IMG/VR virus record: IMGVR_UViG_3300031902_000927 | Direction: 5' to 3' (one strand) | DNA length: 64,000 nucleotides | From: a virus | Taxonomy: Duplodnaviria > Heunggongvirae > Uroviricota > Caudoviricetes | Shown here: one piece after another, positions 1 through 64,000 of the stretch | How positions within the stretch are numbered: the stretch's first letter is position 1 | How the letters are laid out: every line of letters begins with the position of its first letter | Notes under the pieces: model-generated | The model's database searches: none | The model's input: only the letters and a program-made list of their open reading frames with translations | Told to the model about the DNA's origin: nothing | Program-made: the position numbers and the translations under genes

Positions 1-1
1 A

Positions 2-772
2 GATGAGTGCCAAAATTGTTCTGGGGATAATTTGATGTATAGTGTTTTATCTGATGCTTTATCAAATGTTGAATATTGTTTGTCAATGAGTGGTTCACCT
101 TATAGAAATGGACCAGATACTTTTGAGATGAATAGTCTTTGCGGATTTATAATTTATACTAAAACTGTTAAAGAATTAGAAGATGAAGGTTGGGTTGCTC
201 CAGTAAAAACATATTACTTATCAATGCCACGTGCAAAATATGTAACAGAAACAGGTCATTTTGAAGCAGATTATGGAAGTTTTATTGTTAGCCACGATGA
301 AAGGAATGAAACCATTAGAGATATTGTAAAACAAAATAGACATAAAAAAATTATCATTTTAGTGAATCGTATAGGGCACGGAATTAATTTAAACGAAATG
401 ATTGGAAATTCTTTCTTTTTATATGGAGATACTCCTACTGATTTAAGAAAAGAGATGTTCAAAAAATTTAAAGAAGATAATAATGATATGGTTCTTATTT
501 CGATGGTGAAAATTCTTGGAGCAGGAATAGACGTCCCACGTCTTGATTTATTAATTAATGCTTCGGCACATTCTTCTGATGTTGATACAATACAGATTAT
601 CGGTAGATTAAGAAGAAAGTATCCTGGAAAGAATTTTGGTGTAATGATTGATTTCGCCGATGAAGAATTGTTTAAAGAAGCAGCAAGAAAAAGAATAAGA
701 ATGTTAATGGAGTATGAATATCCAATTGATTTGATTCATTACACACAATGGAAAACAATACAATTTGATTGA
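2..772 (+). CDS. SF2 helicase, C-terminal RecA-like domain (5' end lies outside window)
   Basis: Reading frame open to window edge; helicase motifs IV-VI (KKIIILVNRIGHG, GAGIDVPRLDLLINAS, QIIGRLRR). Confidence 0.6.
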   Translation, partial: DECQNCSGDNLMYSVLSDALSNVEYCLSMSGSPYRNGPDTFEMNSLCGFIIYTKTVKELEDEGWVAPVKTYYLSMPRAKYVTETGHFEADYGSFIVSHDERNETIRDIVKQNRHKKIIILVNRIGHGINLNEMIGNSFFLYGDTPTDLRKEMFKKFKEDNNDMVLISMVKILGAGIDVPRLDLLINASAHSSDVDTIQIIGRLRRKYPGKNFGVMIDFADEELFKEAARKRIRMLMEYEYPIDLIHYTQWKTIQFD

Positions 773-786
773 TGAGGAGGTATAAA

Positions 787-1320
787 ATGGATTTTATGAT
801 TGATTTGGAAACATTAGGCACAAAAGAGAATTGTGTAGTTATTAGTATTGGAGTTGTTGCTTTTAATGAAAAAGGAATTCAAGAGAAAGAATTTTATGAA
901 GTCTTTAATGTAGAAGAACAAATACAAAAAGGAAGAAAGATTGATTATTCTACATTGAAATGGTGGATGAGTCAATCCGAAGAGGCAAGAAAAGTATTTA
1001 CCGAAGGTAGTCATAGTGTAGAAACAATTTTGAATTGTTTGACGGAATATATTAATTCTTTTATGGAAGATGGCAAATCAGCATTTATATGGGGAAATGG
1101 TTCAATATTTGATATATCTATTATGCAGAATTTATACAATCAATATGATATTGAAATACCTTGGAAGTTTTGGAATGTAATGGATTTAAGAACATTTGTT
1201 AGATTTGTTGGTAATGGAGAAAGAATACAAAATAACGGAATTCAACACAACGCAAGGGATGATGCAAGAAATCAAGCAGAGTATGTAATAAGAAAGCTAA
1301 GAGAATATAAGGTGAAATAA
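787..1320 (+). CDS. DnaQ-like DEDDh 3'-5' exonuclease
   Basis: Exo I DLETLG, Exo II WGNGSIFDISIM, Exo III HNARDDARNQAEY; GAGGAGG SD 7 nt before ATG 787 (track ORF opens at 769). Confidence 0.75.
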   Translation: MDFMIDLETLGTKENCVVISIGVVAFNEKGIQEKEFYEVFNVEEQIQKGRKIDYSTLKWWMSQSEEARKVFTEGSHSVETILNCLTEYINSFMEDGKSAFIWGNGSIFDISIMQNLYNQYDIEIPWKFWNVMDLRTFVRFVGNGERIQNNGIQHNARDDARNQAEYVIRKLREYKVK

Positions 1321-1646
1321 TGCAAGAAACAAGTATAGAATCTTATAATTTATTGAAAGATACTGGTAGATTGGGAAAATTACAAAAGATAGTATATAGT
1401 TATTTATTAGAACATCCAAATTCAACTCAGAGTGAAGTGGCTTATGAATTAAAAAAACCAAAAGAAAGTGTAAATCCACGTTTTGGTGAATTATATTCAA
1501 AAGGACTAATCATTGAAACTGGAAAAAGAAGATGCAAACAAACAGGAATGAATGTTATGACTTGGAAAGTTATACCAAAAAGAGATGTGGCTATTTTGAA
1601 ATGTCCACATTGTAATCAAGTTATACGAAAGGTATCGAGGACATAA
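1320..1646 (+). CDS. putative winged-helix DNA-binding protein with C-terminal CxxC zinc ribbon
   Basis: IVYSYLLEHPNSTQSEVAYELK HTH-like segment, CPHCNQ ribbon; ATGA-coupled to upstream gene. Confidence 0.4.
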   Translation: MQETSIESYNLLKDTGRLGKLQKIVYSYLLEHPNSTQSEVAYELKKPKESVNPRFGELYSKGLIIETGKRRCKQTGMNVMTWKVIPKRDVAILKCPHCNQVIRKVSRT

Positions 1647-2056
1647 TGCAACTAGCACCAGATACAAGTAAGCAAAGAGCAGAAAAGATTGAGCTTATTA
1701 AGAAAATAGACACATTTAAATATAAAAGTGAGTCGGAAAAACAAAAAGACCAGGAGAGAGTAGGAGAGTTAGAAAAAGAAATTTTAGATATTATTCACAA
1801 GGCACTTGGGGAGCAGAAATCAGAAATTGTGGATATAAAACCAGAGTTGAAACCAGAAGAAAAGTTAATTACTTTAAAAGCAGCAAAGAGATTGCTTCGT
1901 GATAAATATGAGTATTATAGGATATTATGTCTTGATAGTCGTGAATTTACAGAAACATTAGTAAGAAAAAAAGAAGATGGAAGAAAAATTATGGAGATTA
2001 TATCTTCAGACAATTTTGATGAGAAAAAAGCTATATCAGAAATTTTGAGGTTTTGA
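1646..2056 (+). CDS. hypothetical charged coiled-coil protein
   Basis: K/E-rich, in co-directional overlapping gene chain. Confidence 0.4.
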   Translation: MQLAPDTSKQRAEKIELIKKIDTFKYKSESEKQKDQERVGELEKEILDIIHKALGEQKSEIVDIKPELKPEEKLITLKAAKRLLRDKYEYYRILCLDSREFTETLVRKKEDGRKIMEIISSDNFDEKKAISEILRF

Positions 2057-2639
2057 TGAAAATCTGTAGTGTTAAAGGATGTGAAAGTTTGTGTGTTGGG
2101 AAAGGATATTGTAGAAAACATTATATGCAAATATATAATCACGGAAAAATATTAAGTATTACAATATTCACACCAAATAAAATAATATTATATAAAGATA
2201 GAGCAGAAATAGTTTTAAGAAATATAAAACATAAAGAAGTTGGAAAAGCTATAATTGATTTAGAAGATGTTGAACGAGTAAATAAGCATAAATGGTATTT
2301 ATCTAAAGGTTATGCAGTTAGTCATATTAATAATAAATTTATTTTTTTACATAATTTTATTTTGGATAGAAAAGAAAATACAAACTATAAATATTGTTGT
2401 GACCATATAAATAGAAATAGATTAGATGATAGAAAAACTAATTTGAGAATAGTGGATTATTCTTTAAATAACATAAATAAATCTATTTCTAAATCTAATA
2501 AGTCTGGTATTGTTGGTGTATTTTTTATAAACCAACAAATAGATGGTTATCACATATAACTAAAAATGGAAAAAGACTTTCTTTAGGATATTTTAACACA
2601 AAAGAAAAGGCAGAACAAAAAAGAAAAAAGCAGAAATAG
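2053..2639 (+). pseudogene. HNH (HNH_3-type) + AP2-domain homing endonuclease, reading frame broken in a T6 run (2521-2526)
   Basis: N-terminal CxxGC...GYCRKHY zinc motif, FLHNFIL and CDHINRNRLDDRKTNLRIV HNH motifs; AP2 domain (RWLSHITKNGKRLSLGYFNTKEKAEQKRKK) continues in the -1 frame and aligns gap-free if the T-run is T7. Confidence 0.6.
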
Positions 2640-2664
2640 TAGAGTTTGGTGAGGTGATTGTAAG

Positions 2665-5469
2665 ATGATAACTGTAATTAAAGGGAAAGAAGAAGAAAGT
2701 GGAGTAACTTTAAGAATACGTGATAGTGATACAAATACAACTTCTGAAAGATACTTTGATTTCACTAATTATTTTTATATAAAAGAAGAAGACTATCAAG
2801 ATGTTTCTTACATTGTAGACCCATTAATTAAAGATAAGATATTAGTAGAAGATAAAGACAGTAATCAATATTATCAATTACTTTTAAAAAATAATTTTCA
2901 TAGAAATATGATTAGAAATCAAATTGAAGAATTAGGAATATCAACATTTGAAGCGGACCTAACAGCCGTTAAAAGAATGATGGTTGATAATGCACATTTA
3001 CCACTTCATCAAGAAGGATTAAGAATTGCATTTTACGATATAGAATCTGACGATAGAAAGCCATTTGTTAAAGATATAAAAGGTGATATTGTTCCAAAAT
3101 ATCCAATAACTTCAATGGCCGTTAAAGAGTACAAAAGAGGATTTGAAACACCTGTTTGGTATGTTAGAAACGAAGGTCTCGATGGACCAGAGTTTGACGA
3201 ATATAGAGCTTTAAGAAAAGAATATTTAGAATTAAAGAATCAAGAATTGAATACAAAAGAAGTTTATGCAAAATTACAAATATGGGATGTCGAGAAAGGT
3301 CCTGTAGATAATGCTTTATGGGAAGGCGAATATATAATGTTGCAAAAATATCTTGAATATATAAAAGATTTTGATGTAGTTAGCGCGTGGAATGGATTAA
3401 AATTTGATGACCCATATACTCGTGAAAGAACAAAATATCATATGAAATATCATCCTATAAATGATTATGAATCTTTGATGTTGGTAGGTTTTGATTATCA
3501 AGCATCTTATATGTTAAATCACTATACTCCAATAAAGTCTTTTGCTTTGAATAATGTTGCACAAGAAGAATTAATTTCAGAATTAGGAAAGGAAGGTTCC
3601 AAATTAACTCATCCAGATGAAATAAAAAAATTAGATTGGAGAGAAAGAACTAAGTGTGAAAAATATTTTGAATTATTTTTATTATTTCCAGAAGTTCATA
3701 AAGAGTACAACATACAAGATGTAAATTTATTAGAAATGTTAGAGGACAAATTAGGATTTTTCAAATTACATTTTGTACAATGTAAAAAAGCGCACTGTAT
3801 GTTAATTGATTCATTGTATGATAGTAGAATTTGTGATTATATGATTTTAAATGAGAGTAAGAATAGAAAGATTATAAAATTATCAAAGCCAAATGAGTCA
3901 GAAGTAAATGATAGAGAAAACAAATCTGCTCCTGGAGGTTACACATTCTGCGAAAAGCCAGGGATACATTGGAGTGTACTTTGTTATGATTTTCAATCAC
4001 ATTATTTGAATATTATGAGAACATTTAATATTTCTGCTGAAACTTATATAAGAAGTGTTATGCCTGATTTAACAAAAGTCTTTACACCAATTGAGCAAGA
4101 ATATGTAATGTTTTGTATGAATGAAGCTCCAAAGTTTTTAGATAAACAAAACAAATTCCAAAAGAGAAAGTACGATATTCACATTGAAGAAAAAAGAGTT
4201 CAACTTAATGTTAATACAATGGAAGTATTGATGTGGAAATTTATTAATAATTACGACCAAAAAATAGAACATTCTGAAATGGAATGTTATACACCTGCTG
4301 ATATTAATCGTGATGTAAGAGGATGGAATGTACACGGACATTATATTTTTACTAAGGAATTTAGAGGTATAACACCAACAATTTTAGACGATTTATTGGA
4401 AGATAGAAATAAAGTAAAGTATTCTTTAAAATCAATTAAAGATAGTTTTGAATACGATGAAAAGAATTATTATCAATTAGGTTTAAAAAAATTAGGTAAT
4501 GTTTTCTATGGATATTCATTATATAGAGCATCAAGAGATTACAGATTCGAGATTGGTGCAGCAATTACAACTTCGGCAAGATTTTTAACAAAAATAGCAA
4601 TAATTGAGTTAAAAGCAAATGATATGTTATTATTATTCGGAGATACGGATTCTACCTACTCTACAGGAGATAAAACTTCTGAATTTTTAAAACAAGTTTA
4701 TCAAGAATTATTTGATAGAAAATTACCTGTTTTTAATACAATGAATTTTAATGGAAAGTTACACACTATAGTTTTTGAATATGAAAAAACTTATCCTGGA
4801 ATAATACCTATTAAGAAAAAGAGATATTATTATTTTTTAGATGGAAAAATAGATGGAAAAGGTGGAGTACAAACAAGGTCAGATGTTTTAAAACTTGCTA
4901 AAGATTTACAGAAAGAATTACTTGAAGATATTTTTAACAAGAGATTTGTTAAAGAACATTGGAAAGAAAAATTATTTTCTTTAAAGACAAAAATTTCAAA
5001 TTTTGAACTTGAAGAAGAACACATTGTTAGGATTTCTGGTTTAGCAAAACCAATAAATCAATATGGAAAACCAATGTTTGATGGTGCAACTGGATTGCAA
5101 AAGACTTCAAAAGACGGAAAACCAAGATGTGCTCCTATTCCTGCAAACGTCCAAATAGCTATAAGACTTCTTGAAGAAGGAGAAAATGTAAATGTTGGAG
5201 ATAAGATTCGATTTATTGTAGCATCAACTAAACCAAAAATTCAACCAATTACTTTAAAAGAATATAGAGCAAATAAGAGATATGATGTGAACTACTACTA
5301 CGAAAAAGTAATAAAAGCAATACTTGAAATTTTAATTGTTGTTTATCCAGAGGATGTTTACACATATTTTGCAGATTGTTGGCTTTACAGTCCAAAACAA
5401 ATTAAAAGATTACAAGAAGAAATTTCAGAAGATGAAGATGAAGATTCATCTGAAGATGGCGATGAGTAA
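2665..5469 (+). CDS. family B DNA polymerase (3'-5' exo + polymerase domains)
   Basis: Exo I FYDIESDD, Exo II NGLKFDDPY, Exo III YNIQDVNLL; Pol A YDFQSHYLNIM, Pol B KKLGNVFYGYSLY, Pol C LLFGDTDSTYS; acidic C-terminal tail. Confidence 0.9.
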   Translation: MITVIKGKEEESGVTLRIRDSDTNTTSERYFDFTNYFYIKEEDYQDVSYIVDPLIKDKILVEDKDSNQYYQLLLKNNFHRNMIRNQIEELGISTFEADLTAVKRMMVDNAHLPLHQEGLRIAFYDIESDDRKPFVKDIKGDIVPKYPITSMAVKEYKRGFETPVWYVRNEGLDGPEFDEYRALRKEYLELKNQELNTKEVYAKLQIWDVEKGPVDNALWEGEYIMLQKYLEYIKDFDVVSAWNGLKFDDPYTRERTKYHMKYHPINDYESLMLVGFDYQASYMLNHYTPIKSFALNNVAQEELISELGKEGSKLTHPDEIKKLDWRERTKCEKYFELFLLFPEVHKEYNIQDVNLLEMLEDKLGFFKLHFVQCKKAHCMLIDSLYDSRICDYMILNESKNRKIIKLSKPNESEVNDRENKSAPGGYTFCEKPGIHWSVLCYDFQSHYLNIMRTFNISAETYIRSVMPDLTKVFTPIEQEYVMFCMNEAPKFLDKQNKFQKRKYDIHIEEKRVQLNVNTMEVLMWKFINNYDQKIEHSEMECYTPADINRDVRGWNVHGHYIFTKEFRGITPTILDDLLEDRNKVKYSLKSIKDSFEYDEKNYYQLGLKKLGNVFYGYSLYRASRDYRFEIGAAITTSARFLTKIAIIELKANDMLLLFGDTDSTYSTGDKTSEFLKQVYQELFDRKLPVFNTMNFNGKLHTIVFEYEKTYPGIIPIKKKRYYYFLDGKIDGKGGVQTRSDVLKLAKDLQKELLEDIFNKRFVKEHWKEKLFSLKTKISNFELEEEHIVRISGLAKPINQYGKPMFDGATGLQKTSKDGKPRCAPIPANVQIAIRLLEEGENVNVGDKIRFIVASTKPKIQPITLKEYRANKRYDVNYYYEKVIKAILEILIVVYPEDVYTYFADCWLYSPKQIKRLQEEISEDEDEDSSEDGDE

Positions 5470-5470
5470 A

Positions 5471-5701
5471 ATGAAATTCAAAGGACAAACATACGAAGAA
5501 ATAATGAAAGAATGTCGAGATTATATGGAAGGTAATCAAATGATTACTTTACCAAGTGGAACATTTTGTCATCTTTGTAATCAAGAATTATGTAAACATT
5601 TGAAACATCAGAATAAACAAAAGCTACTGATTGTTATCGCAAGTCTTGCTAGAGAACTTGAAAAGGAAAGAGAACCATTAAATGTTCGGAGTAAAGAATG
5701 A
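5471..5701 (+). CDS. small hypothetical protein with CHLC/CKH cysteine motif
   Basis: ATG at 5471, 1 nt after polB stop; track ORF extends in-frame upstream inside polB. Confidence 0.4.
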   Translation: MKFKGQTYEEIMKECRDYMEGNQMITLPSGTFCHLCNQELCKHLKHQNKQKLLIVIASLARELEKEREPLNVRSKE

Positions 5702-6036
5702 AACTTGATAATGCTAAATTAGGAGATAAATATTATGGAATCATATACAAATATTCTTTTAATTTTGTTAAAGCCGTTAGAATCATCGAATTTGAAGTTG
5801 TTAAAGTTAATGAAAAAATTGTAGGTATTTCTTTTAATAAAGAAACAAGAGAATATCCACAATTATTTAAAAAAAATAAAGATTTTAATACGATAGGTTT
5901 AGATAAAGTTAAATTAGCAGAAGATTATTTGAATGAATTTATATCTTGGGAAGACCATTCAGGTTTTTGTGGAACTAAAAAGATTATAAGGTATTTAAAA
6001 TTATTTATAAAGAAGAATAAACCACAAATTATATAA
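5698..6036 (+). CDS. hypothetical protein
   Basis: ATGA overlap with upstream gene; 112 aa. Confidence 0.4.
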   Translation: MKLDNAKLGDKYYGIIYKYSFNFVKAVRIIEFEVVKVNEKIVGISFNKETREYPQLFKKNKDFNTIGLDKVKLAEDYLNEFISWEDHSGFCGTKKIIRYLKLFIKKNKPQII

Positions 6037-6038
6037 AG

Positions 6039-6323
6039 ATGCCACCCAAAGAACTCAAAATGAATATAAAGAAGTATTTTGATGACGGAGTTATGATAGA
6101 TGTAGTTTCTGTTGAAGACGTTTGCCAAGAAATGGAATCAATGAGAAATGAATTTAAAATGAAGTCAGATGCAATCAAGAAAGAAATTTTAGAAAATTTT
6201 GATTTGATTGCCGAAGAAGTTTATTGGAATAAAAAAGTTCAAACAAATACAATTCAAGAAGATAAGTTTATTGAAATGGTAAATAAAGCATTTCTAAAAA
6301 ATTTTGATGAGGAAGAAGAATGA
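6039..6323 (+). CDS. hypothetical acidic protein
   Basis: 94-aa ORF in chain. Confidence 0.4.
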   Translation: MPPKELKMNIKKYFDDGVMIDVVSVEDVCQEMESMRNEFKMKSDAIKKEILENFDLIAEEVYWNKKVQTNTIQEDKFIEMVNKAFLKNFDEEEE

Positions 6324-6862
6324 ATGATATTGTAATAGTAAATGGAAAACAAGTTGTAATCAAACCGTCGAAGAGCAGGTTTAATAAAAGTGCTTATATA
6401 ATGTCACAAGAAATATATCGTGATTTAGAAAAGATAGGAATAACAAAAGAATTTATAGACCTTCCAATACCAAGAAATCCATTAAAGCTTGGTGAAGCTG
6501 CGCAAATAAGTTGGACTGTAAATAAACATCAGTATTATTTCTCTTCAAATAAACAAGAAAGATTTCAAGATAATTTAGGCGTTCTTGCAGTTGTTATAAA
6601 ACAAGAAAGTTATTCTATAAGAAATGGACTTAAAACTTTTACACAAGTTATGAATCAATTTGCAATAGGTTTTGATGATAAAAAAGAAAAGACAAAAACG
6701 CCGCGTGAGATAATTGGTGTTGAAGAGAATTCTAAAGATAAAGAATATATAACATTCAAATATAAACAAAAAGCTAGAACATTACATCCAGATGCAGGTG
6801 GAAATGCTGAAGAATTCAGAAAATTGAATGAAGCTTACAATGAAATTATGAAGGAGGAATAA
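6320..6862 (+). CDS. J-domain (DnaJ-like) protein
   Basis: C-terminal EYITFKYKQKARTLHPDAGGNAEEFRKLNEAYNEI matches J-domain helix II-HPD-helix III. Confidence 0.6.
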   Translation: MNDIVIVNGKQVVIKPSKSRFNKSAYIMSQEIYRDLEKIGITKEFIDLPIPRNPLKLGEAAQISWTVNKHQYYFSSNKQERFQDNLGVLAVVIKQESYSIRNGLKTFTQVMNQFAIGFDDKKEKTKTPREIIGVEENSKDKEYITFKYKQKARTLHPDAGGNAEEFRKLNEAYNEIMKEE

Positions 6863-6863
6863 A

Positions 6864-7049
6864 ATGAAAATAAAAACTTTTAGTAAAAGAATTGATGCAA
6901 CAGATATAGATAAAGATTTGAATATTTATTTAGATTCTTTGAAGGATAAAAATATTTTAAATGATGATAAGATAGAAATTCAATCCAATTCTGTAGCAGA
7001 TGGTGAAGATATTTATGTTATAACAAGAGTAATAGTGAGGGAAGGTTAA
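6864..7049 (+). CDS. hypothetical small protein
   Basis: AGGAGG SD before ATG; 61 aa. Confidence 0.35.
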   Translation: MKIKTFSKRIDATDIDKDLNIYLDSLKDKNILNDDKIEIQSNSVADGEDIYVITRVIVREG

Positions 7050-7050
7050 A

Positions 7051-7386
7051 ATGAGTAAAATAACAATAGAAATTGAGTTACCAGAAAAATTGGAAGTTTA
7101 TCCAGAAGAAGGTCAGTCTGAAGACGACTTCAAGTCAAAGGAAGCAAAGAAGAAACTCGAATCTTTTAGAAAGAAATTTACACAAGATGTTCACGATTCG
7201 GTTGAACATTCAATAAAAACTTATATGGATGATTTTGAAGATATTTTCTTTGATTATGATATGGATAATATTTCCATCGAAGGTTGGGAGTCACTAAAGG
7301 ATTATGGAATAATCATTAAAATGATTGACGAAAAAGGAAAACAAATAATTATCGGTGAAGAAAATGGAAAAAAGTCTAAAAGTTAA
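7051..7386 (+). CDS. hypothetical acidic protein
   Basis: GGAAGG SD; 111 aa, D/E-rich. Confidence 0.4.
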   Translation: MSKITIEIELPEKLEVYPEEGQSEDDFKSKEAKKKLESFRKKFTQDVHDSVEHSIKTYMDDFEDIFFDYDMDNISIEGWESLKDYGIIIKMIDEKGKQIIIGEENGKKSKS

Positions 7387-7547
7387 GGCCGATTTACCAG
7401 AAGTAGTTTCAGAAGTTGGAAGAAGACTTCATAAAATTCCAGGAGTGTTTGATGTAGAGTAACTGTGATATTGAAGTCTGGAACAATGATTAGATATAAT
7501 GCAATGATGGAAAAAGATATTAAGGATTGTGAGGAGGAATCGAAAAA

Positions 7548-8045
7548 ATGACGAGAAAAATAATAGCAAAATTTTGGTGTGAGATGTGTCAAAAGACACA
7601 GATAAAGGAATTAGCAATTGATATTGAAGAAAATAATTTTCCTTATGAAATGGGTTGGTTTGAGCTAAATTCATTTAATATGGTAGCTCCAAAGCGTTCT
7701 GGTACACCTGTTGAGATTGAATTTTCAAATAAGGATTTTTGCAGCAGAGATTGCGCTATTAATTATATTGAACAAGCACTACTACAATCTGAAACAAAAG
7801 TTCAAGAACCAAAAGCAGTTCCAACTGAACCTATTCCAACAATTCCACAAAGAGCAGAGATTTTAAGGCCAGAGCAACCACAAAAACCAGAACAAAAGCT
7901 TGGCGCGATGGGACACCCTTTATCTGAATCTTATGATAATTATACAGGTAAACCATACGACACAGAAGAGCTTGATTCTGTTCCAGAGTTAGGACCAAAA
8001 AAAACAGAAGAACCTAAGAAGAGATTTGGATTTTTTAAGAGATGA
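7548..8045 (+). CDS. hypothetical protein with N-terminal zinc ribbon
   Basis: CEMCQ...CSRDC; GAGGAGG SD; Pro-rich middle. Confidence 0.4.
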   Translation: MTRKIIAKFWCEMCQKTQIKELAIDIEENNFPYEMGWFELNSFNMVAPKRSGTPVEIEFSNKDFCSRDCAINYIEQALLQSETKVQEPKAVPTEPIPTIPQRAEILRPEQPQKPEQKLGAMGHPLSESYDNYTGKPYDTEELDSVPELGPKKTEEPKKRFGFFKR

Positions 8046-8497
8046 AGCCTTGGATTTACAAAGGTAAAGAATATACAAAAGCAGATGCGGAAATAGAAGC
8101 ATTTGTTTATTTAATTGTTGGTCCAGAAAAAACTTATATAGGAAAAAAGAACTTTTGGCATACGTTAAAAAGACCTCCAAAAAAAGGAAATAAGAATAAA
8201 AGACACGAAATAAAGGAAACAGAATGGCAATCTTATTGTGGTTCAAGTGAAGCATTATTAGAGGATATAAAAAAATTTGGAGAAGATAAATTTCATAGAG
8301 AAATATTGATTTTATGCAGCAAGAAATGTATTGCTTCTTATTTTGAATTATATTTTCAAATGCAAGAGAATGTTTTATTTGACACTTTTTCTTATAATAA
8401 TATTATTAATATACGACTTAACGGAAACATATTTCTTAATCATAAAGATGAATGTCGTAGAATTCTTAAAGAGCTTGAAGCTAAGAACAAATTTTAG
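8042..8497 (+). CDS. possible GIY-YIG-like nuclease domain protein
   Basis: FVYLIVGPEKTYIGKK resembles GIY-(9-11)-YIG, with downstream R/E; weak. Confidence 0.3.
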   Translation: MKPWIYKGKEYTKADAEIEAFVYLIVGPEKTYIGKKNFWHTLKRPPKKGNKNKRHEIKETEWQSYCGSSEALLEDIKKFGEDKFHREILILCSKKCIASYFELYFQMQENVLFDTFSYNNIINIRLNGNIFLNHKDECRRILKELEAKNKF

Positions 8498-8516
8498 GTA
8501 AAAAGATTTATATACT
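8483..8516 (+). promoter_or_regulatory. 34-nt conserved element AAGAACAAATTTTAGGTAAAAAGATTTATATACT (copy 1), BRE/TATA-like core
   Basis: Perfect 34-nt direct repeat of 20561-20594; purine-rich stretch then TTTATATA about 40 nt before next ATG (8553). Confidence 0.45.
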
Positions 8517-8552
8517 CCTTTATCACGAATATTAAAAATCAATCATTTAAGG

Positions 8553-8879
8553 TTGAAGGAGGATAAAATGGTTAGTAAGTTAAAACATTTCAGTCGTGAC
8601 CCAATGTTTCCAAAAATGAACAGAGGAAGTGGTTATTATTATAATAGAGGAAATTTAAAAGGATTCCCACATAATAGAAATGGAGAATATTGGAGTAAAT
8701 ATAACGAATCTATCGATGCTAAGAAAGCTCATTTACCAACTAAAACTTCTAATATAGTACATAGTGAGATGGAAAATCCACATAAGGGAGATTTTAGAAC
8801 TAGAAAGAAAAACGGTCACGTTGATATGACTAGGAAAACAACTAGATTATCTAACACGACTAAAAGAGGATTCTTCTAA
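8553..8879 (+). CDS. hypothetical basic protein
   Basis: AAGGAGGA SD; K/R/H-rich 108 aa. Confidence 0.4.
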   Translation: MKEDKMVSKLKHFSRDPMFPKMNRGSGYYYNRGNLKGFPHNRNGEYWSKYNESIDAKKAHLPTKTSNIVHSEMENPHKGDFRTRKKNGHVDMTRKTTRLSNTTKRGFF

Positions 8880-8915
8880 GAATCTTTTATTTTTATTTTT
8901 ATTTTTAAAATTTTT
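8869..8915 (+). promoter_or_regulatory. hairpin (GATTCT-tcta-AGAATC) plus long T/A tract ending TTTTAAAAT: terminator and/or promoter
   Basis: Inverted repeat spans stop codon of 8553..8879 and is followed by TTTTATTTTTATTTTTATTTTTAAAAT; same T/A motif recurs at 15978 and 57716. Confidence 0.4.
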
Positions 8916-8920
8916 GGAGG

Positions 8921-9757
8921 ATGATTCATATCTGTAAACTAGCCTATATAAAAACACAAGATGGAATGGCATATAAGCGTTGTGTAGATATGATAAGATT
9001 TCAAGAAAATGTTACAGCAGGTCAAAGTACAGGTTTTGTTTGGCGTGATAGACAGGGATTTCACATAAGAAAATCTATTGGAAAAGTAAATTCATTTTTA
9101 GCAAAATATCCAGATATATTAACAAATGTTAATGAATGTTTAGGTCATTCAAGATGGGCAACAATTTCTCCAATCACAATTGATAATCAACATCCAATTC
9201 CAATTATGTACAAGGGAACAAAATTGGCTTATGGAGTTCATAATGGTACTTTTCACGAATATCAAAGTTATGAATATCTAAGAAATGACATTTCAAATAA
9301 GACCGATAGCGCGTTACTCTTAACGATGTTCGGTCGAATGTTAGAAAGACTTGGAGATTCAAAATTAAATAGAGTTAAATCATTTTCTTATATAATGTCT
9401 TTGATAAATCAAGGTAGTGGAAATCACAATCTTATAATTATGTTTAAAGACGGAATGGTTCTATTTAGCGGTAACGTATTAACTTACAAAGTTAATCAAA
9501 ATAATGTAGGAATTATGACTTTTGGTCTTCCAGAACAATGTCAAGATAATGTTATTTACGAGATTAAAGACTTTACAGTTATTCAACTTGATATGGTTGT
9601 ACCACCATTTAGATTTAAACCAAGAGAACCAAAGGTTTTAAAGGTTAAAACACAAAAATCAAAAAATTCTGTTCAAACTAATTTAGAATCTTTAGATGTT
9701 TATGAAACAGAAATGTCTAATTATGAAAGAGAAATGAGAAGAGATATGAGGCGATAA
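8921..9757 (+). CDS. class-II glutamine amidotransferase (Ntn hydrolase) domain protein
   Basis: Collinear with PurF/GlmS N-domain: Cys5, VTAGQ, LGHSRWATISPITIDNQHP, GVHNGTFHEY, NKTDSALLL, LIIMFKDGMVLFSGN; a 4-aa propeptide before Cys is implied. Confidence 0.6.
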   Translation: MIHICKLAYIKTQDGMAYKRCVDMIRFQENVTAGQSTGFVWRDRQGFHIRKSIGKVNSFLAKYPDILTNVNECLGHSRWATISPITIDNQHPIPIMYKGTKLAYGVHNGTFHEYQSYEYLRNDISNKTDSALLLTMFGRMLERLGDSKLNRVKSFSYIMSLINQGSGNHNLIIMFKDGMVLFSGNVLTYKVNQNNVGIMTFGLPEQCQDNVIYEIKDFTVIQLDMVVPPFRFKPREPKVLKVKTQKSKNSVQTNLESLDVYETEMSNYEREMRRDMRR

Positions 9758-9759
9758 TA

Positions 9760-10233
9760 ATGAAAATCAATCAAAAACAACACATTACAAAGAAAGGTGT
9801 AGTCAAGAGAAATCCTGGTAAAGTTAATTCGTATTTAGAATTACAAAATAAACATAAGAAAGATATTAGTAATTTTCCAATGATATTTGCTTTTAGTGAA
9901 GAGCAGCTTAAAGAAGGATTAAAAAAGCTCGGTGTTACAAAAGATAAAGTTGTTTCAGTTTATGGTGGAGCAATTATCAGAGCTACTGATAAAGATAAAT
10001 ATTTAGCAATGAATATTAGACACGATAGAGAGCACAAAGAAATGATGAATGATAAAAATTATGTCTATAATATGTTTAAATATGAATTAGCAAATCACGA
10101 ATACAGTTATACTTTAGATGATACTGATACTTTAAGGAGTTTAGGTCTAACAAAGGAGCAAGTTAATAATAATCTATTGTTGAGAGAACAGTTAGAAAAA
10201 GCAAAACATATAACAATTAAAAATGAAAGATGA
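9760..10233 (+). CDS. MKIN-tag family protein A (conserved 19-aa N-terminus, unique C-terminal body)
   Basis: MKINQKQHITKKGVVKRNP; 5' nucleotide module shared with 5 paralogs. Confidence 0.6.
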   Translation: MKINQKQHITKKGVVKRNPGKVNSYLELQNKHKKDISNFPMIFAFSEEQLKEGLKKLGVTKDKVVSVYGGAIIRATDKDKYLAMNIRHDREHKEMMNDKNYVYNMFKYELANHEYSYTLDDTDTLRSLGLTKEQVNNNLLLREQLEKAKHITIKNER

Positions 10234-10240
10234 GGCGAAA

Positions 10241-10579
10241 ATGAAAATTAACAACAAACAACATATTACAAAGAAAGGCGTAATAAAGAGAAATCCACCA
10301 AGTGCAAATAAAACAATATTATTGAAATTGAAAAATGATAAAGTTTTTTCTAAACCAGAATGGAGAACGATTGCCCACGAAAAAGATGAAGGTAAAATAA
10401 ATGATGATGAGATTTATTTTTATGTACCAAATCTTGTAAATTTCAATAAAATAAAAATAGGCGATATTGTAGAACTTGATGAAGATTTTGTAGTCGTTGA
10501 TATTTCAAGAGAATTTAAGACGGATAAATTTATGGTTAAACCAAATAAATTAAAACGTAAAAAAATGTTTTTTGAATAA
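10241..10579 (+). CDS. MKIN-tag family protein B
   Basis: MKINNKQHITKKGVIKRNP; 50-nt identity with copy E including TGAGGCGAAAATG junction; track ORF opens at 10223. Confidence 0.6.
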   Translation: MKINNKQHITKKGVIKRNPPSANKTILLKLKNDKVFSKPEWRTIAHEKDEGKINDDEIYFYVPNLVNFNKIKIGDIVELDEDFVVVDISREFKTDKFMVKPNKLKRKKMFFE

Positions 10580-10596
10580 ATTCAAGAGGATAAATT

Positions 10597-11631
10597 ATGG
10601 CTTGGACAATTTTAACAAATCGGACAGAAGGACACAATAAGTTTTGGAGTCACGATGAAGAAGGTAACGTTCATTGGGGTAGAATTGGAACTAGAGGTCA
10701 GTCTGGAAGATATGATATGTCAAATGTAATGCACAAAGAAATGCAAAAGTTGAGTAATGGTTATGTTCTTATTACTAGAAATGGTTCAACACCTTTCCCT
10801 GGAAGTGAGCAAGGAGATAGAATCGAAGCCGTAAGAGAAACTTTAAGACAAACAAGGACTGTAACACCACAATCATTTTCAAGAATCGTAAGAAATACAA
10901 GACAAAGAGTTCATCAATCAGAATCAAATATTTCCTTAGATACACAGGATGTAGAAAATTTAAGGACAGGTGGACACAATAGAAGTACAACTAACTCCGA
11001 AGGTATGAGAGTACCAGAATTTGATAGAAATCACAATGTTCCTAATGTAGATACTTATAAAACTGATGCAGCAGGTTATATTAAATATCGAACAGGTTAT
11101 AAGAGACAATCTTTTGATAATTATTCTTCTACTTTGAAAGTTATGAAAGTAAGCGAACTTGTAAATTCAAATTTGGTTGGTGTAGATAATCCATTTTTTA
11201 AGAAGGCTAAAGAGTATTTTAATAGAATACCAGGAGATTCTCAATATAATAAGCCAGAAAACTTTGAACAATTAAGAGAAAATCATCGTCCTACTTATGC
11301 AGTATTATATTCAGTTGAAAGAAATAATATAGAATGTGTTGCAATTTTTGGAGTAAATAGAAGTTTAAAATATTGTGATTTCTTATCTTTAAAAAAGAAT
11401 ACACCATATTATAGAACGATTTTAAAATATATTATTAAGAGTATTTCAAGATTTGTAGATGTTGATGGAAAAATAAATTTTAAAATAAAGAGTCCATCGA
11501 TTAGAAAAGAAATAAAAGAAATAGCAGATTATTATATTTCTACAACAGGAGATAATATTGTTTATAATGTAAGAGATTTACAAACTGGAATTTCCGAAGA
11601 TGAAGTTAAGCCAAAAAGGTGGATAGAGTGA
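10597..11631 (+). CDS. WGR-domain protein
   Basis: N-terminal NKFWSHDEEGNVHWGRIGTRGQSG matches the WGR domain signature; 3' end overlaps next gene. Confidence 0.55.
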   Translation: MAWTILTNRTEGHNKFWSHDEEGNVHWGRIGTRGQSGRYDMSNVMHKEMQKLSNGYVLITRNGSTPFPGSEQGDRIEAVRETLRQTRTVTPQSFSRIVRNTRQRVHQSESNISLDTQDVENLRTGGHNRSTTNSEGMRVPEFDRNHNVPNVDTYKTDAAGYIKYRTGYKRQSFDNYSSTLKVMKVSELVNSNLVGVDNPFFKKAKEYFNRIPGDSQYNKPENFEQLRENHRPTYAVLYSVERNNIECVAIFGVNRSLKYCDFLSLKKNTPYYRTILKYIIKSISRFVDVDGKINFKIKSPSIRKEIKEIADYYISTTGDNIVYNVRDLQTGISEDEVKPKRWIE

Positions 11632-13967
11632 GTATAATATACGGTATTGGAATCGAGCTTGAAACGTCATATAGTTTTTCAGATACCAATAGAGTAAGTA
11701 GAAATATGACAGTTCGACAAGCTCCAAATGAATTTAGAGCAGATGATAGTAGTTATTGGAATCCAAGAGATAAATGGAATAGAAGAGAAAGTGATTCAAA
11801 TTATGTTCAATTACACGGAGATTCTACAGTAAATGGAAATGCTAATGGTGGTGGTTTTGAATTTCAATTAACTGAATCAAAAGCATTAAATAAAAACCCA
11901 AAGCAGATGTGTAATTTATTATATGATTCAGTAAATGATGGAGCAAGAGTAGTAAAATCAACATTACCAAATGTTGTACCAAGTCATTTTGGAACACAAG
12001 TTGGTTATAATACTTCTCAAGCAAATGCTAAATTTGGTTCTTATCATTTAAATGTCACAATGCCTTATGAAAGTACAAAAATGTCTAATGAGGAATATGT
12101 AGAGAATTATAGAAAAAAATTATTTAAAGGTATAAAAGTTGTAAGAGTTCTTGAACCATTATTTATAGCTATGACAGGTGGAGCAGATTTAAAATCTGTT
12201 GGAACACCTTCAAGAGCAGAAGGTTCTGGAAGACAAGCATATTTAGCTTATGGAAATTTAGGTAATACTGCTTTAAAAGAAGAATTTAGAGATGCAATAT
12301 TCTCTGAAAATTCTAGCGACACAATGTTTAAGTATAATAATGAAGCACCACAATTTAAAGATAAAATTTCTACTACTTTAGACGATGATAATGTTTCAAA
12401 AGGTGAAGTAGGAGATATTGTTGTCAAACAATACGGTAATGTTAGTAGAAGAATAAGAACAATAGAGTTTAGATTTTTAGACCCATTCTTTGTACCAAAT
12501 TTTTATGAAGTTTGTAAAGTAATGATTGCTGCAATGGAGCACGGAGAAAATGTTGGAGATATTACAGATGCTAAAACAAATCAACATTGGAATGTAGCTG
12601 CTGCAAGAATTATTGAAGAAGGTTGGAACGCAAGATTACCAAAAGAATATCAAACCTTAATCAAAGATAAATTAGATTTGGACATAAAAGTTAAAGATAA
12701 CAAAAGAGCAGATTTAGTTTTCCAGGAAGTTGCTATAGCTTTATGGAATAAAAATAAAACAGGGTTATGGGTAAAATCAATGTTTGATGAATTATCCACA
12801 CCTAAAGTTTTAAATTTAAACAGATATAATTGGGATATGCAATTCCGTCATAGGTATGTTAATGAAGATAATTTTACGAATTATATTAACAAATTTATCG
12901 CTACATTAAAAAAGATAGATACATCCAGAAGTAATGGTTGGGTCAAAGTTACTTTTGATGCAAGTGGTAAAATAGTTATAAGAGATTTAATTCAAGATGA
13001 TGATAGATTTGGTGTAGATATGTCTTCAGAAGATTATGAGGATATTTTATTTTTATTAGAAAGAGTTGGCGCAGTCGAGTTAAAAACAGATGATGCAGGT
13101 GTTATTGAAGCATTAAAAGTTACAATTACTAATCCAAAAGATGTTATGAAAAAGATTGACAATTTACAATCGATTGAAGGAATTGAAGAAACTTATTTTG
13201 GAAGAGAAGAAAGAGCTTCAACTCCAAGAAGAACTGAAACAGAAACTAGAACAGTTCAACCTTCTCCAAGTGTTGGAAGACGAGAGGTAATCAGAGAAGA
13301 TGGAACTATCGATAATGATTTATTAATGATTAGAAGAGTCACTCCAGAAGTTGATTCAACATTATATTATAATGTAAGAGATTTGCAAGAAGTATTTAAT
13401 GCAGCAAGTTTTTTAGATGAATCAAGTCAGCAATTTAGAATTAAGATAATTCCTGCTTCGATTAAATATGATAATTCTGAAAGATTAAGTTTCTGGAAAA
13501 GAGAAGGATTAAATATAACAATTTTTATTAATTCAGATGATTTTGAAAATGATGAAGATAGAATTAGTACATTGATAAATAAAATGAAAAATAATTTTTA
13601 TTCATCTTTTTCTGTACATCGTTCAAATGTTTTTACAAATAATTTATCGGTTGAACAATTCTTTTCTCGTCTAAATACAGTCTCCACAACACATTATGAT
13701 AAAAGTGGTATGGAAAAGATTTCTTTAGATAAAGCAGGGCTTGAAACTTTAAAAGAATTTGCAATTAGAATTATTTCATTGTCAAGAGGAAAATCATATT
13801 TTATAACAGATAAAGTTAAATATGCAACATTGAAAAGAAGATTTGGAGAAAAAATACAATTAATAAAATATATGCCTTATCAAAAAGGAGTATTTGTTTC
13901 TAAGCAAGGAAATACATTTACTCTTGTGATGAATAATAAACAAATAGATGTTTTACGGAGGAATTAA
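11619..13967 (+). CDS. glutamine-synthetase-like amidoligase (carboxylate-amine ligase fold) with C-terminal extension
   Basis: N-terminal GIGIELE strand, GGGFEFQL, and SRRIRTIEFRFLDP matching GS motif ARRIEVRFPDP; 782 aa. Confidence 0.55.
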   Translation: MDRVSIIYGIGIELETSYSFSDTNRVSRNMTVRQAPNEFRADDSSYWNPRDKWNRRESDSNYVQLHGDSTVNGNANGGGFEFQLTESKALNKNPKQMCNLLYDSVNDGARVVKSTLPNVVPSHFGTQVGYNTSQANAKFGSYHLNVTMPYESTKMSNEEYVENYRKKLFKGIKVVRVLEPLFIAMTGGADLKSVGTPSRAEGSGRQAYLAYGNLGNTALKEEFRDAIFSENSSDTMFKYNNEAPQFKDKISTTLDDDNVSKGEVGDIVVKQYGNVSRRIRTIEFRFLDPFFVPNFYEVCKVMIAAMEHGENVGDITDAKTNQHWNVAAARIIEEGWNARLPKEYQTLIKDKLDLDIKVKDNKRADLVFQEVAIALWNKNKTGLWVKSMFDELSTPKVLNLNRYNWDMQFRHRYVNEDNFTNYINKFIATLKKIDTSRSNGWVKVTFDASGKIVIRDLIQDDDRFGVDMSSEDYEDILFLLERVGAVELKTDDAGVIEALKVTITNPKDVMKKIDNLQSIEGIEETYFGREERASTPRRTETETRTVQPSPSVGRREVIREDGTIDNDLLMIRRVTPEVDSTLYYNVRDLQEVFNAASFLDESSQQFRIKIIPASIKYDNSERLSFWKREGLNITIFINSDDFENDEDRISTLINKMKNNFYSSFSVHRSNVFTNNLSVEQFFSRLNTVSTTHYDKSGMEKISLDKAGLETLKEFAIRIISLSRGKSYFITDKVKYATLKRRFGEKIQLIKYMPYQKGVFVSKQGNTFTLVMNNKQIDVLRRN

Positions 13968-13968
13968 A

Positions 13969-14334
13969 ATGGGAAGAAGTGAATCTAATATTCAATCAAA
14001 TGATAGACCAATACAATCAAGAAATGTTAGTCGAGCAGATATAATTATATATAAATATAATCTTGAATGGAAGATTTTCGATATTACTGGAGAAGTGAGT
14101 CGTAATTCTAAACCATTTGAAACAAGAGATGAGTTAGATAGTTATTTGGCGTTATTAAAAAAGAAAACACCAAAGAACTTAAATCTTGTAGTCAATATAA
14201 GAGAATTATCTACTAATGAAATTATTGATAAGATGCACAAAGAACAAGGTAAAAAGAATTTCAAGAGGGTGAGAGATGATAGAGCATCGATTTTAAGAAT
14301 AGATAAAAGAAGAAGAACTGTGAGGATTAAATGA
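13969..14334 (+). CDS. hypothetical basic protein
   Basis: GGAGGAAT SD before ATG 13969; track ORF opens at 13948. Confidence 0.4.
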   Translation: MGRSESNIQSNDRPIQSRNVSRADIIIYKYNLEWKIFDITGEVSRNSKPFETRDELDSYLALLKKKTPKNLNLVVNIRELSTNEIIDKMHKEQGKKNFKRVRDDRASILRIDKRRRTVRIK

Positions 14335-15278
14335 AACAAAAACCTAAGAAGAGAGCAACAGTACATATTCGAGGTAGTCCACGTTCTACTAACCCTATTG
14401 CTATCACAGGTTCGAGTAGACTTAACGAAAAAGCTGTAAAGGTTCTTGGAGCAATTAAGTTTTCACCTTCTAGTATTTCCAGGGAAGATATTTCCGATGA
14501 AACTTCATTACAAAATATAGACGTGGAAAGACAAGTAAAATTATTGATTCAATTAAATTTAATAAAAATAAATTCTAAATTTCCACAATTTCCACAACAG
14601 GGTTGGAGAGTTTATACTACTCCAGAAGAGCATTTAAAAATAATTACAATTTTGAAGCAGCACGGAATGGAAGACCCAAGAACAGAAACAACTAGAGGAT
14701 TGCTTGGTGATTATTATCCAATAGGGTTGCAGCTCGAAGGTGATGGATTACAACAAGACCGTGGTAGAAGTTATACACAAGGAATAGTTGTAATTCCAGA
14801 ATTAGAATTTAGAACAGAAGCAATAGCAGTTATGAAAAAATTTAGAGATGAGATAAAACCATTTCAACCAAAAGAATTTTCACAAGAAGCAATATTGAAG
14901 AAAAAAGAAAAATGGGTTTGGTTTGTAAAAGAAATGTCAAGGGCTTATAGAGTACCAACACCAAACGTAACTTTTGGAATATTCAGCGAAGATTCTTGGA
15001 AAAGAGAAGGTTCATCAGCAAGAGATGATGAAGGTAATTCATCAAGTTTTAATCGTGGAACAAATACATTATATTTTACAGGAAGATTCAGTCTTGTGAC
15101 ATTATTGCACGAATTTGGTCACGCTAGAGGCTTTGACGAAACTGATGCTATAATTTGGTCGCAAAATTTTGGACTTAGAATATTTCCAGTCACTTTCAAT
15201 AGATTAATTAAAGATGTTAAGCCAGGAACACATATGCTTACAAGAAGCGATGAAACACAAAGGCAATTTGAGTTATAA
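14331..15278 (+). CDS. zincin-like metallopeptidase (HExxH)
   Basis: VTLLHEFGHARGFDETD near C-terminus. Confidence 0.5.
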   Translation: MKQKPKKRATVHIRGSPRSTNPIAITGSSRLNEKAVKVLGAIKFSPSSISREDISDETSLQNIDVERQVKLLIQLNLIKINSKFPQFPQQGWRVYTTPEEHLKIITILKQHGMEDPRTETTRGLLGDYYPIGLQLEGDGLQQDRGRSYTQGIVVIPELEFRTEAIAVMKKFRDEIKPFQPKEFSQEAILKKKEKWVWFVKEMSRAYRVPTPNVTFGIFSEDSWKREGSSARDDEGNSSSFNRGTNTLYFTGRFSLVTLLHEFGHARGFDETDAIIWSQNFGLRIFPVTFNRLIKDVKPGTHMLTRSDETQRQFEL

Positions 15279-15439
15279 TACAAATATCTCCAACTCTTTC
15301 CAGAAGTTTGGGGTTAATCGAACTTTGGAGTGTTGTTGGAGGAGGAATAGAATGAACAGATGGGAAAAGTACGAAAAAACAAAAATCGTAGATGAAGACG
15401 ATTATACTGTCGTGAACGGAATGATAGTGGAGAAATAAA

Positions 15440-15760
15440 ATGGACATAACTTATGAATTAAAAGTCAAAGAAAATTCATTTGGAAATGGAAGAGATTGGA
15501 GTATTATTTTAAGAAAAGGAAATATCTTTAAGGAATTTTGGCTTGGTAATAACATTAAAGTTGTTAGCAGAATACTACATATGAGAATGGATGAAGTTGT
15601 AAAATATTATAAAGAAAAATCTGGTTCGGATAATTTTGATGTTGTTAAAGACTATATCGCATCCGATATACTTAGAGAAGTGTTAAATACGAAGAAATTA
15701 ACACAAGAACAACTTGAAAACGCTATGAAATTAAATAACTTTCAGTTTGCAGTAGAATAG
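15440..15760 (+). CDS. hypothetical protein
   Basis: 106-aa ORF in chain. Confidence 0.4.
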   Translation: MDITYELKVKENSFGNGRDWSIILRKGNIFKEFWLGNNIKVVSRILHMRMDEVVKYYKEKSGSDNFDVVKDYIASDILREVLNTKKLTQEQLENAMKLNNFQFAVE

Positions 15761-15769
15761 GGTGATAAT

Positions 15770-15973
15770 ATGACAAAGATGAAAGCATATGATTGGTTGG
15801 CATTTGCCTTGTTAGTTGTCGGTGGAATTAACTGGGGACTAGGAATTTGGGACGTAAATCTCGTAACAATGTTGTTAGGAGTAGGAACAATAGCTACTAA
15901 AATAGTCTATGGTCTGGTAGGACTTTCAGGTCTTTACGGATTGGTTATGATGATTAAATTAGCAAATGACTAA
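15770..15973 (+). CDS. small two-TM membrane protein (DUF378-like GINWGL motif)
   Basis: LLVVGGINWGLGIW...GLVGLSGLYGL. Confidence 0.5.
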   Translation: MTKMKAYDWLAFALLVVGGINWGLGIWDVNLVTMLLGVGTIATKIVYGLVGLSGLYGLVMMIKLAND

Positions 15974-15977
15974 ATAA

Positions 15978-16004
15978 ATTTATTTTTATTTTTTATTTTA
16001 AAAT
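15978..16004 (+). promoter_or_regulatory. T/A tract ending TTTTAAAAT (copy 2 of conserved intergenic motif)
   Basis: ATTTATTTTTATTTTTTATTTTAAAAT, 11 nt before ATG 16016. Confidence 0.35.
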
Positions 16005-16015
16005 ATGGAGAAAAA

Positions 16016-16342
16016 ATGAAAATTAACAACAAACAACACATTACAAGAAGAGGAGTTATTAAGAGAAATCCAATGCCTAGAGAAATGTTTACTACAGGTG
16101 AATTAGCTTCAATTCAAAGACGAACAAATAATAATTATCATATTGAAAATCGTATCTTTATTGCAAAAAAGATAGGTTCAAAATTATTACCAGAATTTGA
16201 AAGAATTAAGAAAATAATTGATAAAGGACAAGGAATAAGTGGACAAGATTCAGAGGATGAATATAAATTATCACAACAATTAATGTTAGAATTAAAAAAT
16301 AATTATCCAGGTGTATATATTAAAGTACAACCTAGATTATGA
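16016..16342 (+). CDS. MKIN-tag family protein C
   Basis: MKINNKQHITRRGVIKRNP. Confidence 0.6.
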   Translation: MKINNKQHITRRGVIKRNPMPREMFTTGELASIQRRTNNNYHIENRIFIAKKIGSKLLPEFERIKKIIDKGQGISGQDSEDEYKLSQQLMLELKNNYPGVYIKVQPRL

Positions 16343-16354
16343 GGAGGAATTAAA

Positions 16355-16534
16355 ATGTCATCATTACCAATTGATGTATTAATAATATTATTTTTCGTTG
16401 TTATATTTTTGTTTGTTGCTTATGTATATACATTAGTAAGACAAGCAAAGAAAAAAGAATGGGTTTGGTTTGTTTTGACGTTATTAATCGGACCTGTTAT
16501 GTTTATTTATTGGCTTACTAAATTATTCAAATAA
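16355..16534 (+). CDS. small membrane protein (59 aa, below ORF-track cutoff)
   Basis: GAGGAGGAAT SD; two hydrophobic segments MSSLPIDVLIILFFVVIFLFVAY...VWFVLTLLIGPVMFIYWL. Confidence 0.35.
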   Translation: MSSLPIDVLIILFFVVIFLFVAYVYTLVRQAKKKEWVWFVLTLLIGPVMFIYWLTKLFK

Positions 16535-16652
16535 AATGAAAAGAAGATTTTTAAATAAAACAATGCAGCAACATTATGAGACTCTTGTAATTAAAGATGG
16601 ATTACATTGGAAGACGGCAGAAAAGCTAGTTAAGAAAATTTATGAGTAAAAA

Positions 16653-17021
16653 ATGGCAAATAAAAATATTTTAAATAATAAGTTTACATTTTATATTGTA
16701 TTATCAATATTTATATTTTTTATAGCGATGGCTATAATTACTTCCAATATTAATAGTAAATTGACAGATGATTCTAATATTTGTTTAGATGAAATTAGAA
16801 ATAATTCTTCGATGGATAGTAGTATAAATCGAATTCATTCTACGCTTTGTATAGACAAAATTAAAGATTCTTGGAAATTTAAGTATGTATCATTTTTTTA
16901 TAGACCTAATGTACCAAGTAGTGTTTCTGTAAATCATAATTATGAAAATTTTTGTACTATAGAGGTTGCAAATCAATTCGGTGTAGCAGATAATGTTTGG
17001 AGTTATTGTAGATATAGTTAA
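16653..17021 (+). CDS. hypothetical membrane-anchored protein
   Basis: N-terminal TM FYIVLSIFIFFIAMAIITS; Cys-containing. Confidence 0.4.
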   Translation: MANKNILNNKFTFYIVLSIFIFFIAMAIITSNINSKLTDDSNICLDEIRNNSSMDSSINRIHSTLCIDKIKDSWKFKYVSFFYRPNVPSSVSVNHNYENFCTIEVANQFGVADNVWSYCRYS

Positions 17022-17029
17022 GAAAATTT

Positions 17030-17509
17030 ATGGTGAATAAAATGTATGACGAAGAAGCACAAATAAAAAAGAATCAAGAATATAGAGCAATGATTGATAA
17101 AATAAGAAAAGATAGAATTGGAACAGGTAAAACAATCGATTATAAAGGTCACGTACTGGATGCTCGTTATGATGATGCTTCTGATTTAACTGGAACTATA
17201 GATGGAAATATAGAAATTGACATAGATGATGTAGACCAAAGAATAATACAACCAGAAGACGTAATAAAATTGTTAAAAGAAGTAGTAAATAAATATCCAA
17301 ATATTCATAATAATAAAATAAGGCCAAATACAAAATGGTTCAGTTTTGAAAGAGCTAAGAATTGTCAAAGAGTATTGCTTGAAAGAGGAATACAAACTCA
17401 TCTTGTTCGAACAACTAAATTAAATAAACTATCTGGACACAGAAAACCTGCTTATCTTGTTGAAAAGACTCCTTATCAAATAAACAAAGAAAAAGGTAGA
17501 TTAAGATGA
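17030..17509 (+). CDS. hypothetical protein
   Basis: 159-aa ORF; ATGA overlap with next gene. Confidence 0.4.
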   Translation: MVNKMYDEEAQIKKNQEYRAMIDKIRKDRIGTGKTIDYKGHVLDARYDDASDLTGTIDGNIEIDIDDVDQRIIQPEDVIKLLKEVVNKYPNIHNNKIRPNTKWFSFERAKNCQRVLLERGIQTHLVRTTKLNKLSGHRKPAYLVEKTPYQINKEKGRLR

Positions 17510-19011
17510 AAACTAACGACAAAATTAAAATAGTATTATTTACATTGATTGTAATAGTTGCAGCAATTATCTCATTAGTAATTGGTGGAAAGTTAGCTAT
17601 TACGAGTGGAGATTCTTATTATGAAGAAAGATGTATTGACGTTTCTACTTATTTATCACAGGGGTATAGCAGCGCAGGAACAGATGGAAGTGGATGCCCT
17701 TTGGCTAGTATAACTAATTCATTTAATTGTATAAAGACAGGTTATGGTGGTTATGGTGGCGGTGGAGGTATTCCTTATGGTAATGCTGATAGAATTTGTA
17801 AATCATATTTCGGTTCACTTTATTCATCACCATATTCATCTTCACAAACTTGGTATTGTTGTATGACATCAGTAGACACTAAAGGTGGTTTAGAAAAAGT
17901 ATTGAATACTTGTACTGCTGATTCTGGAGATTTACTCGTTGCTCAAAGTTTTTCTGGAGCAAAAACAATTACAAAAGATGATTTACAATATCCAATAAAA
18001 TCATTTTGTAGAGCACATCCTGCAATTATTACAGACGATGCACTTCATTCAAGTACAACTTCAACAAACGTTCCACAAGATTTAATTGATTCAAAATCCG
18101 TTTCAATAAATAGCGACCAAACAATCACAATATTTTATTATGTTGATGGAACTTATAATCTTCCACATTTATGTTCAAGCGCAGATAATTTGGCTTTGGA
18201 TGTAACTACAAATACTACTTGTAAATCTACTTTAGGATTTACATATATTTGTTCACAAGGAGTATTTGATGCTTTAACTGGAAGTTGTGTTGTACAACCT
18301 GGAATAAATCAAGTATGTTCACAAGGAAGATATGATGTTCAAACTGGAAATTGTACATATAATCCACCATTACAAGTTGAATGTCCAGAAGGATATACAT
18401 TTGATTCTACATCAAATTTTTGTTATAGAATTCCACAGTCAGAAGATACTTGTACTGCTCCTTACACATTATTCAGTCCAACAGAATCAGAATGTTCTGA
18501 TTTACAAGGAGTTTGGCAAACTTGTCCACAATGTCCTGTGGATAAAATTTGCGACCAAAGTATTTGCCAACAGAAGTGTTCAAAGGGTGTTGAATGTAGA
18601 TTTATACCAGATTTAACAATTATTTGTGGAGAGAATGAAGTATTAAATAATGGAAAATGTGAAGTTAATGGAACAACTGAAATTGTTTGTCCAACGGATA
18701 GTAAATGGTCTTCGGAATCAAATGCTTGTATTGTCACACCACAAGTTATTGTAAAATGTCCAGATGGAAGTAATGTAGTTGATGGACAATGTGTTAGTGA
18801 AGCAATTGGTTACAAACAATGTGATATGGCAACAGAAGTTTTAAACCAAGGAGAATGTGTTGCAATGACACAATTAATTGAGTCTGCGATTAAACCAACG
18901 ACTATACAATTGCAAAAAACACAAACATACAATACTTATTTGGTGTATGGACTTGCAGGAGCAATTATCATAATAATTTGCTTGAGCTTGATATTAATCT
19001 TTAAAAAATAA
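17506..19011 (+). CDS. cysteine-rich repeat surface protein with N-terminal signal-anchor and C-terminal TM
   Basis: Gly-rich GYGGYGGGGG; repeated C-x2-G-[FY]-x-[FY]-D-x2-TG-x-C units; C-terminal LVYGLAGAIIIIICLSLILIF. Confidence 0.5.
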   Translation: MKTNDKIKIVLFTLIVIVAAIISLVIGGKLAITSGDSYYEERCIDVSTYLSQGYSSAGTDGSGCPLASITNSFNCIKTGYGGYGGGGGIPYGNADRICKSYFGSLYSSPYSSSQTWYCCMTSVDTKGGLEKVLNTCTADSGDLLVAQSFSGAKTITKDDLQYPIKSFCRAHPAIITDDALHSSTTSTNVPQDLIDSKSVSINSDQTITIFYYVDGTYNLPHLCSSADNLALDVTTNTTCKSTLGFTYICSQGVFDALTGSCVVQPGINQVCSQGRYDVQTGNCTYNPPLQVECPEGYTFDSTSNFCYRIPQSEDTCTAPYTLFSPTESECSDLQGVWQTCPQCPVDKICDQSICQQKCSKGVECRFIPDLTIICGENEVLNNGKCEVNGTTEIVCPTDSKWSSESNACIVTPQVIVKCPDGSNVVDGQCVSEAIGYKQCDMATEVLNQGECVAMTQLIESAIKPTTIQLQKTQTYNTYLVYGLAGAIIIIICLSLILIFKK

Positions 19012-19024
19012 TGAGGTACATAAA

Positions 19025-19393
19025 ATGAATCAAATATTGAAAAAATCTTTAATGTTGGGTGGATTTGTAGCAATACTATCCATTATATATAATTTAATTA
19101 GAGGGTTTACAGACTATATTGCTCTTCCTATCGAAGCTATAATTGCAGGTGTCGTAATAAATTTTGTAATATTTATGGCCGCAGGATTCTTGATATTTAC
19201 TTTATTCAATAAAAATAAATTGAATATTTTATTGTCAAATATATTTTTAGTGATTGCTGCATTTATAACAATATGGATTGCTCCAAATGGTATTGTACCA
19301 AATATTGAACCATTAGTATTTTCATATTCAGTATTAGGAAAATTATTCATCGCTAATATAGCATTTATGTTAGTTTACTTTTTAGGAGAATAA
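19025..19393 (+). CDS. polytopic membrane protein
   Basis: 4 predicted TM segments. Confidence 0.45.
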   Translation: MNQILKKSLMLGGFVAILSIIYNLIRGFTDYIALPIEAIIAGVVINFVIFMAAGFLIFTLFNKNKLNILLSNIFLVIAAFITIWIAPNGIVPNIEPLVFSYSVLGKLFIANIAFMLVYFLGE

Positions 19394-19477
19394 ATGATTA
19401 ATTCAGACATTGAAAGTTATGAACAATTGATTGATGAAGCAATCAACGAATCAATAGATGATTTTTGAGAGGATAAA

Positions 19478-19789
19478 ATGATGAAAGTAGACCAAAATAC
19501 ACCACAATTTAAGAGCTTTTTCGAAGGAGCAAAGAAAATAGTTGAAGGACATTATGCGAGTCTTCCTTCAATGAATATACATTTAGAGTTTAAAGAAGGA
19601 CCTAAATATATTAAGATAATAGAACAAGGTAATCAACGTTCTGCCTTTGCTTTTGTTGATAGAGAAACTGGAGATGTATTAAAAACAGCTACTTGGAATT
19701 CTCCTGCAAAACACGCAAGAGGTAATATATTCGACCAATCGAATGGATTAAAGTATCTTGGTCCATACGGAATGGCTTATTTGAGGTAA
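19478..19789 (+). CDS. hypothetical protein
   Basis: GAGAGGATAAAATG SD. Confidence 0.4.
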   Translation: MMKVDQNTPQFKSFFEGAKKIVEGHYASLPSMNIHLEFKEGPKYIKIIEQGNQRSAFAFVDRETGDVLKTATWNSPAKHARGNIFDQSNGLKYLGPYGMAYLR

Positions 19790-19791
19790 AA

Positions 19792-20088
19792 ATGGACTAT
19801 AACGAAACATTAAAACAACTGGGTGGACAGAGATTCATAGTTATGGTTGGCGCAAGAGAATTAATGAAAGCACCACGTGGAACAAACACTATGTCTTTTA
19901 GATTTATGCAAGGAAAGGAAAAGATTACACATTTGATTATTTATTTGAATTCTATGGACACATATGATTTAGAGTTTGGAAAAATATTTGCACACACTTT
20001 TGTTTCCGTTAAAAAGGTAAAAGGAGTTTATGCAGACCAATTGCAGCAAGTTTTTACAGAAGTTACAGGTCTTAGAACACATTTATGA
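19792..20088 (+). CDS. hypothetical protein
   Basis: 98 aa; ATGA overlap downstream. Confidence 0.4.
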   Translation: MDYNETLKQLGGQRFIVMVGARELMKAPRGTNTMSFRFMQGKEKITHLIIYLNSMDTYDLEFGKIFAHTFVSVKKVKGVYADQLQQVFTEVTGLRTHL

Positions 20089-20561
20089 GGTTGAAAATGA
20101 ATGGAAAAGAAAAGTTAATGTGGACATTAATTATGATTGGAGGAATTTTATTAGCGTTAGTTGCTTCTATCGTCATTAATAATTATAGTCACAAAAATAC
20201 AGAGTTGTTACTATCAGATAAGTATGAATATATACAATTAGGTGTATATAATAATGCAACTAAAATGTGTGAATTTGAAAGATATAATTGTGATGCAGGA
20301 TTCACATTTAATGCAACTTTAGGTAGTTGTATAAATAATAAGAAAAATGATTTGAATTGTAAAACAGGAGCACAAATTGATGACAATACAGAGGCAATTT
20401 GTGGAAATAATATGTGTTATGATGAAGTAACAATGATGTGTATTGCTTATCCAAATATGTATGTTTGTCCTATCAATACAGATTATAATTCAAAGACAGA
20501 TAAATGTGAATATAGTAAAGGAAAACCAGAATGTATGTATCAACACTTTATTATTCCTTAA
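20085..20561 (+). CDS. cysteine-rich secreted/membrane-anchored protein (same Cys repeat type as 17506..19011)
   Basis: Signal-anchor; CDAGFTFNATLGSC unit. Confidence 0.45.
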   Translation: MRLKMNGKEKLMWTLIMIGGILLALVASIVINNYSHKNTELLLSDKYEYIQLGVYNNATKMCEFERYNCDAGFTFNATLGSCINNKKNDLNCKTGAQIDDNTEAICGNNMCYDEVTMMCIAYPNMYVCPINTDYNSKTDKCEYSKGKPECMYQHFIIP

Positions 20562-20594
20562 AGAACAAATTTTAGGTAAAAAGATTTATATACT
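20561..20594 (+). promoter_or_regulatory. 34-nt conserved element (copy 2), followed by dyad TAGCTTT-GG-AAAGCTA
   Basis: Identical to 8483-8516. Confidence 0.45.
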
Positions 20595-20701
20595 AATAGC
20601 TTTGGAAAGCTAATATGTAATAGAGGTATTTATTATGAAGAAGAAAATTGTTTCATTTAAAGCAAAAGGTAAAAAAATTAGTTTCAAAGTAAGGAGATAA
20701 T

Positions 20702-20953
20702 ATGGAAGAAAATCCGTTAAAAATAAAAAATTATAGAGGATATAAATTTTTATCAATAGTATTAAATTTAGATGCTTTTCAGAAAAGATTTGGTGTCAAA
20801 AAAGAACTAATGCTTGAATGTGGCAAGGGACAAGATTATGATGTAAATGTAATAAGAAAAGTTTTGAATAAAATTTATCCAAATCACTATTTAGTGAGAT
20901 ATATCGATACTGGAAATCAATATAACGATTATTTTATGATTTATACAAAATGA
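20702..20953 (+). CDS. hypothetical protein
   Basis: AAGGAGATAATATG SD; 83 aa. Confidence 0.35.
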   Translation: MEENPLKIKNYRGYKFLSIVLNLDAFQKRFGVKKELMLECGKGQDYDVNVIRKVLNKIYPNHYLVRYIDTGNQYNDYFMIYTK

Positions 20954-20966
20954 GGCGAAATTAAAT

Positions 20967-21095
20967 ATGTCTAAAAATATAAAAAATCCAATTGAAAATT
21001 ATTTAATTCAAAAGGCTTGGGAAATCCGTAGAAACGGAGAATTTGACGACTTAGATGTAGCTAAATTGATAATTAGAGGTAAAATTAATGTATAA
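20967..21095 (+). CDS. small ORF (42 aa), candidate antitoxin partner
   Basis: TGAGGCGAAA junction; overlaps start of RelE/ParE-like gene by 8 nt. Confidence 0.25.
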   Translation: MSKNIKNPIENYLIQKAWEIRRNGEFDDLDVAKLIIRGKINV

Positions 21096-21405
21096 GGTTA
21101 AAGTCGAAAAAGGAGTTAGTAAATATATTCACAAACTCGGCAGTAAGGAAAGAGAATATTTTTTAGAAAGATTTGATAAATTAAAATATGATAAAACTGG
21201 TTATAGGTTGTTAGATAGAAGTGGAAATGTCGAGCTTTGGGAATTACGATGTCAAAGTCACAGAGTTTACTATACTGTAGAAAATCAATTTATAGTTATT
21301 GAAAATGTTGAATACAAAGGTAATATTGACGTAAATGATGCTTCCAATAAAAATCAACAAGAAAATAAAATTAAATTTTTAAAAAAGAAATATTTGAGGA
21401 AATAA
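21088..21405 (+). CDS. RelE/ParE (Gp49-like) family toxin
   Basis: C-terminal ELWELRCQSHRVYYTVENQFIVIENVEYKG resembles the RelE/ParE core. Confidence 0.45.
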   Translation: MYKVKVEKGVSKYIHKLGSKEREYFLERFDKLKYDKTGYRLLDRSGNVELWELRCQSHRVYYTVENQFIVIENVEYKGNIDVNDASNKNQQENKIKFLKKKYLRK

Positions 21406-21407
21406 AT

Positions 21408-21848
21408 ATGTCAAAAGGAATTAATTTAGAATTACCAAAATTTAATTGGGAGTTAGGAATTGTAGTTCTTGCTATAATATTTTTTATAGTTATGGATGCT
21501 TCTCAAAATATCGCACAGAGTTCTTTAACACCTTTCACACAAATGACTTGGTGGGGATTATCGGCTTTGGTATCTTGGTGGTTGTTCTTCTCTTTGTATA
21601 ATTTAATGTTATTCTTTGTATTCGGAAGAGCATTACGTTCAAGGGCAACATCTTACAAATATGATGTAATTGCAGGTATTGTTGCATTTGTCGGTTTAAT
21701 ATTTATTCTCGGCGCAGGTATTTTTGCATTTTATGGAGCAGGTGATACACCAATTCCTTATATGCTTAATATTCCTCAAATTACAGTTTATCACGTAGGA
21801 ATCGGTTGTCAAATTTCGGCATTATTATATTTTTTAATCACGGAGTGA
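21408..21848 (+). CDS. polytopic membrane protein (paralog of 22439..22882)
   Basis: 4 TM segments; ...ALLYFLITE C-terminus. Confidence 0.45.
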   Translation: MSKGINLELPKFNWELGIVVLAIIFFIVMDASQNIAQSSLTPFTQMTWWGLSALVSWWLFFSLYNLMLFFVFGRALRSRATSYKYDVIAGIVAFVGLIFILGAGIFAFYGAGDTPIPYMLNIPQITVYHVGIGCQISALLYFLITE

Positions 21849-21852
21849 AAAT

Positions 21853-22437
21853 ATGAAAATTAATCAAAAACAACATATTACAAGACGAGGAGTAGTTAAA
21901 AGAAATCCAGAGAAGAAAAATTTTTCAAATAAATTACAAATTTTTTCTGGACATTATAAAGGAAAGATAGATGGAAAAATACAAGATTTAGATTTTAATC
22001 TATATAATAATGAAGGATTGAATTATAATAAAACAAAAGAAGCAATAATGTATAATATGAATAGAAAACATCTTGGACCAATGCGAGTTTTATTTGCAAA
22101 GGCAGGTTTGACGCTAAAGAAATTTCAATGGTATTCACCAAATGCTTATAATTATTCTGGAGATGGTGTCGATTTAGTAATAAGTGTTTCTGATAGAGAA
22201 TTATTAAAAAGATTCATCATACATCATTCTAAAGAAATTCAAACGATGCTTGATGCAAACACATCTTATGATGGATATATGGCAACAACTTCTAGTGATA
22301 TTAAAGAAATAATCGAGAAAATAGATAAAGATTTTGATATAGATATTATGGTTATCTCTTTTATTCAATCGTTATATGTAATGGATATGTATAATGATTT
22401 ATTTGATTTATACGTTAATGAAGACGAGGAAAATTAA
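21853..22437 (+). CDS. MKIN-tag family protein D
   Basis: MKINQKQHITRRGVVKRNP. Confidence 0.6.
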   Translation: MKINQKQHITRRGVVKRNPEKKNFSNKLQIFSGHYKGKIDGKIQDLDFNLYNNEGLNYNKTKEAIMYNMNRKHLGPMRVLFAKAGLTLKKFQWYSPNAYNYSGDGVDLVISVSDRELLKRFIIHHSKEIQTMLDANTSYDGYMATTSSDIKEIIEKIDKDFDIDIMVISFIQSLYVMDMYNDLFDLYVNEDEEN

Positions 22438-22438
22438 G

Positions 22439-22882
22439 ATGGGAATTAAATTTGGATTAAGTCGTGGATTTGAACTTTTCTGTATTGGCTTAATGTTATT
22501 TTCATTAATGGCATTATTTCAAGAAACATCAATTTTTCGTCAAGAGGGTTTAACTTGGCAACCTCATTTGATTAGTGGAATTCAATTTAGTGGCGTTGCT
22601 GCATTTATAGTAACTATAGTTGTATTTCATATAGCATTTTTTATAGTAATATCAAGAAGTGTTATTGTTGAAGGCAGAAATAAAACGAGTAATTGGATTG
22701 ATTATGTTGTAGGATTTTTAGGAATTATAGGAATTTATTTTGTTGCAATGTCTACCTTTTATGTTTTATACAAAAATTTACCTAATATTGAATTTTTATT
22801 TAATATATCTACTTTAACACTAATGAGAATAGGATTTGGTATTGAAGCATTAGTTACATTATGGTTCGGATTAACGGAGTGA
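22439..22882 (+). CDS. polytopic membrane protein (paralog of 21408..21848)
   Basis: ATG 22439 one nt after upstream stop; ...LVTLWFGLTE C-terminus. Confidence 0.45.
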   Translation: MGIKFGLSRGFELFCIGLMLFSLMALFQETSIFRQEGLTWQPHLISGIQFSGVAAFIVTIVVFHIAFFIVISRSVIVEGRNKTSNWIDYVVGFLGIIGIYFVAMSTFYVLYKNLPNIEFLFNISTLTLMRIGFGIEALVTLWFGLTE

Positions 22883-22884
22883 TT

Positions 22885-23232
22885 ATGATGAAAGATATAA
22901 CAATTAAAAATGAAGGTAATTATGCAAAAGTATATCGTAAAGATATGTATATTGGAATTGTTAAAACATATCGATATAATATGAATGATGTAAATATTGA
23001 AGATATAACAGTTAAAAAACAAGGAATTTATATAAGAGTTTATTGGAAAGGACAACGTATGTGGACTGAAAACACCAAGAATATTTTAAAAAGTAATGGC
23101 GCAACTAGATTTAAAATGTTTGCCTCAATATATCATTTGATGTTAAAACAACCTTTTATTCCAAATGGAATGGAAGAATTACACAAAAAAGAAATTAATC
23201 ATAATAAACATTATCCTTATGGAGACGATTGA
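22885..23232 (+). CDS. hypothetical protein with internal duplicated 25-aa motif
   Basis: DITIKNEGNYAKVYRKDMY / DITVKKQGIYIRVYWKGQR. Confidence 0.4.
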   Translation: MMKDITIKNEGNYAKVYRKDMYIGIVKTYRYNMNDVNIEDITVKKQGIYIRVYWKGQRMWTENTKNILKSNGATRFKMFASIYHLMLKQPFIPNGMEELHKKEINHNKHYPYGDD

Positions 23233-23380
23233 ATGGTAACACATCTTGGAGATAGTAGAAGAAGAACTACATTAAGTGAACATAGACTTTTAGAAAATTA
23301 TCGAGAAGTAAATGAGAATCCGAAAATTAATACTCATTCTCCAGATGGTCGAGAAGAAATTTATATGAAATGAGGCGAAA

Positions 23381-23878
23381 ATGAAAATTAACAACAAACA
23401 ACATATTACAAAGAAAGGTATTGTTAAGAAGAATCCACCAAGTTGGAAAGATAAGTGGAAAAAGATAGCAGACAACAATTATGAAGTTGTTTTTGATTTA
23501 ATTAATATTAATAGTCCAGGTAGTGAAATTCCTTTGAAAAGAGTAAGTGTAATCAATGATTATACAGGAAGTACAGATAAATATGATTTGAATGATGCTT
23601 CTTGGTCGGTTGTAATCGCCAGTAACAATAAAGAAAGTTTTGAAAGTTTTATGGGTAAAAAAGCAGCAATGGATTATGCTATGGAGTATATGAAAAATAA
23701 TTCCAAAGTAAAAATAATACAAAATGTTTTAAATGAGAAAGAGCAGAAAATAGATAATGTTGGTAAAAGAAATTATTCCATTGACACAAAAGGTGGATTC
23801 ATTCATAAAGGAGCAGATTATTTTTTAGGTCCAGACCCAAGAAAACATAAAGATTATAAAAGATTAAAAGGTAAATAA
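23381..23878 (+). CDS. MKIN-tag family protein E
   Basis: MKINNKQHITKKGIVKKNP; 50-nt identical 5' module with copy B. Confidence 0.6.
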   Translation: MKINNKQHITKKGIVKKNPPSWKDKWKKIADNNYEVVFDLININSPGSEIPLKRVSVINDYTGSTDKYDLNDASWSVVIASNNKESFESFMGKKAAMDYAMEYMKNNSKVKIIQNVLNEKEQKIDNVGKRNYSIDTKGGFIHKGADYFLGPDPRKHKDYKRLKGK

Positions 23879-24166
23879 AATGGTAACACATCTTAAAAAA
23901 GAACTAAACTTGAAATCAGAAATTTTTCGTGGAGTTAAAGTTACTTTTAAGAAAAATGCTTTTGGATTAGTTATCGCAAGTTCAGCAGGTTATCCTTCAG
24001 AACCATATAAGAATAAAAAAGGAGCATTTCATCAGGTGATGTTGTAGATACAACGACAACTTCAACTGAAATGACTAAGACTACTATAACAAAAACATCA
24101 TTTGTCGATAATATTAAAACATTTTTCACAGATTTATTTGACATATTGATGTTTTGGAAATAAACA

Positions 24167-24379
24167 ATGAACTTTTTTAGATTTTTTATAGAAGTAATGA
24201 AAAGAATTTGGAAGGTTGCATTAGGATTATTTTTACTACCCTTTGGATTTGTTATTGCTTTATGTTATATCATTGTTTGTTTATTTACTTTTAGTATTCC
24301 AGATTCAGAAGAGCACAAAGATTTAAATTATATTGGTGTAAAAAGTTTCGAAAATATTAAAGAAGGAGTGTTAGGATAA
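24167..24379 (+). CDS. small membrane protein
   Basis: Two TM segments. Confidence 0.4.
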   Translation: MNFFRFFIEVMKRIWKVALGLFLLPFGFVIALCYIIVCLFTFSIPDSEEHKDLNYIGVKSFENIKEGVLG

Positions 24380-24757
24380 ATGAAAATCAATCAAAAACAA
24401 CACATTACAAGGAGAGGAGTTATTAAAAGAAATCCTACGAAGTTTAATAATAAGGATTTAGATTATGTGTATAAGTTAGGTGTAAAAGCTTTTAAAGATG
24501 GTAAAAAAGCTATTCCTCATTTAGATGTTGAAATGAATAATTTTATTCAAAAAAAGAAATTTAAAGTTGGAGAAGCTACTCCATATTTAAAAAAGTGGTA
24601 TGAAGGATGGAATTCAATTAATATTAAACAAAATATTTATTGTGTGACTTGTGGAGATAAGTTGAGTTCTACGGAAATTAAAAATGGTGAAGATACTTGT
24701 TATCCTTGTCAGAAAGGTAACACTCCAGAAAGTCAAGAAGAAGCTAATGCAAACTAA
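24380..24757 (+). CDS. MKIN-tag family protein F (with zinc ribbon)
   Basis: MKINQKQHITRRGVIKRNP; CVTCGD...CYPCQ. Confidence 0.6.
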   Translation: MKINQKQHITRRGVIKRNPTKFNNKDLDYVYKLGVKAFKDGKKAIPHLDVEMNNFIQKKKFKVGEATPYLKKWYEGWNSINIKQNIYCVTCGDKLSSTEIKNGEDTCYPCQKGNTPESQEEANAN

Positions 24758-24783
24758 TATGCAATACTAATGCAAACTACAAA

Positions 24784-25092
24784 ATGTCAAAATTAGGATA
24801 TTGTTATAAGGCAAATGCCGATTATTTAATGAAGATTTATTTAACAGATAGAAATACTCCAATAATTTTGTGTCACGGTAATGCTCTTGGACAAGGACCA
24901 ATTGATGGAAAAAGACACGGACACGCTTGGCTTGAAATTAACAATAGTGTGATGGATTTTTCAAATGGACGAACAGTTGTTATGGAAAAATCAAAATATT
25001 ATAAAATTGGCTATATAAAATATGTTCACAGATATACGGCAAAAGAAGCTGCAATTATGTTACTAAAACATCAGAATTACGGACCTTGGTGA
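24784..25092 (+). CDS. hypothetical protein
   Basis: 102-aa ORF. Confidence 0.4.
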   Translation: MSKLGYCYKANADYLMKIYLTDRNTPIILCHGNALGQGPIDGKRHGHAWLEINNSVMDFSNGRTVVMEKSKYYKIGYIKYVHRYTAKEAAIMLLKHQNYGPW

Positions 25093-25095
25093 AGA

Positions 25096-25389
25096 ATGAA
25101 AAAATTAAAATTATTATTTATTGCAATATTTCCAATAGTCTTGATAATATATTCTATATATTTGATGGCTAATGACGATACGATGGGTTTAAGTGGTGCA
25201 ATTGGCGCGGTATTTTTAGTGATGGCTATCGTTTCTTTAATTATCGGTTCAATTATTGGATTTATATTTAGAAAGAACAAAGTATTTGAGAAGTGGTATT
25301 TTTGGCTTGGTGTGAGTTTAGCATCAGTAATAATAACATTTATAATTTTAGTCTTATATGTAAGATTAAATGTTGCGGCTTGGTCGTAA
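25096..25389 (+). CDS. membrane protein (3 TM)
   Basis: Hydrophobic segments throughout. Confidence 0.45.
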   Translation: MKKLKLLFIAIFPIVLIIYSIYLMANDDTMGLSGAIGAVFLVMAIVSLIIGSIIGFIFRKNKVFEKWYFWLGVSLASVIITFIILVLYVRLNVAAWS

Positions 25390-25409
25390 GAATATAGGAG
25401 GATAAGAAG

Positions 25410-25604
25410 ATGGAAAAAAATAAAAAGAAAGTTGTGAAAAAAGTTGTTAAGAAAGTAATGAAGAAAGAACCAATCAAAAGAAATAAGGTTGCTTCAAATG
25501 GATTTATAAGTGCTAATACTGGAAAGATTACAAAGAAAATACCTGTGGCAAAGAAAATTGTCAAAGAAGTTCCAAGTCCAACAGAACAAAATTCCGAGGA
25601 GTAA
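25410..25604 (+). CDS. lysine-rich basic protein (KKVVKKVVKKVMKK)
   Basis: AGGAGGATAAG SD; possible nucleic-acid binding. Confidence 0.4.
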   Translation: MEKNKKKVVKKVVKKVMKKEPIKRNKVASNGFISANTGKITKKIPVAKKIVKEVPSPTEQNSEE

Positions 25605-25606
25605 AA

Positions 25607-25777
25607 ATGGCAAAGTGGCAAAATTGGATGTTATTCGGAAGTCTTTTCGCAATAATATTATTTCATTTATTGGTAATGTTTTTTACTTTAAGTGCAGGTG
25701 TGTACAAATTTCACAATATATCTACAATTGTATTGTGTGTCTTTGCAATAATTGGCGCATTAGCTAAGAAATGGTAG
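25607..25777 (+). CDS. small membrane protein (56 aa, not in ORF track)
   Basis: ATG 25607 with GAGGAG SD; MAKWQNWMLFGSLFAIILFHLLVMFF...; preferred over overlapping track ORF 25510..25767. Confidence 0.3.
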   Translation: MAKWQNWMLFGSLFAIILFHLLVMFFTLSAGVYKFHNISTIVLCVFAIIGALAKKW

Positions 25778-25787
25778 AGGAAACGAA

Positions 25788-26864
25788 ATGAAAAAAAATA
25801 TTTTAATTTTATTTTTTATAATGTTTATGAGCATTGGATTTGTTGCAGCTATAGATATTTCTCCTTATGAATTTGTCAATGAAGGAAATTTCGATGTATC
25901 TAATATGCCACAATTTGATTTTGGAAATTGTACACAGGCTTATGATGGAAATTTAGAAACATATTGTGATATTTCTACTGGAAGTAATGATAGAACAGGT
26001 TATGTCTATTTTTATTTCAATGCTACAGATTCTCATTATAATGTTAATTTGACGATGTTATGGACACCTTTTGCAGTTAATAGTGCAGATGATGGTGAAG
26101 GTGGTTGTACTACCCCAACTTATACACATCCTTGGAATGTTTCTTTATACAATGTAAATACAGATAGCTATGATTTAATTAATATAGTTTCTGGAACATC
26201 TTATGATTTGTCTTCAGATTATGTTTCTTCTAATGGTTCTATTGTTGTTAGGGTTTATACAGAAGAATTTGACCCAACAATGAGATTTGCTTCTGGTTGT
26301 ACTAACACTCCTTTAACTTCATTGTATGATGTTGTTGTAGGATATAATGATGTTGCACCAGATAATAATGCACCTTCTTGTAATGTTACAATAAATGATG
26401 TAATTTTTGAGAATGGTATGATAATCAATACAGAAAATAATACGATATTGTTTAGTTGCAATGATAATCAATCAGGTATGCAGAATATGGTATTTGATTT
26501 ACAAGCTCCAGGTAGTGTTTCAATTTTTACATCAGCAGCTAGTGGTGTAACAGAATTATTAAATTATGCAAATAATTTAGTTAATGGAACAACTTATACT
26601 TTTGTTTCAATGTTAGGGTATGATAACAATAATAATGTTTATGATGGTGGTTATCAACAATACTTTATAGTAGAATTATCTGTAGCTAATATAACACAGA
26701 ATATCACACAGAATATAACACAAAATGATACGACAGGTCATAGTCATCATAATTTAATTTCTGGAGATGTTGTTTCAGATACTTCAAACACGAATACAAA
26801 TATTGAGAGTCAAAATATATTTCAGAGATTTTGGAATTGGATTTTATCTTTATTTAAATCGTAA
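25788..26864 (+). CDS. secreted protein with NITQ sequon repeats
   Basis: Signal peptide MKKNILILFFIMFMSIGFVAA; NITQNITQNITQN; many N-x-S/T. Confidence 0.5.
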   Translation: MKKNILILFFIMFMSIGFVAAIDISPYEFVNEGNFDVSNMPQFDFGNCTQAYDGNLETYCDISTGSNDRTGYVYFYFNATDSHYNVNLTMLWTPFAVNSADDGEGGCTTPTYTHPWNVSLYNVNTDSYDLINIVSGTSYDLSSDYVSSNGSIVVRVYTEEFDPTMRFASGCTNTPLTSLYDVVVGYNDVAPDNNAPSCNVTINDVIFENGMIINTENNTILFSCNDNQSGMQNMVFDLQAPGSVSIFTSAASGVTELLNYANNLVNGTTYTFVSMLGYDNNNNVYDGGYQQYFIVELSVANITQNITQNITQNDTTGHSHHNLISGDVVSDTSNTNTNIESQNIFQRFWNWILSLFKS

Positions 26865-26880
26865 AATTTATATAAAGATT
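26864..26880 (+). promoter_or_regulatory. AAATTTATATAAAGATT motif (copy 1), TATA-like
   Basis: Identical 17-mer at 51670; TTTATATA centre about 27 nt before ATG 26899. Confidence 0.4.
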
Positions 26881-26898
26881 CTATAATTGGAGTTTAAT

Positions 26899-27105
26899 AT
26901 GGGAAAAGATGGAGCAAATTGGATTGGAATTAATATCGGATTCACAGGGGGATTATTTTTATTATTTCTTGGATTAAAACTAGGAAAAGTAATTGATTGG
27001 TCTTGGTGGTTTATTTTTATGCCGCTTTATGCCGTTCCAGTTTTAGCAATAATAGCATTTTTGATAATTATGCTTGTTGTTTTCATAATGAAGAAGTTAA
27101 ATTGA
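26899..27105 (+). CDS. small membrane protein
   Basis: ATG 26899 with TGGAG SD; track ORF opens at TTG 26887. Confidence 0.4.
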   Translation: MGKDGANWIGINIGFTGGLFLLFLGLKLGKVIDWSWWFIFMPLYAVPVLAIIAFLIIMLVVFIMKKLN

Positions 27106-27171
27106 AAAAAAGTTTTAAAACGCAGAGATGGTTATTTTGTCGATTGGAATAAAGTTAAGGGAGTATTTAAA

Positions 27172-27618
27172 ATGAAGGTATTTACGTACGGTACACTAAT
27201 GCAAGGATTTAGAAATCATCGAGTGATGCAAGAAGCACAAGGAAAATTAATTGGAAAAGCAATTCTTTCAAATAAATCAATATATTTCACAAACCCAGGG
27301 TCATTTCCTGCCGTTATTGATGGAAAAGGTAATGTTTATGGGGAAGTTTGGGAAATAAGCGAGAACAAGATTACAACGCCTTATGGTGAGAGTATATATC
27401 CAATTCAAATTCTCGATAGACTTGAAGGTTACAATCCAAAAAGGCCTAAAGAAAATAATATGTATAATCGACAAAAAGCGATTGTAACGATGGCTAATGG
27501 AAAAAAAGTTTGGATTTCTTATTATCATTGGAATGGTGAAATTGTTGCAAGTCTTCGAATAAAATCTGGAGATTTTGCAAAAGAATATCAACATTATCAT
27601 AGTCGTTATCAAGGGTAA
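27172..27618 (+). CDS. gamma-glutamyl cyclotransferase-like (AIG2/GGCT fold) protein
   Basis: MKVFTYGTLMQGFRNHRVM...FPAVIDGKGNVYGEVWEI matches AIG2-like YGTL...GEV. Confidence 0.65.
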   Translation: MKVFTYGTLMQGFRNHRVMQEAQGKLIGKAILSNKSIYFTNPGSFPAVIDGKGNVYGEVWEISENKITTPYGESIYPIQILDRLEGYNPKRPKENNMYNRQKAIVTMANGKKVWISYYHWNGEIVASLRIKSGDFAKEYQHYHSRYQG

Positions 27619-27620
27619 AA

Positions 27621-27872
27621 ATGGAAAAGAAAACAAAATATATATTAACTTTATTCATAATTGGATTTATAGGATTATTTATGTCTGCATCATTATTTTA
27701 TTTAAGTGGATTTAGTTTGGCTGTATCGACACTATTTTTGATTGGTATTGTTGGTATTAGTATGGGTATCAATAAATCTTTTTCTAGTAAAACAAAATAT
27801 GTAATGATTTCATTTTTTATTGCAATTATTTTTATAATATTAGGTATGCTTCCTTATTTTTTGGTGGTTTAA
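27621..27872 (+). CDS. membrane protein
   Basis: 3 TM segments. Confidence 0.45.
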   Translation: MEKKTKYILTLFIIGFIGLFMSASLFYLSGFSLAVSTLFLIGIVGISMGINKSFSSKTKYVMISFFIAIIFIILGMLPYFLVV

Positions 27873-27941
27873 CAGTATTGTATGAAATTATTGGTGTTTC
27901 TGCACTAATTTTAGGTATAGTAAGGTTATTCAAAAAATAAA

Positions 27942-28151
27942 ATGAGTTCTATTCCAACTTGGATATGGTTTGCTGCAATTCCTTCAATTATAGCAATTGC
28001 TATAATAGATTATTTTTGTTTTCGTGATTGGTTTAAATGTGAAAATTGTCATTATAGTCGTGTAAAATGGTACAATTGGCTTTTACCAACGACTTTAGAA
28101 ATATTATTATTTTTATCTGGAATTGCAATTGGTTATATTGTTCGAGGATGA
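27942..28151 (+). CDS. small membrane protein with CxxC
   Basis: 2 TM; CENCHYS. Confidence 0.4.
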   Translation: MSSIPTWIWFAAIPSIIAIAIIDYFCFRDWFKCENCHYSRVKWYNWLLPTTLEILLFLSGIAIGYIVRG

Positions 28152-28153
28152 AT

Positions 28154-28264
28154 ATGATAGAACCTTCTGAATGTAAATATTGTAAATCAAAAAAGATTAA
28201 GAAACATTTCCAACAAGGAAAATATCATTATACAACTTGTAAGGAATGTTTTAGAGTTATGTAA
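28154..28264 (+). CDS. small zinc-ribbon protein
   Basis: CKYC...CKEC; ATG 28154. Confidence 0.35.
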   Translation: MIEPSECKYCKSKKIKKHFQQGKYHYTTCKECFRVM

Positions 28265-28469
28265 AATGAAAAAGAAATATTGTCAAGGTTGTGATGAAGA
28301 ACTCGGCCAAGCGATTTATTATCAAGAGGAATTTGGATTATTTTTTGCGACATCGATTGATAATGAATTTTGGGAAAGAGAACATTTCACAATATTAATG
28401 GTTGATGAAGAAGGAAAAATTAAAGTCGAATAGAAAGTATTAAATATAATAATACTTATAATCATTACA

Positions 28470-28760
28470 ATGGTATCGCTAAAAGATAGAAGGAATTCTG
28501 GAAAATATACTCCAAAGGCGACTTGTAGTTCCAAGGAGTTAAAACAAAATAATTTATTTATCGATGAATATTATGATGATTGGGAAGACCATCGCGATGG
28601 TTCTCGTGATTGGTTTCGTGATGGAAAAATGATTAAAGTTGTACCAAATTATATAAATTCAGATTCTTCATTTATAAAAAGGGTAGCTTTGAATAAAAAG
28701 CAAGAAATGTTGTTGCGCCGAAGGAAAGCTAGAAAGAAAAAATTAGAAAACTTTATATAA
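28470..28760 (+). CDS. hypothetical protein
   Basis: 96 aa; basic C-terminus. Confidence 0.35.
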   Translation: MVSLKDRRNSGKYTPKATCSSKELKQNNLFIDEYYDDWEDHRDGSRDWFRDGKMIKVVPNYINSDSSFIKRVALNKKQEMLLRRRKARKKKLENFI

Positions 28761-28781
28761 AAGTTCGTGTTTTGAGGTTTT

Positions 28782-29741
28782 ATGAGGAAAGCGTTTGTGG
28801 GGTTTGTGGGTGTATTAGTTATCTTATCTATATTTACAACAGGTTGCAGCAAAAGTGACCCTTATAATCCTTCAAATTTTATAGATTATTCTAAGCCGAG
28901 ATTCAGTTGGTTTGATAAAGACAAGCCAAATGCAACAATATCAAATTCTACGACATTTACAAAGACTAAATTTGTTCAACAAATTCCAGAAGGTAGAGAT
29001 TATTGGATAGGAACATTTAACATTGAAACGTTTGGCGCAACTAAGGCCGAAAATACGCCTGTTTATGAGGCAATTTTAAACATTATTAGACAATATGATA
29101 TTATAGCCATACAAGAAATCCGTGATAATTCTGGGACAGTTGCCGCGCATCTAGGAAATATTAGTGGGTATCGGTTGGAGATGTCTGATAGGTTGGGGAG
29201 AAGTATTTCTAAGGAACAATATGCGTTCCTATGGACAGGCAGGGTTGTTCCAGGAGTGTCACGGCAATATCCAGACTCAAATGACAAATTCGAGAGACCA
29301 CCATTTATGATGGACTTTACTTTAGATGATTATCATTTTGTAATAATTACAGTTCACACAAAACCAGAAGATGCACAAGAAGAAATTAAAGCTCTTCCAG
29401 AAGTAGTAGATTGGGCGAGAACACAATATCAATTAGATGATATTTTTATAATGGGAGACCTAAATATGGATTGCACATATTTTAATAAATTTAATTTAGC
29501 GTTTACAAATTATACACTTTTAATAAATGAGAAGGCAGATACTACAGTCTCTAAGACTACTAATTGTGCTTATGATAGGATTGTTGCAACTAGAATTAAT
29601 GATAATATTTTATCAAGTGGTGTGGATAACGAAGAAGCAGCCACAGATGGTGATGAAACATTACAGTCGGCAATTTCCGACCATTGGCCTGTTTATTGGA
29701 CTTATAAGAAAGCAGAAATAAATACTACCATTGAGAATTGA
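28782..29741 (+). CDS. secreted lipoprotein nuclease/phosphatase of the endonuclease-exonuclease-phosphatase (EEP, DNase I-like) family
   Basis: Signal + lipobox-like FTTGC; IIAIQEIRD, FIMGDLNMD and SDHWPVY EEP motifs. Confidence 0.7.
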   Translation: MRKAFVGFVGVLVILSIFTTGCSKSDPYNPSNFIDYSKPRFSWFDKDKPNATISNSTTFTKTKFVQQIPEGRDYWIGTFNIETFGATKAENTPVYEAILNIIRQYDIIAIQEIRDNSGTVAAHLGNISGYRLEMSDRLGRSISKEQYAFLWTGRVVPGVSRQYPDSNDKFERPPFMMDFTLDDYHFVIITVHTKPEDAQEEIKALPEVVDWARTQYQLDDIFIMGDLNMDCTYFNKFNLAFTNYTLLINEKADTTVSKTTNCAYDRIVATRINDNILSSGVDNEEAATDGDETLQSAISDHWPVYWTYKKAEINTTIEN

Positions 29742-29966
29742 ATATGAACAAAATAATAAAATCAATTAAAAATTTTATCGATAAGTATTGGATTTTATTG
29801 TTAATTATTGGAATAACATTAATTATTGTTGGGTTATGGTTATGAATAAAAAAAGACAAATGTGATGTTTGTGCTTGTACAATTTATGATAAAAATAATA
29901 AGGTTGTAGTTAATAATATTACTTATCATAAACGATGTTTCAAAGATAAATCTAAGAGGAAATCAA

Positions 29967-30386
29967 ATGAATGATGAAGAATTGAAAAAGGAATTTGGAG
30001 AAGATGTGATTAAAAAGGATGATAATATTACTCCTAAGAAAAAAGATAGTTTTTGGAAGTCTCTATTTTTTCCAATTTTAGTTATAGTATTAGCAATTGT
30101 AGCTTTGATTTATTTCGGAGCAATACCTAGTATAATACATAAAGTAAATGAGACACAAAATAATACTCAAAATATTTCGTTATATACACAAGAAACTTGT
30201 AAATGTGGTCCTTGTAATATGACAATATCTTTATCAAATTTATCTAAAGAAGGATATAAAGATTTAAAATGTTGTGTTCACGCAACTTGGAATACTACGA
30301 CCAATCAATGTGATTTTAAATATCAAACAACAAAGATAGTATTACCAAAACCAACTGTTGTGAATAGTACAACTAATGCAAGTTAA
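29967..30386 (+). CDS. membrane-anchored Cys-containing protein
   Basis: TM LFFPILVIVLAIVALIYFGAIP; CKCGPC. Confidence 0.4.
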   Translation: MNDEELKKEFGEDVIKKDDNITPKKKDSFWKSLFFPILVIVLAIVALIYFGAIPSIIHKVNETQNNTQNISLYTQETCKCGPCNMTISLSNLSKEGYKDLKCCVHATWNTTTNQCDFKYQTTKIVLPKPTVVNSTTNAS

Positions 30387-30394
30387 TACTCACA

Positions 30395-30975
30395 ACGAGT
30401 GCCTACACGATAGTTTTTGGGTTTTGTTCTGATTTTAACGATGACGAACATACTCACATCTTTTTCCCAATAACAAATGAGTGTAGTAAAATCATATGCG
30501 AGATTGAAGAGTCTCTAAAAAGCATATCCGTAAAAGGGAGTACAGACGTAAATCGTAAGGTGGTCTGTATTTGATATTTTCAAATTCCTGAAACATCCAC
30601 AGTCTTATTGGTGTGTTATGACTTTGAGGGTTTAAGAGTCTGTTTCGATAAAATATTTTATTGATGCGAGTAAAGAGATAATTCCTCTTTGTAAAAATTA
30701 TACGCCCTACGCTGACTGTAGAACAAACAAGATTTATCCAAGAGGTAAAACTCGGCGAAAGCTTCAAATGGCTTGTTTGTGGATGCAGGATAGACCAGGT
30801 GGTAAGGCACACAAATAAGTCCTTATTGCCTTAAAAATTATCTCGGAAATGCGATAGGGACAAAAGTGTTAGCAGACGGTTAGAACACGATGAAGCTTGG
30901 ATGCTTTGCTTGATTTAATAATCGTTATAAGACGCATTGACACACAAATCCTCGCAAGTTTTCCGAGATTAATTA
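30395..30975. ncRNA. GC-enriched island without + strand ORF: candidate structured RNA or cis element
   Basis: About 580 nt with clearly higher GC than flanks; only a low-complexity minus ORF (30492..30812). Confidence 0.25.
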
Positions 30976-30977
30976 CA

Positions 30978-31073
30978 ATGATAAAAGTTAAATGCGAAAG
31001 ATGCGATAAACCAAAAGACAATCCTTATGAATATTTTGAAGGAATGTGTAAAGAATGTTATTATGGAGAATAA
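30978..31073 (+). CDS. tiny zinc-ribbon protein (31 aa)
   Basis: MIKVKCERCDKPKDNPYEYFEGMCKECYYGE. Confidence 0.3.
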   Translation: MIKVKCERCDKPKDNPYEYFEGMCKECYYGE

Positions 31074-31074
31074 A

Positions 31075-31506
31075 ATGAGTGCTACCGATTATTATTTTTG
31101 TCCTAAGTGTAAAAATAAAGTTATTGATTATGTAAATAAATGGATTTTATTAATTGATAATGAATATGGAAAAGTAGATTTGTCCACGTGGGAAATGTTA
31201 GTAAAGTGTAAAGCTTTAATAATTGATTATCAAAAAGCTTGGAAGAATGAGTCGGAATCCTTTAAAGAACCGAAAGATGCTTCAAAACTATTTGATTATT
31301 TAGAAGAACATTTTGAAGGAGATTTTGATGGTTGTGAAATTCAAGGAGTAGAAAATTCATTCACAACAATTCGTTATGATTCCGATACGGCAATAAGTGA
31401 TGATGGTTTATTAGATATGTCAGAAACATATGATTGTCAATGTTGTGATTTTCATATTGAAATATCTAAGATTTGGAAAGAAGGAAAGAATGAAGAGGCA
31501 AAATGA
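31075..31506 (+). CDS. hypothetical protein with N-terminal CPKC zinc motif
   Basis: ATG 31075 directly after upstream stop; track ORF opens at 31027. Confidence 0.45.
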   Translation: MSATDYYFCPKCKNKVIDYVNKWILLIDNEYGKVDLSTWEMLVKCKALIIDYQKAWKNESESFKEPKDASKLFDYLEEHFEGDFDGCEIQGVENSFTTIRYDSDTAISDDGLLDMSETYDCQCCDFHIEISKIWKEGKNEEAK

Positions 31507-31682
31507 ATAGTAGTTTATTTCAACCAGATTGGTTTTGGATAACATTTATATTTGTAATCTGTTTAGGAGCAGCATTAGAAGTGTGGTCTCATAATAAAAA
31601 TAATCACGGGTATTTTAGTGATGCTTTAATTTTAGCAGCTTTAATGGGGTTTGCTAAATATACAATTATAAGAGGTTGGTAA
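31503..31682 (+). CDS. small membrane protein (59 aa)
   Basis: ATGA overlap; WFWITFIFVICLGAAL. Confidence 0.3.
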   Translation: MNSSLFQPDWFWITFIFVICLGAALEVWSHNKNNHGYFSDALILAALMGFAKYTIIRGW

Positions 31683-31953
31683 TTTGGATTGTAAAAAGAT
31701 TATGAGAAATGGGAACAGATGTCCAAAAACAGCAATGCTTTCTGGATATTGTATTAGACATTATACTCAAGTAATGGAAGTAAAAAGGTACAAAAAGTGA
31801 AATATTCCAAAGAATTAAAAGAAGCTTGTCAAGAACTTTCAACTAATCTTGATGATTGGATTGAAATGAAAGATGGTCCGATGATTATTAAACAATTACA
31901 AAAAATCAAGACGACTATTATGAAATTTGAAGTAGAAAATATGAGATGATATT

Positions 31954-32256
31954 ATGAATTCAGAAGGAACACAAAATAAAGAAATATATGTAGATGATGA
32001 AGATATGTATAAATATTGTCCAATTTGTGCCGAACCTTGGGAAAATCACACATCTGGTTTAATACTAGATGAGAATGGTAAACAACAGATGGAGTGTAAT
32101 CCTTTAAGATTAATAATGTTGAGAAAGCCAAGATTTTATGTAATTGATGTTGATAATTACAACGAGGAATTCCTAAAAAGTATAATATTGTGGCAAGATG
32201 AATATATAAATTATCTTGTTAAAGAAAATTTAATTTTAAAAGAAAAGAATAAATGA
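31954..32256 (+). CDS. zinc-ribbon protein
   Basis: CPICAEPWENH...C. Confidence 0.4.
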   Translation: MNSEGTQNKEIYVDDEDMYKYCPICAEPWENHTSGLILDENGKQQMECNPLRLIMLRKPRFYVIDVDNYNEEFLKSIILWQDEYINYLVKENLILKEKNK

Positions 32257-32434
32257 GGTAATAACTTGAACGATTCCTTAGAAACGATTTGTTTGAACCA
32301 ATTTATTAAACCAAAATATCATATTGAAAGAGAAGGTTATGGAAATTGCATAACTTGTCTTAGAGATTAAAGTAACATTAAATGTAAAGGGTATTATCCA
32401 ATAAAAATTAGATATTTTATAGTAGAGGATAAAA

Positions 32435-32551
32435 ATGGTTAAAGTTAAATGTCCCAAGTGTAAAGAAAAGATTTTAGGAGATAAGGAAGTTGGTAAAGAA
32501 TTAACTTGTTGTAAATGCCAACATAAATTCGTTGTGACTAAAAATGGATAA
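32435..32551 (+). CDS. tiny zinc-ribbon protein (38 aa)
   Basis: GAGGATAAAAATG; CPKC...CCKC. Confidence 0.35.
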   Translation: MVKVKCPKCKEKILGDKEVGKELTCCKCQHKFVVTKNG

Positions 32552-32744
32552 TTTAATATATGATGATATGGTTAAGAAGTATGCTGAAATTCAAAGATTT
32601 GGTTTTCGTATTAAATTTGTTTGCATTAAATGTGGAGCATCTTTTGATGTAGATGATTTAAATTTAGCATTACCACATAAAATAAATTGTGATATGATTA
32701 ATAGAAATAATGATTTTAGGAGTAAAAATGAAAATAACATTTAA
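32544..32744 (+). CDS. small Cys-containing protein
   Basis: CIKCG...C. Confidence 0.35.
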   Translation: MDNLIYDDMVKKYAEIQRFGFRIKFVCIKCGASFDVDDLNLALPHKINCDMINRNNDFRSKNENNI

Positions 32745-33336
32745 ATTAGTTGATGAGCAACACGTTGATATAATGTGTGGAGAAAATAAGATAGGACATA
32801 TTTTTAGTCCGAGTGGTTCTGGAGAAAATGTTTTAAATGCTATTCAAGTGTGTGGCTTCGATGAAGCATTTTCTTTATGGGGATGTGGATGTTTTGCAGA
32901 GAAGAAAAAGAAAGATTCTAAAGCAGGTGAATATTCTTGTTCTTCTATTATGAAGAAGGATATTCAGTTGAGATTTTCCGATTATGTTAATGATAAAGAT
33001 TCTAATAATCATTATTACCGTAATTGTACAAGATGTTATAATAGTCCTTGTACTTGTGAAGTTCTAGGACAAAATGGCATACCTTTTATTGTTAAGCACG
33101 AATATGAGATTAAGGATAAATTGGAGTATAAGAATGGAGAAATTGCTGCTCAAAATGAAGTAGAACAATTTTCTATGGGAAATATAAATAATTCACAAAA
33201 GATAGATGGTAGTAATCTTTGTCCAAAATGCAAATCTAAAAATATTAGATATTTTCAACAACCAGATGAATGGATGAAAAATCAACCTTATAATTCAATA
33301 TGTGAAAATTGTAAACATAGATTTAATCGAGTATAA
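32728..33336 (+). CDS. cysteine-rich protein with C-terminal zinc ribbons
   Basis: CPKCKSKN...CENCKHRF. Confidence 0.4.
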   Translation: MKITFKLVDEQHVDIMCGENKIGHIFSPSGSGENVLNAIQVCGFDEAFSLWGCGCFAEKKKKDSKAGEYSCSSIMKKDIQLRFSDYVNDKDSNNHYYRNCTRCYNSPCTCEVLGQNGIPFIVKHEYEIKDKLEYKNGEIAAQNEVEQFSMGNINNSQKIDGSNLCPKCKSKNIRYFQQPDEWMKNQPYNSICENCKHRFNRV

Positions 33337-33337
33337 A

Positions 33338-33565
33338 ATGAAAGAATCAAAATTTCATTTGATATTATTTTTTGTATTTTTTGTATTTTTAGTTTTTTCT
33401 ACATATTGTTTTGTAAGAAATAGTCAATTAAAATTATACGAATATATGTTTTTATTTTTTTTTATTTTCGTGGCAAATTATTTTAATTGGACAAGATTTA
33501 TTGATATTAAAAAGAAAGAAGAATTTAAAGAATGGAAAAAGAGTGTACTTGGAGAGGATTTGTAG
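33338..33565 (+). CDS. small membrane protein
   Basis: 2 TM; internal ATG after upstream stop. Confidence 0.35.
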   Translation: MKESKFHLILFFVFFVFLVFSTYCFVRNSQLKLYEYMFLFFFIFVANYFNWTRFIDIKKKEEFKEWKKSVLGEDL

Positions 33566-33574
33566 GAGGACAAA

Positions 33575-33829
33575 ATGCGTTATAGTAGAAAGAATGTTAC
33601 AAATACACGTAGAAGCAGCGTAAAGAAGCTAGTTTCTGCTAAAAAGAAAATAATCCATATACCATTATCTATAAGAAAGATAAATAAAGATAATATAATA
33701 AAGATTTGTGATTTTTGTAGCACTCCTACAGATGATATTTGTAATGAATGTAAACGACCAATTTGTTCGATACATTCGTTAGAAAATAAATCACATCAAT
33801 GTGAAATTAATAAAAATAAAAAGAAATAA
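33575..33829 (+). CDS. basic zinc-finger protein
   Basis: CDFCSTP...CNECKRPIC. Confidence 0.4.
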   Translation: MRYSRKNVTNTRRSSVKKLVSAKKKIIHIPLSIRKINKDNIIKICDFCSTPTDDICNECKRPICSIHSLENKSHQCEINKNKKK

Positions 33830-34141
33830 AATGGATATACAATTAAGATATTATGGAGTGTGTCTTGGAGTTTGTTCTGGAGCTTCTATAATGTTAGGAT
33901 TTATTGCTTTATCACCTAAAGGTGTAAGTTTATCACATCCAATTTTATTTGGTATATTTTTATTATTTTAGCAATAGTTACATTTATTGGAGCACTATAT
34001 ACTGTAAAAAGGTCAGATAAATGAACAATAGAACTCACAAATGTATAAGATGCAGAAAAACGTATCTTATCACACCAGAAGCTACACAATTTCATTTGAC
34101 GTGCGAAATAGTTAAATGGAACGCAAATTGGAAGAAATAAA

Positions 34142-34357
34142 ATGCAAGTAGATAAAATTCAACTCCATAAAAAACTTCCTAATGGAAAAAAACAAGTATA
34201 TTTTAGATGGATATGCTCTTGTGGAAGTTCAAATAAAGAAGATACATTTAGATGTAAAAAATGTTCAACTGATAGATTTACATTTGTAGAAGAATTAGCA
34301 TTGGGTAAGAGAATTACAAAAAAATTATTACAATTAAAAAGGAAACACATATCATAG
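34142..34357 (+). CDS. zinc-ribbon protein
   Basis: CSCGS...CKKCS. Confidence 0.4.
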   Translation: MQVDKIQLHKKLPNGKKQVYFRWICSCGSSNKEDTFRCKKCSTDRFTFVEELALGKRITKKLLQLKRKHIS

Positions 34358-34390
34358 TCCAAAAATAATTCTTGCAATGGACAAACCTCT

Positions 34391-34427
34391 TGGGTAGGGA
34401 TTGGCGAATCTCTACCCAGTTATTTTT
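34391..34427 (+). terminator. rho-independent terminator-like hairpin + T-run
   Basis: TGGGTAG...CTACCCA stem followed by TTATTTTT. Confidence 0.5.
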
Positions 34428-34435
34428 AAAGCAAG

Positions 34436-34711
34436 ATGGAGATTAAAATGGGAAATTATAATTACAAGAAAGATATAATAGTTAGTCCAAAAGATAAAGT
34501 TAAAATAAAAATTGGAGAATATATTTCAGTAGTATTTGAAAAAGATAAGAATGAATATTTTGGTCCAGAGACATTAAAAGAAGGAGATTGTTTTTGGACA
34601 ATAAGAATGGATAAAGATACTTATTTTGATACTTTAAGACAAGAAGATGCAATTATCATAAGTAATCAAATTAAAATAATGTCGATGCTTACTGATATGG
34701 TTAGGGAATAA
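34436..34711 (+). CDS. hypothetical protein
   Basis: 91 aa. Confidence 0.4.
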   Translation: MEIKMGNYNYKKDIIVSPKDKVKIKIGEYISVVFEKDKNEYFGPETLKEGDCFWTIRMDKDTYFDTLRQEDAIIISNQIKIMSMLTDMVRE

Positions 34712-34712
34712 A

Positions 34713-34994
34713 ATGGGAAGAAAAGAATGTAGGTGCAGAACGTGCAGTCATATTAATCATTTGAGATTTGATAAAAGGCTTAGAGAACAAGGCAAGAAAA
34801 CAGATGTTTATGATATAATTAATATTGATTTTGAAGAGAAAATTGGCATAATTCATTGGCGTGGAGGTTGGAGGCAGTATGTTTCAAGAACCAATCCAGA
34901 AGTTGATATGTCAAGAAGCTGCAACAAAGAAGTAAATGATTTTATTGATAAATTGATGGAAGAGAGAAGGAGAAAAGATGAAGAAAATAATTAA
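34713..34994 (+). CDS. hypothetical protein with CRCRTCSH motif
   Basis: 93 aa. Confidence 0.4.
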   Translation: MGRKECRCRTCSHINHLRFDKRLREQGKKTDVYDIINIDFEEKIGIIHWRGGWRQYVSRTNPEVDMSRSCNKEVNDFIDKLMEERRRKDEENN

Positions 34995-35238
34995 TTCGAA
35001 AACTATTGAATCATTATATATTATATCTTTGGAAAATTTATTAGTTATCACATTTCTTATTGTATCGATTGTTTATCATATAATATATGGAATTATATTT
35101 TTATCTATTTTCTTTGTATTATTTAATCTTTTAGCATATGTATCTGTTATCAGAGATTTAGATAAATATAATTTTCAAGAATGGAAAGCAAGAAATATTT
35201 ATTTGATTGATTGGAAGAATGTCAAGGAGAAGAAATGA
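34978..35238 (+). CDS. membrane protein
   Basis: 2 TM. Confidence 0.4.
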   Translation: MKKIINSKTIESLYIISLENLLVITFLIVSIVYHIIYGIIFLSIFFVLFNLLAYVSVIRDLDKYNFQEWKARNIYLIDWKNVKEKK

Positions 35239-35855
35239 AACTAACAATAGGAGATTTATCCGAAGCCTTAGCAAGATTGAAGAAAAAGAATGGATATATG
35301 TATAATCCTTCTGAAAATGAAATACGAGAAGAAGCTATCTTATACGTAGGAGAACAGAATGGTTGGTTGATTGGATTTTTTGAAGGGCAAGTAAGTTTCA
35401 GCGTGAATATTTCCTTGACAAGTACAAAGAATAAAAGATATGTATTTTTCAAGCCAAATATAATTATATCTAATTCTGATGAGCATCAATTGAAATTTAT
35501 TGTAGATGTTTTACAATTAAAAACAAATATTACTAAAAAGAAGAAGAGAGATTCTTCTCACAATGATTGTCATACACTTAATATACAAGACCTTTCAGAT
35601 ATTTGTAATGTAATTGATAAGCTCTCAAATTGTGATTTTGTTTCACAAATAAAAAAAGAAAAGTTCCAGAGATTTGTTGATTGCTGCGCTTATATAACTA
35701 GGAACAACCTTGCTTCTAATACGGAATGGAAGGAGTCTTTTGTTGAAGCTCTTGATAAAAAGTTAAAGATTAATGATTCGCGTTCTAACATTGCTTCTCA
35801 AAGATATAGTAAAGAGGTCTGGGTAAACAAGATAAAGGACCATTTAGATTCTTGA
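35235..35855 (+). CDS. degenerate LAGLIDADG-like homing endonuclease/maturase-like protein
   Basis: GWLIGFFEGQVSFSVNISLTS...RYVFFKPNIIISNSDEHQLKFIVDVL parallels I-CreI LAGFVDGDGSIIAQIKPNQSYKFKHQLSLTF, but the catalytic Asp position is Gln. Confidence 0.35.
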   Translation: MKLTIGDLSEALARLKKKNGYMYNPSENEIREEAILYVGEQNGWLIGFFEGQVSFSVNISLTSTKNKRYVFFKPNIIISNSDEHQLKFIVDVLQLKTNITKKKKRDSSHNDCHTLNIQDLSDICNVIDKLSNCDFVSQIKKEKFQRFVDCCAYITRNNLASNTEWKESFVEALDKKLKINDSRSNIASQRYSKEVWVNKIKDHLDS

Positions 35856-35859
35856 GGCA

Positions 35860-36420
35860 TTGAATTATTCTGAAATGTATTGTTCTAAATTTATTTTATA
35901 ATTGCTACGTAGGTCTATCTCCATACGTAATTAGGAGCTTGTTAGGATAAAATTACTTATTTTCCACTAATATTGACGATAGAATTGACCGTTTTCTAAG
36001 AAGTATGCAAGGCATACAATGTATGCAATGTATGTGGCCAGATTCACAGATATATGTGAAAGAAACTCAATTCAATTATGGATTCTTACAGATTTTGTAA
36101 GAATAATACGCAATTGGACTACATATCCTATACAATTCGCGTAGTTGTTCCCATATTTAACGCCGTAGGCTTCAGCAGATGGGTCTGCTACACGACTTCT
36201 TAGCAGCTTTGGTAGGATTCTTGGTACAGATGGTACTGTTGCTTCCGAAGAGGCTTCCGCTTCAGAAATAGATGGGAACAACCTGCTGCGCTGCTTCAGA
36301 AACGGTCTGAAGCTACATCAAACTTCAGTAAACTTCAGTAAACTGCCGTAAACTAAACGTTTAGAATTTATATAAAGTCATCCGAAACCTTTATAAATGA
36401 CTATATTATTTCCAAATTGT
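35860..36420. ncRNA. GC-enriched island without + strand ORF with long-range pairing: candidate structured RNA
   Basis: GTTGTTCCCAT (about 36146) pairs with ATGGGAACAAC (about 36275); hairpin GCTTCAGA-aacgg-TCTGAAGC; GTAAACT x4 and CAATGTATG repeats. Confidence 0.3.
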
Positions 36421-36712
36421 GAGAAATCACAGAGGCCAAACAATGACAACAAAAACTAAAAAATGTGTTGGATATAATCAATTACAATCGATTATTTCCG
36501 AGATAATGGATATGCAAACATACCCTAACTGGGATTTTATCAACAATGTATTATCTTGCAAAAATATATTTGGAGAAAATACTTTGTGGTTCTGGATTGG
36601 CGAACTATATATAGTTAGACCAGGCCAGAAAACGGCAGGAGAAATGGAAATTCTTGATGATTGGAATACTGAATTAGATGGTACATTTACTTTTATTGGA
36701 AAGAATAGTTGA
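36419..36712 (+). CDS. hypothetical protein
   Basis: 97 aa; alternative ATG at 36443. Confidence 0.35.
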   Translation: MRNHRGQTMTTKTKKCVGYNQLQSIISEIMDMQTYPNWDFINNVLSCKNIFGENTLWFWIGELYIVRPGQKTAGEMEILDDWNTELDGTFTFIGKNS

Positions 36713-36807
36713 AGAAATGAAATAGCAAAAATGTTTAATGTTAGTAGAAGATTAATTTGTGGTATAAGAAACAACAAAATGTGGACACATATAAAATTGG
36801 AGGAATT

Positions 36808-37230
36808 ATAATGAAAAAATTACAAACAACAAATGATATTGAATTAGAATTTAATAAAGATAAAAATGTTGAGCAAGTTATGATAATACCTTTTCAAGAT
36901 TTATTATTATCAATGAAACTTGTTGAAAAAGATAAAGATAGAAAAACAAAAACTCCTTATGTTAAAATAGAAATAGTTGTCCCAAATGAAATTGGAACAA
37001 CCATTAATGAAGTAATGAACTCTAAATGGAAATTAGCCCTTCTTGGTGTTCAGTATAAACCAGAAAAAGCTAAAAAGATGCAATATAAAACCGAAGAAGA
37101 AAGACTTGACGAAGGATTATGCCCAGAATGTGAAACAGATTTAGTTAAAGCATCACATAATGGTGGCAGTCACGATGATAAACATTCAGTATGTCCAAAT
37201 AAGAAGTGTGGATGGGAGGATTCAGAATGA
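36808..37230 (+). CDS. hypothetical protein with C-terminal zinc ribbon
   Basis: GGAGGAATTATAATG SD; CPECETD...CPNKKCGWED. Confidence 0.45.
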   Translation: MMKKLQTTNDIELEFNKDKNVEQVMIIPFQDLLLSMKLVEKDKDRKTKTPYVKIEIVVPNEIGTTINEVMNSKWKLALLGVQYKPEKAKKMQYKTEEERLDEGLCPECETDLVKASHNGGSHDDKHSVCPNKKCGWEDSE

Positions 37231-37532
37231 TACTTGATGAAGGATACGGATTTATTTCAAGCCAGTACACAGAGGACGGAAAATTCAAAGTAATTCAAAT
37301 CAAAAAAGACTTTCTAAAAAGATTTGAAGGTATCTTTGAAGCAGAAGAAGATGGAAATGTCTATGGTAAAGAAGAAAGACAAGCTGAACTTGATGAAGTA
37401 TTTGATTTTGCAATAAGTTTTCTTGCAGATGTACTTGACCCTGCGAATCATAAAATAGAAATATTAACAAAAGAAGAATTTACCGAAAGACATATGCCAA
37501 AACCAAAACCAAAAGAAGGCGAGAATATGTGA
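37228..37532 (+). CDS. hypothetical acidic protein
   Basis: ATGA overlap. Confidence 0.4.
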
Positions 37533-37646
37533 AATAGATGGAAAGTATCGTGGAGAAGATTGGAACTCTGCTCGTATGGAAAAGAGAAGAGCATTAATCA
37601 TTCAGTACAACCAAGAACGGAAAAATAAAATTGTAGAGGTTAAAAA

Positions 37647-37832
37647 GTGAGAATAATTGTTAATGTAATTCAAGGCGCGTTAATCGTAATAGCGAGAAAT
37701 AAACGTATAGCTCTTGAAGAAATGAAGAAAAATTTTCCAGAATTTGTTTTAACAAATACATTAACTTATGCGTCAAATTCAAGTGGAGAATTAGGAGAAT
37801 ATATGTTTATTAAAAGAGAAATAAAAAAATGA
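37647..37832 (+). CDS. small hypothetical protein (non-ATG start likely)
   Basis: 61 aa. Confidence 0.3.
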   Translation: MRIIVNVIQGALIVIARNKRIALEEMKKNFPEFVLTNTLTYASNSSGELGEYMFIKREIKK

Positions 37833-38761
37833 CGGAAGACGGCGTAAAGGAATATGTAGAATTTGGAAAGCGAGTTCAAACCTTTGCCAAAAATGTTTTA
37901 ACAGGTAAAGCTGAAACATTACACGGCACATCGACTGAACACTTTTCACAAAGAATTCAAAGAATATACTCGAAGAGTCATTTATATAAAATTGACGAGA
38001 ATACTAAGAAATTATTGATGCTCACAAATGCTCCTAAAGAAAATGGACAAATAAAATTACCTTTTCCAGAAATGTTTATTGGATGTCATTTTACTAAAGA
38101 AGAAATTGAAAAATATACTGGAATCAAAATAGAATATGACGATATATTCGGTTTATTATTACAAGAAGGTGGAGAAAGTGCCGTCTTCGATAAAATTACA
38201 GGCAAATCAACCTTGATGGAATTAAATAATTCAATTAAAATTATTGCTTGTTGTGAAGAAAAATTAAGCGACGGAAGATTCGACGTAGTATTCAATACTA
38301 TGCACGTTAATGTAGTCTTTGATGAAGATTTGGATTATGATGCAATAGCTAACATTAGCAGTAAGGATGCAGAGAAAACCAAAAAGTTTTCAAAGATATT
38401 TATGATGAATGTTTTAAATTTAATTCATAATCCAGAAGTAGAATTTGTCACAAGTAATCGAGATGATAATCAAAATAAAAAGAGAATTAATAGAGGACAA
38501 TTACCATTACCAGGTCAATCAGTAATTAGATTAACAGGCAAGTTAAAAATATATGTTGATAGTCTTTCCGATGGTGAATCATTTACCTATAATCATAAAT
38601 TTTATGTACGAGGATTTTGGAGACAACTTAAATCTGATAGATACGTTAATGCTCTTAAAGAAAATAAATATGGTAGAGGTTTTGGTGTTGTGTGGGTTCT
38701 TCCGTCAATAAAAGGACAGGGCTTACTTATCGAAAAAGACTACGAGGTTAATGTACAATGA
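37829..38761 (+). CDS. hypothetical protein (310 aa)
   Basis: ATGA overlap both sides. Confidence 0.45.
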   Translation: MTEDGVKEYVEFGKRVQTFAKNVLTGKAETLHGTSTEHFSQRIQRIYSKSHLYKIDENTKKLLMLTNAPKENGQIKLPFPEMFIGCHFTKEEIEKYTGIKIEYDDIFGLLLQEGGESAVFDKITGKSTLMELNNSIKIIACCEEKLSDGRFDVVFNTMHVNVVFDEDLDYDAIANISSKDAEKTKKFSKIFMMNVLNLIHNPEVEFVTSNRDDNQNKKRINRGQLPLPGQSVIRLTGKLKIYVDSLSDGESFTYNHKFYVRGFWRQLKSDRYVNALKENKYGRGFGVVWVLPSIKGQGLLIEKDYEVNVQ

Positions 38762-38928
38762 AACTTAAATTATATCGAGAATATTTTTTGATTGGATTAT
38801 GTATAATAACTATAATTGGATTTTGTTTTGCAGAATATTTGACTACTACTAAAGAGTTTAGATATGAAGTTATGATTTTAATTGCAATAGTTGGTTTATA
38901 TTTTCCAAATAAGAAGAGGTCAAAATGA
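38758..38928 (+). CDS. small membrane protein (56 aa)
   Basis: 2 TM. Confidence 0.3.
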   Translation: MKLKLYREYFLIGLCIITIIGFCFAEYLTTTKEFRYEVMILIAIVGLYFPNKKRSK

Positions 38929-39446
38929 AATTAAGAATTGAAATAGATAATGAAGAAATGTCGGCAGTACAAACTTGCGAGACTTTACAAAAAACTATTA
39001 CTAATGTTATAGCAATTGCTAATAAACAAACAGGTGAATTCAAAAATAAACTTCAAATGGAATTAAAAGTTATGCCAGAATTTAAGATGATTGAAATATC
39101 TTTTGAAGGCAAGAAAATTGACGAAGATATGAAAAATAAAAATGATATTACTATCTTTATACTTCAAATGAAAAAAGATAAAACCGAAGAACAACGTCTT
39201 GATGATGTTATTTTTATGTCAATTGAAGTATTTATTGAGAATTGGTTAAAATATAGAATTAAACAAATAACGATTGATTATGATAAAGAGAAATGTTTAG
39301 TTGAAATTCCACGAGGATTTAATAATCCAACATTATATTACGATTCTTTATGTGGTTATCATCAAGATTCTTTTCTTTGGAAGTCAAATTATGACATTAC
39401 TGATGAATTACATAAGGTAGGAGGATTGAAAGATGATTATAATTAA
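38925..39446 (+). CDS. hypothetical protein
   Basis: 173 aa. Confidence 0.4.
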   Translation: MKLRIEIDNEEMSAVQTCETLQKTITNVIAIANKQTGEFKNKLQMELKVMPEFKMIEISFEGKKIDEDMKNKNDITIFILQMKKDKTEEQRLDDVIFMSIEVFIENWLKYRIKQITIDYDKEKCLVEIPRGFNNPTLYYDSLCGYHQDSFLWKSNYDITDELHKVGGLKDDYN

Positions 39447-39559
39447 ATCAATTGAAGATGGGAAACAAAAGACTAGAAGATTTGATTTATCTAGGAATGA
39501 TGAAAAGAATATCATACCAATATTATCTGCTCTTGAAGATTTGAATAATAGAGAGATTA

Positions 39560-40054
39560 ATGATTAAAATGAATGAAAATAAGATAACTAAACATTCAAT
39601 CGACATTGAACCAACTTGGATGGGTATATTAAGTATTACTGATGCAGATAACATCGAAGAAATGCGCCCAAACCTCGAAAAAATGGCAGCCGTAAGCGAT
39701 ATTTTACGTCAAGCGCAGAAAGAGTTCAAGACAATAATATGCTATCCAGATGGAAGAATCGAGGAAATGACTTCACAACAAATGTTAATGTTAGATAACA
39801 CTAAAAAAGATATTTCACTTAAACAAACAATTATTAAAAAATTAAGATATGAGATTGATAACAAATTTACTTCTTATGAAGAAAAATGTTGTTTATTAGA
39901 GATTCTTAAAATGATTGAAATGATAGGAGAAAAATGTCCAAAATGTCATTATGAAAAATATTCAATGTGTTCTGTTGCTTGTCATTGTTGGATGTTAGAA
40001 ACAGGTAAGATTACACAAAAGCAATATGATGAAATAATTAGAGGTTTAAAATGA
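39560..40054 (+). CDS. hypothetical protein with CPKCH...C...CHC motif
   Basis: 164 aa. Confidence 0.4.
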   Translation: MIKMNENKITKHSIDIEPTWMGILSITDADNIEEMRPNLEKMAAVSDILRQAQKEFKTIICYPDGRIEEMTSQQMLMLDNTKKDISLKQTIIKKLRYEIDNKFTSYEEKCCLLEILKMIEMIGEKCPKCHYEKYSMCSVACHCWMLETGKITQKQYDEIIRGLK

Positions 40055-40404
40055 ATCTAAATCCAAAGAGTAATTTATTAGTAGCTGAAACATTATTACA
40101 AAGAGTCAAAGCAAAATTTGTTGAATTAAAAGAAGATAAGACAAGTATATGGTATGAATGTTTTGATAATTGTAGAGAGCAAGGATTTGTTATAATAGTT
40201 TGGTGTAAACCAGATGCTTTAAGGATTGCATTTAGTGAACATAGAAATTCCGATAGTATTGTCGTGTATAAATACAGAAAAAATAAAGGAGTTTCAAATT
40301 TACCAGATGAAGGTGAATGGGAAAATAACCGACATTTTGGTTACGGCAATTATGATGATGCAGCAGAATATATATTTAATTTAATTAAAGAGGAGATGAA
40401 ATAA
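40051..40404 (+). CDS. hypothetical protein
   Basis: 117 aa. Confidence 0.4.
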   Translation: MNLNPKSNLLVAETLLQRVKAKFVELKEDKTSIWYECFDNCREQGFVIIVWCKPDALRIAFSEHRNSDSIVVYKYRKNKGVSNLPDEGEWENNRHFGYGNYDDAAEYIFNLIKEEMK

Positions 40405-40661
40405 TGAAAATTGATTTTGAATATCGAGAATTAATTACGATAAAAGAAGTAATTAATAATAGAAATCAACACAATTGGTTAAAATTATCTAATAGAATTA
40501 AAAAAGGAACATCTTTTGAAGAGGTCAAAGCTATCAAAAAAGAATTTGATGAAAATGTAAATCCTTGGACAGAAGAGGGTAGATGTAATTCAATCTTAAA
40601 AAAGATTGAAGATTTTGAAACAAAAGTTGCAAAACTAATGGATGGTCAAAATGAAAATTAA
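40404..40661 (+). CDS. hypothetical protein
   Basis: 85 aa. Confidence 0.4.
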   Translation: MKIDFEYRELITIKEVINNRNQHNWLKLSNRIKKGTSFEEVKAIKKEFDENVNPWTEEGRCNSILKKIEDFETKVAKLMDGQNEN

Positions 40662-42012
40662 ATTAGAAATAGAAATGCCGATTGAAATTGTAGGAAATTA
40701 CGTCGTGATAAAATCACAAGAGACTATGAATCAATTATTTGGTATAGTATTACCTTTAGGAGTTAATGAATTTGAAGATAATTATTCCATACCATTGTCA
40801 AGATTTAAAGAAATTTACAAAGAAAAAAGTTTCGAGTTAAATCATATTTTAGGAAAGATAAAAGATTTACAACAAAAAACTTCGATAATGAAACAAATTT
40901 TAGAAGGTCGAGATATAGATAATATTAAACAATCTAAACCTATAAAGAAGTGGTTTGATGCAGAGAATAATATAAAACCAAAATCAAATAATTTTGGGCA
41001 AGAATGGACAGAAAAAGAATTAGATATTTTAAAGAAAAATATAAAACTTACTTCAAAGCAGCTAAAAGTTATTTTACCAAATCGAAGTATAAAATCCATT
41101 TCTATAAAGAAGTGGAAAGTCGGAGTAGATATTGAAAATATTGAAAACAGAAATATTCCTTCACCTTGGAGTCAAAAAGATTGTGAAGTTATTTTAAATA
41201 ATTTAGATAAAACTAATCAAGAGCTTGTCGATTTATTATCAGAAAAAAGAACTTATACGAGTGTAGCAATGAAGAAATGTCAATTGATGAAAGCAAACAA
41301 TATCAAAGTAGACCCAAATGTTAGAAAGAAGTCTTTAGAGGCACGTTCACTTTCAACAACAACTTTATCTTCAAATAAAGCTTGGAGTCGTGGAGAATTA
41401 CAAACATTAAAGAATAATCCAAAAGCAACTTATAAAGAGTTAATGCAATATCTTCCAGGACGTTCTAAGATAGCAGTTAAACAAGCAAGATATAAGTTGA
41501 AACATAATGCAAAGTTATTTGAAAATTTGATGAAAAATAGCGTTGATGTAACCGATTCTGTTGAACACAATGAGGAAGTTATTAAAAAAGCTAAAGAAAT
41601 TGAACAAACTGAAAAGCTAGATTTTTGGAATGATATTGACAAAAAAGCAAAAGAGTTATCAGAAGAAATAGAAAATTCTGAAAAAGAAATTTCAAATACT
41701 ATTATGGTTGATGAAATTTCTAAATTTAATAAAAAAGAAATTTCTTATTCGATGATTGATTTAAGTAAAATGAAGCTTTTAGATGCAACTGTACGACATA
41801 ATTTGATTGGTAAAAAAGTATTATCTTTCAGAGACGTTGCTTGGATTCCAACAACTTATGAAAATAAGAAATGGAATATAGACATATGGAATCAATTTAT
41901 TGACGAATTTATGTATCAATCAGATATGATTGCAGAATTTTATGGAGTAAAAAATACATTCGTTGTTAATAATGACGATGATATGAAAAAGATAAAAATA
42001 TTTGAAGAATAA
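40642..42012 (+). CDS. protein with three tandem SANT/Myb-like helix-turn-helix repeats
   Basis: EWTEKELDILKKN..LPNRSIKSISIKKWK / PWSQKDCEVIL..LSEKRTYTSVAMKK / AWSRGELQTLKNN..LPGRSKIAVKQARYK. Confidence 0.5.
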   Translation: MVKMKIKLEIEMPIEIVGNYVVIKSQETMNQLFGIVLPLGVNEFEDNYSIPLSRFKEIYKEKSFELNHILGKIKDLQQKTSIMKQILEGRDIDNIKQSKPIKKWFDAENNIKPKSNNFGQEWTEKELDILKKNIKLTSKQLKVILPNRSIKSISIKKWKVGVDIENIENRNIPSPWSQKDCEVILNNLDKTNQELVDLLSEKRTYTSVAMKKCQLMKANNIKVDPNVRKKSLEARSLSTTTLSSNKAWSRGELQTLKNNPKATYKELMQYLPGRSKIAVKQARYKLKHNAKLFENLMKNSVDVTDSVEHNEEVIKKAKEIEQTEKLDFWNDIDKKAKELSEEIENSEKEISNTIMVDEISKFNKKEISYSMIDLSKMKLLDATVRHNLIGKKVLSFRDVAWIPTTYENKKWNIDIWNQFIDEFMYQSDMIAEFYGVKNTFVVNNDDDMKKIKIFEE

Positions 42013-42032
42013 GATTATTAAGGAGGCCTAAA

Positions 42033-43040
42033 ATGGAATTACAAAAAATAAATAAAAAATTAATCAATTTCGACCCACAAAATCCACGTGTAGATTTTGA
42101 TAAAAATGAATTGGAACAACTTCAAGCAAGTATTGAAGATAGAGGACAATTAGAACCTGTACACCTGGAAGAATTATCTAAAGACTCTTTTCTAGTTAAT
42201 GAAGGTAATATGAGAGTTGCAGCTATAAAAAAGTCTACTAAAGTTGATTATGTCTTGGCAATTATCGAAAAAAAGCTTACAGATGAAGATAGATTACTCA
42301 AACAAATCATAATCGATACACATCGAAAGAATTGGTCTACGTTCGACCGTGACAAGTCTTGGAAAAAACTTTGGTTGATGGGACAATTTCATTATGATGT
42401 CGATACTTTTGCTAAAAAGATTTCCGTTACTAAAGATACTGTCGAAGCTTTTGTCGATAGAATGAATCTTGGTGAAGAATTTATATCAAAAATGAAAAAT
42501 ATTAGTGCATCAAATATAACGGAAACTAAAAGAATCAATGATATTAAATTACGTAAAAAAGTATTAGCATATGCTGATAAAAAAGGACTCACCAGAAATG
42601 ATGTTAGAAAGCTTACAGAAGTAGCTAATAAGGTTTCTGATGAAGTTATGGATGATTTGACTAATGATAAGATTTCGATTGATGATGCTTCAAATATGAA
42701 AGGAATGACGGTCAAAGAACAATCTATGGCATTGGTTACTACAAAAGCTTTGAATCACCACAAGAAAAAGCTTAAATCAATGATTAGTAAAGGCAGCATA
42801 AAGGAGTCAAAACCTCTAATTGAGGCAACAAATAAAGTTAATGAGTTCCAGACAAGATTCTTCAAATTAAGTGCAGATTTGAGAGATATGGGCTACGCTT
42901 TGGAAGAATTAGGAAAGAAAGATATTAAAAAAGAGATTAACGAACCAATGCGAATAATTTTGAAGGGTTGTCTCAAAGAATTGAAGAGTAAAGTTGAACC
43001 TGCTATAAAAAAGCTTGAAGATAATTTGGGGGACTTGTAA
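42033..43040 (+). CDS. ParB/Srx-like nuclease-domain protein
   Basis: INFDPQNPRVDFDKNELEQLQASIEDRGQLEPV...NEGNMRVAAI resembles ParB N-terminal box. Confidence 0.55.
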   Translation: MELQKINKKLINFDPQNPRVDFDKNELEQLQASIEDRGQLEPVHLEELSKDSFLVNEGNMRVAAIKKSTKVDYVLAIIEKKLTDEDRLLKQIIIDTHRKNWSTFDRDKSWKKLWLMGQFHYDVDTFAKKISVTKDTVEAFVDRMNLGEEFISKMKNISASNITETKRINDIKLRKKVLAYADKKGLTRNDVRKLTEVANKVSDEVMDDLTNDKISIDDASNMKGMTVKEQSMALVTTKALNHHKKKLKSMISKGSIKESKPLIEATNKVNEFQTRFFKLSADLRDMGYALEELGKKDIKKEINEPMRIILKGCLKELKSKVEPAIKKLEDNLGDL

Positions 43041-43041
43041 A

Positions 43042-43947
43042 ATGACTGATAATATAAGTTTTCAAAAAGAATCTAATTACGGAACAGATAGAATTGACAT
43101 TCACGCGCAAATTAAATTGGATGAAAGACAATGCGATTGCGCTATTGCTATCTGGAAAAAGATGGGAGTATTTGAAACAGAGGCAAGTATAATGAAAGTA
43201 GTTCGAGATAGATTTGATGAAGAGAAGTGTATCTGGCCGAGAACTTTTAGAAATTACGATATTGATAATGAAAAAGATTACAATAAGATGAAGAGATTTA
43301 CTTCACAAATCATCGAAAGATATAAAGACAACATTCATTTTACTGGAGTAGATAGAATAGATTTCCGTAAAAATAATGATGCTTGGACGATAATTTGTAA
43401 ACCAGGTAAAGAATTTACTAATCGAAAATATAATTTTGGTATAGGTACATCAGCAACAAATTTTGCGAAATCAAGTAAGATAAATTTAGAATTTGCTTTA
43501 AATCGACGTAGTTTTTCAGATTTCTTACAAAGAATCGACAAGAAAGTACCAAATTTAATTGATAGAAGGACACTTTTACAAGAGATTATAGAAAGCGCAC
43601 AACAAAAAGCAAGAGACGTTGATGATATGATTTTATTAGGTGATGCAGAAAGTAATGGGGGAATAATAACTAGAATAGAACATCAACGTGATGTTCAAGA
43701 AACAGAACCTACACCTATTAATGAAGAAGTAGATGTTTATGGAACTCATATGTGTATTCCAAATCAAATAAAATCTTGTCCGACTAATAATAATGACGAT
43801 ATTTGTGAAACTTGTAATCATTCACGTTTGGAGCACATCGAAGGATGGAAACAAGGCGATGGATGTAGTCATATAAATAAGGCACACGCGCAATGTTGTT
43901 CAGACGAATATTGTGATTGTAAATCATTTAAGGAGATAATAAAATGA
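43042..43947 (+). CDS. hypothetical protein with C-terminal Cys/His-rich metal-binding region
   Basis: CETCNHSRLEH...GCSH...CCSDEYCDCK. Confidence 0.45.
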   Translation: MTDNISFQKESNYGTDRIDIHAQIKLDERQCDCAIAIWKKMGVFETEASIMKVVRDRFDEEKCIWPRTFRNYDIDNEKDYNKMKRFTSQIIERYKDNIHFTGVDRIDFRKNNDAWTIICKPGKEFTNRKYNFGIGTSATNFAKSSKINLEFALNRRSFSDFLQRIDKKVPNLIDRRTLLQEIIESAQQKARDVDDMILLGDAESNGGIITRIEHQRDVQETEPTPINEEVDVYGTHMCIPNQIKSCPTNNNDDICETCNHSRLEHIEGWKQGDGCSHINKAHAQCCSDEYCDCKSFKEIIK

Positions 43948-44087
43948 GTGAACTTAAAATTTTTACAAAAGAAGAATGGTCTTATTTTACAGGAAAAATA
44001 AATTTTGGAGCATCATTTCTTGATGCAAGAGCTATTCGTATTATGAATAAGCCTTATAACAAAGAAAATGATTGTGATGAAAAATGA
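43944..44087 (+). CDS. small ORF (47 aa)
   Basis: ATGA overlap. Confidence 0.25.
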   Translation: MSELKIFTKEEWSYFTGKINFGASFLDARAIRIMNKPYNKENDCDEK

Positions 44088-44405
44088 TTGACATTGAAGA
44101 AATGATGGAAAGATTTTTCGAACATTTAAGAAAATAGACGGATATAGTTTTATGATTGGATTTTTATCTGCTCTTGTAGGATTAGCATTTGGTGTAGCTT
44201 TATTTTTAATAATACTTGGAATGACAAAATAATCATTCCGAATTGTAAACTAATAATGGAGGAAACAAAATGAATAAAAATTTGGGAATTTTGGGTATAA
44301 TGTTGTTATTGGCAATTGGAACAGTTGCAGCAACAGGGTATGCTGAAAAAGTTCGAAAACAGAATGGAGAAACTTTTTACAATTATATGTTAGAAAGAGG
44401 TAAGA

Positions 44406-44687
44406 ATGGTAAAAACTAAAGAACACATAATGATGGATAACCTAGAACGACAAAAAGAATGGGTCGAAGCTTTTAAAGAGTATCTTCCAAAAGCACCTAA
44501 ACACGAAGTAGAATCGATTATGAATAAAAATACAGGTATTTTGATGGATGTCTTACGATTACAAGCTCTGACAGAATATTTGCTTAAAATTAAAAATCCT
44601 CCTTTAAGAAATGTTGATTATGCTATAATGCGCCACGGAAATATACGTGCAAAGATTTCAAAAAGATATAAAATATTATTGAGGTAA
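44406..44687 (+). CDS. hypothetical protein
   Basis: 93 aa. Confidence 0.4.
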   Translation: MVKTKEHIMMDNLERQKEWVEAFKEYLPKAPKHEVESIMNKNTGILMDVLRLQALTEYLLKIKNPPLRNVDYAIMRHGNIRAKISKRYKILLR

Positions 44688-44689
44688 AA

Positions 44690-44917
44690 ATGGCAAATAA
44701 AAAATTATTCAATGTTTTAGGACAAGTTTGGTTTACTTTGAGAAGCGACCAAATTGTTGGAATTGTTTTAATGAACAACGGTTACGAAGATAAAGCTTAT
44801 ATTGGAATGGGAAAAGTCGAAGATAAACAAGCCGACATAGATTTTATATTGGCTTGGGGAAAACCATTTCCTGTTGAAGCAGCAAAATTAATCTTTACAG
44901 GTAAAAATGATTATTGA
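44690..44917 (+). CDS. hypothetical protein
   Basis: 75 aa. Confidence 0.4.
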   Translation: MANKKLFNVLGQVWFTLRSDQIVGIVLMNNGYEDKAYIGMGKVEDKQADIDFILAWGKPFPVEAAKLIFTGKNDY

Positions 44918-45224
44918 AAACTTTAATTTATTCAGTTGGTGTATAGGCGTAGCTTTTGGACTACTTGCAGGTTGGCTGCTTACTTGGACTATATACTCGG
45001 CAAAGATGCGCAAATTAACAATATCTTTATGGAGTTATAAAGACGATGTTTGGGACAGTATTTTTGATTGGTCCAATAAAGAACTAAAAAATATTGAAAC
45101 AAAAGATATATTTTCACCACAAGGCAAGATAATTTATCATAACGTCATATTGAATTTTCAAGGTTTCATTCGAGAAGAAAAGCTTAAATTAACTAAAATC
45201 AAGAGGGACAAATGCCAAAAATAA
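44907..45224 (+). CDS. membrane-anchored protein
   Basis: TM WCIGVAFGLLAGWLLTWTIY. Confidence 0.4.
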   Translation: MIIENFNLFSWCIGVAFGLLAGWLLTWTIYSAKMRKLTISLWSYKDDVWDSIFDWSNKELKNIETKDIFSPQGKIIYHNVILNFQGFIREEKLKLTKIKRDKCQK

Positions 45225-45571
45225 TAATAACTACTGAAAATTGGACAGATTGTACATATTGTAATAAAACAAATATAGAAACAGAACAAGAAGGAGCACC
45301 AATAAGCGGTTTTTATCCAGTATGTAAAGAATGTAGAAGAATAGAAGCAGAATTTTATGATGATAAAAAAGGATTAATATATCAAGAAAATGAGACTTCT
45401 GAAACAGTTTATACTAAAGATGAAATCAAAGAATTTAAAGAAAAATTAAAAGGAAATATATGTGACAAAAGAACATATGATGAAAAGACAAGGTTATTGA
45501 TTCCTTGTAACAAATGTTATTTTTGTATTAAATTAGACAACAATTTCAAAAACGGATTAAAAATTGAGTGA
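45212..45571 (+). CDS. zinc-ribbon protein
   Basis: CTYC...CKEC...CNKC. Confidence 0.4.
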   Translation: MPKIIITTENWTDCTYCNKTNIETEQEGAPISGFYPVCKECRRIEAEFYDDKKGLIYQENETSETVYTKDEIKEFKEKLKGNICDKRTYDEKTRLLIPCNKCYFCIKLDNNFKNGLKIE

Positions 45572-45577
45572 AATAAA

Positions 45578-45778
45578 ATGAACGAATGTCATACTGAAAG
45601 AGAAGTAAGAATTTATACTTATCATACAATTACTTTGAAAAATCCATCAATTGATGGTATTGGTAGATTACATTTGTGGTGTAAAAATTGTGTCGCTAAA
45701 ACTATCTGTATGAATGGAAAGTTAAAAGATTATAGAGAAGGACAAGTAATTAAAACATTACACGGTGGAGAAGTATGA
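45578..45778 (+). CDS. small zinc-ribbon protein
   Basis: CHTE...CKNCVAKTIC. Confidence 0.4.
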   Translation: MNECHTEREVRIYTYHTITLKNPSIDGIGRLHLWCKNCVAKTICMNGKLKDYREGQVIKTLHGGEV

Positions 45779-45873
45779 AGTGCAAAAATTGTAATAAAAC
45801 ATTGACAGATGAAGATAGAGTAGAAGGTTATTTAACAATCTATCAACATTGTGGAGAATATTATTTCGCTTAA
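45775..45873 (+). CDS. tiny zinc-ribbon protein (32 aa)
   Basis: MKCKNCNK...QHCG. Confidence 0.3.
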   Translation: MKCKNCNKTLTDEDRVEGYLTIYQHCGEYYFA

Positions 45874-45882
45874 AAGTGGAGA

Positions 45883-45939
45883 GATGCCAGGCCGCGTGAC
45901 ACATTGTGACGGCCTCTCAATTAGTTCTGGTCTGGCATC
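45883..45939 (+). other. GC-rich compound hairpin
   Basis: Outer GATGCCAG/CTGGCATC and inner AGGCCG/CGGCCT stems. Confidence 0.35.
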
Positions 45940-45962
45940 CCACAATTTATATGGAGAATAAA

Positions 45963-46232
45963 ATGAGTTACGAACCAAGAATATTATTAGAAAAGAAGGA
46001 TTTATTAGCAATTGAAAACAAATTACTTGCCAAGGAATTTGACGAAAAAGCTAGAGTGGAGAAGTATTTACTCGAACAACTTCGGTATGAACCTTGTATA
46101 TTCAAGTGTAAATTATCTTTCCCTTCTTGCGACCACGAATTATTAATAATGAAACCAGAACTTTCAAGCTTTAATGCAGAAGTTAGAAAGTTTTTAGATA
46201 AAAATAAAATTTATTATGCGATAGATTATTGA
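45963..46232 (+). CDS. hypothetical protein
   Basis: ATG 45963 after GGAGAATAAA; track ORF opens inside the hairpin. Confidence 0.4.
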   Translation: MSYEPRILLEKKDLLAIENKLLAKEFDEKARVEKYLLEQLRYEPCIFKCKLSFPSCDHELLIMKPELSSFNAEVRKFLDKNKIYYAIDY

Positions 46233-46349
46233 GGATTAAAATGGAAAATACATTTAATTTTATAAGAATTCGAAATGAAGATGATGTCCGTCTGGTGCAA
46301 GGGTATTGAATTATAGAGAAGTAAAAGAATATAGTTGGGTTGAGAAAAA

Positions 46350-46742
46350 ATGAAAATAACAAAAGGAACAATACTTAATATAAAATCGGTCAGAAAAGGA
46401 GACTTCGAAGGCATAGCTTCCGAAGACTTTGATACAAATGATGAATGGTATCACGTTAAAGTTAATCAGAAAGAATCTATTTCTGGATTATCTACTATTT
46501 GGCATTATGGTGATGAAATACCTTGCCGTAAAGGAATAGAATATATAATGTTCGAATGTGATGTATGTCATAAATATAAAAAAGAAATTGAATTTTCATC
46601 GATAGGTGACATTGGTAAATATTGTAAATTGTGTATTCAAGAAATAGAAGAATCAGATGATAATTATTGTTGTGAAGAATGTGACCCAAATCGTAGAGAT
46701 GATGATGAATCTGACCCAAATCGTAGAGATGATGAAGAATGA
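46350..46742 (+). CDS. Cys-rich protein with C-terminal 10-aa tandem repeat
   Basis: CDVCHKY...CKLC...CCEEC; DPNRRDDDES/DPNRRDDEE from a 30-bp tandem duplication (46684-46741). Confidence 0.45.
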   Translation: MKITKGTILNIKSVRKGDFEGIASEDFDTNDEWYHVKVNQKESISGLSTIWHYGDEIPCRKGIEYIMFECDVCHKYKKEIEFSSIGDIGKYCKLCIQEIEESDDNYCCEECDPNRRDDDESDPNRRDDEE

Positions 46743-47098
46743 ACGAACTAGATATTGAAAGAATAAGGCAAGATGCCAAAATGTCGATGTTAAAAGATGG
46801 AAATTTAATGCCTCTTGTATATTTAGAAAAAAGAGATGGTATTATTTTCCATTTCGAATTACATAATAACTTCGAAACTGTTGTATTAATGTTAAAAAGT
46901 GGAACATATAAAAGTTATTTACACGTTTACAAAAAAGAATACAAAGTTAATTACATTAAAAAACAAGCAATATCAATTGTGTATAAAGACGAATTTGGGC
47001 AAGGATTTGATGAGATAATACCATTCATTCAGACCCAAACTAAGGTATATTTTGACGTGCCTGTACACAGAAAGACAAATACTAAATTTGTGGAGTAA
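46739..47098 (+). CDS. hypothetical protein
   Basis: 119 aa. Confidence 0.4.
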   Translation: MNELDIERIRQDAKMSMLKDGNLMPLVYLEKRDGIIFHFELHNNFETVVLMLKSGTYKSYLHVYKKEYKVNYIKKQAISIVYKDEFGQGFDEIIPFIQTQTKVYFDVPVHRKTNTKFVE

Positions 47099-47101
47099 AT
47101 A

Positions 47102-47260
47102 ATGAAATGTCCGTTGTGTGGTAATTATTTTCAACAAGAAAATACAACATTTTATCGAATATATCCAAAAGGAAAAGAACCAATAAGGGTTTGTAAAGAT
47201 TGTTGTGATGAATTTAAACGTGAGGAGGAAAAGAATGGCACAAAAGAAAGAAAGTTTTAA
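47102..47260 (+). CDS. tiny zinc-ribbon protein (52 aa)
   Basis: MKCPLCGNYF...CKDCCDEF. Confidence 0.3.
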   Translation: MKCPLCGNYFQQENTTFYRIYPKGKEPIRVCKDCCDEFKREEEKNGTKERKF

Positions 47261-47429
47261 GGCAAGAATAACAGCAGAAGCATATTACAATGAATTATTT
47301 TCATTGGAAACAAGAAAGAAAGAACTGACAACAGAATTACAATCAATAAATAAAAGAATGGAAGAATTAAATAAAATGGAAATCAGTAATGATGCCAGAA
47401 CAATTGCAATGACAAGAAGTAGACAATAA
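47235..47429 (+). CDS. small coiled-coil protein (paralog of 48663..48860)
   Basis: GAGGAGGAAAAG SD; shared KARITAEAYYNELFSLETRKKEL. Confidence 0.45.
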   Translation: MAQKKESFKARITAEAYYNELFSLETRKKELTTELQSINKRMEELNKMEISNDARTIAMTRSRQ

Positions 47430-47439
47430 TGGAGGAAAA

Positions 47440-47754
47440 ATGAAAATAACAGAAAAAGGAATGGAAATATCTAAGTATATTATAACAATTGAAGGTATTG
47501 ATTACTTTAATCCAAATACCGATGTGTATTTTAAGCTTGATAGTAAAGCAAAACCACACGAAGAACACACAACTTGGAATTTTTATTGCAACCCACACAC
47601 AGGCGACATACATTATGCCACAAGAAAAGGTTGTCAAATGGGTGGCGGATTTTTTGAACAACATTTCCGTAAACAAGACATAAAGAAATTTAAAGAAATA
47701 TGTAGAAAGGCCAAAGATGATGTGTTGAAATATGTAGAAAAAGGCCAAAGATGA
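47440..47754 (+). CDS. hypothetical protein, 3' end altered by a 32-34-bp tandem duplication
   Basis: Duplication 47697-47762 introduces frameshift and stop. Confidence 0.4.
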   Translation: MKITEKGMEISKYIITIEGIDYFNPNTDVYFKLDSKAKPHEEHTTWNFYCNPHTGDIHYATRKGCQMGGGFFEQHFRKQDIKKFKEICRKAKDDVLKYVEKGQR

Positions 47755-47795
47755 TGTGTTGAAACAATTAGAAAATATAAAACTAAAGGTGTAAA

Positions 47796-48068
47796 ATGAA
47801 CTACAAATTAATTGCAAGAAAATGGGCGATTGAAATATTAAAAATATTGAAAAACTCCGAGGATAAATTAAGATACAATGAAATAAAAAAGAAATTACCA
47901 AGAACAACTCCAAAACAATTATCACTTTGTTTGAATGATTTGGTTTATGAAAAAATTATAACAAAAGAAATCATTTCAACTAAAATGCCTATTCAATGTT
48001 GGTATTCTTTAACAAATAAAGGTAATAAACTTATGATTATTTTAGAAGATTTGGAGAAACTAAAATGA
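47796..48068 (+). CDS. HxlR/MarR-like winged-helix transcription regulator
   Basis: KWAIEILKIL...LRYNEIKKKL...KQLSLCLNDLVYEKII...YSLTNKG. Confidence 0.5.
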   Translation: MNYKLIARKWAIEILKILKNSEDKLRYNEIKKKLPRTTPKQLSLCLNDLVYEKIITKEIISTKMPIQCWYSLTNKGNKLMIILEDLEKLK

Positions 48069-48332
48069 ATATATCAAAAAGATTAGAACAAGCACAATTT
48101 TATTTTGAAGACGGAGCTATAGATACTACGATAGATATTCTAAATACTTGTTTAATTGATTTAAAAAATATAAAAGAAGCTAAAGACAAATTATTAGCAG
48201 AACAAATATTATCTGGGAAGGCGAAAGTATGAAAATAATATTAGATGTTGATGGGGATTTAAATCAGATGATTGATTATATCAATGCAATAAATATTGAT
48301 AATGATTTAATCAATAGTATAACTTTTGAGAA

Positions 48333-48638
48333 ATGATAATGATGCGAATTGTTGGTAGAATAATTAGAGATTTACGAAGAGAAGAAATCACTAAATTGTA
48401 TGCTAATAAAAATAGATATATCCCACAAAATATCTATACCAAATTAAAAAATAAAAAGAAATGTGATAAATGTGGAAAAGGATTATGTGGATTACCAGAG
48501 ATTCATCATATAATCTCCGTTGAAGATGGTGGTGAAAGTATTGAATCAAATTTAATGGCTGTACACGAAAATGTCACGAAATACTTGATAGACAATATCA
48601 AGAAGCTAAAAGAACAAATAACATTCAAGCATACTTGA
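48333..48638 (+). CDS. small HNH endonuclease
   Basis: CDKCGKGLC...EIHHIISVEDGGESIESNLMAVHENV. Confidence 0.55.
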   Translation: MIMMRIVGRIIRDLRREEITKLYANKNRYIPQNIYTKLKNKKKCDKCGKGLCGLPEIHHIISVEDGGESIESNLMAVHENVTKYLIDNIKKLKEQITFKHT

Positions 48639-48662
48639 AAAATTTAAAAATGAGGAAAGAAA

Positions 48663-48860
48663 ATGGGAGTACAAAAGAAAGAACCGTTTAAACAAAGAAT
48701 AACCGCCGAAGCATATTACAATGAGTTATTTTCACTCGAAACTAGAAAGAAAGAACTTGTTAATGAATTAGCAGCAACCAATAAAAGACTTGAAGAATTA
48801 AACAGAATGGAAATTTGCAACGATGCCAAAACAATTGCAATTTCCAGGAGTAAACAATGA
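48663..48860 (+). CDS. small coiled-coil protein (paralog of 47235..47429)
   Basis: About 75% identical to 47235 product. Confidence 0.45.
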   Translation: MGVQKKEPFKQRITAEAYYNELFSLETRKKELVNELAATNKRLEELNRMEICNDAKTIAISRSKQ

Positions 48861-49063
48861 TTAATGACGAAGATGAAGGAAAGAAAATGTATGATTGTCG
48901 AGTTTGGATTGGTAAAGATTTCGCCGTAGCAATATCAAATATGTTTAGTAGATGTCCTAAAATTTCTAATCTATTACAATATATGAAAGATAAAAATTTC
49001 AAATATATAGATACAATACAAGGTTCAATATACTTCGAGAAGGTAAAAAATGAAAAAGAATGA
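48857..49063 (+). CDS. hypothetical protein
   Basis: 68 aa. Confidence 0.35.
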   Translation: MINDEDEGKKMYDCRVWIGKDFAVAISNMFSRCPKISNLLQYMKDKNFKYIDTIQGSIYFEKVKNEKE

Positions 49064-49481
49064 TTTGAGAAAAAGATTAGACGAAGAATATCAAGAAAGA
49101 ATAAACTTTTTTACAATAATGACATTTGTTGCTTTTGGATTTTGTCTTGTGTTTTTAGTCCTATTTTCTGGAGAACACGCTAGAAACGTTGATAATCAAA
49201 GAGCTTACGAGCAACAAAAAGAACTAAATGACTTAGATTTTAAATATCAAAAAGATTTGAAACTTGAATTAACATATTGTAAAGAAAATACTTTAAAAAT
49301 TGTGACAGATACAAGAAATCAAATTATAGAATGTAGGAAAGATAATTTGAATCGATGTTTAAGAAATGTTTCAATCAATGTATCTGTTTATGATAAATGG
49401 AATACTACACAAACATCACATTTAATATCAATATATCGTGAAAATAATACTACTTTATTACCAATATCTATGACAAAATGA
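49050..49481 (+). CDS. membrane-anchored protein
   Basis: TM FFTIMTFVAFGFCLVFLVLF. Confidence 0.4.
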   Translation: MKKNDLRKRLDEEYQERINFFTIMTFVAFGFCLVFLVLFSGEHARNVDNQRAYEQQKELNDLDFKYQKDLKLELTYCKENTLKIVTDTRNQIIECRKDNLNRCLRNVSINVSVYDKWNTTQTSHLISIYRENNTTLLPISMTK

Positions 49482-49752
49482 CATCCTTAAAATATCAACT
49501 CTTAAAAGAAGCTGCTAAAGGTCGCGAAACCTTTAGTTCTTCAAAATTTTCATTATTGTTAGATGAATGTGTTAAAATATATGGAGTGAAACAATGAATA
49601 AGACTGCAAAATTTGTAAAACCAACGAGGCAATGGGTGACAAGGCACATAAATTTGATGTAATGGCAATTAAATCTATAATTGAAGATGTAGAAGTAAGT
49701 AAATGGTTAAAAGAAATGGATAAACTAGCTTTAATTCCTAAAAAGAGATAAA

Positions 49753-50019
49753 ATGAACTCATTAATAATTGAAAACCAGTCAATACCAAGAACTATATTT
49801 GGAGTAATGCACACTAAAAAAGATGAGAATAAAATAACTTTCAATATATGTAGAATATTTCCAACAGAAGCACAAGCTCTTGCAGAATATAATGGATTAA
49901 TGCAATATCCAACATTATATCTCAATGTAAAAAAATTAAAATGGTCTATGAACACAAGTGACTGGGATAATGATATGATAGAAAAATGTAATTGTGTAAT
50001 TTATCCATATCCACATTAA
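49753..50019 (+). CDS. hypothetical protein
   Basis: 88 aa. Confidence 0.35.
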   Translation: MNSLIIENQSIPRTIFGVMHTKKDENKITFNICRIFPTEAQALAEYNGLMQYPTLYLNVKKLKWSMNTSDWDNDMIEKCNCVIYPYPH

Positions 50020-50192
50020 AAATCGGATGTATGTGTAAAATAATGAGGTAATAAATATGAAAACGTACTTAGAATTAACAAACGAATTAGCTGAATTGGA
50101 TAGAAAATATCCTAAATATTCTGAAAGAAAAGATATAGAAAAAACAAAACTTATTGTTTCTTACAACAAAGAACGTAAAGGTGTAAAATCCA

Positions 50193-50480
50193 ATGAATTG
50201 CATAATCTGTAAAAATGGAACAGAAGTAATTGACAAACGTACATCAGAAGATAATATTACGCGCCGTCGAAGACAATGCTTAAAATGTGGTGTAAGATTT
50301 TCCACCAAAGAAACATTGATTGAAAAAAAAGAAAAAATAAATGTTAATGAAATGTCAATGTTGAAAAAGATTGATAAACATTGTGAAAATAAAATTAAAG
50401 AGAAAAAAGTAATAATTGAAAAAATTCCTTTAACTCCCGAGAAAGAAAATTTGATAAAATTATTTCGAGGTAAGAAATGA
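50193..50480 (+). CDS. NrdR-like zinc-ribbon protein lacking ATP-cone
   Basis: [40 protein letters not shown] parallels the NrdR N-terminus (CPFC..VIDSR..RRRRECL.CG.RFTT.E). Confidence 0.45.
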
Positions 50481-50761
50481 AAAATAATCCAATAGCAACA
50501 TTATGTATAATGATATTATTTGTTATACGAATAATAATAACTACTTGTATTAATTTTATTAGATATATTTTTGGAATTTTAATGTTTTGTACTTTTCTAA
50601 GTATAATTTATATTTTTAGTTATTATGATTCACAAGAATCATATCATATAAGTATAGGAATTTATGAAGAAATGTGTCAAAAACATACTGAAAATATTAT
50701 GATATATAGTTGGAAACAATCAATAAAGTGGTTAGATAAATCAATTGGTTCGAATGAATAA
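50477..50761 (+). CDS. membrane protein
   Basis: 2-3 TM. Confidence 0.4.
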
Positions 50762-50762
50762 G

Positions 50763-51110
50763 ATGAAAACTCTCGAAGAGGCTAAAGCTCTGGGTAATCA
50801 ATTTGCCGAAGAACTACAAAAAGAATTCGAAGTCGAATTAATTTGGTGGTTCGTTGGTTCAATCAAAAATGATAAATATAATCCAGGAACAAGTGACATC
50901 GATATGGTTATCATACCTAAGAAAGAAGGTATGTTTGGAGTAGATGCAATCAAAAGAATCCTTGAAAAGATGGAAGAATATAAGAAATATGGCACGGTTT
51001 TTAAGAAAGGTCGAGATATATCATTAATCGATTGTTTAATATTTTTCGATTTAAAATCCGTTGATTTTTTAAGAAATCATTATAATAGTGTGGGGAAAGA
51101 AAATGAATGA
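50763..51110 (+). CDS. minimal nucleotidyltransferase (Pol beta superfamily)
   Basis: WWFVGSIKNDKYNPGTSDIDMVIIP = GS...DxD motif. Confidence 0.55.
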   Translation: MKTLEEAKALGNQFAEELQKEFEVELIWWFVGSIKNDKYNPGTSDIDMVIIPKKEGMFGVDAIKRILEKMEEYKKYGTVFKKGRDISLIDCLIFFDLKSVDFLRNHYNSVGKENE

Positions 51111-51372
51111 ATTGGAAGAAGTGAAGCAATTTTGTTTAGACAATATCATATTGAGTGGGTGTAGACCTGCAACAATTGATGGAACTTTAATGTATTTGAA
51201 GAACTTTGCTTCAAAAACACATATGAGTCAAGAAAAAATTTGTGAAAAATTTGGAGTTTCCACAGTTGCATTAAGAAATAATGTAAAAAAGATAAGACTA
51301 TCAAAAGAATATCCAAAAATAAAAGAAATGTTGAAGAATCCTTTTATAGATAGTGTGAGGAATCGTTTATGA
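51103..51372 (+). CDS. hypothetical HTH-containing protein
   Basis: ATG 51103 overlaps upstream stop; ICEKFGVSTVALRNNVKKI. Confidence 0.4.
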   Translation: MNELEEVKQFCLDNIILSGCRPATIDGTLMYLKNFASKTHMSQEKICEKFGVSTVALRNNVKKIRLSKEYPKIKEMLKNPFIDSVRNRL

Positions 51373-51473
51373 AACGAGCAAGATTTAAAAAGAAATGTGA
51401 AAATCCAAAATGTGGAAAATATTTTTTACCAAAAAATAGTATGAGAAAATTTTGTTATAAATGTAAAAAGTGA
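51369..51473 (+). CDS. tiny zinc-ribbon protein (34 aa)
   Basis: CENPKCG...CYKC. Confidence 0.3.
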   Translation: MKRARFKKKCENPKCGKYFLPKNSMRKFCYKCKK

Positions 51474-51478
51474 TTGTT

Positions 51479-51664
51479 ATGAGACGTGGGAGAAATTCAG
51501 AAGTAAGTGTAATGTTATTAAAAAAATGGGCAGAAGATGTTAAAAGACGGCGCGAAATAAGCCGTCAAAAGTCAAGTAAGCGCAAAAAGATTCAAAGAAA
51601 ACGCCTTTTGAAAAAACGTGAAAAGAAAAGCGCACATATTCAATGGATTGTAGATACAGACTAA
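51479..51664 (+). CDS. highly basic R/K-rich protein
   Basis: KRRREISRQKSSKRKKIQRKRLLKKREKK. Confidence 0.35.
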   Translation: MRRGRNSEVSVMLLKKWAEDVKRRREISRQKSSKRKKIQRKRLLKKREKKSAHIQWIVDTD

Positions 51665-51669
51665 AACCG

Positions 51670-51686
51670 AAATTTATATAAAGATT
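51670..51686 (+). promoter_or_regulatory. AAATTTATATAAAGATT motif (copy 2)
   Basis: TTTATATA centre about 27 nt before GAGGAG SD of gene 51718. Confidence 0.4.
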
Positions 51687-51717
51687 AGATGATTTTGAAA
51701 TGTTGTGAGGAGACTTT

Positions 51718-51936
51718 ATGGTGGATAAAATAAAAAAATTAAAGGTTGTAGAGATAAGTATTTTAGATGGCGATAAAAAGACATTAAACGTTAGCAGACC
51801 TATACCAATTCTAAAAGGAAAAGCAGCTAAAAGATTCTATAAAATTATAAATCAAGGCAAAATTAGTGAGAAACAAAATAAATTCTTAAAAGATTGTGTT
51901 AAATTGTCTAAAAAGACTAAGAGGACTAAGAAATGA
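51718..51936 (+). CDS. hypothetical basic protein
   Basis: 72 aa. Confidence 0.4.
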   Translation: MVDKIKKLKVVEISILDGDKKTLNVSRPIPILKGKAAKRFYKIINQGKISEKQNKFLKDCVKLSKKTKRTKK

Positions 51937-52952
51937 GTAAATCTATAAATTTAAATGAAAAAATTAAACCACAATTATACGTAAATCAATTAGCTACTGT
52001 TAAAGACTCCAAAGTATATGTTGTGAGTTATGATGAAATTATGGACGAAAAAGGCAATTCTACTGGAGATAAAGAAGCAAATTATGTTGAAATTCCTTCT
52101 GGAAAATATCTATATTCAACAAAAATGGATGGTGTTAGAACAGTAATAACAGACCATTCTATAGAAAGTCGTTCTAAAACAACTTTTCCAAATGATAATC
52201 TCACCAAAGAATTTAAACATTTGAAAGAATATTGTAAAGAAAATAATGTTATATTAGATGGTGAATTTTACTCCCACGAAGTGAATTTTTCTGATATAAT
52301 AACAATATGTATGACAAAAGGAAACAAAATTGAAATACCAAGCAGCTTAAAGTTTCATTGTTTCGACTGCATACCTATAAATGACCTAGAAATGCCATTT
52401 AACGAAAGAATTAAATTAATTCCTACAAATCTACCTAAACTGGAAATTGTAGAACAAAAAGAGGTTTTAATACCACAAGAATCTGATATTTTAAGCCAAG
52501 AATTTAGAAAAATGCTAGATTTGAGTTTTGAAGGACTTATAATTCGTGGTGCAACAAGTAAATATAAATTTGGAAGAACCACACCAACCTGTGGAACAGG
52601 CTACAAATTTAAAGAATATGTCACATACGATGCAAAAATATTAGATGTAATTCAAGCAACTGTCGTTAAAGATGGTGTTGAAACAACTACAAATCAACTT
52701 GGAAAGAGTGTTACAAGTAAAAAGAAAGATGACCGAGAAACAATTGAACAAGCAAGTGGTTTTTACTGTGAATTAGATGGAAAAAAATTTACAGTAACTT
52801 TAGGATTGAGTGATGAATTTTCAACAAAAATATGGCAAGAAAAAGAAAAATATATTGGAGAATACTGTGAATTTAAAGCAATGGAAACAACTAAAGACTT
52901 ACCACGTAATCCAGGATATTTAAGAATGAGATGGAAAAATCAAGACGAATAA
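51933..52952 (+). CDS. ATP-dependent DNA ligase (compact, nucleotidyltransferase + OB)
   Basis: Motif I KMDGVR, III ILDGEFY, IIIa FHCFDCI, IV EGLIIRG, V KFKE, VI PRNPGYLRMRWKNQ. Confidence 0.85.
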   Translation: MSKSINLNEKIKPQLYVNQLATVKDSKVYVVSYDEIMDEKGNSTGDKEANYVEIPSGKYLYSTKMDGVRTVITDHSIESRSKTTFPNDNLTKEFKHLKEYCKENNVILDGEFYSHEVNFSDIITICMTKGNKIEIPSSLKFHCFDCIPINDLEMPFNERIKLIPTNLPKLEIVEQKEVLIPQESDILSQEFRKMLDLSFEGLIIRGATSKYKFGRTTPTCGTGYKFKEYVTYDAKILDVIQATVVKDGVETTTNQLGKSVTSKKKDDRETIEQASGFYCELDGKKFTVTLGLSDEFSTKIWQEKEKYIGEYCEFKAMETTKDLPRNPGYLRMRWKNQDE

Positions 52953-53068
52953 AATGTTAAGAAAAGGCCAAAAATTAGTAAATTACTTTTTAGAAAATGG
53001 TTGGAAGAACGAAGATATACATAAAGCCATATTCTATATTGATGACGAAGGTTTTGATAAAATATTAA

Positions 53069-53599
53069 ATGGGGATAAATAAAATGAATAAAAAGGGAAT
53101 AGAATTATCAATTAATGTTATAATAATTGCTGCATTAGGATTATTAATTGTAGCAATTCTTGCTGTATTGATAATAAATGGTAATAATGAAAATAAATTA
53201 AGAAATAATAATCAAACAACAATAAATTTATCTTCTGAAAATACCGAAACAACTATAAAATTTACATCAGAGAATCCAGATGTTCTACAAGAAAATGATA
53301 CCAATTGCTGCAATCCTTGGAATGAAAATTCTAGTTGTGAAGAAAATACATCAATATGTAGTGGTATTATTGTTGATGAACCAAAATGGGAATGGAGTAT
53401 AATAAAACCAAATATATCTATTGGAAATAGTTTCACGTTCTCTAGTAATGGTAGTAAGTATCATTTAATTGTAACTAGCACTGAAAATTATACTAATTAC
53501 ACCATTACTATTGATAATAATTATTTTAAAACAGTACCTTGTAATTATTCTACAGAAAATATGGATAATGAAAATTACACGTGTTATATGGAGAGATAA
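53069..53599 (+). CDS. secreted Cys/Asn-rich protein with prepilin-like (class III-like) N-terminus
   Basis: MNKKG|IELSINVIIIAALGLLIVAILAVLI. Confidence 0.4.
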   Translation: MGINKMNKKGIELSINVIIIAALGLLIVAILAVLIINGNNENKLRNNNQTTINLSSENTETTIKFTSENPDVLQENDTNCCNPWNENSSCEENTSICSGIIVDEPKWEWSIIKPNISIGNSFTFSSNGSKYHLIVTSTENYTNYTITIDNNYFKTVPCNYSTENMDNENYTCYMER

Positions 53600-53820
53600 A
53601 AATGAGTGAAACAATAGAAAAGAAAAAAGTCAATTATTTAAATTCTTGGAGATTTTGGTTTATGCAGTAATAATGATAATTTTAGTTATGATTGGATATT
53701 TTATAAATTATGATAAAATTAGTATTGTAAAATCATTAATAGTAACACTTAGTTTACTTATTGCTTTATCTTTAGGAGTCCTATTAGAAAAGTGGTCTAT
53801 TAAATATAAATGGTAATAAA

Positions 53821-53955
53821 ATGAAAGAACGATGGCTACCAATCAAAGGATATGAAGGTTCTTATGAAATATCTGAATTTAATATTTCCATTAGTTCAGT
53901 TTGTAAAATAAAATCAAAAAGTATATGGAAACACATCACGAAGGTTTTGAAATGA
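53821..53955 (+). pseudogene. NUMOD4-like N-terminal fragment of a homing endonuclease
   Basis: MKERWLPIKGYEGSYEIS matches NUMOD4; ORF ends after 44 aa. Confidence 0.3.
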
Positions 53956-54194
53956 GTATCGCAGGAAAAATATTTTCATTTATTATGGTAGGATTTATCA
54001 TAATACTATTAATTGGTATAATATTTTCTTCTTGTGAATTAGAAGACGATACTTGTTATTATCATCAATACGTTTATAGTAAAGGTGGCGGCTACTCTTA
54101 CGATAAAGTTGTAAAATGTTCCGACCCAAACGTTACAGGCCATAAGAAAATGTGTATTTCTACACATTATTTCTGGAGTGATTGGTTTAGATGA
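53952..54194 (+). CDS. small membrane protein with Cys
   Basis: ATGA overlap; TM IFSFIMVGFIIILLIGIIF. Confidence 0.35.
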   Translation: MSIAGKIFSFIMVGFIIILLIGIIFSSCELEDDTCYYHQYVYSKGGGYSYDKVVKCSDPNVTGHKKMCISTHYFWSDWFR

Positions 54195-54601
54195 AAAATA
54201 CAATAAATTATATTTGGATAATATTTATTTTTATGATGTTTTCTATTGTATTAATTAGTGGATGTGCTAAATCACCTTGTATGGATGTAAGTCATTTGTT
54301 ATCAGAAGGATATGAAAATAATGGAATAGACTCAAATGGCTGTCAATTAATTAAAAAGACTATAACAACAAATTCCTCCGAATTATATTATAATTTATCA
54401 GATATTGTTATGACTAAAGGTGTTTTAAATTCAACATTAATAACTTATTCAAAATTAAATATTTCAAATTTGATGTATGAAGGCCAACACGTTCAATGGG
54501 TTTATCAAAATAGAATAAATGTTGTTGAAGGAATTGAAAAAATAATTCCTTGTATTATATTAGAAAATAATACAAGATTATGTCAAGAGGATTTACCGTG
54601 A
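54191..54601 (+). CDS. lipoprotein sharing N-terminal module with 17506..19011
   Basis: Lipobox VLISGC; CMDVSHLLSEGYENNGIDSNGCQL vs CIDVSTYLSQGYSSAGTDGSGCPL. Confidence 0.45.
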   Translation: MKNTINYIWIIFIFMMFSIVLISGCAKSPCMDVSHLLSEGYENNGIDSNGCQLIKKTITTNSSELYYNLSDIVMTKGVLNSTLITYSKLNISNLMYEGQHVQWVYQNRINVVEGIEKIIPCIILENNTRLCQEDLP

Positions 54602-55032
54602 ATAAAGAACTAAAATTAAAGCCAAACGAATTAGCATTATTAAATGAAAATTATAGCACTTACGAGACAGTACCAGGTTTCATACTCAAAAAACCAAAAG
54701 ATAAAGTAATCTTCATTAAAAAAGAATTAATCAAGAAATGGTTCGAAGCTAATCAAGGGAGAAAAAGAGCTTTACCTTTAAATCAAATTGCAGGAAATCT
54801 CGGTTTTGAAAAATATGGAAATTCAGTTGAATTTAGATTCCTTGTTGCTTCATTAGTTGTTGATGATTTATACCCTGTAATTAGTTGCTCTGAAGGTTAT
54901 TATAAAGCAAGTTGTCTAAGTGACATAACAAATAACATTCACACCGAAGAATGTAGAGTTAAAGGAATTCAGAGAAGAATTGATGCCCTGGAGAAAATTA
55001 GAGCTTGGGCAGGTAAAATTGGGATGAAATAA
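54580..55032 (+). CDS. hypothetical protein
   Basis: 150 aa. Confidence 0.4.
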   Translation: MSRGFTVNKELKLKPNELALLNENYSTYETVPGFILKKPKDKVIFIKKELIKKWFEANQGRKRALPLNQIAGNLGFEKYGNSVEFRFLVASLVVDDLYPVISCSEGYYKASCLSDITNNIHTEECRVKGIQRRIDALEKIRAWAGKIGMK

Positions 55033-55364
55033 TGAAAAATAAATACAATTATGCAATACTACAAGGAGATTTATCAACTATAAAATTATCAAATAAATAT
55101 GATAATAGACCTTCAACTGATTTAGTTTTTGAAAATTATAAATTGACAAAAACCAAAATCTCTGGAAAAATATTTGATTATAAATTTGCAATGCACTCTG
55201 AAGATATAGAATTATCTAAAGTAGATGAAAAAGAAATAATTAATAAAAAATTCTTAATTTGGAAATGGAAAACTTATAGAAAGGGATGGCTACTATTAAA
55301 AGAAAGAAAGCTAATGAAAATTGAAAATCCAAAAGGGTTCATTTTGATTGAAGGTGATTTATGA
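55032..55364 (+). CDS. hypothetical protein
   Basis: 110 aa. Confidence 0.4.
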   Translation: MKNKYNYAILQGDLSTIKLSNKYDNRPSTDLVFENYKLTKTKISGKIFDYKFAMHSEDIELSKVDEKEIINKKFLIWKWKTYRKGWLLLKERKLMKIENPKGFILIEGDL

Positions 55365-55966
55365 AAATTGTAAAAAATACTTGTAAAAATTGTGGGTATT
55401 CAGAAACCTTTACAAAAAAAGAACTTGCAATCAAATATTTTTTAGGATTAGTTAAAGAAATATTCTTTGTTCTAGGTATATTATTTATTGTTTTAATCAT
55501 ACTTATAGGTCCTTCTATCTTTTTAGATAATTTTGGTTCGGCAATAATGATGAAAAGTATGGAAAATAATGTTGGAAAAAATGAATTAAGAACCCTTGCA
55601 ATCAATTGGACCGAAGGAACTTGTTCAGATAAAACTTTATGTTATGCTGAAAAGATATTCAATCATACGAAAAATATTCCCTATGTACCTGCTAGTAAAT
55701 TTGAATTAGTATCTTCAAATTTATCAGAGAGTTTTAAGGGAAATGATTGTAAGAATACGGCGATTTTATATACGGCGTTAATGCGTAGCGTAGGGCAAGA
55801 TACACAAGTCATATGTTCTGTAAAATATGCACATTGTGTAAGTAAAGTTAATATTGATTCAACTAATTATTTAATAATCGATTTAACAGGGCCTAAAGCA
55901 TATTTAATGAATAATACTCAACAACCTTGGACATATTTTAACGAAGGTGTTGAAATCTGGAATTAG
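55361..55966 (+). CDS. membrane-anchored transglutaminase-like cysteine protease domain protein
   Basis: N-terminal TM; GNDCKNTAILYTALMRSVGQ (Cys), YAHCVSKV (His), LIIDLTGP (Asp). Confidence 0.45.
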   Translation: MKIVKNTCKNCGYSETFTKKELAIKYFLGLVKEIFFVLGILFIVLIILIGPSIFLDNFGSAIMMKSMENNVGKNELRTLAINWTEGTCSDKTLCYAEKIFNHTKNIPYVPASKFELVSSNLSESFKGNDCKNTAILYTALMRSVGQDTQVICSVKYAHCVSKVNIDSTNYLIIDLTGPKAYLMNNTQQPWTYFNEGVEIWN

Positions 55967-56345
55967 TGGTAAGGTGGTAAATATGGAAAAAAATAAAAAA
56001 TTAAAAAAGATTAATTGTTGGGCAGTTGCATCGTGCGTATTACTCGTAAGTTCAGTAATATTCTTGATAATGTTTATACAAAAAAATAATGAATTAAATG
56101 AATTTAAACTAGCACAAGTTCATTTTGATATGGATAGTTATATAGCAAATCAATTTGTTAATGGAAAAATAACATACGATTTATATGCTAGATATGAACA
56201 CGATAAATATTACAATGGTTCTGTTGCTCTATTTGGAATTGCCGCAGTTGTAGCTGCTTTAGGAATATTAATTCACGGAATATCTTTAGTTAATATAGAT
56301 AATTCTCATCACAACAAAAAAGAAAATGAGGATTTTCTAAAATGA
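55947..56345 (+). CDS. membrane protein
   Basis: 2 TM. Confidence 0.4.
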   Translation: MLKSGISGKVVNMEKNKKLKKINCWAVASCVLLVSSVIFLIMFIQKNNELNEFKLAQVHFDMDSYIANQFVNGKITYDLYARYEHDKYYNGSVALFGIAAVVAALGILIHGISLVNIDNSHHNKKENEDFLK

Positions 56346-56725
56346 ATAGAAAAGGGTATGGTGAAATACAATTCTTTATCGCTGCAATAGTAGTAATTCC
56401 TTTTATTATATTTATGTTTACAATTACTGGAATTACAAAAATAACCATTGAACAACCTTATCATACAGAATATACAAAGTGTGTGCAAGAAAAACAAAAT
56501 ATAAATGATAAATTAATCTATTGTCAAGATGTAAAAGGTATAAATAACAATAATCCTTTTAGTCCTTTATTCTATATTTTGACAATTCTATTATTTATGG
56601 GTGGAATAGCATTATTTGTATTCGGTGCTATTAAGAAAAATAAATTAGATGCACTAGAAATAGAAATTGGAAAAAGAAGTTATGAAATAACTAAAAGAGA
56701 AGAAGAAGTAATTAAAAAGAAGTAA
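56342..56725 (+). CDS. membrane protein
   Basis: 2 TM. Confidence 0.4.
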   Translation: MNRKGYGEIQFFIAAIVVIPFIIFMFTITGITKITIEQPYHTEYTKCVQEKQNINDKLIYCQDVKGINNNNPFSPLFYILTILLFMGGIALFVFGAIKKNKLDALEIEIGKRSYEITKREEEVIKKK

Positions 56726-56794
56726 AAGTAAATAAAACAATGAATGAAGTCGCGAATGAAATTAGTGTATTAAATCGACTTAAAGAGAAAAAAA

Positions 56795-57715
56795 ATGGTA
56801 AGAAAAAAAACAAATAAACAAGTTAGTCTTGAGGATGACGAAATGAAAACAAACGAAAGTAAAAAAGCACAAGGTATGTGGATATTATTTGGAGCAATAG
56901 TTTTTATCGGATTTATCGTAATGATGTTAGGATTCGATACCGTAGAACCTAGCCATATGGGTGTCAAGGTAAATTTTGGTAATATACAAGGTTCTATGAT
57001 GCCAGGAACTCAATGGACAGGTGTCTTTACCCACGTAGAACAATACGATATGAGAATTAGAAAAGATGTAATTGAACTAAAATGCTTTAAAGATGAAACA
57101 ACTAAAATATTAGATTGTTCAAATGCAGCAGCAACCAAACAAGGACAAGCAGTTTATACGACTATAAATGTAAATTATAGAATTAAAAACAACGATGTTG
57201 TAACAGAATTATATAAAAATGTTGGAACTGATACAGAAATAGATGATAAATTAAACATAAAAGCAATCATAATGGAAGGTTTCAAACAAACAACTGTAAA
57301 ATATGATTGGATTGGTATATTAGAAAATAGAGAACAAGTAAAACTTGAAGCAATAGCAAATATAAAAACTAATTTCCCAAAAGATTATCTTGAAATTCAA
57401 GATGTAGTAATCACTAACATCGGATTTAGCCCAGAATTCCAATCTGAATTAGAAGCTAAACAAATTGCTGAACAAACAGGACTTAAAGAAAAGAATAATC
57501 TTGAAGTTGTAAAAAATCAACAAGCACAAGAGATTGAAAAATACAAAGCAGAAGCAGAAAAAATGAGATTACAGAAGAGTGAAATTACTGCTTTACTTGT
57601 ACAACAACAATGGATTGCTAAATGGGACGGTCATACACCTATGTATATGATAACATCACAAGACCAAGCAAATTACTTGTTGCAATTACCTGGTGTACAA
57701 ACTACAACTAAGTAA
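56795..57715 (+). CDS. SPFH/band-7 (stomatin-prohibitin) family membrane protein
   Basis: N-terminal TM then VEPSHMGVKVNFGNIQGSMMPGTQWTGVFTHVEQYDMRI; C-terminal coiled coil. Confidence 0.55.
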   Translation: MVRKKTNKQVSLEDDEMKTNESKKAQGMWILFGAIVFIGFIVMMLGFDTVEPSHMGVKVNFGNIQGSMMPGTQWTGVFTHVEQYDMRIRKDVIELKCFKDETTKILDCSNAAATKQGQAVYTTINVNYRIKNNDVVTELYKNVGTDTEIDDKLNIKAIIMEGFKQTTVKYDWIGILENREQVKLEAIANIKTNFPKDYLEIQDVVITNIGFSPEFQSELEAKQIAEQTGLKEKNNLEVVKNQQAQEIEKYKAEAEKMRLQKSEITALLVQQQWIAKWDGHTPMYMITSQDQANYLLQLPGVQTTTK

Positions 57716-57749
57716 ATTTTTTTTTATTTTATTTTTAATTTTTTAAAAT
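57716..57749 (+). promoter_or_regulatory. T/A tract ending TTTTAAAAT (copy 3)
   Basis: Followed by GGAGGG SD and ATG 57763. Confidence 0.35.
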
Positions 57750-57762
57750 TGGAGGGATTAAT

Positions 57763-57945
57763 ATGCCAAATGGAAGAATAATATTAGCATTTATATTATG
57801 TGCGTGTGCTTTAGCACTAATTTTAGTTTATGTTGTACCATTCATTAGAAGATTTCTAACAGATTGGAAGAAAACATACAATAAAGAAGATGAATTGTTA
57901 AATCCAAAAGAAAAGGAAGAAAAGAAACCTAAGAAGAAAAAATGA
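57763..57945 (+). CDS. small membrane protein with basic tail
   Basis: TM ILAFILCACALALILVYVV. Confidence 0.35.
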   Translation: MPNGRIILAFILCACALALILVYVVPFIRRFLTDWKKTYNKEDELLNPKEKEEKKPKKKK

Positions 57946-58333
57946 ATGAATTTATAATATTATTAATAGCCATCATTTTGGCGATTGCTTTTAAAATAAG
58001 TAGAAAAAAATATAAAGCAAGACCAAAAGATGTATATTAATGAAGCGAAAACTACAAATCTATCTAAGTAAGCTAACCAAAACAATTTCAGAATTTATTG
58101 GAAGAAACTTAATACTTTTGGTAATTACTTTGAGTAGTTTATATTTAATTAATGTGGTAAAAAATGGCAAAAGAAAATAACTGGAGAAATAAATAGAGAA
58201 TACGTAATATCTACACAAGAATTAGAAAAGAAATTAAAATTAACAGGTAATATCACAACAATCACAAATGAAGGTATGAAAGAAGGACTGTATTTAATAA
58301 AAACAATTGAAAATAAAGACTAAGTTGATTTAA

Positions 58334-58567
58334 ATGGGTGAAGATGATACACAAGTAATAACGTTAGTTTGTTATAGTTGTAAACGTACACTTTCACAAT
58401 TATATATGAATCCTTTAGATGATTTATGCTGCTTATCTATACGATGTTGTAGATGTCAAATGAAAAATGTTGATTGGAAACAATCTGTAAAAACTGCTGA
58501 TAAAGAAAGAGCAGAAATGTGGTCTAAAATTGTTTCAATGAATAGTAGGAAAAATAACAATGAATAA
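58334..58567 (+). CDS. small Cys-rich protein
   Basis: CYSCKRT...CCLSIRCCRCQ. Confidence 0.35.
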   Translation: MGEDDTQVITLVCYSCKRTLSQLYMNPLDDLCCLSIRCCRCQMKNVDWKQSVKTADKERAEMWSKIVSMNSRKNNNE

Positions 58568-58778
58568 AATAAACTATCATTCTATTCAACATTGTATCGA
58601 CCAAAGATTTGAAGATTTATCAAGTTATACCAATACTTCTTTAAATGAAATATTCGAATATTATGACAAACAATTAAATTTTTCTGAAACCATATTATTA
58701 GACTATTATAGACATAAATCTAAAATTATGGTAAATGCTTATGTAAATACAATTAAAAAATACTACAAACCGATTTAA
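58560..58778 (+). CDS. hypothetical protein (last + strand gene)
   Basis: 72 aa. Confidence 0.35.
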   Translation: MNKINYHSIQHCIDQRFEDLSSYTNTSLNEIFEYYDKQLNFSETILLDYYRHKSKIMVNAYVNTIKKYYKPI

Positions 58779-59122
58779 TTCTTTTTTTGAAGTATTTGAA
58801 TAGACTTTGCTAAAGATAATCTAGTGTTATCTATCTTGTTCCCACATTCTTCAAGCTTCCTAGCTGCTTCTCCTGTTGCAGTCTTAATATCTGATGTCTC
58901 TTCATATTCCTTAACCAAAGCCCAAATTTTATCACTTATCGCATCCATTTCTTGCTCAATTTTCTTGATTTCTTCTTCTAAAACCATTCTTTTCACTCTC
59001 CGCTTCTGTTCAAATATATAGTTAAAAAACTCTTTCATAGTGAGATGTTCCCATATTTTACCTGGCAATTGGGTGTGAGGAGGACGAATAGTGGGTTCAT
59101 CCCTTAGATGGATTTTACCCAA
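58775..59122 (-). CDS. hypothetical coiled-coil protein
   Basis: First gene of convergent minus-strand block. Confidence 0.4.
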   Translation of the reverse strand: MGKIHLRDEPTIRPPHTQLPGKIWEHLTMKEFFNYIFEQKRRVKRMVLEEEIKKIEQEMDAISDKIWALVKEYEETSDIKTATGEAARKLEECGNKIDNTRLSLAKSIQILQKKN

Positions 59123-59134
59123 TTACCATCTGGT

Positions 59135-59518
59135 TTATGGGAACACCGTGAACGACAAAGTACCTTTCTCTACCTGACCTGACAAGTATCTAACTTCATA
59201 ATCGACATAGTATGTACCTCTTTCTACCGATTCTGGTACATTAAAATGAACTTTTTCCTCAATATATTCTCCTTTATAGGTTGTAAACATCTTATAAGTC
59301 TGTCCATTTGAAAATTTTACCCATTCAAGTGTTGAAGGAGTAAGTACATTTCTTTTCAAATTAATATAACCTGCATCATTTCTTTCTGGAGTTAATACAA
59401 TCTTTTTATCAAAATTTCCACTCTTAAAAATTAAATTAGTTTGTGTTATAACTAAAAATACTGACAATAATACTCCAAAAATCATCATAACAACTATAAA
59501 CCAAGGTATCTGCTTCAT
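59135..59518 (-). CDS. N-terminally anchored membrane protein
   Basis: TM WFIVVMMIFGVLLSVFLVI. Confidence 0.45.
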   Translation of the reverse strand: MKQIPWFIVVMMIFGVLLSVFLVITQTNLIFKSGNFDKKIVLTPERNDAGYINLKRNVLTPSTLEWVKFSNGQTYKMFTTYKGEYIEEKVHFNVPESVERGTYYVDYEVRYLSGQVEKGTLSFTVFP

Positions 59519-60084
59519 CTTTTTTTAACCCTCAAATATGTTATAAGTAATATAATCATTAAAATAAAAATAATTATTGCAATCATAGGCCATCTTGAAT
59601 TTGGATTGGTTAAAACTTTACTCGTAGAGTTTACTATTCCATTTTGAACATTTATTTTTAAATTTAATATCTTAGAAGTATTTTGTGATTTTACTTCAAT
59701 AATTCCTCTATAAATTCCAATATCTGCATCATTTGGAATCTTTACATAATAATAAAATACATAATTATTATCGACAATATATAATCCTTCAGCAGCTTTT
59801 TCTGATATGTATTTGTTTTCATCTAAAGATACCCATTCCATATTAGATTTTAATGTAGTTCCAGGTACATAATTTTCTATAATAAAAGAACCTTTAATTA
59901 AATCTCCCTGTTTTACATACAAATCATCTTCATAAGTATCGAGAGAATAGGCTAAAGCCGCGTATGTAGTGATGGCTAATAAGAAAACAACAATTATTAT
60001 AGTCCAAACTAATCTACTTCTTCTCTTTCTTTTATAATCCAAATCATTATCTATCGTAGGAATAGCCACCAAATTAAAAAACAC
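59515..60084 (-). CDS. bitopic membrane protein (N- and C-terminal TM)
   Basis: ATGA-coupled; LVWTIIIVVFLLAITTYAALA and MIAIIIFILMIILLITYL. Confidence 0.45.
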   Translation of the reverse strand: MFFNLVAIPTIDNDLDYKRKRRSRLVWTIIIVVFLLAITTYAALAYSLDTYEDDLYVKQGDLIKGSFIIENYVPGTTLKSNMEWVSLDENKYISEKAAEGLYIVDNNYVFYYYVKIPNDADIGIYRGIIEVKSQNTSKILNLKINVQNGIVNSTSKVLTNPNSRWPMIAIIIFILMIILLITYLRVKKR

Positions 60085-60671
60085 CCCACTATAATTACAA
60101 TTATTGATAAAAAATATGTTAAATTAAAAACTTTTGATTCAACACTTCCATCTGCATTTGTTTTAACATCATATTCAAAAGACATAAAGCTTTTTTGATA
60201 CCACTCATTTCTTTGAATTCTATTTGTAACTGTATCTGAAAATTCAGTTTGTCCTTCTTTGTATAAAACAATTGTAGGTTTTATTTCATTAGTTGATACT
60301 GAAATGTCGTCTATATAATAATCTCCATTTAACTTTAAATATTGTTTTTTACTATCTTTCGTTATCTTAAAAACTACATCTTGTGGAGCAGATGTTATTA
60401 ATCCGATTGTATCATTTCCATAAAAAGTCACATCTAATTCTCCTCCTTTAACAATAAATACAAATTTTTGATTACTATTTAATAAAATTCCATCCGATAC
60501 AATTTTAAAAGAATCTACTGATACGCCTTTAATGAAATGATAATTAATACTCTTATCAGAAAAGGTTGTATTTTCCGTAAAATCTAAAGCGTTTGTTAAA
60601 GGTAAAATTAACAACACCATTATTCCCACTAATAATGTAAATTTTTTCATTCTTATATCAAAACAGTTCAA
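60051..60671 (-). CDS. secreted protein
   Basis: Signal peptide MKKFTLLVGIMVLLILPLTNA. Confidence 0.45.
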   Translation of the reverse strand: MNCFDIRMKKFTLLVGIMVLLILPLTNALDFTENTTFSDKSINYHFIKGVSVDSFKIVSDGILLNSNQKFVFIVKGGELDVTFYGNDTIGLITSAPQDVVFKITKDSKKQYLKLNGDYYIDDISVSTNEIKPTIVLYKEGQTEFSDTVTNRIQRNEWYQKSFMSFEYDVKTNADGSVESKVFNLTYFLSIIVIIVGCFLIWWLFLR

Positions 60672-63600
60672 TCCTTTTTATTATTTTTGTTTTTTCCACT
60701 AAACATAATCGAAATCAATATTACTAATAAGACAATTAATATTACAAAAAATGTAATACCAGACAGTAATAAGTTGTTCCTAATAAATACTGGTAATCTT
60801 TGCTGCACTTTATCCCACCAAGTTAAATTAGTGACCTCAAATGTGTGATAAACTGTAATGGTTGGTTGAACTACAGTCTCATACTGCGCCTTAAATTGAA
60901 ATTGACCTGCATCAGTACCTAAAGGAAGAGTAACAGACCTCTCTATCTGTGTCGTTCCTACTGGAATTTCTAAAAATTGCTCCTTAGTTACACCATATTT
61001 GTTCCCTGTTGAATCTTCAAGCCAATAAGTCAGAACTGTGTCCTGGTCTGGTACATCCCCTGTGTTTTTAATCAAGATGTCAGCGCGAATTGGTTCTGTT
61101 GAAGTCCAAGTATCATATAACGGTGTCACAATAACATCATAAAGCCCTGCCTTTGGCCCATTATCGTTCAAATGAACAACATTTAAGTCTCCAACATAAT
61201 CTAATGGGAAACTTTGCCAAAAACCTCTACCATCAAGCATTTCGACCCTTACCCAAACATTGTAGTGTTGTTCTACCTTGAATTGTGGTGAAAGGCCATC
61301 TGAAGATAAGCTTAATTCGTGACTTCCAACTCCATTTATTGTAGTTTGAAACTCTTTAGTTAAATCTCCAGAATTTTTATTGTAGAAATAATAATTTAAT
61401 CTAAAATTGTCTCCTTCCAATGGTAATCTTAATGTATCAATCCCAACCTTGAACATAGCAGTCTCTAATATGGAAGGAGTATTAATCGACAAATTATTGT
61501 AATAATAACTTGCATTTTGATTTTGGAAATAAGATACATCAGCTAAAGCAATAGAAATTAAGTCGCTTTGATTTTGTAACATTTGTTGAATTGATGATAA
61601 TTGTGAAAGGTAAGAATATACTGTTCCATTTATAATTATAGATAAATTAGATAAAGAATCAATCTTACTATTAATAATCATAGTCATATTTTTAATCTCA
61701 TAATTAGTAGAATTAATTGTAAAAATTATAGAATGTATATCCGTTAATGTTTGATTCATTTCTTCTACAGAATTTCCAAAATAATTCATTGAATTGTTCA
61801 AACTAAATAACATTCCTTCTACATTTGATAAATTAATATTTTGACTTACAGATAAATTCATTGTACCATTAGCTATGTTATTTATTGTGGCGTTCATTTG
61901 TAATAAAGTAGCATATATGTTATCAATCTTAGAATTAACGGAGTTTAAAGTTCCGTTGATTGTTAAAATTTGATTAGATACTCCATTTATAGTTCCATTA
62001 ATACTTATGATATTTGCATCAACAGTAATTATTGCGTTTTGTATTTGATTTACAGTACCATTCATATAATTTAATGTATTTTGAGTAGAAGTAATTGTAT
62101 TATTAATATAAATAAGTGATGTTGCTATTCCTTGAGTTGTATTGTGAACTAAATAAAGTGTATTATTCATATTAACAACATTACCATCTATTGTGTGTAC
62201 AACATTATTTGTATCTAAAATAGTTGAATTCATATTCATTAAAGAAAGTGTAATTCCTGTAACATCTTGCTGCATCAGATATAACGAACCATTTACATTT
62301 ACTAAAAGTGAGTGTATATCATTTACTTTTGTTTGAGTATTTATTATAGTTCCATTCATAGATACTAATGATGCTTCGATACCATCAACTTTACTTTGAA
62401 TATATACAAGCGTTCCATTCATATTTATGAAAGTAGATTGAAGATTATCTAATTTAGTATTTGCTGCAACTAAACTTGAATTAATATCTAATAAAGATAT
62501 TTTAATGCCTGTTACATCATTTTGTATTCCATAAACTGTTCCATTTACATCTAATATAGTAGTTGCTATATTATTTACTTTTGTTTGAACATTAATTAAT
62601 GTAGAATTAATTCCAATTAAATAAGACATTATACTTCCATTTATTTCATCTAATTTATTTAAAACATTCTGATTTGACGTATTTATATTTGATATTGAAT
62701 TTATTATGCTACCATTTATAGATATTATTGTATTTGAAAGACCATTAACACTTCCATTGATAGATATTACTCCAGAATTTACATTTAAAACTCCAGAATA
62801 TATATTATTCGCCGTGTTATTTAACTCAAATAATCCAGATAATAATTGATTATTTACAGAAGATATGTTTTGAACATTTTGATAAATATTACTAACTATA
62901 CCATTAATTTCTACTACGTTAGAATTAATGGTTGTAGTCGTACCATTTATATTGAGAACAACTTGCTCAATTCCATTAATATCTCCTTGAATAGAAACAA
63001 CAGAAGCATTTATTTGATGAGCATAATTATATACTCCATATAAAGTTTGATTCATTTGTTGTAATAAATTGTAAATATCATAAACAGTCCCATTTAATAT
63101 TACAAATTTATTATTTGTGTCATTAACAATATTTTCAATAGATAATAATTTTCCATCAATTGTGTTCAATGTCATATTTAATGAAGATAAATCTACTGTT
63201 GGATAATATGTCAAATTTCTTGTAGGATAATTCCAAACTGCAATGCTTACACTATTACTTATCAAAGAATAATTAGTAACATCATCATAGAATGTTAAAT
63301 TTCTATTAGATTGATTCCATACATAAAATCCAATTAAACTATAATCTGTCATATCTTCTTGACTAGGATAATATGTCAAATTTCTATTTTCCGAATTCCA
63401 AACTGCATTTGATATATCTGTAGCATTTATTGTGTTAGATGTTAATGTTCGATTAAAATGATTCCAAACATTATCTGCTATCAAAGTATAATTAATACTA
63501 ACATCATTTGGATAATATGTTAAATTTCTATTTGTATAACTCCAAACTAAGAAAGCAATATTACTCATATCTGCTCCTGTAAGACTTACGGTTCTATTTG

Positions 63601-64000
63601 AATAATTCCAAATATAAGTAGATAAAGAATCGTAATTAACTTTTTCTGGAATAAAAGATTCATTTAATATTGTAATTGCCGTTGCGCCATCTGCAAGATA
63701 ATCTCCAAAATCACAAGTTTCTTTCGTGGAATAAGAACCCATTGTGGTAAAATTGTACACGTAGATACTTGTTCCATTTCCTGTCTTACTCATATTAGTC
63801 TTAGGCAGTATGACTCCACCTACTGCATCATAAATAATAATGGTAGCATTTGCCGCAGCTCTCAATTGAAAGTTTCTTATACAAGAAGTCGTTATAGTGG
63901 TGGGGTGGTTTGAATATCCTACAATCTCTTCAGCAAATGCTACATTGATACTTAAAATCATTAATATTGCCACTATCCAATACAAATTTTGTTTTTTCAT
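60668..64000 (-). CDS. large repeat-built surface protein (signal peptide, WN..NRNLTYYP repeats, about 25 sequon-headed 21-aa repeats, Ig-like C-terminal domain, C-terminal TM anchor)
   Basis: ATG at 63998-64000; repeats visible in translation; C-terminal LLLSGITFFVILIVLLVILISIMF + KNKNNKKD. Confidence 0.6.
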   Translation of the reverse strand: MKKQNLYWIVAILMILSINVAFAEEIVGYSNHPTTITTSCIRNFQLRAAANATIIIYDAVGGVILPKTNMSKTGNGTSIYVYNFTTMGSYSTKETCDFGDYLADGATAITILNESFIPEKVNYDSLSTYIWNYSNRTVSLTGADMSNIAFLVWSYTNRNLTYYPNDVSINYTLIADNVWNHFNRTLTSNTINATDISNAVWNSENRNLTYYPSQEDMTDYSLIGFYVWNQSNRNLTFYDDVTNYSLISNSVSIAVWNYPTRNLTYYPTVDLSSLNMTLNTIDGKLLSIENIVNDTNNKFVILNGTVYDIYNLLQQMNQTLYGVYNYAHQINASVVSIQGDINGIEQVVLNINGTTTTINSNVVEINGIVSNIYQNVQNISSVNNQLLSGLFELNNTANNIYSGVLNVNSGVISINGSVNGLSNTIISINGSIINSISNINTSNQNVLNKLDEINGSIMSYLIGINSTLINVQTKVNNIATTILDVNGTVYGIQNDVTGIKISLLDINSSLVAANTKLDNLQSTFINMNGTLVYIQSKVDGIEASLVSMNGTIINTQTKVNDIHSLLVNVNGSLYLMQQDVTGITLSLMNMNSTILDTNNVVHTIDGNVVNMNNTLYLVHNTTQGIATSLIYINNTITSTQNTLNYMNGTVNQIQNAIITVDANIISINGTINGVSNQILTINGTLNSVNSKIDNIYATLLQMNATINNIANGTMNLSVSQNINLSNVEGMLFSLNNSMNYFGNSVEEMNQTLTDIHSIIFTINSTNYEIKNMTMIINSKIDSLSNLSIIINGTVYSYLSQLSSIQQMLQNQSDLISIALADVSYFQNQNASYYYNNLSINTPSILETAMFKVGIDTLRLPLEGDNFRLNYYFYNKNSGDLTKEFQTTINGVGSHELSLSSDGLSPQFKVEQHYNVWVRVEMLDGRGFWQSFPLDYVGDLNVVHLNDNGPKAGLYDVIVTPLYDTWTSTEPIRADILIKNTGDVPDQDTVLTYWLEDSTGNKYGVTKEQFLEIPVGTTQIERSVTLPLGTDAGQFQFKAQYETVVQPTITVYHTFEVTNLTWWDKVQQRLPVFIRNNLLLSGITFFVILIVLLVILISIMFSGKNKNNKKD

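Follow-up and report, generated by a model that had tools for sequence, protein, structure and literature searches.

A predicted head-stalk-pedestal membrane fibre protein with heptad-phased sequons, encoded by a probably circular mobile element

Domain layout of the fibre protein

In a window of 64,000 nucleotides, the whole stretch of DNA analysed here, the gene at the right-hand end encodes a 1110-aa protein that represents a new family of a familiar, surface-fibre kind. Its domain layout, heptad statistics and pedestal fold uphold the head-stalk-anchor fibre architecture proposed in an earlier note on this DNA. On balance, we think that the protein is a type I membrane fibre of head-stalk-pedestal build, N-glycosylated and oligomeric, which serves adhesion or recognition. 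The features of the gene, in window coordinates, are:

60668..64000, (-): fibre protein gene, complete; listed ORF of 1110 aa
63932..64000, (-): signal peptide, aa 1-23 (N-terminal MKKQNLYWIVAILMILSINVAFA, then EE); read directly from the sequence
63626..63931, (-): distal head domain, aa 24-125; two Cys, five sequons
63176..63625, (-): six VWNxxNRNLTYYP repeats, aa 126-275; motif positions and alignment
61556..63175, (-): predicted heptad coiled-coil stalk, aa 276-815; autocorrelation, heptad statistics, weak Pfam and PDB matches
62042..62608, (-): nine consecutive 21-residue (three-heptad) units, aa 465-653; each headed by N-x-S/T
61175..61501, (-): first beta-sandwich of the pedestal, aa 834-942; AlphaFold2 model
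60833..61141, (-): second beta-sandwich, Ig/CARDB-like, aa 954-1056; motif NTGDxPDxDTVLTYWLED
60671..60820, (-): C-terminal anchor, with juxtamembrane helix at aa 1061-1074, transmembrane helix at ~aa 1077-1101 and the lysine-rich tail GKNKNNKKD; sequence and model

The signal peptide, which would be cleaved off after export by the Sec route, is conserved in P0001, a homologue 76% identical to the 1110-aa protein. Among all sequences gathered, the head domain of ~100 aa is common only to these two proteins, and its AlphaFold2 model is of low confidence (pLDDT below 50). The six N-terminal VWN repeats claimed earlier were counted at a spacing of 22-28 aa, with VWN..R.LT starting at aa 130, 152, 178, 200, 227 and 255. 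Across 18 aligned repeat blocks the residues W, R, L and T are invariant; the repeats match no Pfam family, and their copy number ranges from 3 to 39 in other proteins (P0002-P0016).

The reading frame extends from an ATG exactly at the window end to a stop codon at 60668-60670. Since the stalk is long, periodic and of low complexity, its repeats might have been collapsed or expanded during assembly, an explanation to which we give a negligible chance. The ORF is real and no assembly artefact, because at least four independent assemblies agree on it exactly: identical copies of the protein lie on 13 contigs, and the gene DNA compared among JGI and ENA assemblies of four samples is 99.98-100% identical (identical to JGI contig Ga0302321_100000047, at least 99.98% in the three other assemblies). 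Within the stalk, DNA identity rises from 0.39 (lag 21) through 0.43 (lag 42) to 0.44 (lag 63), where codon-shuffled sequence gives 0.344 (z = 4-8). The periodicity of ~63 bp noted earlier is thus present as a weak signal, but Tandem Repeats Finder reports no array, and a slippage-prone tandem array at the DNA level is absent. With a repeat identity of only about 44% at lag 63 nt and no array detected, assemblers have unique paths through the stalk. The suggestion that the repeats are a site of length variation holds between related elements, a 424-aa block setting the lengths of P0001 and the 1110-aa protein apart, and does not hold within the sampled population.

The stalk

Residue autocorrelation of the stalk peaks at 7, 14, 21, 28 and 42, and its ~540 aa form 76 heptads with hydrophobic residues at 84% of a and 91% of d positions. 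Core positions are filled 7-8 of 8 across about 430 aa, Ile occupies d in 40 of the 76 heptads and Asn occupies e in 33, and about three register shifts lie near aa 425-455 and near aa 712. The 21-mer, previously taken as the basic unit, therefore gives way to a period of 7, that of a heptad coiled coil. Instead of the roughly 25 consecutive sequon-headed 21-mers described before, only nine (aa 465-653) open with a sequon, and within this core the 21-aa sequon spacing occurs seven times running. Asn (18%) and Ile (14%) dominate the composition, Ser, Thr and Gly are abundant, Lys and Glu are rare and Arg is absent; such a composition is atypical for coiled coils, and beta-rich folds would also fit it.

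Helicity of the stalk is suggested by its sequence. The weak matches in Pfam and PDB (DUF1664, Laminin_II, spike HR1, chemoreceptor) are all alpha-helical coiled coils, and the sole model covering part of the stalk gives, with low confidence (pLDDT about 55), a helix at aa 309-329. A beta-solenoid, which the earlier note had left open, or another beta-rich repeat with a period of 7, 14 or 21 residues would be in keeping with a sequence that has a high content of Asn, Gly, Ser, Thr, Ile and Val, is almost uncharged and shows recurrent N-G turn-like motifs, and with the lack of AlphaFold2 confidence at the modelled part. We nevertheless hold a beta-rich stalk to be improbable: the 3-4 hydrophobic spacing is strict over 76 heptads and its shifts resemble classical stutters, whereas beta strands would be expected to alternate with a period of 2. 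The exclusively helical database matches and the modelled helix likewise speak against it, as do relatives of the P0017 type, whose segments at the corresponding position are conventional, charged coiled coils. If alpha-helical, as we prefer, the 76-heptad coiled coil would extend ~80 nm up from the pedestal and bear at its distal end the six VWN repeats and the small head. A parallel trimer or tetramer would be most likely, because beta-branched Ile dominates the d positions.

Sequons and putative glycosylation

The stalk contains 35 sequons compared with 19.4 +/- 3.6 in shuffled sequences, and in 24 of them the Asn lies at heptad position e. Asn at e and Ser or Thr at g co-occur above the expectation from position composition (p = 0.0016), and the middle residue is variable. 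In two relatives every Asn at e belongs to a full N-x-S/T (26/26 in P0018, 29/29 in P0050; p about 1e-13). The idea of selection on the stalk sequons is strengthened by this pattern, because they appear phase-locked to heptad position e in the 1110-aa protein and in its relatives. The stalk may be N-glycosylated: N-x-S/T with Asn at e would come in about every second or third heptad, and an archaeal oligosaccharyltransferase using these sites would lay a stripe of N-glycans along each chain, one every 2-3 nm, leaving the rod uncharged and sugar-coated. As position e flanks the core, bulky glycans there might collide within a trimeric or tetrameric rod. Alternatively, the role of the N-x-S/T pattern could be hydrogen bonding between helices.

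Pedestal, anchor and protein family

The AlphaFold2 model of the pedestal (pLDDT 84.6) consists of two Ig-like beta-sandwiches with generic Ig-like matches, and a transmembrane helix (~aa 1077-1101) and basic tail follow, so that the Ig/CARDB-like C-terminal region and anchor described before were recovered. The tandem sandwiches would sit on the membrane, with the chain held by the single helix and the short lysine-rich tail in the cytoplasm. A profile of the pedestal matches 98 representative proteins, and in full-length proteins (534-2546 aa) the conserved pedestal invariably lies at the C-terminal end, with a transmembrane helix and a basic tail after it; the arrangement of juxtamembrane helix, transmembrane helix and lysine-rich tail recurs in all full-length relatives. 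Family members are unrelated in their N-terminal parts; some lack a stalk, and the longest stalks reach about 900 aa. No known S-layer gene was matched.

Element, host and gene order

The element is probably circular and ~105.6 kb long: its contigs measure 105,567 and 105,708 bp (a difference of 141 bp), and their ends differ between assemblies as in circular permutation. It encodes PolB, helicase, ligase and homing endonucleases, and only 19 Pfam families were found across its 93 proteins. In the window the convergent gene arrangement was confirmed, with the sign of the GC skew flipping near 58 kb. The minus-strand block is present, but it does not end with the fibre gene, since it runs at least 10 kb beyond the window end and includes genes of 1886 aa and 2449 aa there.

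The same surface-module gene order, namely at least one giant secreted or anchored protein followed by the fibre protein and three small membrane proteins, recurs in five related mobile-element-like loci, where small-ORF and replication genes of the same type lie alongside. In the window, the genes following the fibre gene are:

60051..60650, (-): partner 1, ~199 aa; signal peptide, beta-rich ectodomain, C-terminal transmembrane helix; hydrophobic segments
59515..60084, (-): partner 2, 189 aa; N- and C-terminal transmembrane segments, tail KKR; hydrophobic segments
59135..59518, (-): partner 3, 127 aa; N-terminal transmembrane or signal-anchor segment
58775..59122, (-): final ORF of the block; listed with 115 aa, called by JGI with 87 aa; small, charged, helical-looking

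Partner 1 is 66% identical to its counterpart in locus L001 and 28-33% identical to those in the same position in L024 and L027, and partners 2 and 3 are conserved in the same loci (64% and 72% identity, respectively, in L001). Judged by eye, the middle region of partner 2 is probably Ig-like, and partner 3 probably carries an Ig-like domain. Four downstream membrane or secreted proteins had been proposed; three have hydrophobic segments of the signal-peptide or transmembrane type, while the ORF 58775..59122 has no hydrophobic, transmembrane-like segment. The latter has no same-position counterpart in L001, L024 or L027, with a weak match elsewhere in L001, and is probably outside the surface module.

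Host chromosomal DNA, for instance a host S-layer stalk gene, would be another source of the block. In its combination of signal peptide, coiled coil and C-terminal transmembrane helix, the protein is reminiscent of SlaB and tetrabrachion (PMC6911244, PMC5744192), and VWN motifs are found mainly in giant ORFs of DPANN genome bins. Matches of the VWN DNA pattern in genomes fall in DPANN bins in 11 of 18 cases, nine of these 11 belonging to ORFs truncated by the locus end, with lengths of about 960 to over 2,600 aa; one match of 12 repeats is in a bin labelled Cloacimonadota. We regard a host origin as very unlikely, as the ~105.6-kb contig is circularly permuted between assemblies, yields no tRNA or Rfam match, no rRNA and no cellular core genes, and carries the module beside the same kind of genes as the five related loci. 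Moreover, tblastn against the VWN-bearing genome-bin contigs found the VWN repeats alone to be shared, and only L020 and L009 matched. Circular permutation and gene order thus place the fibre gene on the element and not in flanking host DNA. The hosts of this large, AT-rich element family are most likely DPANN archaea, going by only the shared repeat motif and low GC. The proposed carriers are tiny.

The protein could alternatively belong to a virion, as the spike or fibre of an archaeal virus that is enveloped or contains a membrane. Its transmembrane helix would then anchor it in the envelope, it would mediate attachment, and its long heptad region might in addition bring about membrane fusion of the class I type. 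We consider this possible but unlikely. In its favour, the protein combines signal peptide, heptad region and C-terminal transmembrane helix, three conserved small membrane proteins adjoin the gene, and related contigs contain integrases. The replication genes of the element are phage-like and accompanied by homing endonucleases, which, with no match to HK97-type capsid, portal or terminase among the 93 proteins, would fit an unconventional virion; capsid genes may lie in the ~24 kb of the element outside the sequence read. The top PDB sequence matches are weak ones to coronavirus S2 HR1 constructs (E = 0.002), and a Lactobacillus phage tail fibre matches the stalk with 24% identity over 271 aa. 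These matches, however, reflect composition-driven coiled-coil similarity, a two-domain Ig pedestal separates stalk and membrane, and no relatives were found in IMG/VR by protein or by pedestal profile. Against fusion, no fusion peptide and no second, fold-back heptad region were seen, and stalks vary from none to about 900 aa, a range which, to our knowledge, fusion machines do not tolerate. The likeliest role of a cellular head-stalk-pedestal fibre would be long-range adhesion or recognition from the membrane of the element-carrying cell, with specificity set by the head and reach by the stalk; homology gives no support for adhesion, the head matching P0001 alone.

Comparison with known systems

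Class I viral fusion glycoproteins such as coronavirus S2 share the signal peptide, N/Q/S-rich heptads, sequons and C-terminal transmembrane helix. The matches to S2 HR1 are marginal (E = 0.002 or worse), however, an HR1/HR2 pair was not found in the 1110-aa protein, and stalk length is not conserved among its relatives. Coiled-coil phage tail fibres are likewise long and variable in their distal parts (PHROG 5553 matches with E = 3.8e-11), but they have no signal peptides or membrane anchors, and the phage matches are confined to the low-complexity stalk.

Tetrabrachion, the S-layer stalk glycoprotein of Staphylothermus marinus, has a four-chain stalk of 70 nm (PMC5744192), close in kind to the predicted ~80 nm of the 1110-aa protein; both would be archaeal glycoproteins that combine a very long coiled-coil stalk with beta-rich distal parts. 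The tetrabrachion stalk, however, is a right-handed tetramer of 11-residue repeats, whereas ours is heptad-based and gave no 11-residue signal in the periodicity analysis. No sequence similarity was found between the two, and the 1110-aa protein differs further in its mobile-element origin, its Ig pedestal between stalk and membrane and its heptad-phase-locked sequons. SlaB, the S-layer membrane anchor of Sulfolobales, is a heavily glycosylated trimer (PMC6911244) and likewise has a Sec signal peptide, beta-sandwiches, a coiled coil and a single transmembrane helix at the C-terminus. The domain order is different: SlaB places its sandwiches distally and a coiled coil of ~100 aa next to the membrane, whereas the 1110-aa protein has its sandwiches near the membrane and the 540-aa coil beyond them; no SlaA partner accompanies it, and no homology to SlaB was detected.

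In the 1110-aa protein the anchor is a single transmembrane helix with a basic tail, and the Pfam search gave no YadA-type domains. Trimeric autotransporter adhesins (YadA, BadA, SadA type), in contrast, rely for anchorage on a C-terminal beta-barrel in the outer membrane of diderm bacteria, and we know of none that is N-glycosylated at repeat-phased sequons. These adhesins consist of head, stalk and anchor, with polar, Asn/Ile-rich coiled-coil stalks that vary widely in length among homologues while the anchor is conserved; the 1110-aa protein shares this head-stalk-anchor logic and the Asn/Ile-rich stalk of variable length.

Architecture of the fibre protein

The 1110-aa product of the gene at 60668..64000 (-), referred to here as the fibre protein, is best read as a membrane-anchored fibre of head, stalk and pedestal with a sugar-coated, oligomeric coiled-coil stalk, and it belongs to the surface module of a family of large mobile elements with a plausible association with DPANN archaea. 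What the earlier note had observed was largely real, with a repeat description that needed correction; the unusual feature is the locking of N-x-S/T sequons to one position of the heptad, and the elements concerned form an uncharacterised group. The reading frame is borne out by the ORF list, its ATG being the final three bases of the window, and the convergent arrangement holds as well, with plus-strand genes over 1-58.8 kb, a minus-strand block from 58775 and a GC skew that flips its sign there. The protein opens with a signal peptide of typical look (MKKQNLYWIVAILMILSINVAFA, then EE) and ends, as had been proposed, in a hydrophobic transmembrane helix (~aa 1077-1101) and a basic tail, GKNKNNKKD. 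The 34-nt gap preceding the ATG (9966-10000 on L002, a locus of the same element extending past the window end) is without a Shine-Dalgarno motif and has TTATAAAA centred ~27 nt upstream, a spacing that would suit an archaeal TATA box with a leaderless transcript and that could also arise by chance in 28%-GC DNA.

Six repeats with the core VWNxxNRNLTYYP were confirmed behind the head, starting at aa 130, 152, 178, 200, 227 and 255. An alignment of 18 repeat blocks shows no variation at W, R, L and T, and other proteins (P0002-P0016) carry 3-39 copies behind an N-terminal region that is conserved among them and unlike that of the fibre protein. No Pfam family covers these repeats. An AlphaFold2 model of aa 24-330, built from the 18 repeat-block sequences, hints at one short helix and one strand per repeat; its pLDDT of 46 is too poor for a fold search of the head or the VWN repeats.

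A probable heptad coiled-coil stalk with phased sequons

The stalk (aa 276-815) had been described as about 25 consecutive 21-residue repeats, each opened by a sequon. Its basic unit is instead the heptad, and the run of consecutive 21-residue units that start with a sequon is just nine units long (aa 465-653). Over aa 261-830 the autocorrelation of residues is highest at multiples of 7, reaching 0.14 for a lag of 7 and ~0.19-0.22 for lags of 14, 21, 28 and 42, against a background of 0.06-0.10. Using local registers, the stalk resolves into 76 heptads in which position a is hydrophobic in 84% (L25, V21, I15) and position d in 91% (I40, V11, M9). Asn occupies position e in 33 of the 76, while N, S or G is found at f and T, S or K at g. 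The register is kept across ~430 residues with 7-8 of 8 core positions filled, and shifts resembling classical stutters are located near aa 425-455 and aa 712.

The stalk has an unusual composition (N 18%, I 14%, S 10%, L 10%, T 9%, G 6%, no Arg), for which reason a beta-rich structure was weighed as an alternative. The strict 3-4 spacing, the exclusively alpha-helical nature of the weak database matches (DUF1664, Laminin_II, coronavirus S2 HR1 and a chemoreceptor) and a helix at aa 309-329 in the sole, low-confidence model overlapping the stalk (pLDDT about 55) argue for a helical stalk; searches of Pfam, PHROGs and PDB sequences with the whole protein returned weak coiled-coil noise only. 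At 0.1485 nm per residue, the 540 residues would, if helical, form a rod of ~80 nm. By general coiled-coil rules Ile at position d leads to trimers or tetramers, and the stalk would accordingly be predicted to assemble as one of the two.

The protein holds 55 N-x-S/T sites, 35 of them in the stalk, where they exceed chance (19.4 +/- 3.6 in composition-preserving shuffles). With an export signal, a membrane anchor and this excess of sequons, the protein shows the sequence features of an N-glycosylated archaeal surface protein. Two spacings between sequons predominate, 21 aa (11 times) and 14 aa (9 times), and the Asn falls at heptad position e in 24 of the 35 stalk sequons. Asn at e and S/T at g occur together 20 times, compared with 14.0 expected from position-specific composition (p = 0.0016), and in two relative proteins the linkage is absolute, every Asn at e belonging to a full sequon (26/26 in P0018 and 29/29 in P0050; p about 1e-13). 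The middle residue of the sequon is not fixed (G, S, T, A, Y, D, L and others) and the forward motif is commoner than the reversed one. Thus N-x-S/T, and not Asn alone, is the conserved unit. Such conservation is what selection for N-glycosylation predicts; it is possible that the pattern serves hydrogen bonding between helices instead. In a literature search that was not exhaustive, we found no description of heptad-locked sequons for archaeal surface proteins. Should glycosylation be confirmed, the heptad register of the coiled coil would itself specify where N-glycans are attached. This would amount to a simple rule for building a rod that is uncharged, coated with sugar and probably resistant to proteases.

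The pedestal and its relatives

An AlphaFold2 model of aa 815-1075, based on 11 family sequences (mean pLDDT 84.6), places two beta-sandwiches at aa 834-942 and 954-1056, followed by a juxtamembrane helix. The earlier assignment of an Ig/CARDB-like C-terminal domain therefore stands as to the beta-sandwich fold, whereas Pfam CARDB was unmatched at E <= 1; no Pfam model matches the pedestal, and fold searches with it gave generic Ig-like matches only. Among 1.84 billion representative proteins, searched exhaustively, there were 98 pedestal relatives. A word-indexed search with the C-terminal 261 aa returned nothing and missed even P0001, the closest homologue (77% identity), which is present in the same collection; we treated this empty result as a limit of the word index and not as evidence, negatives from short indexed queries being untrustworthy. 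Scans of IMG/VR with the fibre protein and with a pedestal profile found no relatives, and a metagenome scan found seven loci, one of them long.

In sequence, the pedestal forms a separate family. In full-length relatives (534 to 2546 aa) it is always C-terminal and is followed by a transmembrane helix and a basic tail, and the regions N-terminal of it differ between all of them: sequon-rich coiled coils of ~700-1000 aa are found in P0017, P0018 and P0050, and no such coil is present in P0020, P0021, P0024 and in the protein of the related locus L027. The membrane pedestal with its two sandwiches and the VWN repeat are two sequence families without a Pfam entry, and both are widespread in metagenomes. 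Since the pedestal is kept while heads and stalks (0 to ~130 nm) are exchangeable, reach and specificity are predicted to evolve separately.

Stalk length varies between elements

P0001 is 76% identical to the fibre protein and has the head, repeats and pedestal in common with it; the segment enclosed by conserved flanks measures 38 aa in P0001 and 462 aa in the fibre protein, a block difference of 424 aa. Together with the stalk-less and long-stalk relatives, this indicates that stalk length varies greatly between related elements. The repeat array had been proposed as a site of length variation, which holds for this comparison but not within the sampled population, where the fibre protein is invariant. 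Mis-assembly of the gene was ruled out, as its DNA is 99.98-100% identical across four assemblies.

At the DNA level, base autocorrelation over 61.5-63.1 kb for lags of 21, 42 and 63 was 0.39, 0.43 and 0.44, respectively, compared with 0.344 in codon-shuffled controls (z = 4-8), and Tandem Repeats Finder reported no array in the fibre gene within 58-64 kb. The periodicity of ~63 bp noted for this region is therefore real, but it mirrors the protein repeat and is no DNA array. The DNA units of the stalk are too diverged for slippage: the near-identical head-to-tail units of a contingency-type array are not found in the fibre gene, and its sequence was identical in four samples. A true DNA tandem repeat is located in the neighbouring gene for a 1886-aa secreted protein (L002 4306-9966), with units of ~75 nt (25 aa, NSSIVQEIQDRINNDTSINNRVTTI) at L002 8055-8500, and one MEGAHIT contig breaks exactly at this repeat. 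The candidate for repeat-number variation is the 1886-aa gene and not the 1110-aa gene.

Known analogues

The fibre resembles several known analogues in the way it would work and appears to be a member of none of them, a defining feature failing for most. Coiled-coil phage fibres count among the nearest. Class I viral fusion proteins are marked by a fusion peptide and two heptad regions that fold into a six-helix bundle; in the fibre one continuous heptad region is present, and the stalks of its relatives range from none to ~900 aa. Trimeric autotransporter adhesins end in a C-terminal YadA-type beta-barrel, whereas the fibre has a single transmembrane helix and a basic tail and no YadA domains. 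Tetrabrachion, also among the nearest analogues (PMC5744192), is a right-handed coil with an eleven-residue (undecad) period, a signal that is absent in the stalk (autocorrelation at lag 11 of 0.108, the background level, against 0.14-0.20 at lags 7, 14 and 21). SlaB consists of a signal peptide, beta-sandwiches, a coiled coil and a transmembrane helix, in this order (PMC6911244); the order of sandwiches and coil is reversed in the fibre protein, and no sequence match to SlaB was obtained in Pfam or PDB.

The surface module

Beyond the window end, the same strand encodes the secreted 1886-aa protein and a 2449-aa Ig-repeat protein ending in a transmembrane helix and a basic tail. The latter (L002 1-4306) has many Ig/fibronectin-like repeats and the tail NRKK, and the stretch just before its helix resembles, by eye, the middle region of a 189-aa protein (59515-60084). 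Four further membrane or secreted proteins had been proposed downstream of the fibre gene; three small membrane proteins (~199, 189 and 127 aa) are indeed present, while the ORF at 58775..59122 is without a hydrophobic segment and is not conserved. The three are conserved in order in the related loci L001, L024 and L027, and in L035 the corresponding positions are occupied by similarly sized genes. Across the convergent junction, a 201-aa membrane protein is kept in L001 (64.5% identity) and L024 (35%) and may functionally be part of the module, for example in processing or cross-linking. The final 5 kb of the plus-strand block (53069-57715) is also rich in membrane proteins.

Features of the plus-strand block and replication region
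8042-8497, 35211-35855 and others: homing-endonuclease genes (SegE-like GIY-YIG, LAGLIDADG, HNH), scattered in the replication region
9760, 10241, 16016, 21853, 23381 and 24380, plus strand: six small ORFs of 108-194 aa, alike only in their first 19 residues, MKINxKQHITxxGVxKRNP
54191-54601, plus strand: ORF with a lipobox-like LISGC after a signal sequence
55361-55966, plus strand: membrane protein of 201 aa, weakly matching the transglutaminase core
56795-57715, plus strand: SPFH/Band 7 protein

The element

The window sequence recurs unchanged in JGI contig Ga0302321_100000047, and the exact fibre protein is present on 13 contigs. Contigs of 105,567, 105,708 and 105,645 bp from different assemblies (L002, L005 and L025) have different end points, and the MEGAHIT contig equals the JGI one plus exactly 141 bp, its k-mer size, and begins inside a gene that is continuous elsewhere. 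The differing ends and the 141-bp excess indicate a circular or circularly permuted genome of ~105.6 kb, and the element is probably circular. It has a GC content of 28% and no tRNA or Rfam matches. A host S-layer gene was rejected as the origin of the fibre gene on the basis of the circularly permuted ~105.6-kb contigs and the lack of tRNA.

The element encodes a family B polymerase, a helicase, an exonuclease, an ATP-dependent ligase, ParB-N, DnaJ and SPFH proteins and several homing endonucleases. In 93 proteins from ~71 kb of the element, 19 Pfam families were recognised, and about 80% of the proteins have no Pfam match. Neither an HK97-fold capsid protein nor a portal or large terminase was found among these 19 families or among the 25 PHROG families listed of 47 (93 proteins, ~71 kb, with ~24 kb outside). 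The six MKINxKQHITxxGVxKRNP ORFs, most of which follow a Shine-Dalgarno-like motif (GAGG/GGAG), may be paralogues of one family or have a common N-terminal tag. In a survey of upstream motifs, GGAG/GAGG preceded about half of the genes, a pattern that does not separate archaea from bacteria.

Possible role and host

Among the relatives the anchor is conserved, and head and reach are the variable parts. The most economical function suggested by these sequences would be adhesion or recognition, and the membrane carrying the fibre may be either that of the cell or a virion envelope. We consider it an unlikely, though conceivable, reading that the module (the giant surface proteins, the sequon-phased fibre and the three small membrane proteins) is the attachment or entry apparatus of undescribed 84-106 kb DPANN elements without recognisable capsid genes; these would be enveloped viruses with such spikes, or plasmid-like elements giving a tiny episymbiotic host new tethers and changing its partner cells. 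The surface module serves as a marker of a family of large mobile elements that are almost wholly without annotation and plausibly DPANN-linked; this family touches on the questions of how DPANN archaea attach to partner cells and of their viruses and plasmids.

A degenerate DNA pattern for WNxxxRNLTYY, searched in one genome per species, matched 18 contigs. Eleven of these belong to DPANN bins (Woesearchaeota, Nanoarchaeota, Pacearchaeota), nine of the eleven matches lying inside ORFs of ~960 to >2,600 aa truncated by the end of the locus, and one 12-repeat match is on a 30%-GC contig binned as Cloacimonadota. When all window proteins were compared by tblastn with the DPANN bin contigs carrying the motif, no common genes beyond the VWN repeats were found; two VWN contigs (L020 and L009) matched the element, through these repeats only. 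One of the VWN proteins, P0006, sits on a 75-kb contig with the look of a mobile element (L034, Ga0069718_10152710), where its neighbours include an integrase, a LamG protein of 3494 aa, a protein of 932 aa that faintly matches collagen, and small ORFs by the dozen. Its occurrence in another such context suggests that VWN proteins may be typical cargo of several element families.
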